NCBI GenBank assembly: GCA_951406725.2
Contig: OX597833.1
Location: 50,468,001-50,532,000 of the forward strand
From: Octopus vulgaris
Taxonomy: Eukaryota
Direction of reading: 5' to 3'
Length of the DNA stretch: 64,000 nucleotides
Part shown: positions 1 through 64,000 of the stretch, in pieces
Position numbering within the stretch: the stretch's first letter is position 1
How the letters are laid out: every line of letters begins with the position of its first letter
Program-made: the position numbers and the translations under genes
Notes under the pieces: model-generated
What the model saw: only the letters and a program-made list of their open reading frames with translations
What the model was told of the DNA's origin: nothing
Database searches by the model: none

Positions 1-370
1 AATTTTATTTAATTCATTTTGCAGGAAGGATTGCTTCGGCCGGATCGTGTTCTGCCGTTACCTTCGAAACACGCATTGAGTCGAACCAGGGGCAACTGAT
101 GAAGGGGAATATTCCTTGTATTGTTTATCTTGTACTCTGTTTTTTCGCTGTTAAAAAAAGTCCGTTTCCTTGTTTGTTTTTATGTTTTCGTTTCTCGTTG
201 TATTCTACCTTTATTTTTGGTGTCCTGTACTCATATATATATATATATGCATGTATATATACATATAGATGGAGGTATGTACATATATGTATGTATGTAT
301 GTTTTATTTGTTAAAATGATATTATATGATTGAACGCCTCGCGTCTCTCTCTTATTTCTCCAAGTAAGTT
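1..370. mobile_element. Diverged copy of the PLE-pLTR-like repeat family also at 26030-26510 and 31970-33263
   Basis: Shares GCAGGAAGGA...CCTTCGAAAC...ACTGAnGAAGGGG...TTTTGGTGTCCTGTAC...AGGTAnGTACATATATG blocks with the other copies. Confidence 0.6.
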
Positions 371-423
371 TTTTTTTATTATATATATATATACATGTGT
401 GTGTGTGTGTGTGTGTGTGTGGT

Positions 424-640
424 GGAGGCGCGTGGCTTAGTGGTTAGGGTGTCAGCATCATGATCGTAAGATTGGGGTTTCGATTCCTGGACTGGGCGAC
501 GCGTTGTGTTCTTGAGCAAAACACTTCATTTCACGTTGCTCAACGCTGCGATGGACTAGCGTCCCGTTCAGCTGGGGAACACATACGCCATAGAAACCGG
601 GTCCATGAGCCTGGCTAGACTTTAAAAAGTGCGCATTTTA
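424..640 (+). mobile_element. tRNA-derived SINE (family C head/body, GAAACCGG-type tail)
   Basis: A box TGGCTTAGTGG and B box GTTTCGATTCC, then TGTGTTCTTGAGCAAAACACTT; reverse-complement copy at 47205-47450. Confidence 0.85.
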
Positions 641-641
641 T

Positions 642-672
<31 letters not shown>

Positions 673-1065
673 GTATTTTTGTGTGATTATGTGTGTAATG
701 TGTGCGCGTGAGTGAGTGAGTGAAGGAGTGAGTGTATGTGTGTATGTGTGTATGTGTGTGTAGGTGTGTGTGAGTATAAACACATACACACAGGTGCACG
801 TTTGTATGTCTGTGTATTTAGGTATGAGTGTGTTAGTGTGTGTATGTGTGCGCATGTGTACGTGCATTCATTCATAGGCCCATATAGTCATGCATATATA
901 TGGTTTTAGTTTTCGCTCAGGATCGATCCTCAGATCCCAACCTACGAAAGGTAAGCCACTCGCAGACATCATCGAAATCACTTGACGTCCACTCTTTCAT
1001 CTCTTCAACCATCCTCTTTCTCTTTCTCGCCCTCTTGCTCTCATATATACACAGATGCTTTGCAA

Positions 1066-1102
<37 letters not shown>

Positions 1103-1248
1103 TTCTTACATACACACAAATTCACATATACATGCACAAGTATACATCCGTGTATATGTGCCTGTGTGAGCTTCTGGGCGTGCGTATGTGTGTGCATAAT
1201 ATACGTTTCTGTATACACTTTTGCGAATAAATCGCACATACACACATA

Positions 1249-1279
<31 letters not shown>

Positions 1280-1286
<7 letters not shown>

Positions 1287-1581
1287 ATACATACAATTGT
1301 CTCATATATACATATACGTATATATTTATAAATATATACGCACACACACAGATATTTATATATTTGTCTTATGTATATATACGTAATGATATATAAAGAT
1401 AATGTTAGTAAATCGCGCACACATATACACATACACACACACGCAAACACACAATATACATATAATTGTCTCATATATCCATATATGTAAATATATTGAT
1501 ATATATATATATATACACACATATATTTATATATTTGTCTTATGTATATATACGTAATGATATACAGAGATAATGTTAGTA
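1280..1581. repeat. ~170-bp tandem duplication of low-complexity sequence
   Basis: ACAATATACATA.AATTGTCTCATATAT...ATTTGTCTTATGTATATATACGTAATGATAT...GATAATGTTAGTA occurs twice. Confidence 0.8.
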
Positions 1582-1844
1582 GGAGTACACGGAGAAGGCT
1601 TTAGATGCTCCGCTATATAACTCACTTCTGGCCTTATCAACTGAGGTAATCACCCATCAATCTGACTTCCTACGTGCTTCCGTATAAACAAGTTCTCTAA
1701 TCTCTAATCTGCCTCCTTGCTCCTTCATTAATCTCTCGTTTAGATGATACATCTTGAAGAAAGCATGCTGGCATTTGTGAAAGAAGAACCGTACAACCAT
1801 TCCGCGCTTTCCGTCATCTCTCTCTCTCACTTTATTTCATATCC

Positions 1845-1993
1845 ACACACACACAAACACACACACACACACATACATACACACACATGCATACACACAC
1901 ACATATATAGAATCTAATATATATCATATATATATGTATATGTATACATATATATACATATATACATACATGTATATATAGATAGATATATAA

Positions 1994-2024
<31 letters not shown>

Positions 2025-2273
2025 CGCATGTATATGTATACGCATATATATATATACACGTATATATATATGTATATGCACACACATGTTTATACCCACA
2101 CATATATATATACACGCACATGTTTATACACACACACACACACACATATATATATAATATCTAATATATATCATATATATGTATATGTATACACACACAT
2201 ATATAAATATATATATATATATAGATATATACATGTATATATAGATAGATAGATATATAAGTGTATATATATA

Positions 2274-2331
<58 letters not shown>

Positions 2332-2334
2332 TAC

Positions 2335-2375
<41 letters not shown>

Positions 2376-2500
2376 CATGTTTATACACACACATATATAT
2401 ACTCACACACGTTTATACGCACACACACACACATATATACACACACTCACATATGTTTATACACACACATGTTTGTTTGTGTGTGTGTGTGTGTGTGTGT
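1845..2500. repeat. Compound (CA)n/(TA)n microsatellite with an internal duplication
   Basis: Direct reading; TCTAATATATATCATATATAT...ATATAAGTGT block repeated. Confidence 0.9.
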
Positions 2501-2839
2501 CTGCATTGGTATGCGTGACTGACTAGGAAAAAATACGCAGAGACGTCTGCTGTACGAAAATTCAATAGCTAAGTTGATGTTGGCATGCATGATGTATTGT
2601 GGAATTTGTTAAAAGAAAAGTCTACTTTCCATATTTATTTCTCTCTCTATCTCTCGGTCTTTTAATGTCAGTATATATGTGTGTCTGTGTGTGCGCGTGT
2701 GACAAAGGGATATAATGCTCAGGTGTGTTTGTTGGTCGAAACCATAATAGGGAGTTTGGTGTTGAAATATTTGATTAAATAACTCAAGATTTTCTTTTAC
2801 ATATTCTTCTATTCTTTAATTCTTAATTCTTCTATTCTT

Positions 2840-3035
2840 TAATTCTTTTATTTGTCTCAGTCATTTGACTGCGGCCATGCTGGAGCATCGCTTTTGCTCG
2901 AAGAAATCGACCCCCAGGACTTATTCTTTGTAAGCCTGGTACCTATTCTAACGTCTCTTTTGTCGAACCGCAAAGTTACGGGGTCGTTAACACACCAGCA
3001 TCGGTTGTCATGCGATGGTGGGGGGACAAACACAC
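2840..3035 (-). mobile_element. SINE family A 3' half
   Basis: Reverse complement of the family A tail ...CTCCAGCATGGCCGCAGTCAAATGACTGA. Confidence 0.85.
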
Positions 3036-4136
3036 GAACATATATATATATGTTCAAAAATAAATAAGGGTAGAAATTGATATTAATCAATTGAAACCAG
3101 TGTCCTAGCATATTTATAAAAATCCGAAGATTAAACATTTTTTTTACATACATAATTTAGAGGATTGACCACTAAAAATGGACTGCCTGTATGCTAGATA
3201 CAGACGTCAAAATTGCCATTTTCCACGGAGAATGTGTTGTCAAAAAAGAAAAAAAAATCAGCAAAAAACCAAAAGACACTTGCCCAAGGTGTCACGTAAC
3301 CATATGGCTGGTAAGCAAGCTACTTACCAGACAGCCACTCCTGCGCTTATAAAAAGTAACGATTTTTTTTCTACTTCAGGTCCCCTTACGCCCACTTTCA
3401 CTAATAAATTTACATGCAGCAGCCATCTTAGGTATGTTTTACTTAAGCTTTTAATTCATAACACCACTAGGTTATGTTTCACAAGGAAAAAAAATCATAT
3501 ATCACTATATTTTTTTCTAAGGTTAAGCACTCGAGTTAAGATAATGCTTCACATATAAGGGCCAATAAGCGTGAAACATGTCTTAATGGTTATCGGGCAG
3601 TCGTAATTAGAATGTCTTTAATTATGGCTCTGCCGGATCAGTGCTGACCTGGAGATAAGCATCAGCAAAAATTACAACAAAATCAGTAATCAACGTTGGC
3701 ATACATTTGATAAGAGTCTACTTGTTGATAGGCGGGGTTGACCTGAGCTTATAAATGAGGCATCTAATTTAGGCAGGCATAAAGCCAAGAGTTTTGAGGA
3801 AAGGAGGTCAGTTGATTACAGAATCGTTTGAGCGTCGGGGAAAATGTTGTGAAAACTTGGAGTTCAAATCTTGCTGATGTCATCGTTGTAGTTCATCTCC
3901 CAGGGTTGAAATAAAAGTACTTGTTAACTCCTAGAGTTGATGTAATCGACAAACTTCTTTTCCTTACGTCTGTTGGCTTTGTGCCTAAATTAGAAACAGT
4001 AATTACAAGTTGAGTCCAACCTTATTCTGCAGGCCAGCACTGGTTCAGCAGAGTTATGATTAAAGATATTCAAATCATAGCTGTCCTGTCATCAGCTTCT
4101 CAACCACATGATTCCGGATTCAGTCTCACTGCATGG

Positions 4137-4229
<93 letters not shown>

Positions 4230-4424
4230 TAGATGAGTGTATTTTTCCCTTGTTAATAATTAACACGGAAAATATAGATAAATAGTTACCAGAGTAGTAA
4301 AAAATCACACACGTATAGAGGTTGTAACTCCTTGCTTTTAAAGGTAGAAACTTCGGGTTTACGTGAAGTTTTTTTGTATACTATATAAATAAATAAATGG
4401 AATTTATATGTATATGTATATGTA

Positions 4425-4615
4425 GTGAGAGAATTCACAAACAACAAAAGACGAAGATAGGTGGTGTAGACAACAAACAAATGTATTAGTATAACGCTCG
4501 GGAAGTGAAAAGTCTTTAACGTTTTGAGCCTATGTTCTTCCACGGAAAGGAACACAGAAAGAAACAAAGAGAGAAAATAAAGAATGTGTAGTGGCTAGCT
4601 ATCTATCACGGCGAA
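4425..4615 (-). mobile_element. HHR-bearing pLTR-like module, decayed copy
   Basis: Homologous to 15810-16010 and 24665-24840; flanked by TA-rich repeats. Confidence 0.7.
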
Positions 4616-4669
4616 TATATATGTATAGATGTATGTATTTATGCGTGTGTGTGTTTATGTGTGTGTGTT

Positions 4670-4885
4670 TTGTGCTTGTGTTTGTCCCCCACCATCGCTT
4701 GACAACCGATGCTGGTGTATTTATGTGCCCGTAACTTAGCAGTTCGGCAAAGGGAACGATAGACTAAGTACTAGGCTTATAAATGATAAGTCCGAATGTC
4801 AATTTGTTCGACTAGAAAATCCTTTAAGGCGGTGCTCCAGCATGGTCGTAGTCAAATGATTGAAACAAGTAAAAGAATAAAAGTA
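4670..4885 (+). mobile_element. SINE family A 3' half
   Basis: CATCGCTTGACAACCGATGCTGGTG...AAGGCGGTGCTCCAGCATGG...GAAACAAGTAAAAGAA. Confidence 0.85.
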
Positions 4886-5769
4886 TATATTTTCATTGTT
4901 CTTTGGCCGAATTCACATTTGCTCAAACAGTCTATGGTTAATTACGAGGTTTCCCGCCTAAGCGACATCAACTTCTTTCTTCTCCTCTTCTTCATACTTT
5001 GATGAAGTTCAAGAGTCCGAAACGTTGTTAGAGTCTTCATTTCTCGCAACAGCTACTCTCTTCTCGGAACTCTAATTTTGAATAATTGTTGCTAGTTGAA
5101 GAGAAGCCAGTTTTTCAGAATCTAGATTTTACCACATGATCAGATATATTCGATACGTGGACTTTACAGAATTTTTTTGTTTTTTATTTGAGGCGTAATA
5201 TATCTAGGACTACGTAATCCAATGTAGCACTCGGCCAACATTTTGCTTTAGAAATATTTGACAGCTACATTTATTAGATCGAGCGACAGTATGCAGTTTC
5301 CAACCCTTCCCCACCCCTCGGTAACCTGATGTATTCCTGGCTAGCTTTCGAGATTGTTTGGCAACAGACATATGTGACAGAAACCTGGTTTTACCAAGCT
5401 GAAAATTGGAGGAAGGAAGAAAGAAAAAGAAACAAAAACCAAAAAAAAAAAAAAACAAAAAAAGAAATGTAATAAAAAATACATCAAATAGAATCAACAA
5501 GAACAAAAAAAATATACCAACACCAACACCAAGAAGAACAACATCAAAAAAGAGGGGGAAAAAAATCTAGTACAGAAGCTGAAATGGATTGTAAGACCAA
5601 TTGGAATATGTGACAAAGTAGCTTTGTGCCCAAGAGTTGAGAAATGATTACAAGAAGTAAATGTGGATACCGTACAAGGTTATAATAAAACTGATGGAGA
5701 TCGATAGTGTTATTTTAGTTGTTTTGGTGGTGTCGATATCCCCTCGGGAATTCGTACAGGCGTGTTTTG

Positions 5770-5854
5770 GTGTGTGTGTATGCATGCGTGCGTGTGTGCA
5801 CGTGTGTGCATGTGTGTGCATGTGTGTGCGCACGTCTGTGTGTGTGTGTGTGTA

Positions 5855-5904
<50 letters not shown>

Positions 5905-6378
5905 TGTAATAGTAGTAATGTGTGTGTGTACAGTAGCAGTAATAGTAGTAGTGTGTGTTATTCTGTATGTGCATGTAGTAGTAGTAGTATGTGTATGTGT
6001 GTATGTGATAATAGTAGTATGTGTCTGTGTGTGTAGTGGCAGTAGTAGTAGTAGTGTGTATGTGTAATAGTAGTAATAGTAGTAGTATGTGCCTGTGTGT
6101 GTGTAAGTAGTAGTAGTAGTAGTAGTGTGTGTCAGTGTGTATAGTAGTAGCGATAGTAGTAGTAGTAATATGTGTGTAGTGGCAGTAGTAGTAGTGTGTA
6201 TGTGTAATAGTAGTAGTATGTGCCTGTGTGTGTGTAAGTAGTAGTAGTAGTAGTGTGTGTCAGTGTGTATAGTAGTAGCGATAGTAGTAGTAGTAATATG
6301 TGTGTAGTAGTAGTAGTAGTAGTGTCTGTGTGTGTAGTAGCAGTAATGTGTCTGTCTGTGTGTGTTTGTGGGTGTAGC

Positions 6379-6409
<31 letters not shown>

Positions 6410-6484
6410 AGTAGCAGTAATGTGTCTGTGTGCTTATAGTAGTAGTAGTAATAGTAGTAGTAATGTGTGTCAGTGTGTGTGTGT

Positions 6485-6529
<45 letters not shown>

Positions 6530-6540
6530 ATAGTAATGTC
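5770..6540. repeat. Compound (TG)n/(TAG)n array with a higher-order repeat of roughly 115 bp
   Basis: GTGGCAGTAGTAG...TGTGCCTGTGTG...GTCAGTGTGTATAGTAGTAGCGATAG block repeated. Confidence 0.9.
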
Positions 6541-6649
6541 CGTCCGTCCGTCCGTGTGTCTGTGTGACCAACTGTTTTATCAACACTACGACATTGATTT
6601 TATTACAAACTTCCACTTAGTACAGATTTCTATATTATTTTTTTAATGA

Positions 6650-6694
6650 CTCTCTCTCTCTCTCTTTCTCCCTCCTCTCTCTCTCTCCTTCTCC

Positions 6695-6729
<35 letters not shown>

Positions 6730-6999
6730 GCTCCTTCAGTCTATCTTTCCTCTCTAGATCTCGCTTCCTTTATCTAGCTCTCATTTCCTACTTCTCGGTC
6801 TGTCTTCCTCTTTCGCCTCTTCATCTTTCTTTTCTCTCTCTCTTTCTCTTTCAGTCTGTCTGTCTCTCTTTCCCCCCTCTCTCTCTTTCTCTTTTTCCTT
6901 CTCTCTTTTGTTCTACTATAAGTAACTGCATCATAGATTTTCTTTCTTACGATTAGTTTTTTTTTTTTAAATACATTTTATTATCATTATACCAGAAAG

Positions 7000-7033
<34 letters not shown>

Positions 7034-7289
7034 GTTATTATTATTATTATTAGCATATTTTTGTCATCATCGTCAACGTCGTCGACGTTGTCGTCATCAT
7101 CATTTCCACTACCACCACCACCACTACCACCACCACCACTACCACCACCACCACCACCACCACCACCACCGCCACCGCCGCCACCACCATCACCACCACC
7201 ATTACCGATACCATCATCATCATCATTAATGTTGTTGTTACATCATCATCATCATCATCAGTATTCTCCTTCTTCTTCTTCTTCTTCTT

Positions 7290-7363
<74 letters not shown>

Positions 7364-7478
7364 GATTTTCTTTCTTTTTTTACCTTCTTCATTTCTCCGA
7401 CTGAAATTAGTTTTTAGCCATTTTTGCCCTGCTGAGAAAAGTGTTAACAGCTTTTCTGATTCTTTTACAACATCTCAC

Positions 7479-7564
<86 letters not shown>

Positions 7565-7700
7565 TCTTTTTCTCTCTCTGTCTGTCACTCACTCTCTCTC
7601 ACTAACACTTTTTCTTTTTCTCATGTCCTCTCTTCATTCTCGCCTGCTCTATTTCTCTCCTCTCTCTCTCTCTCTCACTCTATCTCTCTCTCTATATATA
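6650..7700. repeat. Stacked microsatellites (CT)n, (TTA)n, (CAC)n, (CAT)n, (TCT)n
   Basis: Direct reading; explains the poly-Pro/His/Ser/Tyr ORFs. Confidence 0.95.
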
Positions 7701-7776
7701 TATATATGTATATGCATATATACATATATATATGCATATATATATATTATACATACATATATACATACATATAAAT

Positions 7777-7818
<42 letters not shown>

Positions 7819-8390
7819 GTGTATGTATGTATGTTTGTACTCGGAAATAGATTCACACACACACGCACACAAACATACACACACACACACCTATATATAT
7901 AACCATTATCTAAAGAAAACAGTGTTCTCTGCATGCATACACACATACATGTTCGCAGCAGTGGGTTCATTTGTACACGTGTGCTCTGTTTGTTTATATG
8001 TGTAGGTGTGTTTGTATGAGTATGCTTGTGTGAGCATGTGCGTGCCTATGTGTGCGTGTGTGTGTGGAGATGTGTGTCTTTATATGTGTATGCCAATGTG
8101 TATGTTTAAACGTGTGTGAACGGGTTCGTTTGCAGGTATGAACCAATGAATACGAGGTAAATGCACTTAAAACGACAATGCACTTTCGTGTAGAAGACAC
8201 ACAGTAACACATACACACACTGACGCACACACACACACACTGACGCACACACTGACACACACTGACACATACTCGCTGACACACAAACACACACATACAC
8301 ACGTTCTTTCTGTCTAAGTGCACGTACCTACATAAACGTACTTATATGTCAAAACACGAATGTATAGATATACACGCGTACAAGCGCGCG

Positions 8391-8430
<40 letters not shown>

Positions 8431-8792
8431 AGGGAGGGAGGGAGGAAGAGAAAGAGAGAGAGAGAGAGAGAAGAAAAGAGAGAAACAGAGAGGAAGAGAG
8501 AGGGCTTCACTAATACAATTACTACACATCTACTAAACAGAAAAAAAGTGTCATATACGTAATAATATATATATGAAAGTTGTGTGTGCGTGTGTGAGTG
8601 TATGCATGTGCATGTATGCACACACACACACACACACATATCTATGCATATATTCATATATATATATATATATATATATATGCGTGTGTGTGTGTATACA
8701 TGTACACACACAAAACTTCGGCACACTTATTTATACAATTCAGAAGGACGCGAAATGCTATCTTTCAGTCTATATATCTAAGGATCATTTTA

Positions 8793-9290
<498 letters not shown>

Positions 9291-9434
9291 CACGCACACA
9301 AACACATGTATATACATGTGTGTATATGTATGTATGTGTATGTGTGTGTGTATAGTCAGACATATATATATATATATATATTGCGCAACACTCGTATATA
9401 TATACTTATATATGTACACACACACATACATACC

Positions 9435-9520
<86 letters not shown>

Positions 9521-9551
9521 CATGTTCATGTACATGCGTGTGTGAGTATGT

Positions 9552-9588
<37 letters not shown>

Positions 9589-10522
9589 GGAGAGAGTGAA
9601 AGAGAATCGAGAGAACATCTAAATGGAAGTTTTAAAAAACAAGGACGTATAATGACGGAACAGTTATTGTTTTGCTCCAAGGCGCTTCACACTTAGACAC
9701 ACACACACACACAGAATCTGCTTCACTTTTAATGTAAAAAACTGTGTCGAGTATGTTCGTGTGAAGAACAGTGGTGAGGGATGGTGGGAGTTGGATAAAA
9801 TAATACCAAAAAAAAAAAACAAAAAACATAAATAAATCTATAAATAATAAGATAGACAGTTTTTTTTTTCTTTTTTTTTTTTTGAGATAAAGATAGTAAT
9901 TTGGTTGAGCATATTATCTAACATCTGCTGAGCTTGAAACCACGATGATCTTGTTTCCCAAGCCAAATTGTATCACATTTCTCACTGTCGCTCTTTATGT
10001 CTCTAACCTCGCTCTCTCCTGCTCTCTCATTTGATATCGTTCTCCATCTCTTTTCCTTTCACACACACACACACAACATACACACACACATACACGCACA
10101 TAGACGAATTCTGAGATACATGTACATGCTGTAGGATTTATAATTTAATCACTTTTCTCAAAACTCCTTCCGCTCATATGTTTTTTTCCTTACCTTCAGA
10201 CACGTACTTTGCCTCACATATGTTTCTATATGTGGCACTCTCTCCTTTTTTCCTCTCTCCTTTACTGTCTTTCAACCCTTCTTTCTCTCTTTCTCTGCCT
10301 GAATATACGTGTGTGTGTGTGTGTGTGGCTAGATGAAGAAACAGATAGTTATGCATGTACGTATGTATGAATTATTTTATATCTATATCTATATCTATCT
10401 ATCTATCTATCTATCTGTCTGTCTATCTATCTATATACATATATATATTTATATAGATCGATAGATATGTACACACACATATATATATATATATATATCT
10501 TTGGGTCGATAGAGAAACAAAC

Positions 10523-10579
<57 letters not shown>

Positions 10580-10817
10580 CTAGATAGACAAATGGACAGG
10601 TAATATATATATATATGAATAAATATAAGGATGGTATTATTAAAATACCAACAGAAGTGGCAAGCGAATTATCAGCCGTACAGGTAAATATAATATATAC
10701 ATACAATATTAGATATGTACATATATACACAAGGGTACTACATGAGTACCTATATCGCTAATGATAGAAGTCAAAAAATACTTCGGTACTACCGAATAAT
10801 CACACACATATATATAT

Positions 10818-10874
<57 letters not shown>

Positions 10875-11472
10875 CATACACATATATAAAACTGCTGTTG
10901 ATTCCCTTGCTATATGATGTTACAAGCCATATGCAGTTCTTCATACGTTTATGATAAAAGTATTGTCATAGCTTATATAGTTTTTATCGCAATCTATGAT
11001 ATAAACTGTACGTTCATCACAATTTGTGAAGACTAAAGCTGTCATTTGGATGAGTCCACAGATTCAACGTACCTATCTGATTGCAAGCAGGACAAGGGAG
11101 TACGACGTGTCAGCTACTGATAATAGTGCATACAATACAGTATTCAGAGAGGTGACAATTCTTCTTGCTCTTTATGGGGCGGTAAGAAACGGTGTATCCC
11201 AGCAATACTATTTTTGGATTTGTTACTGAATAATTTCATGAAAGCAGTTATGGTGTGTTGTCATAGCCTCTGCGTGACTGTAAATTTTTTCATTTCTTGA
11301 GAACTAACTGCTTAGCGCATCTAAAGGTTGAATTGTTATTAGATGATACTGTTGCAGAAAAATACCTTTCTCCAATCTTCATTGTATTAGTGGAGACCAT
11401 TACCTCCGTACAAACAAAATGACATTAATATATATATATATATACTATCACCTGGGTCAAGCTTTTTTTAAG

Positions 11473-11730
11473 CGTAGGAGTGGCTGTGTGGTAAGTGCCT
11501 TGCTTACGAACCACATGGTTCCGGGTTCAGTCCCACTGCGAGTCACCTTGGGCAAGTGTCTTCTACTATAGCCTCGTGCCGATCAAAGCCTTGTGAGTGG
11601 ATTTGGTAGACCATCAAGACCACGAATCCCCTCACAAGTCTTTGGTCGGCCTAAGGCTATAGTAGAAGGCACTTACCCAAGGTGCCACGCAGTGGGACTG
11701 AACTCGGAACCACACAGCCACTCCTGTGCC
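11473..11730. mobile_element. Two SINE family A 5' halves in inverted orientation
   Basis: GGAGTGGCTGTGTGG...GCCTTGTGAGTGGATTTG on + (11473-11611), followed by its reverse complement ending CACACAGCCACTCCTG (~11623-11730). Confidence 0.9.
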
Positions 11731-12699
11731 TATATATGTTTCTTTAAATACATATATTTATATATGTAATCTTTCTCTCCCCTACTATACACACCTACAA
11801 ACATACACAGTCGCTCGCGCACATACATACGCACACACACGCATACACACTTACACATGTATTGGAATACAAAACATCGTCCCTTTGGTCTCCCACTGAA
11901 ACATCTGCAGATAGGGGTGGGTACCCTCCATGAGGTCACATTATCAGCTAGAGACACCAGTCAACTTTTTTCTCAGAGGACGCCTCCACATTCTTAAAAA
12001 ACACAGGAAGAATTCATTAGGTAATGCAGCTTATATACTGAGAAACAGATGGAACGGTTGCTGCCGGAATGCTTTTCATCTTAAATTGTCCTCTATCAGA
12101 GTTGAACTGGAACTAAATACAACAATAACAGATGTCAGTTACTATGTGCACATTGTAAAAGTTTTTTGAACCCCTGCGAAAATCCCTGCTTTTAAAGCCG
12201 GCATTTCTTTTTCAAATCCGCTGCACTCCGTATGGTGTCGTTTATAATTAATATTCGGTCGTCATTATAATTACCATTAACAGTTAATTTACTGACACTC
12301 CGTACGTGTTAGATGTTTAATTCAATAAAATTCCTTGTTTCTTAATGATAAGATTTAACTAATGGTACAATCTTTTATTATTTGAAGTAAGATGATCATT
12401 TCCTGTATGTTTAGATCTGGTTTCAATTTAGTTTCAAACAGCTCCGTATTTCCTTTTTTTTCTTCTTTTTAATTTCCATGTAAAGCTAATCCTACTCCGT
12501 TATGACCCTAACCAACTTTCCTCTCTCTTTGTTGTTAATTTCCTCCTAATTATAAGGTTCTTTTGAATAGAAAAAAAAAGTAAACATGTAAATATAAAGA
12601 AAAATAAAACGAAGTAAAAGCTTTAAATGTTTCTTGAGGGAGAGGGAATACATTTTTATGACGATTAGTCAATTTTAAAGTGCATTAGTCTCGTGAAGT

Positions 12700-13210
12700 T
12701 AAAATGACTTCAGCCAGGCGGCGAGTGCGGTTGGCCAGGTGTTTCTTTCTGGCTGAGCGATTCTCGCCATAAAACCAATTTTAGAAAAAAATATTTGAAT
12801 GCAAAAGAAGTTTTTTGGGAGACCTTTTCACTTTGACCGACAGATTTAAAAAACAATTTTTTGTAACTAAACACTTTTAAACTTCGTATACCGGTAGAAT
12901 GTGTCATATAAATCATCTTTTTCTCTTGGCGTTCTTGAGAAAATCCTGTAGTTTGCAAGCTATTTGTTGTTAAATTCCTCGAATTTCGGCAATTTCAACC
13001 AATCAGTGACATCTAATGAGGTGAATACAATTACTGCTGTTGTTTGAATCGGCATTTATACATTATTAATATATATTAATTATCAATTTATCGGCCTCCA
13101 AATGATGAAAAAATAAAATGACTACAAATTTAAATGAACGCAACAATGTCACATTTCTGGATCTCTATCACTTCTGTCGAACCCCGACAGACTTCCATTA
13201 TTATATACGT
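12700..13210. mobile_element. Unclassified interspersed repeat, related fragment at 63775-63885
   Basis: TTTTTGTAACTAAA.ACTTT.AAACTTCG...GGTAGAATGTGTCATATAAA shared between the two loci. Confidence 0.6.
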
Positions 13211-13616
13211 ATGCATATAAATCACGTATGTATGTGTGTGTGTATGTATGTAAATCATTATGCCAGGTCTATTTCTGTATAACTCACATATGCATGTATG
13301 TAAAATCATTATGTTGGATCTATTATGTTTACATTTTATTGAGTTCTTAAAATTTAACAGTGTTGCAACAGCAATGTGATCAAATAAAGCACCGTAAAAT
13401 TATTCTCACACTAACACTGACACGTTATATTGATTTCAAATTTTAGCACAAAATTTCGTAGAAGAATAAGTCGAATACATTAATATCAATGTTCAACTGG
13501 TGCCTATTTTACCAATCCTAAAAGGGGACAGGCAAGCGAACCATAGCAGAATTTGATTACAGACCTATTAAATTAATAACGCCTCTTAAGACGGTGAGCT
13601 GGCAAAATCGTTAACA

Positions 13617-14020
13617 CGGCGCAGGAGTGGCAGTGTAGTAAGTAGCTTGCTTACCAACCACATGCTTCCGGGTTCAGTCCCACTGCATGACACCTTGGGC
13701 TAGTGTTTTCTGCTATGGCCTCGGGCCGACCAAAGCATTGTGAGTGGATTTGGTAGACGGAAACTGAAAGAAGCCCGTCGTATATATATGTGTGTGTATA
13801 TATTTGTTTGTGTGTATTTGTCTCCCCCAGCATCGCTTGACAACCGATGCTGGTGTGTTTAAGTCCCCGTCACTTAGCGGTTCGGAAAAAAAGACCGATA
13901 GAATAAGTACTAGGCTTACAAAGAATAAGTCCTGGGGTCAATTTGCTCGACTAAAGGCGGTGATCCAGCATGGCCGCAGTCAAATGACTGAAACAAGTAA
14001 AAAGAGAGTAAAAAGAGAAT
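13617..14020 (+). mobile_element. Full-length SINE family A (tRNA-like head, CORE-like CCTTGGGCAAGT body, internal microsatellite, LINE-like tail)
   Basis: Complete head-to-tail match with 49169-49585 and 54030-54607. Confidence 0.9.
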
Positions 14021-14029
14021 ATATATATA

Positions 14030-14370
14030 CTTTCTTATTTATTTACTGCCCACAAGGGGCTACACACAGAGGGGACAAACAAGGACAGACAAACGGATTA
14101 AGTCGATTATATCGACCCCAGTGCGTAACTGGTACTTATTTAATCGACCCCGAAAGGATGATGGGCAAAGTCGGCCTCGGCGGAATTTGAACTTAGAACG
14201 TAACGGCAGACGAAATACCTATTCCTTTAGTGCCCACAAGGGGCTAAACACAGAGAGGACAAGCAAGGACAGACAAACGGATTAAGTCGATTATATCGAC
14301 CCCAGTGCGTAACTGGTACTTATTTAATCTATCCCGAAAGGACGAAAGGACGAAAGGCAAAGTCGACCTC
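14030..14370 (-). mobile_element. SINE family B (Nin/Deu-like domain), two tandem units
   Basis: Reverse complement of GCC..TCATCCTTTCGGGGTCGAT.AAATAAGTACCAG, repeated twice. Confidence 0.85.
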
Positions 14371-15122
14371 ATACTTTCTAACGGCTCAATAATATCCTGA
14401 AAATGAGTACGTTTAAGTAATTTACACACAGAAACATGTACATACATATGTATGAATGTATATGTGTATGTGCGGGCTTTTATGTGGAGAAAGTGTGTGT
14501 GCTCGGGCGCCTATGTCCGTGTGTCAATTAAATAAAAATGTACTCCTTTTCTGGATACCACAGATCCGTTGAAAAGCAGATATTTCTATAATTAACAGTA
14601 TCGAAAATATTCACGTGCAATCGATCGATTCCTCCATTTTTTTCTTTTTTCATCTCCGCTTATTTATTTATTTATTTATTTATTTTTTTTTTTGTCTTGC
14701 CACAGCGAAGAACTATTACAGGATATGTTTACATCAGAACTTAGATGCCTGTAGCATTCATCAAGGAAAAAAGGAAGAGCTGCAGTTATTTCGTAGGAGA
14801 AAAAAAAAAAAAAAACCATACTAACTTTCGGAATCAATGTACTGACACGTTTTGCAATCGCATGAAATAAAACAAAAACAAAAAGAACAACAAAAAAAAA
14901 ATAAAGAAAAGATATCTATCTTGCTTAGCCAAACAGTATTGCAGCGTCCGTTGAGATGGAGTTGATCAGGTTGAGTTATTTTGTCATCACGGACGACAGT
15001 TGACACAAACACACACACAAACACACACATTTATTTAGATTTATATATATATATACATATCGAAATGTGTGTGCTTATATATACTGGCTTGTCAGCAAGT
15101 CCGAAAGGAACCACACACATGC

Positions 15123-15188
<66 letters not shown>

Positions 15189-15330
15189 ATATATATGTGT
15201 GTGTTTGTTTATGTATGCACGTGTATATATATATATATATGCATGTATATATATGTATGTATGTATATATATATATGTGTGTTTGTTTATGTATGCACGT
15301 GTATATATTTATATATATATGTATATATGC

Positions 15331-15395
<65 letters not shown>

Positions 15396-15442
15396 CATAT
15401 GTAATGTCTGTAGTTCTTTTCTGACATACGGATAACTAGCCG

Positions 15443-15497
<55 letters not shown>

Positions 15498-15777
15498 ACA
15501 TTATATTCCATATTATATATTGGACAGTGTGTTTGGTTATAATTTGAGAAATGTTATTTGATCTGCCTGCATTTCTGTGATGCTACACATTACAAGCGGA
15601 TTTTGCCAAGTGTAATTAGGATCTAAGAGCAGACACAGCGAGCGAAAATAAGGAAGTATGTCCTGTCATACATTTACAGTATATTAGCATCTTACACTAA
15701 TGTAAAATGTTCTATTCTACGCTTGAGATGGTTGCAACCAAAGACGAATACACTCAATCACTGCACTTAAAACCACA

Positions 15778-15809
<32 letters not shown>

Positions 15810-15812
<3 letters not shown>

Positions 15813-16010
15813 AGAGTTTACGAAAAAACAAAAGACGAAGACAGGTGGTGTACAAAACAAACAGATGTATTAGTATAACGCTCAGGAATAGAAAAAGTCT
15901 TTTACGTTTCGTGCCTACGCTCTTCTACAGAAAGGGACACAGAAAAAAACAAGGAGAGAAACGAGGAGAGAAAAAAATGTGTGTCGTGATTAACGATCTA
16001 TCATGGCGAC
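15810..16010 (-). mobile_element. pLTR-like module in (TA)n with minimal hammerhead at 15898-15935
   Basis: Minus strand CTTT-CTGTAGA-A-GAGC-GTAG-GCAC-GAAACGTA-AAAG; (TA)n on both sides. Confidence 0.7.
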
Positions 16011-16123
16011 TATATATATATATATGTATATATATGTATTTATATATTGTATATAATAGTACTCATATATATACTTATATATACACACACACATATATAC
16101 ATTTATGTATATATATATAAATA

Positions 16124-16945
16124 ATGGCGGAGGATAAATTGTCACCATTCTACATCTTTAATTTCACGCATGCATATTGTTTGTTTTTGATTTTGTCGAT
16201 TACAAAGTATAGTAGGGTCAGTTGGGCACCGTCAGTGAAGAAAACAGCACTATGGCGCAATCCACGCTGCCAGAAATTTGGAAACGATATTCTGCTTGGC
16301 ATTCACGCACATGCATATACGAAAATTTCAGAGTGCTTGGGTGTCAATCTGAGGACAGTGATGAAAATTCGGAAAAAGTTGGATGAGTCTAATGGTGATT
16401 ACGAAGGCACGGCAGCTCGGAAAACTCACTCTGATCGTTCTGATAAGAAAAGTACGCCTGAATTTGTTGGCCACAACCAGGCCATAATTGATAACGTTAT
16501 GGGTATGTCTGAGATTCTTATCAGGCAGGCAGTGCATGAACACCTTTGGTATTCCTCATACAAGATGAGAAAGGGCCAATTTTTCTCCCAAACTATCAAG
16601 GACAAGAGGAAAGACCGCACTACGAAGCTTTTGAACAAACTCAAGCAGGCCCTCCAACCCAACATGTTTTTATTTTTCTCAGACGAGGAAAATTTCTGCC
16701 AGGATCAGATGGTGAACACACAGAAGAACCGTTAGCTTGCCGTGTCTCCAAAAAAATGTGCTGAGAGTGATAAAAATCAAACATCTAGTCAACATCATGG
16801 TGTTTCGTGTGATCACTAGGTGTTAAGTCTCCTTTTATCTTCCCATACAACCTCAGACTCAACACGAAGGCTTACATCAAATGCCTGGAGGAGGTAGTGC
16901 TGCCCTGGGTTAAGAGGGTGACTGCTGGAAAACCCTATGTCTGTC
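16124..16945 (+). pseudogene. Decayed Tc1/mariner-superfamily transposase (maT/DD37D-like)
   Basis: HTH-like region ISECLGVNLRTVMKIRKKL, first catalytic motif FFSDEENFCQDQMVNTQKNR, stop, then IMVF.VIT; stops and truncation. Confidence 0.8.
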
Positions 16946-16949
16946 AACA

Positions 16950-17106
16950 TAAGATAAAAACTTATTTGGCCGATGACACTACATGGACCCAGAGTAAGGT
17001 ATGTGTAAAATTTGAATGAAATTGGTTGTGTAGTTCTCAAATTTTAGGGATTCACACAGACAGAGAAACAGACAGACACGCTTTCTCATCTTTATATATA
17101 TAGATA
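16950..17106 (-). mobile_element. Non-autonomous Helitron 5' portion
   Basis: Minus strand begins A|TCTATATATATAAAG followed by a (GTCT)n-like tract, typical of non-autonomous Helitrons. Confidence 0.55.
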
Positions 17107-17282
17107 CCGATCAAATCAAATGGCAGCATGGAAAGAAAAAAAAGCATATTATTTATAATGATAATTAAAATTATATATAAGGGTATCTCAGCACTCTATG
17201 TTGTTTTAGCGTCAGGTTTTGACTGCAATTTCAAACTTGTTGGTATCTCTTAGATACCATTATATATAATTATATATATATA

Positions 17283-17625
17283 TGGCTGTGGTAAATAGCT
17301 TGCTTACCAACCACATGGCTCCGGGTCCAGTACCTCGGTGTGGCATGTTGGGCAAGTTTCTTCTACTATAGCCTCTGGCCGGCCAAAGCCTTGTGGGTGG
17401 ATTTGGTAGACGGAAACTGAAAGAAGCATGTCGTATATATGTATGTGTTTCTGTGTCTGTGTTTGTCCTCCCACCATTACTTGACAACCGAAGTTGGTGT
17501 GTTCATATTCCCCGTAACTTAGCAGTTCGGCAAAGAGACCAATAGATTAAATACTAGGCTTACAAAGAATAAGTCCTGGGGTAAATTTTTTCAAATGGCT
17601 GAAACAAATAAAAGAATAAAAGAAT
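17283..17625 (+). mobile_element. SINE family A
   Basis: Head, body and partly deleted tail match the other copies. Confidence 0.85.
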
Positions 17626-17940
17626 ATATCACACACACCCACGTATATTTATAAATACATTCGCACATACAAACTGAACTGAAAAACAGTCTCGTATTCG
17701 CACACATCCCTGAATTGCTTATATCATTGAACATTCAGAATATTTCTATGCCTCGCTTATCACACCCATAGTAAACATCCTAAATTTAGCAATTTGTTTG
17801 ATTTCCTTTGAGATATTCCTGTATGAATTATCCAACAGAATATATATTTTCTATTCAAAGCTAATCCTCTAGTCACGACATTATACTGAAATATTCGCAA
17901 TCATAAGTTAAAATAATATCCTCCTTAATTTTTATATCTA

Positions 17941-18076
<136 letters not shown>

Positions 18077-18725
18077 TGCATGAAATAGAATTGCACGATA
18101 GAGCGTTGAGTATAATGCGTGTACGTACGTGGGGAGATATCTTCGCTGCGGGAAACTTCCTATGGGATGGTTCTGGGCGGACTTTCTGCTCTTAGATGAT
18201 CCGATGACATCATTCATAGCCCATTGTGTTTCCACATATGTTCTCTAAGAGGTAATGTTACTCGCGGGACTAATTCCACAGCAAGTGGTCTCCCCATGTT
18301 CGAATGTAATCAAGCGTATTAAATAATCTTGCACACACACACACACGCACACACATTCATACATACAGACGTATATATATATATATATATATGTATGCTT
18401 ATATATATATATATATATATATGCATACACATATATATGTTTATGCAAACCCTGATACACTTACGCGCACACGCACGCACGCACGCACGCACGCACACGC
18501 ACGCACGCACGTAGATACTCACGCTGGCACACCCACGCACCCACACATACGTATAAACGCACACACAACCACACACACAAACACACACACGCATATATAT
18601 ATGTTTATGCAAACACACATATACGCACACGTATACATACGCTCGCACACAGTGCACACCCACACATACATATATACATACAGACATACACACACACATA
18701 TGTATATACTTAGACATAAATACAT

Positions 18726-18796
<71 letters not shown>

Positions 18797-19129
18797 TATT
18801 CAAACACAGATACACGCACACGAAAACACACGCGCACGCAGATACGCTAGCATAATCACTCACTCACACAGACACATATACACACAAACACACACACATA
18901 CACACTCACACACAAATATATGTGTGTTTATGCAAACACACATATACGCACACATACACATACGCCACACACGCAGGCACACACACACACACACACACAA
19001 CGATAAGAATTGAAAACTGTAGTTTGTGATGATATTTTTCCTTTCTTAGTTGACAATTGTTTCAACGATTCCAAGCTGACTAATCTGCCTTATATTCATT
19101 AAGATGCACGTTATTAATGAATTAGTCAC

Positions 19130-19540
19130 CAGTGGCGTAGCTAGGGTAAACTGTACCCCGAGCAAACCACAAAAATGCCTCCCCCCAGCAATTACAAAAT
19201 CCATGATATTATACAGTACTTATTTGTTACAAGTAATGTTTTAAAGCAATATTTTAGGAATAAATAATTTGTCAGGGTTCATTTACTTGCCGGTTAGGTA
19301 CAGTCTGTAATTCAAAATATATATTTTTTGATGTCTAGTTTTACGAAACTTCCTTATTTCAACCATTTAATGCACCAGCTTCCTCGATTGAAACCTTAAA
19401 AAACCTAATGTGTGAAATGAGATGTAATAAAAATAATACAATTGTTTAAAGTATCCTCGTTCTTGCTTTTGATGAGGCGCCTCCTCTTCAATCGGCGCCC
19501 GGGGCACGGGCCCCCTTGACCCCCACTTGTTACGCTACTG
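19130..19540. mobile_element. hAT-like MITE
   Basis: Imperfect TIRs CAGTGGCGTAGC / GTTACGCTACTG; 8-bp near-identical flanks TTAGTCAC (19122-19129) and CTAGTCAT (19541-19548). Confidence 0.75.
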
Positions 19541-19573
19541 CTAGTCATATATCGTAAATATAAGAAACATCAA

Positions 19574-19960
19574 AGGCGGCAAGCTGGCAGAAACGTTAGC
19601 ACGCCGGGCGAAACGTTAGCAGTATTTCGTCTGCCGTTACGTTCTGAGTTCAAATTCCGCCGAGATCGACTTTGCCTTTCATCCTTTCGGGTTCGATTAA
19701 ATAAGTACCAGTTACGCATTGGGGTCGATGTAATCGAATTAATCCGTGTGTCTGTCCTTGTTTGTCCCCTCTGTGTTTAGCCCCTTGTGGGCAATAAAGA
19801 AATAGGAAACGTTAGTACGCCGGGCGAAAAGCTTAGTGGTATTTCGTCTGTGTTTACGTTTTGGGGTCGATAAATTAAGTACAAGTTGCGTAGTGGGGTC
19901 GACCTAATCGACTGGTCCCCTCTCAAAAAATCGGATATTGTGCCTGGATTAGAAGAAGAA
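19574..19960 (+). mobile_element. SINE family B (Nin/Deu-like) with partial tandem second unit
   Basis: GGCGGCAAGCTGGCAGAAACGTTAG...GAGTTCAAATTCC...GCCTTTCATCCTTTCGGG...AAGTACCAG. Confidence 0.85.
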
Positions 19961-20767
19961 TATGCTAGTTGAAGGATTGCAGTGATAATTGTAGCTTTCA
20001 TACTGGTTGTGGTATTGATAATAAACGTTGGTTTGGAGCTGTGCGTGACTAGGTAGTGGTCCTGGAAAAGTGACTTCAGTTGTAGTTCTTATGCTAAGGA
20101 GAATGATGCTAATAGTGGAAGGATTGCAACAACAGAGGCGCACAATTGACATTGAAGTCCACAAGGCTTGTCAGCGAAGAACACTCCTGGCCTCAACTGT
20201 TAGGATATTCAGTTATACTTTTTAGCAAAATTACTTACTTGCTCTTTACTCACCTTGAATTTTTATTACTTACCTGCTTTTGATTCACCTTGTGGATAAT
20301 ACTGGACTGGCTATGTGCATCAACTTAAGTACCTTATTCAACTGATTCTTAATTATTTATATATTTACATACACATATATGTACACTTGCGTCAGAAATT
20401 AATTAGCACTTCTCAAATTTCTACATTAAATAGGTTAAATCAATTAACCTATGAGCTGTTCAAAACGTCTTACGCGATGAGAAAACTTAGTATGGTGTGA
20501 TTTCGGTCCTTGCGAGGCGCTACCTATATCTATTAAACAAAGGAAGATTTGTCTGCATCCGCACTCCAATTTGTTGCACTGCTATGTCAACATCATAAGG
20601 CTGTAGACTCTCAAACTGCTCTGCAAACAAAGTTACGTCATCGTTCTGCGCAACAGTGAACTTTCAACAAAGCAATAGTTCGAGATATGGCCACTAGGTG
20701 ACAGCACATACCTTGAGTGAAGAGCAAATCAAGGGTGCTAATTAATTTCTGACGGTAGTGTATGTAT

Positions 20768-20801
<34 letters not shown>

Positions 20802-20802
<1 letters not shown>

Positions 20803-21078
20803 CAATTGCAGCGTGGAAGGTGTTTATAAGCCATTTAAGAAACACACAAAAAACGTTAGATTCACTTCAACATTTAAATTTAATTTGTCAAAATATTTTC
20901 GTCGCTTTGAGACCGTGACCTGTTCACTGATGCAGCAGGAATTTTGTCAGTGAACAGGTCGCGGTCTCAAAGCGACGAAAATATTTTGATGACAAATTAA
21001 ATTTAAATGTTGAAGTGAATCGAACGTTTTTGTGTCTTTCTTAAATGGCTTATAAAAAACCTTCCACGCTGCAATTGT
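20802..21078. repeat. ~130-bp-arm inverted repeat (fold-back pLTR-like module)
   Basis: ACAATTGCAGCGTGGAAGG...TGTTCACTGA / TCAGTGAACA...CCTTCCACGCTGCAATTGT, 16-nt spacer, microsatellites on both sides. Confidence 0.95.
20943..20996 (+). ncRNA. Putative minimal type-I hammerhead ribozyme, G3:C8 core variant
   Basis: TTTGTCA-GTGAACA-G-GTCGC-(9 nt)-GCGAC-GAAA-ATAT-TT|(TGA)TGACAAA. Confidence 0.6.
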
Positions 21079-21138
21079 TTTCGTTCCAGCAAACGATCTC
21101 AGATCAAGTCACTTGCTATGCAAGTACATTTCCGTAAT

Positions 21139-21208
<70 letters not shown>

Positions 21209-22276
21209 GCATACACGCATGTAAATATACATATCCTTTCACGTAAATATACAGAGAGAGAAAGAGAGAGAGGAAGGGATCGAAAGAGCAATCAAGTGAA
21301 CAGTTTCAGAATAGTGTTTATGCATTAAATAAATAACTTGGTTATAATTTTCATTTTATTCTATCTTATTGGGGTTAACATTTAATATATTCTCGAAAAC
21401 AATTTAATAAAGCTGTTTGATTTCTATTGAAAGTTGTTCGGTCAAATTCTGAAAACCTTAAAAATATGGTGACACTTAATCGTTTAAGAGTGCATTTCAC
21501 CCCAGGCGTCTAAGATTTTTTTTTAATTATGTCGTTTTAAAATAACTACTTTGGATTCTAATGTTTGAACGTCGGAGATTTCAGAAAGTGAAAAACATTT
21601 CAAATTTGAAATTTTTCCCTGAAAATAACGTAAAAAGTACATAAAAAAGCAATTATGAAAAAATCACTCCCTTACTTAAGAAACGGTATTTATGTATCAA
21701 TTTCACGGATACGGAACATACATGTCTTGTAATAGCTGTATTAGTTTTTTTAAAATAATGAAAGTTCTGTGTATTTAATTATGAAAGTATTAGCATTGTA
21801 CTCTTTCACATTTTGAAAATTAAAAAGTCTTGTTGTTTCAATTTATTAAGGATGAAAATTTAATTACAATTTCACAAAAGAAATATATTTATATACATCA
21901 AATGCAAACAAAATATATAGTATTATATACGCAAAAAAATATTTTTTGCATGTGGAAACATACATGTATTATAAAGAAAAAGCATCGAAAGCAGACATAA
22001 TTTTCTGAAATAAATTCGTTTCTGAGTCAGAAATTCTGACAAAATTAAAAAAAAAAAAAAAAAGAAATTAGGGAACTGCATATTGCGAAGCTCTGATATT
22101 TAAATCTTAAAAAAATAAAAAGGTTAAAAAGTGCCTTGCAAGTGCATGTTTAAACGAAATGGTGTAAAATTAGCTGACATATGAATTTTAAAATTGTGAA
22201 GAGCAGCATCTTAATGTAATACTGCATAAATCTGTCCCTAGTTTCAACGTAATATGTATATTTGATGTACTGCGTT

Positions 22277-22630
22277 TACCGTAAATCCTCGAGTATTATC
22301 CACATTTTTTCCTCAAAATTTAAAGGTCAAAATCCCTAGTGCGTACTATATACAGGGTTTAAAATGAAAATTATTTTCTAAGCAATGTCCGAGTCTCTAT
22401 TTGCTGTGAGGCAATGTTTATTCAGACGTATTTTGTGATGTCGGGCGCTAAAATAACGTAAGCTAAGCCTGAAAGCAAGGAAGTCATAAAAGAATCACCC
22501 ATAACTTGCAGTAAGCAACATTTATTAAACGTTATTACTGTTATTTCTTTATTTTCTGCAAACAAAATGCACAAAAAAGCTACACGTTTGCATCATGCTA
22601 TATATACAATAATAATAAAGGACGTTCGTA
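22277..22630. mobile_element. Tc1/mariner (pogo/Tc2-like) non-autonomous element, one end only
   Basis: TA|CCGTAAATCCTCGAGTATT terminus resembles TA-CCGTA-type TIRs; second TIR not found. Confidence 0.4.
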
Positions 22631-22631
22631 T

Positions 22632-22707
<76 letters not shown>

Positions 22708-22730
22708 ATATCTATCTATCTATCTATCTA

Positions 22731-22765
<35 letters not shown>

Positions 22766-22769
22766 GTGT

Positions 22770-22990
22770 GTTTGTGTGTGCGTGTGTTTCTGTGTTTGCC
22801 CCCTCACCATCGCTTGACAACAGGTGCTGGTGTGTTTAAGGCCCCCGTAACTTAGCGGTTCGGCAAGAGACCGATAGAATAAGTACCAGGCTTACAAAGA
22901 ATAAGTCCTGGGTCGATTTGTTCGACTAAAGGTGGTGCTCCAGCATGGTCGCAGTCAAATGACTGAAACCAATTAAAGAATTAAAAGATA
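22770..22990 (+). mobile_element. SINE family A 3' half
   Basis: Tail match after a (TCTA)n/(TA)n tract. Confidence 0.85.
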
Positions 22991-23206
22991 AATGAATATC
23001 GAAGATCAATCAGCTTAAAAAGAATTATTTTATAGCTTATGGTTAGCAGATCTGGCTGCTAAGCATGCGAATGAAGATCCCAAATTAGGAAATGGACAAA
23101 AAAGAATCCAGACTACATGTTTCATAGCTAGCAGAACCTCGAAGTAGTAACTGCCTAACCGAGGGAGTAATCCGTTAGCTACGCGTCGGGCTAAAGATAC
23201 CTTTAG

Positions 23207-23258
<52 letters not shown>

Positions 23259-23403
23259 TAGGTAAATGAATTATCCTAGTATGGATAATTCGGTTAACCG
23301 ATTCCTGGGTAGCAAATTCACGTCAGAAAACATGGTTGTGGACACCATGTGGGCAGTCATCTAAAAGTTTTTGTTCGTCATGATGCTGACACAGGTTCCT
23401 TGT

Positions 23404-23486
23404 CTTTCCTGATGAGAAGGCGGCATAATGCACCCTTTATTCCTTCGGAATTAAGAATATGCAGTCTTCGAAACATATGTCGAGAG
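23404..23486 (+). ncRNA. Type-I hammerhead ribozyme with canonical core
   Basis: Stem I CTTTC/GAGAG; CTGATGA; stem II GAAGGC/GTCTTC extended by GCATA/TATGC; GAAAC-ATAT-GTC with palindromic stem III; predicted cleavage after C23481. Confidence 0.8.
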
Positions 23487-23559
23487 TAAAGGAATTTTGT
23501 TAAAATCGTCGTTCGACTCCATTCTTTCATTTATTCATACATGTATATATATATATAGT

Positions 23560-23760
23560 CTTTTGTTCTTTTGCTTGTTTCAGTCATCTCATTGCGGCCA
23601 CGCTGGAGTACCGCCTTTAGTCGAACAAATCGACTCAAGGACTTTCATTTTTAATCTTAGTACTTAATCTATCGTCCTCTCCTACCCAACCGCTAAGTTA
23701 CGGGGATGTAAACACACCAATATCTGCTGTCAAGATGGTTGGTGGACAAACACACGCAAA
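23560..23760 (-). mobile_element. SINE family A 3' half
   Basis: Reverse-complement tail match. Confidence 0.8.
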
Positions 23761-23768
23761 CATTAAAA

Positions 23769-23823
<55 letters not shown>

Positions 23824-24634
23824 GTATTTATGTATGTATATATATATAATGCAGTTTGGGGGATTAATACATATGAGGGTGCTCACATGATATAAAAATG
23901 TGTACATATGAAGGTAAACTCGAGGAATCTATTTGCACATCACAAAATAATACTTTATAGACTTGACTTTATAACTTTGATAAATGTATACTAATTCATC
24001 TTTATAATGTATAATCTATACTTTATAATTATTAATTTAACACTTAATTTTAAGGTGATGTAAAATTCGATCAAAAATATTTTGAAAAATAAACTGAAGA
24101 TGAGTTGGTAGAATTGTAAAGATGATGATTACATATATGTATTTATATATGTATATATTATAATCATCCAATACTGAAACACGTGTAGTTCCTTCATAAT
24201 TGATAAGTCTAATTTCAACTGAAGTAGGAGATAATTAAGGAAGTATGTTTTATACCCTGCTGGTATATAGGATATATATTTTAAAGTATTATTTTGCGAT
24301 CTGCAAATGGAAGCCACGAGTATAACTTCAGATATACTCATTAGATTATGTTTTTGTATTATCTGAAATAGAATACCTGCATACCTATTAATCCCCAAAA
24401 CTGAATTATTATTGATTTATATTATATATTTTGTATATTTCTATATAAATATATGATAAGCAAGAATCCCACTGTGCGATATGCAGATGCATGAAACGCT
24501 AAAGTGTTGCACCTGATTGATTTGGAATATTTTTCCCAAATTATTTATATATATATATATATACATATATAAATATACGCATAAATATATATACATATAT
24601 ATATATATACATACATACATATTATATAGATTTT

Positions 24635-24665
<31 letters not shown>

Positions 24666-24762
24666 ACGGGAAGGTTTACGAAAATAAACAAAAGACGAAG
24701 GCAGGTGGAGTACAAACAAACAAATGTATTAGTATGGCGCTCAGGAATAGATATAGAAAAAG

Positions 24763-24800
24763 TCTTTTACGTTTCGAGCCTATGCTCTTCTACAGAAAGA
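24763..24800 (-). ncRNA. Minimal hammerhead-like motif, A6U core variant, in pLTR-like module 24665-24840
   Basis: TCTTT-CTGTAGA-A-GAGC-ATAG-GCTC-GAAACGTA|AAAGA; stems I and II perfect, stem III is the ACGT palindrome. Confidence 0.6.
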
Positions 24801-24856
24801 TACACAGAAAAAAAATGCGTGTAGGGGCTAACGATCTCTCTCTCTCTCTCTCTCTC

Positions 24857-24913
<57 letters not shown>

Positions 24914-24918
24914 ATTTA

Positions 24919-25018
<100 letters not shown>

Positions 25019-25991
25019 GATGTGTATGTATATGTATATATTAATGTATATACTATGGGTTTCTTTCTGTTTTTGTTCACCAAACCCATTCACATGGCTT
25101 TGGTCGGCCCGGAGCTATAGTAGAAGACACTTATCTAAGGCACCACCCAGTGTAACTGAACCTACAATAATGTGCTTGGATATTAAGCTTCTTACCACAT
25201 AATCATGTCTGCATCCATCCACACACTTATTCTTCGTTTTGATTCTGAAATTCCGTTGCGACAAAATGTTTTTCAAGTTTTTCACATCTTAACATAGAAA
25301 AATCTGAAATTATTTCTTTTAGAATCTATATCTTATTATAAGTTAGAGTAGTCTTTTCCTACCTATTTTCCCCCGGGCCCTACTATAACTTTCCAGAAAA
25401 TGTATGCCTCACCGGTGATTGGGGGAGCGGGAAATAGAACCAATTATTTTAATATTTTATCACAATTACTTAATGCGAAAGAACCTACCGGCATCTCTTT
25501 TATTATGAATTGAGTGGAGAAAAAAAAACTACATTATTGGATAAGAAAAATCGTGAATTACTTTAATGAGAACCTCGCCACTACGACTGATTTACTTGAT
25601 TTGAAGAGACAATTTTTGTTTAACTTCAGTCGTAGCATTAGAATAGCGTTATATTCTTTTCTACTCAAGGCACAAAGCCCGAAATTTTTGAGGAAGGGGC
25701 CAGTACATTACATCGACCCCAGTACGCAAATCGTACTTAATTTATCGAGTGCGAAAGGATGAAAGACAAAGTCGACCTCGGTGGAATTTGATATAAGCTA
25801 ACCATATAATAAATATACATGTGTAATATCTACAGATTTAATATAACAATCTATAACAAAGTTGACTAAATATCAAATAATATAATACCTAATTAACTTA
25901 AAATTTAATATTACAAATACATAAGCCACGTATATATATATAGGTGGCTTATGTATTTGTAATATTAAATTTTAAGTTAATTAGGTATTAT

Positions 25992-26023
<32 letters not shown>

Positions 26024-26029
26024 TATTGT

Positions 26030-26506
26030 TTTTCCCTGTCCTGTCTTTTACTGTTATATTTTTTTACTCTTTATATCTTTTACTGTTTATTTTTTTACTG
26101 TTTATATTTTTGTGCTGTCGTTACTGTCCTGTTTTTTTACCATTTTTTTACCATTTTTTACCCCTCTGCAAAAAGATCTCAGAATTTTAATTGATTTGCT
26201 TTTCGCAGGAAGGAAAGTTTCTTGTCGAAGATACGTCTCGCTTTTATCCTTCGAAACACAGAGTAGATGAAACCTTAGCGACTGAAGAAGGGGATTTTTC
26301 GTTGTGTTAATTGTCCTGTACTCCATTTTTTGTTGTTTTAAAAAAAATGTCCAGTTCCTTTGGTTTGTGTCTATGTTTTCGTTTCTCTTTGTGTTCGACG
26401 TCCCTTTGGTGTCCTGTACTCATATATGCGTCTATATGTACATGTAGAGGTAGGTACGTACATATATGTTTATATATATGCATATGTTTTATTTCATTTA
26501 TTAATA

Positions 26507-26510
<4 letters not shown>
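26030..26510. mobile_element. pLTR-like repeat family copy (same family as 1-370 and 31970-33263)
   Basis: Colinear similarity including CTGC.AAAAGATCTCAGAATTTTAATTGATTTGCTTTTCGCAG. Confidence 0.8.
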
Positions 26511-26548
<38 letters not shown>

Positions 26549-26645
26549 ATCCAAACATGAAAACACAAAGAGAAAACACAACAGCGCGAGGACGTGGAAC
26601 AAATATAGTATTATTGAACGCTCAGGAAAGAAGGAAAGAAGGATG

Positions 26646-26680
26646 GTTTAACGTTTCGAGCGGAGCTCTTCGTCGGAAAC
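26646..26680 (-). ncRNA. Minimal hammerhead-like motif, U4C variant, in module 26545-26755
   Basis: GTTT-CCGACGA-A-GAGC-TCC-GCTC-GAAACGTT|AAAC. Confidence 0.6.
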
Positions 26681-27264
26681 ATAGGAGAAGGAAAGATCCG
26701 GAGAAGGGAAGACAGAGGAAAGAAAACGCCAGCGGTACACACGCGGTGACATAATAAAAAAGAGAGATATAATAATTATCTATCGTAACTAATATCTATC
26801 AATATATATCTATATATTAAAGTATATTTATTAATTAATTATTTTATTGTTCTAGTTTATTTTTAACCTGTGAGCGACTATATTTATATCGAAGTGATTT
26901 CTCTACTACAATAATCATTTATTAAATATAGCTACGAAACACGTGTCGTTTTTCTATCTATTACATACGTTTTTATTATTTTTTTTGCTATTTACTTAAT
27001 CTTTGACATTTTATTGTTATTCTAATTTCAATTTTTCTATTATATGTAATTTTCTAGATGGTGTAATTTAATTGCTCATTTTGAATTGATAAGGGGAAAC
27101 AAACAAACACACACTCTTATATACGACGGGCTTCTTTCAGTTTCCGTCTACCAAATCCACTCACAAGGCTTTGGTTGGCTCGAGTCTAAATTAGAAAATA
27201 CACGCTCAAGGGACTGAATCCCGAACCATGTGGCTGGGAGGCAATATATATATATATGTATGTG

Positions 27265-27302
<38 letters not shown>

Positions 27303-27375
27303 GGAGTAAACACATAACTGTGAAACAAGGTGGATAAAAGAGTACTCAAATACCAGGGGTAGAGTTACAACAAGA

Positions 27376-27413
27376 CTGTCCGACGAACGGGAGCGTGAAA
27401 CTCCGAGTAACAG
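27376..27413 (+). ncRNA. Minimal hammerhead-like motif, U4C variant
   Basis: CTGT-CCGACGA-ACG-GGAG-CGT-GAAACTC-C-GAGTA|ACAG; module 27301-27450 sits between (TA)n tracts. Confidence 0.65.
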
Positions 27414-27446
27414 CTTTTGTTGAATTTCTGCTGCTTTCAAATAAAG

Positions 27447-27533
<87 letters not shown>

Positions 27534-28370
27534 GTATATTTATATATATCCTTAAATCCTTAAAAAAGTTTTAGCCGGAAGGCCGCGGCCATGCTGGGGC
27601 ACCACCGTTGGTGTGTATATATGTACAGATGCGGATTTATGAATTTTATGAAAATGAATTGTATGATTAACACGTAACAAATTTTTTGATAGAAACCGGA
27701 TTATTTCTGCGAAAGGCGATCAGCTCTAATTAGACGAGATTAAGTTGTTTATGCGGCGTAGCAAACAAATACTAGACATAATCAATGTATTTGGTCAGAA
27801 GCACTTGTGGAATGTCTAACTACAAACATAATTTTTCGCTGAGATTTTCGAGCGGAGATTTTAGAGAAATACCAGACTGTTTGTGTTTCATTTGACTAGG
27901 CGCAAGGGATTTTATAATTTGATTATGATCATGTATGATTTCCTCTTATACGTTCATGCTTTTGCCTGTTCGTTTATTCTCTTATTTCTGTTTTATATGT
28001 GTATAATAAACATAATTCTGTATGTAATATGCATAATTCTGCGAGCATATGTGTCCGTATATATTCATGGATATACACGCACATACACACACACACACAC
28101 GTGTGTGTTTGTGCTGTGTGTGTGTGTGTGTATGAATACAGAGTACATATGTTCAGATATGCATATATGTGTGTTGAGATACATCTTTGAGAAAGTGTTC
28201 TATAATTCGCAAGCATACTCCTACGCACACATACGTACGCATGAACCCTTTATATATATATGAAGAATACGAAAATGGAGATATTGAAGTTAGTAAGAGC
28301 TTATTATCAGCTAAAATCGATCATTATCTCTTACAGCTACCTCTGTTTGAATTATATATATATATAATTC

Positions 28371-28670
28371 AAACAGTCTGGGTTTCAAGGGCCCACAGCT
28401 TTTTTTGATATTCTCCCAAAGAGTCTGAGGAACTTGCACAAAGTAATTGTAGCGGTTTTTAAATCAAAGCTGGACATCTTCCTGTCGAGAGTCCCAGATG
28501 AACCTACCTCACGGCAAGAGGTGCAAATGAGGGTAGCTATATCAAACTCCATTCTTCACCAAGTGTCACATATTAGAGGAGGCTCTTAGTAATAACAGTG
28601 TAGCACAAAACGGCGGTGCATCAGCATGGCCGCAGCTTTGAGCTGAAACAAGAAAAACGAAAAAACGAAG
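28371..28670 (+). mobile_element. 3' end of a CR1/L2-group LINE (ORF2 C-terminus plus 3' UTR)
   Basis: Translates NSLGFKGPQLF (frameshift) ILPKSLRNLHKVIVAVFKSKLDIFLSRVPDEP; ends GGCGGTGCATCAGCATGGCCGCAG...CTGAAACAAG. Confidence 0.75.
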
Positions 28671-28703
28671 ATATATATATATATATATATATAAACATAC
28701 ACC

Positions 28704-28810
<107 letters not shown>

Positions 28811-28889
28811 TTATATGTATATGTATGTATATATACAAGCATTTGCTTAGTGCTTATCAACTTTGTGTTTCAAACAAAATGCCGCCAGT

Positions 28890-29932
28890 TCCTTTCTTGT
28901 CAAAACGTACGAGTTGGTATAAAAGCATTCCCGGACTAGTTCTGTAGTGCGCCACCAGATAGCAGCACCCGGTTGCATGCTCTGTGAGAACTAGCAATGA
29001 CCTTCATGAGGCAGTGTGCAGGAGGGACATCACTACTTCCTTGATTGTCCGCATTTATGCAGTCTTATCTTTTAGTGGCTTGTACGGTTCAATGCTTTCC
29101 TGTTCTTTGTCATCCACTTGTATATCCCCAGGTATGACAATATCTATGATCTTGGATCCTGTCATCATTTTCTCAACTATAGCCATGTCTAGTTTCCGAG
29201 CATCCATCACTGTATCACACTAGATTGTAAAATCTTACTAGATCTTATACGGATTATGGTTTATGCTCATAGCATTTCAATGTCTTTCCAAGACCGTACT
29301 CCTCACACAATACTCATTGAACATACTCAGTTACGTTATCATGCCTCTGTCTGTATTCTTTTTGAGCCAGTTCGCTATACACACAAACAATATGCCACAC
29401 ATACTACAAAGATGTGATTCATTACTCCTATGTATTTGGAACTCAGTGTAATTAGTTCACAGGACTTGTTCCTGAGCGCTGCATATCAATACCTCAGTGC
29501 ATATTAAGGCGGTGAGCTGGCAGAACCGTTAGCACGTCGGGCGAAATGCGTAGCCGTATTTCGTCTACCGCTACGCTCTAAGTTCATATTTCGCCGAGGT
29601 CGACTTTGCCTTTCATCATTACGAGGTCGATAAATTAAGTACCAGTTACGCACTGGGGTTGATGTAATCGACTTAATCCGTTTGTCTGTCCTTATTTGTC
29701 CCTTCTATGTTTAGCCCCTTGTGGGGAATAAAGAAACAAATACCTCAGTGCATCCTTTGAGATCACATTTCATTAGAATACCTGCAGGTATTCACCTTGT
29801 CTTTCTCTTTCATTTCTCTGAGACATTGCCCATACATACCTTTCATTTTCCAGTTGTTCAGTCTTTGTCCGCTGTCATGTTTCTCAAACGCATTTGGGCA
29901 TCTAACGACACCTGCTCCATATTCCATTTAAG
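28890..29932 (-). pseudogene. Decayed R4/Dong-like non-LTR retrotransposon C-terminus (zinc knuckle plus restriction-like endonuclease), interrupted by a SINE
   Basis: Minus strand reads WKMKGMYGQ...DLKGCTEVLICSAQEQ...LCSMC...HIV...ELAQKEYRQRHDNV...YEHKP...KIIDIVIPGD, with stops and frameshifts. Confidence 0.75.
29503..29738 (+). mobile_element. SINE family B with 15-bp target-site duplication
   Basis: AATACCTCAGTGCAT at 29488-29502 and 29739-29753. Confidence 0.92.
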
Positions 29933-29933
29933 G

Positions 29934-29934
<1 letters not shown>

Positions 29935-29998
<64 letters not shown>

Positions 29999-30015
29999 GC
30001 AACAACAGCAGCAGC

Positions 30016-30047
<32 letters not shown>
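29935..30047. repeat. (CAA)n microsatellite
   Basis: Direct reading; source of the poly-Q and poly-C ORFs. Confidence 0.97.
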
Positions 30048-31291
30048 AACAAAATGTTCTTGGGAAGACCTTGGGTGTTGAAGAAGATCAGCTAGTCGTA
30101 CTTTTTCGGAGAATTTTCGGACCGGAACCGATTAATGATTTCCCAAACTCTTTGACTTGGCAGTGCTACCGGGAAACATTGCCTGTTCGATATAAACTGA
30201 GCATGTTCGAGATACACGCAAGTCGACGAGACGGTCCTGCATGCATTCGTCCAGCTCCCGAGTATTGCTGTCGCGTGTGGTACGGATCCGGCTGTCACCT
30301 GGATTAATTAACGTCACCTCTAATCTGATATTCATCTATCCATCCATATAACGGTTGAACGACTGTCGTGTCTGCAAGAGATGTGGGTATGAGCCCCCCG
30401 GCTGCCTTCGAATTTTTCTATTCAAATGAGATTTTTAACCCAGTATTTTCTTATTATTTATACCTTTATCACATCCAGATCCAATTTCAAAAAAAAAAAA
30501 AATTCTCTGAAGTTCTCTCGAGTATCTATAAATTTTCACGACGCCAACATACATACATACATACATACATACATACATACATACATACATACATACATAC
30601 ATACATACATTATTGCCATGAATACTTCTTCCATGTTCTTTGGGTGCAGAAACTAAATTACAAAAATACATATATAATTATTAATATACAATTAATCACG
30701 TGTTCATATAAAATTCAAATTAGAACCCGATTAATATATATATATATATATATGTATTTATATATTTATATATATAATCACATTAAATATAAAATTTTAT
30801 TTAGGGCCCTATTATTTACGAATATGTATATATAATATGTATGTATTGGCGTCAGTATGTGTGCATGGGTTCTTGTCATTACCTGTGTACGCGTCTCTCA
30901 GTCTGAATGCGCATGCGTCTATGTTGCGTCTTTGTATATTTGTTTAATTCTCACCACTTTCAAAGTTATTCAATAGGATTGCTGTCTGCACGTGTATTTA
31001 ATGACTTGGAGAAGGCAGACAACTACAGAATCCAAACTAATTAAAAATTGGACAGGAGCATGCAGTGCAAATGTAAATTTGATCATTGGTAAGTATAGTG
31101 AGAATTGTAGTTATTTCTCTACTAAAATTTCAAAGAGAATTCTCCCAAAGCTGTTGTGTAATTCTTGTTCTTTCACCGAAAATTGTTGTAATATTATCCT
31201 GCTTGCTCTTGCATCTGGGTGATTTACATCAAGGGAGGTAATAACTCAAATGGAGAATGATATACGCGCACGCACACACATACAAACACAC

Positions 31292-31391
<100 letters not shown>

Positions 31392-31544
31392 GGTTGTGAG
31401 AGGTAGTGGTGTCAATGAGACCCAAAGGTGTCAGCTAATGCTGAATAAGGGATATAGATAGACCGTAGCTAAGTTCCAGGTTCGGTGATTATATGAATAA
31501 GGGCTTCAACGTTGGTCATATGTCAGCGTGTGTATATAAGATAT

Positions 31545-31943
31545 TTTTTCGTAATGAGACAAAAAAAAAAGGCTGTGTAGATTTTTAGAACATTTATAGA
31601 TATAAGTTCTTACAGCTGTTTCCAGGATATTTATCATATCCCTTCATCGGAGACGGTGTGAGAGGATGGTTAAGAAATAATTAATTTAGATAAGATATAA
31701 AATAGAGAGTGAGGTGGAGGAAATAGAAGAAAATCGATGTGAGATATGTAGGGATATTGCATTCGTAGATCCATTTTTTTAGGCAGAATGGTATACATAT
31801 AATATTCTAATACCTTATGAGTAAAATCCAATAGAATTTAAAATTGGTAATTCCAAGTATATTGGAAACAGCTGTAAGACCTTCTATCTATAAATGTTCT
31901 ACAATATACACAGCCTTGGTGTTTTTTATCTCATTACGAAAAA
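31545..31943. mobile_element. pLTR-like module with ~80-bp inverted ends and a hammerhead-like motif (31608-31654, minus)
   Basis: TTTTCGTAATGAGA...CTTACAGCTGTTTCCA versus TGGAAACAGCTGTAAG...TCTCATTACGAAAA; minus strand TCT-CCGATGA-AGGGATAT..ATATCCTG-GAAACAGCTGTA|AGA. Confidence 0.65.
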
Positions 31944-31969
31944 CAATTTATATATATATATATATATTT

Positions 31970-33263
31970 ATATATAATTTTTTTTTTTTTTTACTGTTTA
32001 TATGTTTGTACTGTCGTTACCGTCTTGCTTTTTTTACCATTTTTTACCCCTCTGCGAAAAGATCTCAGAATTTTAATTGATTTGCTTTTCGCAGGAAGGA
32101 AGTTTCTTCGAAGTATACGTCTCGCTTTTATCCTTCGAAACGTAGAGTAGATGAAACCTTAGCGACTGAAGAAGGGGATTTTTCGTTGTGCTTATTGTCC
32201 TGTATCTCTTTTTTTCTTTTTTGCTTGTCCTGTTCCTTGGTTTGTGTCTATGTTTTTCGTCTCTCTATGTGTTCGACGTCTTTTTGGTGTCCTGTACACA
32301 TATATGCGTGTATATGTACATGTAGAGGTAGGTACGTACATATATGTTTATATATATGCATATGTTCTATTTTATTAACATATTATACGACTAAACGCAC
32401 GCACCCTATTAAGTAAGATTGTTCTGTTTATCAAGTTAGCCTTGATATTAACTCTCACGCGACTCTGCATCTTTCTTTCTTTCTCTCCCATTCCCTTTTT
32501 CGTCCTTTTTCCCTCACTTAACTTGTCTCTTCCTCTCTCTCTCATTCTTCATTCTCTCTCTCCCCCTCACCATTCTTCATGGTCTCCTCGCACCATTCCC
32601 CTTCTTCTCTCTCTTCCTCTTTCTCCTCCTCCCCCATTCCCGTCGTCCATCTGCGACGATACTTCCATCGTAACTGCTATCCTGTCTTTTCTCGCCCGCC
32701 TTCTAAGGCCACTGGTCGACATTCTTTCTCTCTCGTCGTCCACTATAATCCAGCGTTTGCATTACTTTTTTCGTCTGGCGTAAACAGCCCTTCTTATCTT
32801 GTTCTCCTTGTCCTGTCTCTCACTGTTATATATTTATTTTTCAACTGTTTATATATAATTTTTTTTTTTTTTTTACTGTTTATATGTTTGTACTGTCGTT
32901 ACCGTCTTGCTTTTTTTACCATTTTTTACCCCTCTGCGAAAAGATCTCAGAATTTTAATTGATTTGCTTTTCGCAGGAAGGAAGTTTCTTCGAAGTATAC
33001 GTCTCGCTTTTATCCTTCGAAACGTAGAGTAGATGAAACCTTAGCGACTGAAGAAGGGGATTTTTCGTTGTGCTTATTGTCCTGTATCTCTTTTTTTCTT
33101 TTTTGCTTGTCCTGTTCCTTGGTTTGTGTCTATGTTTTTCGTCTCTCTATGTGTTCGACGTCTTTTTGGTGTCCTGTACACATATATGCGTGTATATGTA
33201 CATGTAGAGGTAGGTACGTACATATATGTTTATATATATGCATATGTTCTATTTTATTAACAT
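31970..33263. mobile_element. Element with ~410-bp near-identical direct terminal repeats (offset 882 bp)
   Basis: 31970-32381 is essentially identical to 32852-33263; ORFs at 32186 and 33068 start identically. Confidence 0.85.
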
Positions 33264-33282
33264 ATATATATATATATATATA

Positions 33283-33620
33283 TGATGATGACCCCCTTCG
33301 GTCAGACACTGACCATGGGTTTGCACCTAGAGAGTTACCCTCTGAGGCACAAGTCTGGGCAAGGTTGTTTTTTTTTATGGAAACCAGAAGTCGCCCTTGC
33401 ATACCGGCCTCCCCTCTCCACGTCACCGATGTTGTCCAAGGGAAAGGCAAGGGCCGATACAGCTTGGCACCTGTGACGTCGCAACTCATTTCTACAGTTG
33501 AGTGAACTGGAGCAACGTGAAATAAAGTGTCTTGCTCAAGAACACAACACGCAGCCCGGTCCGGGATTCGAGTTCACAACCTCCTGATCGTAAGCTCGAC
33601 GCTCTAACCACTGAGCCATT
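33283..33620 (-). mobile_element. tRNA-derived SINE family C
   Basis: Minus strand GGCTCAGTGGTTAGAGC...ACTCGAATCCC...TGTGTTCTTGAGCAAGACAC; (CAT)n tail. Confidence 0.85.
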
Positions 33621-35381
33621 CTTATAATTATAAGTATAATTATAGTTAGGGTTCAGCAAAAAAATTGCTTCACCACATTCCGAAATTTAGAAAGAGCAGC
33701 CAAAACTAACAACTTCTCTCTCAAACAACAATACTCAACAACCCATGCAGGTAACGAGAAAAAGTAACGAATTCATTCGGTTTTTAATTTCCGAAGATTT
33801 GAAAGTGTAGGTTTTATGCTAAGAGATATATTTAACCTTTTACCAGCAGAAAAACAGATTGTTTTTTTTTTCAAATAAATTTCTTTGAATATATATCAGC
33901 CAGTTAAGAATTGTAGATGAGAGTAAAATTTAACTTCCCACGTATACAATTTTCTTTCAATTATTTAAGATTTCTGATACAAAAGGCACCCATATACTCA
34001 CACAAAAGAAAATTGTCTCGAAGTCTCATATCTCTCTCTCTATAATAAAATCAATACCTTCTATTAAGTGTTTATAAACTGGCAACAATAATGAAATTTT
34101 AAAAAATCTTTCAAAGTTTTAATTTCAAATAAAAATATCTGAAAGCTAGATCGAGGAGAATACACACACATATACACACACACAGACATACACACGCACG
34201 CATACACACATTCATACATACATATATGTATATATTCAATCGAATAGTATTACACATATGATAAATTAAATAAAGACTTCCCAACAATTTTCTTTCAATT
34301 TATTTCAATTTACTCCTGACTCTATTCTGAATGCAAATATATCATAACTCTGTAATGTTCAATAATTCGAGTATACTCTTCTAATTTAAGAAAAACAAAA
34401 TAAATGTGTAAAATGCTATATCTATTTTAGCGCCTCATTATTTGAAGTCTAAATGTCAATAACAATAATGGTAGCAGGTAACAATATTATTTAAATTATT
34501 TATAAACTATTGATACCAGAACCAAGAACAGTCTTTTGATTTAGACTACTTAATGGACAATTGTGGAATGTTTATTCTAAAATAGAATGTTTAAAAAAAA
34601 AGAAATATATTTTCTCTGTTTTCGAATTAAGCCAATTTAATATTTTCTTTTCAAATTCAGATTTTTCTTCAAAAATTACAGTTGACATCAAAAGTATGTA
34701 GGAAACAACGGCGAACAGATTTTCCTCTTGTGTAGGCGAAATTTATCCCTGTTTGGGAGCCTCTCAACTGGATATTTGAAAATAGAAAAAAATATCCTAC
34801 CTGCTACAGCTTAGATTCCTATCATAGCTAGAATTGCCTTCACCATAAGGATTAGTTTGTAACCCAACGAAAAAGCTTTTATTCTAGCATTCAACAAACT
34901 ATTACTTGTAGGACGCATTTTATGATAGAAGATAGATAATTATTCGATTTAAAATGGAGCACACTTAATAATGTTTGGTACTCTCAATTGTGGTCAACTT
35001 GCGCCGCAGGGTCTCGGAGGAGCTAGTGCTAGTTAAAGGCTACCAAACCTGCCATACACAGACAACTTCAGCTTTATATATAGAGAGATTTAAAAGTAAA
35101 AAGTTAGCCTGTCTCAGTTTGTGTCACGATACAGAAGTTGAGAATCGCTACTCTACGCATTAACTATCATGCAAAAGACTACAAAAAAAAAAAAAACAAA
35201 AAGAACTGAATCAATTCACATTCCACAGTTTGAAAAAAAGTCATGTATTAGATACCGTAGACATAGAGACATTAATTCCAAATAAAAGTTTGAAACATCA
35301 TGACTGACACATTTTTGATAATGTATCTGCCGTATAAAAGATAAAGCGAGGCTGGGCGACAAAGACCATGTTACTGCCACG

Positions 35382-35447
<66 letters not shown>

Positions 35448-36890
35448 CATATATTTGTGTTTGTGTGTGTGTGTGCGCGTGCTTATATATATGTATGTGT
35501 GTATATATATGCATACATACATATATATATGTGTGTGTTTGTGTGTGTGTGCGTGTATAAATATATATATATTATTTCTATTTCATCTAGTTTCAGCTCA
35601 CGAGCCGTGGCCATGCTGGGGCACCGCCGTACAGTTTTCTCTGTGGCATTTGTGTGGAACGTATGTCCACCCATCTGCACACACACACACCTACACACAC
35701 AATTACACCCCTGCCCAAATGATGTCCCTCGCACTTACACCTAAATGTATGTCTATATATAATCATATGTACTTGTATGTGTGTATCTCTATGTATACGT
35801 CTCTGTATTTCTATATGAGTGTCTGTATGTGTTTGCGCATGCTCACGTGTAAAACATTAGTGTTTTTGAAACGAATAAGGAAGAAGTACTCAATACATTT
35901 TGAGTATTTTGCTCCCGAACACGCACAACAGACATACAAACACAAACACTCAAACACATACACACATAGACAAATACACACACACACAAGTCCAAACACA
36001 TATACATACATGCGAACACACATAGATTTATTAGAAATCGTTGAAATATGAGTATGTATAGGCCTAGATAAAAAAGAAGTCAGACACATTACAATACTCC
36101 CTAAAACACAGAAAAGCCTAAACCCGGAAACGAACCTGCTCTCTAGTGATTCGTAGCTATTAAAGAGAATCACATCGTGATTTAGACCGGAATTCTATGT
36201 CGTTTAGGTCAATTTTGTTGGGTCATTCAGTGCAGCATTCCTGTCATTTTCTTCCTTATTTCCTCCAGATGGCGCCACCTGGTGTCATGGCTGTCTGCAT
36301 TTTCTCGTAATGTCTTGTATTGGAAATAGAAAGAACTTTTTTGTTTATGATTTAGCCGATGGCGGAGTGGGAGGAGAATGAATGAGAAGGATGGAGGAAA
36401 GAAGGAAGGAAGGGAGGTAGATGAGGAGTAGGAGTGAATAGAGGAAGTGAGGAATAAACGGTGAGAGAAAGGAAGAGAAAATGCTGTGAGGGAAAGGAGT
36501 AGGGTGAGGTGAAATACGGAAAAAAGAGAAAGCAAAGTAACTGAAGTGACTGACAGTTTAAATAAGTAGGAATGCATAAAGTAAAAACTAAGGCGATGCA
36601 TAAAGTTAACGTGCTATACTTTCCAACATAAATATCTATAAAGTATACATAGTAACGCACACACATATATAATATATACACGCATGCATACATGTACACA
36701 GTCAGACACAATGTGTATATATAGCCATTTGCATATTTATATGTATCATTGTGAGCATATATGCATGTATGTGCGTATGGATCTGTGCATGAATAGAGAG
36801 CAGTTCAAGTATCTCTCTAACATATATGTGTGTGCACGCGCATGCATTTGCATGCATTTGAACGTATGTATGTACATATGTGTTTGTGTG

Positions 36891-36932
<42 letters not shown>

Positions 36933-37011
36933 TGTATATTTAGGGATAACCACTAGGTGGATAACCAATATGCTAGAAGATCACATACGATATATATATA
37001 TATATATATAA

Positions 37012-37368
37012 TATAAAATCCATTCTGTCTGTCTGTGTGTGCGTTCTAGGATCTCGGGCATCCTCCATTCGATTGCGCTCAAACTTGATATGTAGATACC
37101 AACGGTATTAGGGCGTGTATAAGTCTTGAAAAAAATTACAAAAATCGATTCCAGGTGAGAATGCGATCGATAAAGCTGTGGGAAAGTGCATTTGTAAAAT
37201 CGTCTTTCTTGGAATAGAAGAAAGTCTATCTTTATTTCTTCTTTTGGTGGTGTCTCAAATTTAGGTTAAATCAATGTTTCTCAAGTTTCTCAAGTTGTTT
37301 TGAGAAAATTTGGTTTAAATGTTTGACAACTCAGCAGCGTCCATTGGAGGGGGGGCGTTTTGCTCGTA
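37012..37368 (+). mobile_element. Helentron/Helitron-like non-autonomous element (copy 1)
   Basis: TATAAAATCC..(CTGT)n...CGATTGCGCTCAAACTTGATATG; reverse-complement copy at 47931-48320. Confidence 0.65.
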
Positions 37369-37836
37369 TATATATATATATATATATATATAAATATATA
37401 TGCTCATACATACGCATAATTGTACATGCGCGCATACACACGCAAACAAATATTGTATGAATAATTCATACACACACACATACACACACACAGACACACA
37501 CATACATACATATTAATCTCAAAGCATGTTTATATACATCAAATGTAAGAATGTATGTATGTTTGTATATTTACATGCAAGTGCGTACGTCTATGCGTGC
37601 GTGTGTGTATAAGCATGCGCGCATGCGTATACCCATACATAGATACATCTATATGAAAAAGGAGAAGAAAATTACGGATTTTTACCCAAGAAGTTGAATA
37701 ACCTCAAAGCAAAAAAGACAAATGCCGACACAGCTACATGTCACATTTTAGCAAATTATTTAAACTTATTCATAACATATATTATAATTTGCCTTTCGCC
37801 ACTTCTCCATATCTTCTGAATTTCTGTGTACATATA

Positions 37837-38340
<504 letters not shown>

Positions 38341-38432
38341 GTTCTCGTAAAAAACGTCTTCCTCCCACCCCCGCCAAGATTAAGCTAAAGCTGGTTTCAT
38401 GTATCTTTACTACTACAACTATCACTACTACA

Positions 38433-38504
<72 letters not shown>

Positions 38505-38775
38505 GGGAGACCCCCTTCGGTCATGAATGACCATGGGATTACACCTAGAATGTTACCCTCCCAGACAAAAGTCCGGGCAAGGTTGTTTATGGAAGTCGCC
38601 CATTCATACCAGCCTTCCCTCTCCACACCACTGATGTTATCTAAGGTAAAAGCAAAGGCCAATACAGCTTGGCACCTGTGTCTTGCTCAAGAACACAACA
38701 CCCAGCCCCGGTCCAGGAATCGAAGTCACAACCTCACGATCGTAAGCTCGACGCTCAAACCAGTGAGTCATGCAT
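38505..38775 (-). mobile_element. SINE family C, internally deleted, within (CTA)n
   Basis: Colinear with 33283-33620. Confidence 0.8.
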
Positions 38776-38843
38776 CTTCACGCGACTACTACTTCTACTA
38801 CTACTACTACAACTACTACTACTACTGCTGCTGCTGCTGCTAA

Positions 38844-38908
<65 letters not shown>

Positions 38909-39778
38909 ATGCAGCATAGATAAAACATATTTTGACGGAGTAATCTCAAATCGATCTCAGATTTCAAGGAACTCGAGTAAAGCGCGTGTACGTGTATGTG
39001 TGTGCGTGTACGTACGTGTATGTGTGTGTGTATGTGTACGTGTGTGTGTGTGTGTGTTAGTTAGTGTGTGTGTCTGTAAAGGTAATGTGATTTGAAATCA
39101 GAGTACTAGAATAACTACCACGTTGTATTACATCCCATACTCGAACACATCGCTTTATTCGCCGCCTTTAAAACGAAATAGGATGTGCACAGCACAACAT
39201 TCTAATTTGATCCCCCTCTATAAATATCTCAACAAAAACATAGTAAGTGGCAATTTGTAAGTTGTAAGCAGCAATTTGTAAGTAGTAAGTGGCACTATTA
39301 CTTTAAATAACAGCAACAACATTTTATTGAAGTTATTTTATTTTCAACTTGAATGCATTCATTCATCAATGACATTTTTATCCGTTTGTAAGTATATATT
39401 AGATTTTAATACGTATGATGTAAATCTATTTCACGTCCATTCAAGAACGATGTTAAAATGATTATAATTGCCTACTTATCTATGTTTATCACCTATGTAG
39501 AAAGATTTAAATGCATCTAAAACACAACAGTAACAGTTGTATGAAAATACAGATAAAAGCTAAGTAAAATAACATATCGCAATAAATATACTTGATTAGA
39601 AATATATATAAGCAAAGCAGATATTCTTCTGTTCTTAAGTAATTTGAGTGGTTCGTTATGAGAAACTACAATTATGATGTATGATAAATAACCAAAAGAT
39701 TGCAACACCTTATTAATCTCTTATCATGTAAGATATACTACAACAGAGAAGCATCGGGCCATATGATGAAGAGTTCGT

Positions 39779-39875
39779 TGTGCAGCTATAGGTATTCAGG
39801 TTCGATTTTACTACGTGGAATCTTTTGTTGTGCAGTTATAGGTATTTAGGTTCGATTTTACTACGTGGAATCTTT
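39779..39875. repeat. ~50-bp tandem duplication
   Basis: TGTGCAG.TATAGGTATT.AGGTTCGATTTTACTACGTGGAATCTTT occurs twice. Confidence 0.9.
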
Positions 39876-40016
39876 AATAGGTTTCTTCGAGTTTGAAAGT
39901 ATAATGGAAATATAAATGTGAAAAACGTGCTCAGTTCGACGAAAAAAAAAAAAGACAATGTTAAAAAATAAAGTATACGAAAACTTAACAGTATAGCAGT
40001 TGTTATTTGTTCCTTC

Positions 40017-40306
40017 TCGAGCCATGCTTGGCTCATAAGGGCCGGTTTCCCGATTTCTTTGGCCTATAGGTTCCCCACCTGGACGGGATGACGGTCCGTC
40101 GTAGGTGAGCTGTAAGATGCTGGAGGAAAGAGTGAGAGAAATTTGTGGCGAAAGAGCCAGAAGAAGTTCGCCCTTACCTTCTGCCGGAGCTGCGTGGAGC
40201 TTGGGTATTTCGTTCATAAACACACACATTGCCCGGTCTGAGGTTCGAACCCACGATCACTCGACCGCGAGTCCGCTGCTCTAACCACTAGGCCATGTAC
40301 CTCCAC
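40017..40306 (-). mobile_element. tRNA-derived SINE family D (GAAACCGG-type tail)
   Basis: Minus strand TGGCCTAGTGGTTAGAGCAGCGGACTCGCGGTCG...GGTTCGAACC. Confidence 0.85.
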
Positions 40307-40681
40307 AGCAGCATAGCAGTACCCAAAAGAAAATCCTTTCATCAGCTATTAAATAGAAGCCAGCGCTGTTTTGGCACTAACCGACTGTAGATTGTAAACT
40401 ACTAGGAAACAATGCAATCTTTAGATACGTAAAATCTAGTGCGTCAACGAATAATCTCGAAGTAGACCGAACAGTAGCGAAAGACGTAGAGGGTGTCAAC
40501 CTACCGATAGCGGTCTAAAAGGTGTGGGTCTCTGGTTGATAGGAAAGGCAAAAAATTTTGCCGCGTTTGCGTATTTTAATAATTCCAGCACACCTGTATA
40601 TACTATTCACCCTGGCTATATTCTTGTCCTGCAGCAAATGTTTGATTATACATACATACGTACATATATACACATCTCCCG

Positions 40682-40713
<32 letters not shown>

Positions 40714-40735
40714 TACGTACATATATTTATGTGCA

Positions 40736-40918
40736 TATTTCGTCTTCCGTTACGTTCTGAGTTCAAATTTCGCCGAGGTCGACCTTGCCTTTCATCCTTT
40801 CGGGGGCGATAAATTTAGTACCAGTTACGCACTGGGGTCGATATAATCGACTTAATCCGTTTGTCTGTCCTTGTTTGTACTCTCTGCGTTTAGTCCCTTC
40901 TGGGTAGTAAAGAAATAA
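40736..40918 (+). mobile_element. SINE family B, 5'-truncated
   Basis: Nin/Deu-like block and tail match. Confidence 0.85.
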
Positions 40919-40931
40919 TATATATATTTAC

Positions 40932-41022
<91 letters not shown>

Positions 41023-41911
41023 AGACATGTTTATACACATATATACACAAACATAGGAAAGTAAAACCTTTTATTTGTTACGTCATAATATTTACCCAGC
41101 GTATTGAGTACTTTAATTTTTGCTCGTGAGAATCTCATCATTAAAACGTATATGTGCATGTGTGCGTGTATGTCTGTATATGTGCATGCGTATGTTTATA
41201 TATGACTATGAAATTTTATTAGTATTTATTCATTTAAAATGTATGAACTCAAGCATACGATAAACTAAGTAGAAAAGAATGATTAGCTTAGTAAGTACTG
41301 GGGATAATTTAATTCCCCATTCCTTCGAAGGAATTGTCTCAGTCTAGTCGGAAACGAATGCTAAAACTAGCAATAGAATAAAAGGAAACTGCAATCTTCA
41401 CGAATATTGATAGAAAGCGGTCGATCTCAGACATAAGCCAGATATGATCGGATAAACATGAAAACAATACTGGCAATTTATTTGTTTATCATATCGTTTG
41501 ATCGACAGATATCACGGACAGATATAACTTTGAAATACAATATTTGGCGATGCATTATAAAAGCATAATTAATGCGTATAATAGTTTTATGGCGATGCGA
41601 TTAATAGTTATTTCTTTTGAACTTTTGAGTGTCCCAGATTTTTCCAACAAAAAGATAGAAATCAGTAAATAACGAGAACATTTATTACTAATATGGAGGA
41701 AAATGAATTTACGTTGCTTTGGTTCTTATACATGTTAATACTGTCATGTAGTTACTATATGCATTCATACGTACGTACGCACATATATACATACATACAC
41801 ACATATACACACACATACATACATACATACATACATACATACATACATACATACATACATACATACACATACATATATACATATATACATTATATATATT
41901 TATATATATAA

Positions 41912-42351
41912 TAAATCTCTGAGCGAGGTATAAACAGTAGCTGCACAACATCGTGAAGTATAATTGCTACTTAAATGTGGCTAACCCTTAAGGGTGGATG
42001 CTACTGTAGCTTGTAGCTCCAGGAGGACACCTCCCCCAGCTGGATTTTGACACACTTTCTGTGCCCTATCGGTATTTGCAAAGGGAAGCCATCCTTCCCG
42101 TCTTCAATCAATGATACACATAGACTCGAGTTTCTGGATATTGACACGTCATCAGCGAGCGACAATCACCGGTTATCGATGAAAAGTAGGCCCCTTTGCA
42201 AATATATATCCTTTTTCCAGTGACGAAAATCACTGATATCGAAAAAATGTAAACAAGCAATAATAAACCTCTGAGCGAGGTATAGACAGTAGCTGCTCGG
42301 CATTGTGAAGTATATTTACCACTTAAATGTGGCTAACCCCTAAGGGTGGAT
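41912..42351. mobile_element. ~440-bp module with ~88-bp direct terminal repeats and an internal hammerhead-like core
   Basis: CTCTGAGCGAGGTATA.ACAGTAGCTGC...ACTTAAATGTGGCTAACCC.TAAGGGTGGAT occurs twice; minus strand CTGATGA...GAAACTCGAGTC at 42123-42155. Confidence 0.65.
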
Positions 42352-43789
42352 ACAAATATTCATATATATATATATATATACCATACTTATATGAGTAGGC
42401 CAGTGTGCATTTGTACAGGGATATGTAAATGCATACATTGTTTACAGGTATGTAGGTGCACCAACAAACAGATGCATGAATACAAATATAGATATGTCTG
42501 TATAGCAACACATATAAATGTATAGCCCCAAAACCTAACATTTTGGCGGGGAAAGGGTTTATCAATTACAATGAACCCTGTGTATAGCTATTACTTATTT
42601 CATCGACGCTCTCCATGCTATCGTTTCCGCACCTGCCCTATCTCTGGATTTAGCATCTGCGGACTTCTATCTTTTTTCCGAGAGCGAATCGCAGTAGGTC
42701 CTCGACTCGCTTACGGAAAACGAACTTCCAGGCTTCATTTGAAAAGTGGAAGGAACGCTGGGACTTGTGTACTGCTGCTCAACATTACTAATTCGAAGGA
42801 GATGATGTTTAAACTTAGGTAATTAAGTTAACTTTTATCAAAGCAAAACTAATCCGGGAAACTTTGATGCTACATCGTAGGCAAACACGTACATGAACAC
42901 ACACACACACACACACGCACGCACGCACACACACACACACACACACACAAATATACGCGTTTACACTGTAAAGTACTTTAATTTCGCGGGCACCAAATTT
43001 CGCTAATTGAGACCTAGAAACAAATTTGCGAGAATTTAATTTCGTGAATACACATGTTTGAAAATTTTTGGGAATGTTTATTTTATTAAATCTAGATAGA
43101 AAATATCTTACTTTTTTCAACATTTGTTAAGCAGTTATCTTTCAAGTAGACTCATTTGTTGACATATTAAACGTTAGGTACGATCATTGATGTGTACCTA
43201 TTCACTGTTCGCGTTGTTTTACTATGATACAATTCAGTAATTGAGTCGCTTACTGTGTTTTCTTTCAGACATATAATACCAGATTATGTAAACTTGCTAA
43301 ATTTTCATAAAAAGTTTTCTAAATTCTATAATCTCTACATAAAAAACCGCGTTTACTATGTGTGTCAATTGATATCTCATTCATCATTTACCATGCGTGT
43401 CAACTGACATTTGTAATTTGCGTGATTAATAGTTAAACATTTCAGCTAATTCGTTTTGGGATTTGGTTTGCCAGATTCTTTATGTGAGTTCGTGTGTTGA
43501 AGCATATTCTGTTGTGTCCGGGGAGAATAATTTTCTTTTTGTGCCTTACAATTTAACCAACTTACTTTTACTGTATGGAGTACACTATTTATTGAGAGGT
43601 ATTTTACTTATTTTGGCTTTATACCCGTAATTAATATTACTATTATTATTATAATTATATTTATTAGTATTATTTGCATAAATATCATTAATTATCACAA
43701 TCATTATTTTAACAAGTATAATTACTATAAATGGTAAGTTATGTTTCTTTAAATAATTTAAACGTACATTTAATCCAGGTTGAACATCT

Positions 43790-45210
43790 CATAATATGTT
43801 GTTGTCCAGTGTTTATACGAGTAAATTTAGAAGTGAAAATTTGGTACATTTCTTCCACAAAAACTCACATCTATTATCGCCTACTCTATAAGGTTTTGCT
43901 TTACTAATTATTTCCCAAGCATTCGCAAATAATTTGTTACTAACTTTTAGTACACAAATTAGCTTACTAAGAATGGTAGTATTCATTTTGTCCCTATTTC
44001 TAAACGAACTTAAGTGATTGGCAATTCTCAGCTTAATATAACATGAGCTAGCTCCTATATAGAAATATTCTCTATTCTTGGAGGTAATCTTACATCTTTA
44101 TACGACATTTTTATGCATACAACTAGAGTTAAGCGGACAAACACTGTTCCTTCTACAATCGCATTTAATAGTTCTACTACTTCTATTATTATTATTATTT
44201 TCCACTTCACCTACTCTTGATGCGATTTCTATATTCCTCTATCTATCTTATAAGTTATTAGTCCTTTCGCATAGACAACATTCTAAGTACGTTCCTTTTT
44301 AAGACACATCTACTACTTCCAGGTTAATCGTGGTGTTACTTCAGGTCTCTTTAATTTTATTGGTTACCAAACAATAGCTCATATCCTGAAACCTAGTTGT
44401 GTGGCTTATGAGTTTTCTGCTCATGTTGATATTGTTACTATTTACTGATCTATTAAAATTCTGGTTACTAATATTGCTATTGCTCATATTGAAACTCTTT
44501 AATTTTACTATCGTTGTGTACTGCTATAATCTGTGCTAGAATTTTGCTATCACAGAAAGCTAATCTAACCCTATTTTTATTAAAAAGTTCTATAGTATTT
44601 ATTGCCTTCTGGAAAATGTTTACTCAATGCCAAATAAAACAATTTTGGTGTAATGGAAATTATTTGTTTTCGGAAGGGAATTTTATACCCTTCAGTATAG
44701 CAAGAGGTTTCCATGTTACTGAGGCATGTATTTATATTTATATTTAGGCTTTTTGCAAAAGTGTGTATCTGGTTCTTATTACGGCATTGGGTTTGTTTGC
44801 TATTATATTTGACTTTATATTTGTCAATTATTTGTATATTACTATTTATAGAGTTTATATATTGTTTACCTACCTTATCCAAACGGTAACTTTTAGTAGG
44901 TCCATGTATATCTAAGCCAGTTTGTATTTTATTTGGCACACATTCAAGCAAATTTGTATTATTCTTTTTGTTTTTACGTACTCTATTGTTATATTCTAAT
45001 TGCATAGATTTCAATTCTTTAACTCTTCCTACTGCCTGTTCTATTTGGTTAGTGGTGTTCTTCATATTATGCATACTGTTAAGATTATTGCCAGTATGGC
45101 ACGTCCCGTTACATATATTATATCTACTATTATTACCGTTTAAAATCTTAAATTTTTCTCTATATCCTGCCTTCTCTAATACATACTCATCAAACGCGAA
45201 GGAAATTTAA
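43790..45210 (-). pseudogene. Decayed Penelope-like element (Naiad-like) linker and GIY-YIG endonuclease
   Basis: Minus strand LALSKHFPEGNKYYRTF, then KCDCRRNSVCPLNSSC..KNVV*RC...YFYIGAS...KLRIANHLSSF...TILSKLI..LK...WEIISKAKPY; stops and frameshifts. Confidence 0.8.
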
Positions 45211-46679
45211 GTTAATGTACACACGTACACACACATGAATCACATCTATCTTCGCATATATATATACAAAACCATATTTATTTATACATCTGGACACAAC
45301 CTCATCTGCATATAGACATAGTTAAGCACATAGGTACACATTCATATTCATACATACATATATATAAATACACAAATATACATATCTTTGCACGCACGCA
45401 CACATGCTCACGTTTATAATATAAATAATATAAATGTAGACACACACATATACATTAATGTATATATATATATATAGCGAGAGAGAGAGAGAGAGAGAGA
45501 GACTGACAGACAGAGAGAGAGCAATAAGAAAATGGAGGGGATCAATAGGTGGTATTCATCAACTTTTAGACATTATAATATGTCAATTTATTTATTTACT
45601 AAAAGGGTAATTATAACAATATACATACATGTATAACATATTATGTTTTACATATATAATATATAAAATATAAAAATATCAGTAACTATTAAAATATATA
45701 ACATATAACAATAGAAATTGGGATAATATCTTACTGCTGTTTCAGCCCAGAAGCAATACATATATATACACACATATACTCAGGTACATACATTCAGATC
45801 GTATATACTAAACATAAAAGAGATATGTCAATACACAAAAGAATTCCTTTACAATTTCTATACATGTATGCACGCCCATAGATCGACATAAGTATATATA
45901 CGCAGAGTGAATCACATAGCAGAAAGCAAGCATTAAATAATCTAGAACTCTATGTTAGCGTATACAAATAATTCATTCCAAAGGTATACATACACAAGCG
46001 TACACACACCTGCACTTACCCAATCTAACTAATTATACATCTATATTTCTATACAATTATCTATCGATCGATCGATCCAGCGAACATAGTACCTCTCTCT
46101 TTAGCTAACTATTAATCTACATAGCCTGAGCGCAGTTATTAATATCATATAATAGTAAAGATGAAACATTGTTATCAATGGCTAGTGAAACATCTACTTA
46201 AATGTAGAAATGATAAGGTAGAAAACGTAGTATGTGTCTATATGTATACAGCTTAAAATATAATAAAATAATATTTTGAATAGAATACTTTTGAATAGAA
46301 AGTAAAAATTTAAGTAGAAGTTACATTAAAGTGAAATCAAATATTATAAAAATAAATGTTATATTTAAAAATATAACGTACAGAATATTGTAACGGTGAA
46401 TGTAAATGTTATTGTATAAATATAAGATAACTTAAATAAAGTAAAAAAAATAAAAGACACTTGAGAGATTATAAATTGAAAGAGAATCATAGCCGATGAA
46501 AAAATAATTAACTAACATACAAACTTTATCAGTTATACAATGTACATTGTAGAATATAACCATAAAGATACAGCTTAAAATATATAATAAACATAAGATC
46601 AAATCAAACAATATAAAAATAAGATGTGATATATATAATACAAAACTCGATAAAAATTTAGTAAAATGTACACCTTGCC

Positions 46680-46763
<84 letters not shown>

Positions 46764-47204
46764 GTATATATGTATATATATATATATATACATACATACA
46801 TACATATATATATATATTTATATATATAGTATGGACAGTATATCTAATATAATGTACATGTCTGAATAGCTCAAGAGCAGATTTCTTCATTCAGTTGGGT
46901 CTAATTGTCTACATAGGCTGCACAATATCATTCGACCGGTACTTATGTACCAAGTTTGATATTTGCATAATATTGTTGTGTGTGCATTATTCCGACCTAA
47001 TGCGGTGCTTTATACGTATGTGTGTATACGTGACCATGCATATATAGACTCACGTAAACATGAATGTACATAATGCATGCACTAATACGAAGTGGTAATA
47101 GCTATTCTCAAATATCTGGTTATAACGCAAATGTACGTAGCTGCAGTGAAAATTAAGTAAAAATTAGGTAAAAATATCTTATAAAATATAAATAATAATA
47201 AATG

Positions 47205-47450
47205 CACCCTTTTAAAGCCTAGCCGGGCTCATGGGCCCGGTTTCCCGGTTTCTATGGTGTATGTGTTTCCCAACTGGACGGGACGCCAGTCTATCGCAGC
47301 GTTACTCATTTTTGCCAGCTGAGTGGACTGGAGCAACGTGAAATGAAGTGTTTTGCTCAAAAAGACAACGCGTCGCTCGGTCCAGGAATCGAAACCACAA
47401 TCTTACGATCATGATGCTGACACTCTAACCACTAAGCCACGCGCCTCCAC
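47205..47450 (-). mobile_element. tRNA-derived SINE (same family as 424-640)
   Basis: Reverse-complement match. Confidence 0.88.
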
Positions 47451-47896
47451 TCTGATAATGTATACGATATTATTAATACAGAGAAAAGTAAGTCAATTAA
47501 AAAATATCAATTTGAAGGAAAGCCATAGTCGACTTTTATTAGGGTTTATTGTCTTGAAATCTATAAGAGATATCAAATAAATGCAGTAAATGTTCAGTCT
47601 ATTTACATAATGTGGCCTATCCCAAAACATTTATTTGGTCAATGTTGCCTTCAAATGATGATATCTCAAGAAGCGAATGCATTATAGAATTATTACCTAT
47701 GTCGATATATTAAAGCATGTAATACATAACATTTTGTTAATTGCATTGCATTATATAAGATATGAAATAAAAATCACGTGCCCATGTGACCGACCAGGCT
47801 ATCAGATGTTTTTGTCACACATCACTGGTCACAATGCGCCCGTTCTGTAGCGTCAATTTGCTTTCTTTTCTCACTTAAATCTTTACTCTTATGTAT

Positions 47897-47930
<34 letters not shown>

Positions 47931-47932
<2 letters not shown>

Positions 47933-48320
47933 GAGCAAAACGTCCCCCCCCCCCGCGTCCAATGGACGGTGCAAGGTTGCCAAACATTTAAACCAAATTT
48001 TCTCAAAACGACTTGTCCGACCGTCCCATAGACCTCCCCTTTGAGAAACACTGATTTAACCTAAATTTGAGACACCACCAAAAGAAGAAATAAAGATAGA
48101 CTTTTTTCTATTCCAAAGAAAAACGATTTTATTCACACAAATATGCTTTATTGATCGCATTCTCACATGGAATCGAATTTTGCAATTTTTTCAAGACATA
48201 TACGCGCCCTGAAACCGTCAGTATCTACATATCAAATTTGAGCGCAATCGGATGGAGGATACCCGAGATTCTAGAAGACACACACACACATGAACAGACA
48301 ACGGATTTTATATAATAGAT
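47931..48320 (-). mobile_element. Helentron/Helitron-like non-autonomous element (copy 2)
   Basis: Reverse complement of 37012-37368. Confidence 0.65.
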
Positions 48321-48464
48321 ATATATCCGCACACTCATAATCACAAACTATATGTATGTTTTGGGGTGCATGCAGCTTGTAATATAAGACATTTTTTCAT
48401 CGATTAAATTTCACCGAGGATCACAATATCGACACCTTTAGCATATTCTACCCAGTCACATATG

Positions 48465-48848
48465 GAAGCACTCCGTCGGTTACGACGGCGAGGGTTCCGG
48501 TTGATCCGATCAACGGAACAGCCTGCTCGTGATATTAACGTGTAAGTGGTTGAGCACTCCACAGACACGTGTACCCTTAACGCAGTTCGCGAGGAGATAT
48601 TCAGCGTGACACTGAGAGTGACAAGGCCGGCCCTTTGAAATACAGGTACAACAGAAAGAGGAAGTAAGAGTGAGAGAAAGTTGTGGTGAAAGAGTACAGC
48701 AGGGATCACCACCATCCCTGCCGGAGCCTCGTGGAGCTTTAAGGTGTTTTCGCTCAATAAACACTCACAACGCCCGGTCTGGGAATCGAAACCGCGATCC
48801 TACGACCGCGAGTCCGCTGCCCTAACCACTGGGCCATTGCGCCTCCAC
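48465..48848 (-). mobile_element. tRNA-derived SINE family D, full length
   Basis: Minus strand TGGCCCAGTGGTTAGGGCAGCGGACTCGCGGTCG...GTTTCGATTCC; ACCCAGTCACATA on both flanks is a probable TSD. Confidence 0.9.
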
Positions 48849-49168
48849 ACCCAGTCACATAAACACACGCATATAATGCTTGTACGCGTGCGAGCGAGCG
48901 AGTGAGTGAGTGTAAATATCCAAAGAAATTTTCAAAAAGAATTTCTTCATTTTAAGATTCCCACGGAAGAAAAATCTAGAAATATCTGGAGCGAGACTAT
49001 TAGCAATAACGAGAGTGCGAGAACGGAATGTTAGTTTAATTCGTTTATACGTCTCCTTCAGCAAGTTGTTAACATCTCAACTTCCCCATTTTTTAAAGCT
49101 ATAGAAATCTCACTGTGTAAAAAAAAAAAAAAAAGAGTGAATATTTTTGTGATTTTACTCATTACAAT

Positions 49169-49585
49169 AGGCGCAGGAGTGGCTGTGTGGTAAGTAGCTT
49201 GCTAACCAACCACATGGTTTCGGGTTCAATCCCACTGCGTGGCATCTTGGGCAAGTGTCTTCTGCTATAGCCCCGGGTCGACCAATGCCTTGTGAGTGGA
49301 TTTGGTAGACGGAAACTGAAAGAAGCCTGTCGTATATATGCATATATATATATATATGTGTGTGTGTTTGTGGGTTTGTGTGTCTGTGTTTGTCCCCCTA
49401 GCATTGCTTGACAACCGATGCTGGTGTGTTTACGTCCGCGTCACTTAGCGGTTCGTCAAAAGAGACCGATAGAAGAAGTACTGGGTTTACAAAGAATAAG
49501 TTCCGGGGTCGATTTGCTCGACTAAAGGCGGTGCTCCAGCATGGCCGCAGTCAAATGACTGAAACAAGTAAAAGAGTAAAAAGAG
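49169..49585 (+). mobile_element. Full-length SINE family A
   Basis: Head, CORE-like body, microsatellite and tail all present. Confidence 0.92.
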
Positions 49586-49670
49586 TATTACAATTGCAAT
49601 AATTATTGTTGGTGCTATTCTTATTGATGTTAGATAAACTAGCACAGTCGGTACAGCGTTGTTTCTGAAA

Positions 49671-50470
49671 AGGCAGCCAGCTGACACAATCGTTAGCAGG
49701 CCGGGTGAAATGCTTAGCGGTATTTCGTCTGTCGCCATGTTCTGACCTCAAATTCCGCCGAGGTCGACTTTACCTTTTATCCTTTCAGGGTCGATAAATT
49801 AAGTACTAGTTACGCACTGGGGTCGATCTAATCGACTTAATCCGTTTGTCTGTCCTTGTTTGTCTCCTCTGTGTTTAGCCCCTTGTGGGTAATAAAGAAA
49901 TAGGTATTTCGTCTGTCGTTGTGTTCTGAGCTCAAATTCCACCGAGGTCGACTTTACTTTTTATCCTTTCAGGGTCGATAAATTAAGTACCTGTTTCACA
50001 CTGGGGTCGATGTAATCGACTTAATCCCTTTGTCTGTCCTTGTTTGTCCTCTCTGTGTTTAGCCTCTTGTGGGCAATAAAGAAATAAGAAAATTTAGCAC
50101 GCCGGGCGAAATACTTAGCGGTATTTTGCCTGTCGTTACGTTCTGAGTTCAATTTCTGCCGAGGTCGACTCTGCCTTTTTTCCTTTCGGGGTCGATAAAA
50201 TAAGTACAAGTTACGCACCGGGTTCGATGTAATCGTCTTAATCCGTTTGTCTGTCCTTGTTTGTCCTTTCTTTGTTTAGCCCCTTGTGGGCAGTAAAGAA
50301 GTAGGTGTTTCGCCTGTCTTTACGTTCTGAGTTCAATTTGCGCCGAGACTGACGCTGCCTTTCTTCCTTTCGGGGTCGATAAATTAAGTACCAGTTGCGT
50401 ACTGGACTGGATCTAATCGTCTGGTCCCACTCTCCCAAAATTTCGGGCCTTGTGCCTAGAGTAGCGAAGA
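49671..50470 (+). mobile_element. Tandem array of four SINE family B units
   Basis: GTTCTGA..TCAA.TT...CCTTTC.GGGTCGATAAA.TAAGTAC repeated four times head to tail. Confidence 0.9.
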
Positions 50471-50927
50471 TTATTTTTTTCTGATTTTAATAACGTTCAA
50501 GCATAATTCTAGCACCATGTTCAAGTTCGGTGCAATGTATTTTGTGTTATATTTTATGAGGTTTTGATAATTGGAACACCAATTGTATAGTGATATGTTC
50601 GGCTCATTCACATATTACGTTTTATGCGTCGTTACTCTAATGGTAATAGGCGTATTATATATACTAAATGATGTAGTTACTTCTTTCCATTCGTGGCGGT
50701 ATTATTTAATTCCTGGTCTTGTATTTTGTTGGATAACCCACTGCTCATATTAGTGTGTTTATGTATATGCGTCTGCCTGTGTATGTTTATGTGTGGATAA
50801 GTGTGTTAGTGTGTGTATAGACATATATACCTACGTTCACACACACACATACAGTATTTCAGTATGTTCTTAGCCGTAACTTTTAGATAATGCAAAGAAA
50901 TCTAGAAGATATGGATATCTATATCTA

Positions 50928-50983
<56 letters not shown>

Positions 50984-51083
50984 ATCTATCTATCTATCTA
51001 TCTATATCTATATATATATATATATATACATACATACACACACACATATAGACATACGTACGAACATACGTATACGTATACAT

Positions 51084-51204
<121 letters not shown>

Positions 51205-51227
51205 CACACATCCATGTATGTCTAATG

Positions 51228-51271
<44 letters not shown>

Positions 51272-51733
51272 TTCTTTTATTATATTTATATTTCAATACC
51301 GTTTGTTTGAGTATATTTACATAAGGGGTGAAATTTGTGAGTGACGTGGTATTAGTGATACGTAAAATATAATACCTTCATACGGAAAGAGAAAAAAAAT
51401 GGAATGCATTTCAAATTAATTTTCAATTTTCAACAGTTTTCTTTCAGATTAATTAAACACAACCGTTTCACACTACGTAATGAGATATATACTTCAAAAG
51501 TCACATTTAAGTGAATTCAGAAAAATTAATTACACAAGAATTTAAGAGAGGCAAAATAAAAATAAAAAAAACGACATTTATACAGTAAATCTTTTATGAA
51601 AACAAGATGTTTCTCGTATATATACATACATATGTATATTTATATATATACATTTATGAATATATGTAATCTATACATGTGTAAATGTATGTATATACGA
51701 ATATATATATATATAAATATATACATACATAAA

Positions 51734-51764
<31 letters not shown>

Positions 51765-52054
51765 GCATATATATCCATACATATACATATATATATATAC
51801 ATGCATACATATACATATATATATATACATGCATATATAAATACACACACACACACACACCCACACACATATATATATACATACATACACATATATATAT
51901 ACATATATACATACTGTATAAATACCTACATACACAACATATATATACATGCATACAAACATATATACATACACATATACATACATACATACAAATATAT
52001 ATATATATGCATACATACATATATATACATACATCCACATATATATGTATACAT

Positions 52055-52114
<60 letters not shown>

Positions 52115-53037
52115 GTAAACACACATACACACACACATATATTACACCATGCGCGCACAAATGAATACGCTTGTATGAGGAAGTGAATATATCTGATTTC
52201 TCAATTGTAATATGTAATCAAAGGAAAAAGAAACTCACACACATATACACCATAAACAACATAAGCAAAACCTACCTATTAGTTTTGTTGTAACAGCTGT
52301 TATGTTTATATATCTATCAAACAGACATTCACCAATAGCGCTTTGTAATTTCATTCTTACGTCTGAAGGTCCGACAGCCCATATTACGTCAGTGTCATTG
52401 CTTTATATATTTCAGCGTAAATATTTATGAAATGATGAAGGAATTTGGTAGCGTGGTTAATGTGTCGATAATAGATACTCTGTTAGTATTTGTTTTGACC
52501 CTCGGTTCTCAGATCAAATTCTGACGATATCCACCTTGTATTTTATTCTTTTAAAATCGAAGACTTTCCAGTCCACGATGGTAGTTTGACGGAAATGTAA
52601 AAAAAGTACCGAATGCTACCCGTTTCTTGTTCTGGCTCTTATGTTCCGCTTTCAAGGGATTATATGAACATGTTCTGAAGACAATTGGGATCAACTCCCA
52701 TTCAGAATAGGAGATAATCCAAAGAATTGTCTAAAATTGACGCGTCATTAAAAAAAGAAGACAATTTAATTGTTTGGAAAAAAATGTGGACACGTGTTTC
52801 TGCATTGACAGACATCATCAGAACTGATACACTCTCACCATATTTGCTCATTTAATTTTAAAAAAATCAATAATTAGAAAAATATCAAGGGTCAGACGTG
52901 AGAGACGTAAATTAGATACAAGTCTTGAAGAAAAATATAGAGAAAATATTTTACAGATTTCATTCTACAACTGTTATATGAACGACACTGTTAATTATTA
53001 AAACTAACGTTCATCCTGTGAAGGAATTATTTCAGTA

Positions 53038-53423
53038 CTAGCAGTATCGCCCAGCGTTGCTCAGGTTTGTAAGGGAAATAACTATAAAGCAATTTTTAGA
53101 GAGTTATAGCCAAAAAATAGCAAAAAAATGGAAAAAAAATTATGGTAAATTTTTTTTGAGAGTTAAAAAAGGTCGAGTTGCGTCCCCTTAACAGTCTGTG
53201 GTTTGTGTTTCTGATTCTCGACCCCATGTCGAATTTATCGATTTTTTTCAGAACTGGGGGAACTTTTCAAAATTTTCGCTACGTTAGTTTTGAATTATGA
53301 CATTGGGCTATGTGTGTGTCAAGTTTCATCAGAATCGGTTGAAAGCCGTGGTCAGGGTGAGGGTACAACCAAACAGACACACAGAAACACACACAGACAA
53401 ACTGCCGTTTATATAGAGAGAGA
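53038..53423 (-). mobile_element. Complete non-autonomous Helitron
   Basis: Minus strand starts A|TC, has a (GT/GTCT)n tract, a 3' GC-rich hairpin CCTGAGCAACGCTGGG, and ends CTAG|T. Confidence 0.85.
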
Positions 53424-54029
53424 TTTCTCGTACACATGACTAAAATAATACAAAATAAAAGTGTGAAATATTGAAATTTTGAATTGCGGGCGGCTATGAG
53501 AGAACTTTGAGATGATGATTTCTTGACAGATTAAGGATGACAAATTTGAAATCGAAGGTTCTGGTCGTGTAATACAATTAATTAGATTAACTAGGGCTTA
53601 TATATGTGACAGTAACCTGAACCTACACAGGTTCCTCGATCTTTCACACTCTGCATTAATGGTTATGTGGTAATAATATTGTAGGGAAATATCACCGATG
53701 GTAATTTTGTAATGTTACCCTGAAAATACACATATATTAATATCATAGAATATAATGTTGCAAGTGTGAAACTTGATGAGGTTTACAAGTTACTCTGAAT
53801 AAACATGACTTTCTTTTAATGAGGAAAGCATAAGGCTAGTTCAAATGCTATCGATTTTTATTTTATCAGTCTAGGATATGGACGACTGAGTAAAGCGGAC
53901 ACTGCAGAATGCCAATGCAAGGATGCAGGACATTAAACTAGTTACTGGAGTATTATGGCATCTCCTTATTTATCATCGATACATTTTCACCAGTTCAGTA
54001 CTCATGGCCATTTCTTTCAATGTTTATAA

Positions 54030-54235
54030 CATTCTCTTTCTTGCTTGTTTCTGTAATTTGACTGTGGCCATGCTAGAGCACCGCTTTTAGTCGAGCAAAT
54101 TGACGCTAGGACTTATTCTTTGTAAGCCTTGTACTTATTCTGTCGGTCACTTTTTGCCGAACTGGTAAATTACGGGGACGTAAACACACTAGCATCGGTT
54201 GTCAAGCGATGTTGGAGAGGGGACAAACAGACACA

Positions 54236-54293
<58 letters not shown>

Positions 54294-54315
54294 CATATAT
54301 ATGTATGTATTTAAG

Positions 54316-54352
<37 letters not shown>

Positions 54353-54419
54353 GTGTATATATATATATATATGTATGTGTATATATATATATATATGTGT
54401 GTATATATATATATGTATG

Positions 54420-54453
<34 letters not shown>

Positions 54454-54607
54454 TCTTTCAGTTTCCATCTACCAAATCCACTCACAAGGCTTTGGTCGGC
54501 CCGAGGTTATAGTAGAAAACACTTGTCCAAGGTGCCACGCAGTGAGACTGAACCCGGAACCATGTGGTTGGTAAGCAAGCTACTTACCACACAGCCACTC
54601 CTACGCA
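54030..54607 (-). mobile_element. Full-length SINE family A with expanded internal microsatellite
   Basis: Reverse-complement head (54452-54607) and tail (54030-54235). Confidence 0.9.
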
Positions 54608-55779
54608 TGACATTAGTCATGTTTGTAATTGGGATAAGATGCGGTGTAGAACTAACTGTAAATATTGTTACATATTAGAGGGTATAAGGTCGTATAGATC
54701 AGCATAATACATGGTATAATACCAGAGGTCTAAAGGGAAATGTTTCTCGGCATAATATTAAAGATCTATAGAGTAATGTTCATAATCTTTAAGTGTTTAA
54801 TTCTCTCTAACTATATCAATTTACGATGAGACAAGTCTCCTGTGCCACACACTTAACCTACGGCAGCTTCAAATATCTTTTGATGTCGGCCGGCATTTTC
54901 TCTTGTTTGGGTGTTATTACTACATACTACAAGGAATTATTTTAGCAGGACGCTTGTAGGAATGCAAAAGCTACTTAACGTATAATCGCCATTTGAAATC
55001 GTCCTTATTGAGAGAAGGTGTATTGGAGTGATTTAGCTGAGAGCAGAATAAGAAGACAACGAAAGAATTAATGAAATGCGTAAACAGAAACTGGTTAAAG
55101 TAGAAAATGAAATAAAGTTGGTCTCAGCAATGATTATTTACGAATTTCCTACTAATGTTATGGATATTACTGTTACAAGTTATAAGACTATAAATCCAAA
55201 ATCCGATGGTTCATATATTTTGCTATTTGATTAATAATAGCATCGGTCCAAATTGTATAGGTTGTAGATTCATTTTGCTGCTCGGTCTAGCACTGTCACT
55301 GAGTCCTTGTGTGTTTTTACCCATGTCCTCTCTGTTGCAAGTATTCGGAGCATGACATTGGTTATAGAATGACTCAGCTGTCGTAGCTTCTTCTTAACTT
55401 GCACTTCTCAGCATTGAATCACTAGAGACACGTGGCGTTTGGAGACCAAGACTGAGAAGATCTGGACATACAAAAAAAAAAAAAAAGAAAAAAAGAAAAA
55501 GTCAACAGAAAAAAATAGTGCTGGTGATCACTATGTTGGAAGAAGAACCAGAGGTGATAAAAGTGTTTATTTACAATTTTCTTCTTAGATTAGGAGATAT
55601 TAGAAGTGAAAGTAGTAGGGTGGTAGATGGTAAGGAAAGATCAGGGACACTTATTGGGAATTGGACACACTGAAATAGATTCCTGCAGACGGAGAAAAAT
55701 TTAATATTTAATTTCCAAATTTATTTCAGATAATTTTATCCTGATACAGAATAATATATGAACATAAATCCTATATTAA

Positions 55780-56000
55780 AGTCGGCGAACTGGCAGGATC
55801 ATTACTCACGCCAGGTAAAATGCTTAACGGCATTTCGTCCGTCAATACGTGCAAAGTTCAAAATTCCACCGAGGTCGACTTCGCCGTTCATCCTTTCGGT
55901 GTTCGGTAAAATAGGTACCAGTCGATCACTGGGATCAATGATATCGCTTTATCTCCTCGCTCGAAATTGCTGGACTTGTACCAAAATTTGAAACTAATAT
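55780..56000 (+). mobile_element. Diverged SINE family B
   Basis: GTCGGCGAACTGGCAG...GTTCAAAATTCCACCGAGGTCGAC...TCATCCTTTCGG. Confidence 0.75.
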
Positions 56001-56448
56001 TATTCCTGTAATAATTGAAGACGTAGATCTTTAGCGACAACGATACTCAAACTGACCGCTAAACTGGCCAAACATGGTTCTATCAAAGTATTTCTGTCAT
56101 ATGACATGCGTTTGATTGAGTGCTTATGTATTTTCTATAGGACACAGGGTCACACATTTTTCGAATGTCATGTCTGTATAAGTCATAATGAAAACACTCT
56201 TTGTTTTCTATCTACCAAGTGTGTGTAAATATATATATATATATATATATATATCAGTGATGAAAGCCCTTTTGCAGAGAGCCCGAGTTACATCTCCTCA
56301 TGTTTTCATTAACCACTACGACTAAGCACATGCCAGGGCTTTATTTAAATATATTACTTTTTAAAAATTTTCTTTATCTTCATTTATATCTATACATATG
56401 TGTGTGGGATTGTGAGCATGTAAATATAAATGTATGTACGTACGCATG

Positions 56449-56504
<56 letters not shown>

Positions 56505-56532
56505 GATGTATATGTATATATATATATGTGTA

Positions 56533-56657
<125 letters not shown>

Positions 56658-57572
56658 TTACTCATGAAAATTAATGTTTATGCGTACCGAATGAGAAATG
56701 ACGGCTGGCTGTGTAATAAAGAAATGCTAGTGCAACAGTAACCAGATATACGAAGCGTTCTGTTTCCATCTGCTCACCCGTCAGTGTCATATAATGACGA
56801 AACGCACCTGTTATGAACGACTGATAAGAACAAAAAATGATGGCAAGGCTTTCGAAATAAGAATCTTTTTCTTTATTCCACGTGGTTTAGGCAACAGTTT
56901 CTGTCAGGAGGAAATGCCAACTTATTCTAATCAATCTCGCTATTGTTTATTTGACATTAAATTAAAAAAAAAAAAAAATTGTATTAAACTTCGTAAGATT
57001 CAATATAAAATGATAAAACGTAGGAAAATTTAATTGTTCCCGTTTGCGAGTAAATATTTACTGTTTTGCTACCAAACGTTCGCTGTTATAAGATTGCAAG
57101 TGTTGCAGCCAGCATACCATGAAAAAAACAGACATTTTGGTAAACAGCGAGCTAAACAGATACTGCAATGCAAGCGAGACAAAACGTGAAGTAGCGATAA
57201 GGACAGAGTAATGCTTACTGAGTTGGTGGTTGCGTGTAAAAAAAAACACTAAATAATGTCTCGGTATAATGTTTGTTATACAGACTCAACATATATATTG
57301 TATTATTTTTTATTTATTTATTTATTTTGTTACTCAATTACTGAATAATAGAGTCGTTGACTATTATTATAGAGTTGGCAGATCAATGGTTCACTGCACT
57401 TCCGATGAAGAGAGTAAAGAAAAGGAAAAAAAAAACGAAAAGAAGTGAATATAAAAGTAACACAATCTTGATTTTGCTGCATCAGAAACTAAGACTTTCA
57501 CCAATGGAGAGAAATTTGAAAAAATATAATAAAAAGAGCGAAAAAACGTACATCCACACACACACGTGTGTG

Positions 57573-57604
<32 letters not shown>

Positions 57605-57626
57605 TGTATGTATGTATGTATGTATG

Positions 57627-57672
<46 letters not shown>

Positions 57673-57836
57673 GACAGGAAGGAAATATACAGTATAGCCG
57701 TGAATAACAGCAGAAAGAATGGGTATTATAACCCTTATAAGACGGGAAAAATTTGTAAAAAGTTGTGGGTCCCACGGTACTCGGACCCACACCTCCCGAA
57801 TACCGGCTGAGTACGGAAATTTGAAGCTTATACATG

Positions 57837-57892
<56 letters not shown>

Positions 57893-57914
57893 TGAGAGAG
57901 AGATATATATATAT

Positions 57915-57949
<35 letters not shown>

Positions 57950-57966
57950 GTATATATATATATATA

Positions 57967-58096
57967 TTTATTTTATAGAAGGAGCTTCTACAGGACTAGA
58001 ACTGTTTCATTCAAATGAAATCTTCAGGAAGCTTCCTGAAGATTTCATTGGAATGAAACAGTTCTAGTCCTGTAGAAGCTCCTTCTATAAAATAAA
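57967..58096. repeat. 130-bp spacerless palindrome (one mismatch) centred on AAGCTT
   Basis: TTTATTTTATAGAAGGAGC...CAGGAAG|CTTCCTG...GCTCCTTCTATAAAATAAA. Confidence 0.95.
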
Positions 58097-58194
58097 TTAA
58101 TTTACTCTGCTATGTATTGAGTACCTTATTTACTGTGGTTAGCCCCGACTCAACCCGGGACCTACATATATATATATATATATATATATGCATA

Positions 58195-58252
<58 letters not shown>

Positions 58253-58645
58253 TATATATGTATATATATGCATATATATGTATATATATATATGCGTACA
58301 CACAAAAATACACAGTTATATAAACAAAGGAATAGAGATGATCGTAAAGCATTTTTCAATCAGTGAGAAACGCTTCGATAATCAGCAGACATTTTTATTT
58401 TTCATGAATCAACATAACGGATTATCTTTTATCTTTTACTTGTTTCAGTCATCTGACTATCGCCATGTTTGGACACTGCCTTGAAGACTCACTTCTTGTG
58501 AAGCCTTGTACTTGTTCTATCATCGCCTTGGTTGAACCGCAAAACCAGAGGGTCGTAAACACACCAACACCAGTTGTCTAGCGGTGATGATGTGACAAAT
58601 ATAAACTCAAAGATACACACACACATAGATAATATACATACATGT

Positions 58646-58699
<54 letters not shown>

Positions 58700-58726
58700 A
58701 TAAAACCACTACGCCATATGCCCACG

Positions 58727-58980
58727 GGCATATGGCGTAGTGGTTAAGAGCGCGGGTTACTAACCCCAAGATTCCGAGTTCGATTCCATGAGCAATGATA
58801 ATAAAAATAATAACATCGAAAAATACCTTAGGTTCGAAATTTCCCAAAGACACCTGAAGGAGCCTGGAGGGTATATCAGCCGAAACGTTGTGTTAACAAC
58901 AAACAAGATGAGGACAAATATCCGTTGAATGTAAACAATGCAAATAATGTACGTAATTCCTTATCTCTTAAATATAGAAG
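58727..58980 (+). mobile_element. tRNA-headed SINE-like element with a hammerhead-containing 3' part
   Basis: A box TGGCGTAGTGG and B box GAGTTCGATTCC; HHR-like GACAC-CTGAAGG-A-GCCTG..CAGCC-GAAACGTT|GTGTT at 58849-58894. Confidence 0.7.
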
Positions 58981-59866
58981 CCAACACCAGTTGTCAATCG
59001 TTGATGTTGGGCAATCACACACACACACACAAATACACACACACACACACTCAACGAGCTTCTTTCAATTTCCACAAACCAAGTCAAGGCTTTGGTTAGC
59101 GCGGCACGAAGCTATAGAAGCCACTTGCCCTAGGTGCCATGGTGTAGAACTGAACAAAAACCACGAGTTAAAGAAGCAAACTTCTTGCCAAACACTTACG
59201 TATACTTATGCTTCTGTATATTTTACTGTATTCTATTGTTTACAAGCCAATTTTTACGAAAAAAATAAATGATGAAAACGAACGAGGAGAATTTAAATAT
59301 GGTTTATTTAATGGAAAATAAAATTATTGGGGAAACAAAACTAATTCATAAATGTCGTTCTCTTATCACATAAAGGTTTTAGAAACAAATTTAGCAAAGC
59401 AGTAAATATAATAATTTATCACCGATTCTGTCACATAAATATTCGAATACTTTGATTTTAAACAAGGAGCAATGGATTAGCAAATAATTGATGAGAATTA
59501 GCAACAAGATACCTCCTTCTAATTTTGTTAATAAAATATTATAAGTAGAATTAAGTTAATACGGAACAAGTCGTTGACCTTTTAAAGGATTTTTCTTCAT
59601 TTTTGTTTGAAATGTGAGAATCTAGTTTCTCAGTGTATATATTTTGTGAGAATACATTTGAATGATTTGAGTGGAAGGATATTGCAGACAGGTGTTTACG
59701 CGCGTATTTATGTTTGCTTGTATAAGCAAGTTACCAACCATGAAAGCTAACATCTGTAAGTTCACAAGCGTTAAGGTGTATGTATGAAAACCATGCTTTA
59801 TGAATGACACGTTTTTCGAAGTCAAATATAAATTCACATGAATCAACAACGTGTGATGTCTATATG

Positions 59867-59902
<36 letters not shown>

Positions 59903-60677
59903 CATATGAATGAATTTGTGTCAGGTTGTATATAGATGTGAAGATTACAATTACACACATGAACATTATTCCCTAGTTTATCTCCCCTTACTAGTGCTCT
60001 CTCATGCATTGAAACCTTGTTTCCTTTTGTCTTCCCACTTACGGTTATTTTCGAATCAAAGCCAATTTAAGATATGCAGATAGCTTTTATATTTTTTTTA
60101 CAATCTTACGTTTCCTCTTTCGCCCAACTTGTCTCATGCTGTCATTTAACGACGGACTTAAGTCCAAAACCTTTAGACATCTGGATTCTTTTTTTCTTTA
60201 GCGTGAAACAAATAGCTATATCTTTGTCTTCAATAAACTACTTATTTTATTCTGATATTTTATTCTGTTATTCAGGCCAGGCAAAAAGCCGACCGCAAGA
60301 GGTCTTTGTTGGAGAAAAAGCAAAATGAAAGGAACAGAGATTTGCTCTAAGCTAAAGCACAAAACGTGTGAAGACTCAGCAGGAAGTTTGGCAACTAGTC
60401 AGAAAACCATATCACCACTACAAAGTCCACCTTCACAAAAACGACTATAACTCACAGCAGGAGAATACACAAATATAGAAATACCACAAGAAACAGCAAA
60501 ACAACGACTATCACGACAAAACAACTAAACACACAAAAAGTAACTAACCCATCACCTTTAATAATGCATACAGAAAAAATAGTGATGTATTTAGTACATA
60601 AGCACAAGCAAATAATAAAAGAATATAGCACGAATAAAGCGTATCCTAGACAAACGCTTACAATAATCTGAGAAATA

Positions 60678-61242
60678 TTGGGTTGTCCGGAAAGTTCGTG
60701 CCGATTTATAGTAGCTTAACTTCCGACTTATTTTAGAACATGGTTGAGTCAATAAAATAGGATTTGACTACACCTCCATTTAGAGCACAGTTTAAGCTAT
60801 CTTTTCGTGGAAGAAGGTTTATGTTTCTATAACCTGTGTTAATTCTGTAACCTTTTAAAATGGAAAAAAAGAAAGTTCCTTTTCGGCACTTGATGCTTTG
60901 GGAACCAGACAAAAATTGCTGAAGCTCGGCTGGGATGTGTTACCCCACCCTTCATATTCACCAGATATTGCTCCTTCGGATTTCCACTTAATCAGGTCTC
61001 TGCAGAATAGTCTTAACGGTAAAAATTTCAATTCCTTGGATGACGTAAAATGATACCTTGATGAATCCTTTGCCATGAAACCACCTCAATTCTGGGAAGA
61101 GAGTATTTTCAAGTTAAAGGAAAGATGGAGACGCATTGTGCAACAAAATGGTTCATATTTGGTTGATTAAAATGTGATGGCAAGTATTTATTGACCTTTT
61201 TCTTTCCTTTAAAAATCGGCACGAACTTTCCGGACAACCCAA
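60678..61242 (+). mobile_element. Internally deleted mariner element with perfect TIRs and TA TSD
   Basis: TIR TTGGGTTGTCCGGAAAGTTCGTGCCGATTT at both ends; N-terminus MEKKKVPFRHLMLW (ATG at 60860) joined out of frame to LGWDVLPHPSYSPDIAPSDFHL...ERWRRIVQQNGSYLVD*. Confidence 0.93.
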
Positions 61243-61949
61243 TACATTTATAATAATCTGAAAAATATAAAAAATTCTCACATGATAAGGGAATTTTCAA
61301 ACGTGTTATGGACAAAATACTCTGTGGGATGAACTTTTCATGAATTCTTCATTGTCTAGGAGATTAAATTTCTTATTTTCCCTTAAACCGGGGAGAACAA
61401 CGTCTCCCACTTTTTTACTTTTTCTAACCTTGTCGTTGATCAATTCATCCCCAGGTTAATTCGTCGCTGGCCAATTCGCCCCCCACATACCCTTAAATGT
61501 GATTTTCGAGAGCTAGTTTAGAACAATCATTTTAGAAGTTAAATTGTCGTTGGACAGTTTTAGATATTTCTTTCCTGGACACCGGCGATGAGGTGGTACT
61601 ATCGTTTTGCACAGCCTTGGATCTCGAGGCATCGACCACTCCATTGGACTCGAACAGTAAGACGACGTCGCTGAACGCAAGAGACATCGAGATCGTGCAA
61701 TTCAACATGTAGCCATCAAAGGCATGAAGGAACGTGGAAAATTGTTTCATACATAGCAAGAAAACACACAATTCAACTTTTGCAGCATCAGTAAAGACGC
61801 GCACTAAGCAAATGCACGTTCTTTTCGAGCACTTCGAAACGGATGGTGAATCGGAAACGGTGAGAGACTTTAGTGATTAACTTGATGATATACTGTGGCA
61901 GTTGACTGAAGTCGTAAAGTTTTGCGAAAAGCCCAAAACAGTACTCTTT

Positions 61950-62160
61950 ACTCTTTTACTCTTTTACTTGTTTCAGTTATTTGACTGTGGCCATGCTGGA
62001 GCACCGCCTTTAGTGGAGCAAATTGACCCCAGGACTTGTTCTTTGTAAGCCTAGTACTTATTCTATCGGGCTCTTTTGTCGAACCGCTAGGTTACGGGGA
62101 CGTAAACACACCAGCGTCGGTTGTCAAGCGATGTTTGGGGGGACAAACCAAGACACACAA
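61950..62160 (-). mobile_element. SINE family A 3' half
   Basis: Reverse-complement tail match. Confidence 0.85.
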
Positions 62161-62249
62161 ACAGTAGTTTAGATCCGATTGGTGGTTCTCTCGTTAATAA
62201 AATACACAAGCAAACATATAAACATACATTTCCCTATATTCTAAAACAC

Positions 62250-62640
62250 AATTCCGCCGAGGTCAACTTTGCCTTTCATCCTTTTGGGGCCGATAAATTA
62301 AGTACCTATTTCTTTATTACCCACAAGGGTCTAAACACAGAGAGGACAAACAAGGACAGACAAACGGATTAGGTCGATTATATCGACCCCAGTGCGTAAC
62401 TGGTACTTACTTAATCGACCCCGAAAGGATGACAGGCAAAGTCGACCTCGGCCGAATTTGAACTCACAACGTAGAGACAGACGAAATACCACTAAGCATT
62501 TCGCCCGGCGTGCTAACGTTTCTGCCAGCTCGCCGCCTTTGGGGCTGATAAATTAAGTACCAGTTGCATACTGGAGTCAATCTAATCGACTGGATCCCTC
62601 CCCGAAAATTTCGAGCCTTGTGCCTAGAGTAGAAAATTAT
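62250..62640. mobile_element. SINE family B (minus, ~62305-62539) nested in an opposite-strand family B copy
   Basis: TTTGGGGC.GATAAATTAAGTACC is duplicated on both sides of the minus-strand copy. Confidence 0.8.
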
Positions 62641-63923
62641 ATTCTAAAACACAACGGTCGAATATACATATATGTAAATAGAAAGATACATTTACATATA
62701 TACATTTTTTATATGTTCACAACCGACAGAATAGTCTAGACGATATTTATATTTCCCTGAATCGTGTTTGAAATAGTCAAAATTTCTTTTTATGTTTTTT
62801 ATGTTTGCTAGGAAAAGTAATATTTGCTCCAAACACCAGCAAAAATTAATTATTTCAAACTCCAAAATTAGAAGCGGTTTCGATAGAAAAGAAATATAAT
62901 TAATCCGTGGGACAAATTTCAAATGAAATACTAAACTTCCAATTTATATCTACTTCATCAGGGAAAGGTAGCTTTCTTTTTTTTAATATCCTCGACAACA
63001 CCAACAGTATCAATTATTAATTTTACATAAGCACGACGTCCTTGGTTTACATGAACTGAAAAGGAATAACGTTGATGTTGATGTTTTCTCATGTTAGCAC
63101 AAGGTCACGCTTCTTACTCAAGCATTAAGTAGACTAAATCTACACTAGTATTATTTTTCTAATATTTACCAGCTTCGGAATGATTTTAATCCTGAATTTT
63201 GACAAAGATCAAAGTGAAGTAATTGGTATTTAAAGGGAAAAATTTGACAAGTCAGTCAGTCACCGGTTGATACTCGCTGACGATACATCGAAGAGGCCAG
63301 GGAACAGAAGAAAGAAGAAGAAGAAAGAAGACATGCACCCAACACAAGAGCCGAAGACACCCCCGAAAGGGGCGGGGGCTCGCCACGTCAAAACGGTAGA
63401 GGAGTGCCTCCTGATGATGTCTTGAGCTAACTGGATCCTATAAAGGAGCTGTTGTGGTAGCAGACCACGAAACACGGTTGTAATTCCTCTGAGGCTCAAG
63501 GTCAGCAGTCTTCGAAGAAGGGACTTAGCCGACGCTATGACTCCAATATTTGGCTAGTATTTTATTTCATCGACCCAATACGGAAGAACGACTGGGTTGA
63601 CCTCAGAAGGATTTGAACTCGACATAAAGTGCTGGAAAAAATAGTATAAAACATTTTCCCGACACTTAAGGTAATCTGCCAGCTTGTGGCCAAACATCAA
63701 AATATAATCCTTTCTACTAAAGACACAAGGCCTGAAATTTTGGGGGGAGGGGACAAGTAGATTACATCGACCGGATCTTTACCCTTTGAACGGCAGATCG
63801 AGAAATTAATTTTTTGTAACTAAATACTTTCAAACTTCGGACACTGGTAGAATGTGTCATATAAAACATTTTTTACTCTTAGTGCTTGACGTAACGAAGG
63901 AAAATAAACAATAAGAGCAATAA

Positions 63924-63935
63924 ATGATGATGATG

Positions 63936-63999
<64 letters not shown>

Positions 64000-64000
64000 T
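63924..64000. repeat. (GAT)n/(TAA)n microsatellite
   Basis: Direct reading. Confidence 0.97.

Follow-up and report, generated by a model that had tools for sequence, protein, structure and literature searches.

The element at 58726-58979 of the window, by which we mean the whole 64,000-nucleotide stretch of Octopus vulgaris DNA analysed here, is almost certainly a solo pLTR of an autonomous Penelope/Poseidon-type element, an identification to which we give a probability of about 0.97. The pLTR starts with a tRNA-derived head. It had been proposed from the sequence alone that a Pol III SINE had captured a PLE end and was mobilised by a PLE. Mobilisation by a PLE is now well supported; the capture by a SINE did not stand, since the head proved to be fixed in the pLTR of the autonomous element, where it follows nearly every ORF end sampled. 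The parts of the window copy are as follows.

58425..58640, strand not assigned: left piece of an older abundant repeat, outside the element
58704..58723, minus strand: the head's first 20 nt repeated in inverted, fold-back orientation, a PLE-type inverted 5' arm (sequence)
58724..58725, plus strand: AC at -2/-1, the fold-back loop and likely RNA start region
58726..58788, plus strand: tRNA-derived head, the 5' part of the pLTR (158 ungapped heads)
58733-58743, plus strand: A box (sequence)
58754-58766, plus strand: anticodon-like arm (sequence)
58776-58787, plus strand: B box (sequence)
58794..58814, plus strand: remnant of the (AAT/AAC)n microsatellite of the family
58815..58848, plus strand: spacer between microsatellite remnant and hammerhead (alignment, reading frames)
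58849..58894, plus strand: minimal type I hammerhead, predicted cut between 58889 and 58890
58849-58853, plus strand: stem I, 5' strand
58854-58860, plus strand: hammerhead core
58861, plus strand: extra A
58862-58866/58877-58881, plus strand: stem II
58882-58889, plus strand: GAAACGTT
58890-58894, plus strand: stem I, 3' strand, with the predicted cut before it (between 58889 and 58890)
58890..58979, plus strand: tail, the start of the N-terminal coding region of the ORF (frame match)
58981..59194, strand not assigned: right piece of the same older repeat, outside the element

The genome searched comprised 2.8 Gb in 227 contigs. A first search gave 2,287 candidates, from which 40 were scored and 30 loci fetched, and the layout head-(AAT)n-hammerhead-tail was common to all 30. 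Exact matches across the genome numbered 541 for a 30-mer of the head, 6,663 for a 17-mer of the head and 1,040 for one variant of the canonical 42-mer hammerhead, while the reversed-pattern control gave 0 for each. The many copies with the same head-hammerhead junction on which the original prediction had staked its case are thus present, in the 30 first loci and in hundreds more. Copies at the sampled loci were either solo or head-to-head, and contigs of sequencing runs from three other organisms hold the same parts. The same insertion was also seen in several segmental duplications, namely L050, L052, L059 and L060 on contig C31, L040/L043 and L284/L287/L289.

The tRNA-like head, with its A and B boxes and anticodon-like arm, is there as first described. 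Among 158 ungapped heads the A and B box positions were 76-100% conserved, with dips at CpG, and in the majority letters the acceptor stem is lost and the promoter boxes are kept. ARAGORN at default settings found no tRNA in the window copy, and called one in 30/158 heads only at -ps80, where the relaxed reading gave the anticodon ACT; Rfam recognised neither tRNA nor hammerhead at the window copy. Judged by its letters, the head is a decayed cloverleaf with retained promoter boxes, and it may resemble an arginine tRNA.

In the window copy the first base of the head, G+1, lies at 58726 and the 3' end of the insertion at 58979, as read from the sequence, and the head is separated from the hammerhead by about 60 nt rather than the roughly 70 nt first given. 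Three features had escaped the earlier description: the link to the ORF, treated below, the 20-bp inverted arm at 58704-58723, which is perfect (z -9.2), and a 14-nt deletion in the spacer, which removes the family's ATG segment before the hammerhead. Alignment and reading frames showed that the missing 14-nt piece holds an ATG which is in frame with the ORF in most copies. The frame from 58832 to 58979 matches the ORF N-terminus of loci L098, L094 and L120, and the tail ends at the more distal of the two 3' end clusters of the family. The pLTR interrupts an older repeat, both of its flanks matching adjoining parts of that repeat in L062, L069, L073, L077 and L090; a 15-bp direct repeat that flanks the window copy at a distance belongs to this host repeat.

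The hammerhead, with its 5-bp stem I and palindromic stem III, was found at 58849-58894 as predicted. The claim that it lies two substitutions from canonical was borne out by 202 ungapped copies, in which position 58860 is A in 198 and position 58863 is G in 187, both the A9G and the stem II change being private to the window copy. The consensus likewise keeps the core, the majority form being CTGAnGAAGGCTG. CUGANGA and GAAA were kept together in 165/255 hammerhead copies, and 43/255 were fully canonical. The family thus has the features of a minimal type I hammerhead (core, stems I and II, palindromic stem III and NUH site), from which the window copy departs by A9G; with this change and the stem II mismatch its hammerhead is likely inactive. 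The sole core position with two alleles is the free N7 (T 143, A 57 of the 202 ungapped copies), where the count of A is partly inflated because some searches used the window copy as query. The copies examined continue past the predicted cut site, and therefore the RNAs from which they were copied had not been cleaved at that point. The minimal type I hammerheads described in metazoan PLEs, in the portion of their description available (PMC4209133), share the 5-bp stem I, the extra base between 9 and 10.1, G10.1-C11.1 and a stem III whose palindrome would suit a dimer; the length of stem II, here 5-6 bp rather than 7-8, is no difference of substance. A hammerhead-like motif was also seen in a metagenome contig (L214:2628), about 125 nt past the stop of an intact 827-codon PLE ORF, with no tRNA-like head recognised by eye before it.

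The link to an autonomous element rests on several samples of loci. Of the 30 loci fetched first, 8 have the 3' part of an endonuclease ORF immediately ahead of the head. When ORF ends were sampled by likeness, 28/30 had a head hit directly behind them, and when sampled by pattern, 29/30 ran into the head, two of them with internal deletions; five loci of this pattern sample look like duplications of two insertions. In long copies (L098, L094, L120) hammerhead and tail stand before the ORF and are read in frame as its N-terminus, which is the match between tail and autonomous PLE that had been looked for, and the head, too, precedes the ORF in long copies. Tandem junctions running from ORF end to head, hammerhead and ORF start were present in L185, L192, L200 and L207 among 30 loci picked by the N-terminus, 5' pLTRs starting at the head were present in L193, L203 and L208, and L098, L229 and L239 are near-full copies. 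From these ORF links, long copies and tandems it follows that head-(AAT)n-hammerhead-tail is the pLTR of the element, whose unit was shown to be this pLTR, one ORF, and the pLTR again. Head-less ORF ends were not found as a class (1/30 ORF ends), and a control search for a head-less PLE family yielded none, all 30 loci fetched from 141 hits to a foreign PLE protein belonging to the head-bearing family.

The ORF comprises an N-terminus read through the hammerhead, an RT and, C-terminally, an endonuclease of GIY-YIG type. RVT_1 was matched in L031 with 36.8 bits against a cutoff of 29.6, and L231 holds an open frame of 568 aa, from the RT to a VYSIP..LYKGET motif, with 1,564 homologues of RT-EN layout. 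The Pfam GIY-YIG profile gave no match in the ORF of the element itself, while PF01541 was present in three homologues. Penelope/Poseidon elements are marked by two cysteines between GIY and YIG and by no extra CX2-5CxxC linker finger (PMC8557442); these cysteines, with CxC spacing, and the lack of such a finger were read by eye in L033, L037 and L046 and in the homologues P0001, P0003 and P0005. The partial-tandem pLTRs, the inverted 5'-truncated arm and the optional tail of EN+ PLEs were also found, and the hammerhead in the pLTR overlaps the ORF start. On its domain features, then, the element is assigned to the Penelope/Poseidon type. Close relatives of the ORF (P0001-P0030, 44-69% identity, with P0001-P0005 at 55-68%) include one full-length protein of 847 aa, the N-terminus of which also reads through a hammerhead-like PDDG..PKR stretch. 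At ORF-linked junctions, for example in L017, a degraded fold-back arm seems to occupy the 20 nt ahead of the head, an appearance which suggests that the autonomous element may have gained its head from a short retrocopy by template switching.

Counts of 17-mers 68 nt apart across the junction, both chosen without CpG, gave 6,663 for the head and 1,269 for the ORF end (2 for the ORF-end control), which puts short copies over ORF-linked copies at about 5 to 1. The 5' ends of the short copies are sharply placed. Among the first 30 head matches, in which two pairs look duplicated, 25 reach +8, 20 of these 25 end at -7..+8, and 0/30 extend beyond -26. Ends on the ORF side are spread from -40 to -780 (median -396), at about 0.002 per base. 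From this rate of truncation in the ORF about 3% of copies would be expected to end in such a window, whereas the share of head copies that begin no more than 15 nt from the first base of the head is about 80%. ORF-linked copies have the same two bases, AC, before the head, and 5' ends cluster at -3..+2. The 73 junctions at pattern-sampled loci comprised 28 distal fold-backs, 18 local fold-backs like that of the window copy, 17 flank joins and 10 ORF-linked junctions; among the distal fold-backs and flank joins together, 33/45 end at -3..+2, short of copying the 5' arm of the hairpin. The head junction is the second strongest DNA hairpin of the unit (-6.1 kcal/mol), a stronger one lying at about -2144. 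Two explanations of the 5' ends were rejected: RNase P processing at +1, since an acceptor stem is missing from the majority head and -2/-3 is a frequent end position, and RT stalling at an RNA hairpin, for which ends would be expected near +10 and only 6/30 lie at +6..+8. At the other end, most of 235 copies terminate in one of two clusters downstream of the cut site (146 and 83 copies), in a search that was blind to copies ending at the cut site. In head-to-head pairs a tail T variant (16/186) was present in both arms in 11/16 of the pairs that carry it (TT 11, AT 5), and therefore both arms of a pair mostly derive from one template.

That the head and the PLE fragment were nested by chance at this locus is practically inconceivable; the insertion does sit in an older repeat, but the same junction in 30/30 loci and hundreds more has already refuted the idea. 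It is also improbable that the PLE end was captured by a separate Pol III SINE that had master copies of its own, the head-bearing autonomous element being a later chimera. Such a history would fit the fivefold excess of short copies, the decayed fold-back look of the ORF-side junction, which would be expected if the head had arrived as a short retrocopy, and some allele frequencies that differ between short and long copies (for example N7 A in 13/55 versus 5/59, p 0.04). Against it, a comparison of 87 ORF-linked with 144 short heads over 203 columns gave no fixed difference, their divergence was alike (medians 4.7% and 4.5%), and only the single ORF end mentioned above was head-less. The head, which in a SINE should be absent from the autonomous partner, was carried by 29/30 ORF ends. 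A tail T at first seemed confined to ORF-linked copies (17/73 versus 2/106 short copies) and was tried as the mark of a SINE lineage with a prediction set beforehand, for which 933 exact matches were found, 100 listed, 90 stretches fetched and 95 arms scored. The predicted separation failed, since 8/42 head-crossing T copies were ORF-linked, which is the family rate, and the first enrichment probably came from the way the ORF loci were picked. This result and the lack of a fixed column indicate that short and long copies come from the same lineages. No non-autonomous SINE source lineage was found among the few hundred copies examined of the thousands present; the short copies may still be made in a SINE-like way, from Pol III RNA initiated at the head.

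The best explanation of the 5' ends, and one that we rate somewhat above even odds, is that short RNAs start from the head, acting as an internal Pol III promoter within the pLTR. Pol III would start at about -3..+1, with the head as an internal type 2 promoter; tRNA-gene-type transcription by Pol III typically begins 10-15 nt ahead of the A box. From a solo or 3' pLTR a short RNA would result and from a 5' pLTR possibly an RNA of the full unit, because no terminator intervenes. The short RNAs would be copied into the genome by the enzyme of the element, whose RT-EN would nick AT-rich DNA and prime cDNA within the tail on RNA uncut by the hammerhead, much as, according to the portion of the report available, Poseidon_Ac does in vitro, where cDNA synthesis on uncleaved RNA begins within the tail (PMC11167929). 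Once at the RNA 5' end, the cDNA would fold back, either locally, as in the window copy, or at a distal microhomology, giving the inverted arm. The hammerhead would cut only as a dimer or with the help of protein.

Whether Pol III also makes the ORF RNA is a further question, to which we incline to answer no. No TTTT was common to half of the copies over about 2.7 kb (54 loci aligned on L098, being 60 less 6 duplicates), single copies of the family having about 0.4 TTTT per kb. In a 2,452-nt unit built from 110 loci there were 13 TTT runs and 0 TTTT, with 4.3 expected from mononucleotide shuffling, and the probability of finding none was 0.013 by the mononucleotide model, 0.097 by Markov 1, 0.22 by Markov 2 and 0.06 by a synonymous shuffle of 461 codons only; GGGG was likewise absent from this unit. 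Controls gave 50 TTTT in 9.8 kb of eight foreign PLE ORFs. In the same genome, 14 other ORF pieces of retroelements (those with an RT, endonuclease or integrase hit among 77 scanned) had 26 over 10.1 kb, the seven T-poorest of which, from LINEs, had only 6 in 5.1 kb. Read-through by Pol III would require an absence of TTTT such as this, which points that way without being decisive. Of eight long copies that reach across the upstream head, only 4 end at it (L193, L203, L205, L208). The full picture, of an autonomous protein-coding retrotransposon run by Pol III from a tRNA-derived promoter in its pLTR, with a 2.5-kb sense strand purged of TTTT, an uncapped and perhaps hammerhead-shaped RNA that is translated, and solo pLTRs shed at about five times the number of ORF-bearing copies, is in our estimate slightly less likely again.

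The preferred reading, in which short RNAs start at the head, has also to be weighed against one in which a single capture brought the tRNA piece into the pLTR as a passenger, the 5' pile-up arising by snap-back of the palindrome or from a Pol II start. We regard this as possible but unlikely. It would agree with the palindrome in ORF-linked copies, which is the second strongest hairpin of the unit and which, if opened at its loop, would give the same ends at -3..+2, and with the local fold-backs that make up 18/73 of the junctions. For Adineta PLEs, which have no tRNA heads, the available text of PMC3846280 reports self-priming as well as palindromes at the 5' ends of pLTRs, and the pLTR of the D. 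virilis Penelope has a TATA-less LINE-like promoter according to the accessible part of PMC2377424. The lineages common to short and long copies and a probability of up to 0.22 for the absence of TTTT also suit a passenger. It does not readily account for the 45/63 short-copy junctions without a local hairpin, of which 33/45 end before its 5' arm, nor for promoter boxes that were kept though the cloverleaf was lost. The pile-up, moreover, lies at the site generally expected for a tRNA-gene-type start, which favours initiation at the head.

RNA reads gave no verdict on Pol III. Three RNA-seq runs mapped on L178 and one on L207 showed no piles of starts or ends; the runs looked unstranded, 75-80% of reads continued into dissimilar flanks, and in one run reads reaching past the tail into the ORF were nearly lacking. 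These reads look like passive transcription of embedded copies. A search of sequencing runs listed no RNA run with the family.

As far as the available portions of the two papers go, Poseidon_Ac of the green anole (PMC11167929) and Adineta Pen2a (PMC3846280) share with the octopus element a single ORF with RT and C-terminal GIY-YIG, partial-tandem pLTRs, an inverted 5' arm, a hammerhead overlapping the ORF start, two 3' end sites corresponding to an optional tail, a template uncut at the hammerhead and a palindrome at the 5' end of the pLTR; their descriptions there include no tRNA-derived A/B-box head, whereas here such a head starts the pLTR and the unit has no TTTT. Promoters described for PLEs are TATA/Inr-like or TATA-less and LINE-like, in the same partial text of PMC3846280 and that of PMC2377424. 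A Pol III promoter in a terminal repeat, derived from tRNA or 5S, is shared with TRIMp3 elements (Cassandra, Helenus, Ajax), for which the accessible text of PMC10886601 proposes an origin by SINE insertion into the repeat. By that account TRIMp3 are non-autonomous LTR elements with PBS/PPT and at most about 1.3 kb, whose autonomous partners are argued to need Pol II and not to share the LTR (PMC10886601), whereas here a coding PLE carries the head itself. The octopus repeat, belonging to a coding PLE, thus falls outside a class of non-coding, non-autonomous LTR elements.

The Schistosoma SMalpha/Sj-alpha repeats (PMC6765202, PMC8490949) are short and non-coding, and in them a type I hammerhead comes after a Pol III promoter; the pairing is therefore not unprecedented. 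In the sections of these papers available, SMalpha forms tandem repeats, its hammerhead is shown to be active and no autonomous PLE with the same pLTR is named; the copies described here are mostly dispersed or head-to-head and are the pLTR of a coding element. Non-LTR retrozymes are also short hammerhead-bearing units related to PLE pLTRs, but they form head-to-tail tandems with a hammerhead per unit, and the available part of the preprint mentions no tRNA head (bioRxiv 10.64898/2026.07.22.740005). No paper on a tRNA-headed pLTR or a PLE-mobilised SINE was found in the literature searched. PMC13282606, in its accessible text, lists many Penelope and unclassified SINE families without such detail, and its repeat library may hold the head-bearing family; given a 1994 paper on three octopus tRNA-derived retroposons, the solo pLTR may already be catalogued. 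PMC8967140, PMC4824008 and PMC4758252, each available in part, provided context for comparison.

At the least, thousands of 'SINE' annotations in the Octopus vulgaris genome are solo pLTRs, and the findings speak for an origin of PLE inverted arms by self-priming. If the head is a working Pol III promoter, the TRIMp3 idea would extend to PLEs and to an autonomous element, and a route would be given by which a retroelement makes its own SINE-like offspring. Should the full unit be a Pol III transcript, this would contradict the expectation, voiced in the available text of PMC10886601, that autonomous elements use Pol II, and would offer a testable system in which to study how uncapped retroelement RNA is translated and what the PLE hammerhead, so far unexplained, is for.

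Several other features of the window were recorded. A GC-richer stretch at 60256-60500 (plus strand), after a pyrimidine-rich AG, may be a host exon, in which case the insertion would be intronic. A near-perfect 120-bp palindrome at 57972-58091, between TA repeats, is possibly a MITE or other fold-back insertion, and decayed open frames at 16121-16732 (plus strand) and 60855-61085 resemble, by eye, pieces of a Tc1/mariner transposase. From 40296 downward on the minus strand lies a different tRNA-headed SINE-like repeat, common in the sampled flanks, whose first 30 nt resemble the A-box region of the pLTR head. Further CTGAnGA...GAAA motifs occur at 52821 (minus), 42155 (minus), 63411 (plus) and 23409 (plus). 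The last of these matches a repeat in L146 and L203, the other three being unmatched among the loci compared; two of the motifs, at 52821 and 42155, have the look of compact minimal hammerheads belonging to other families.
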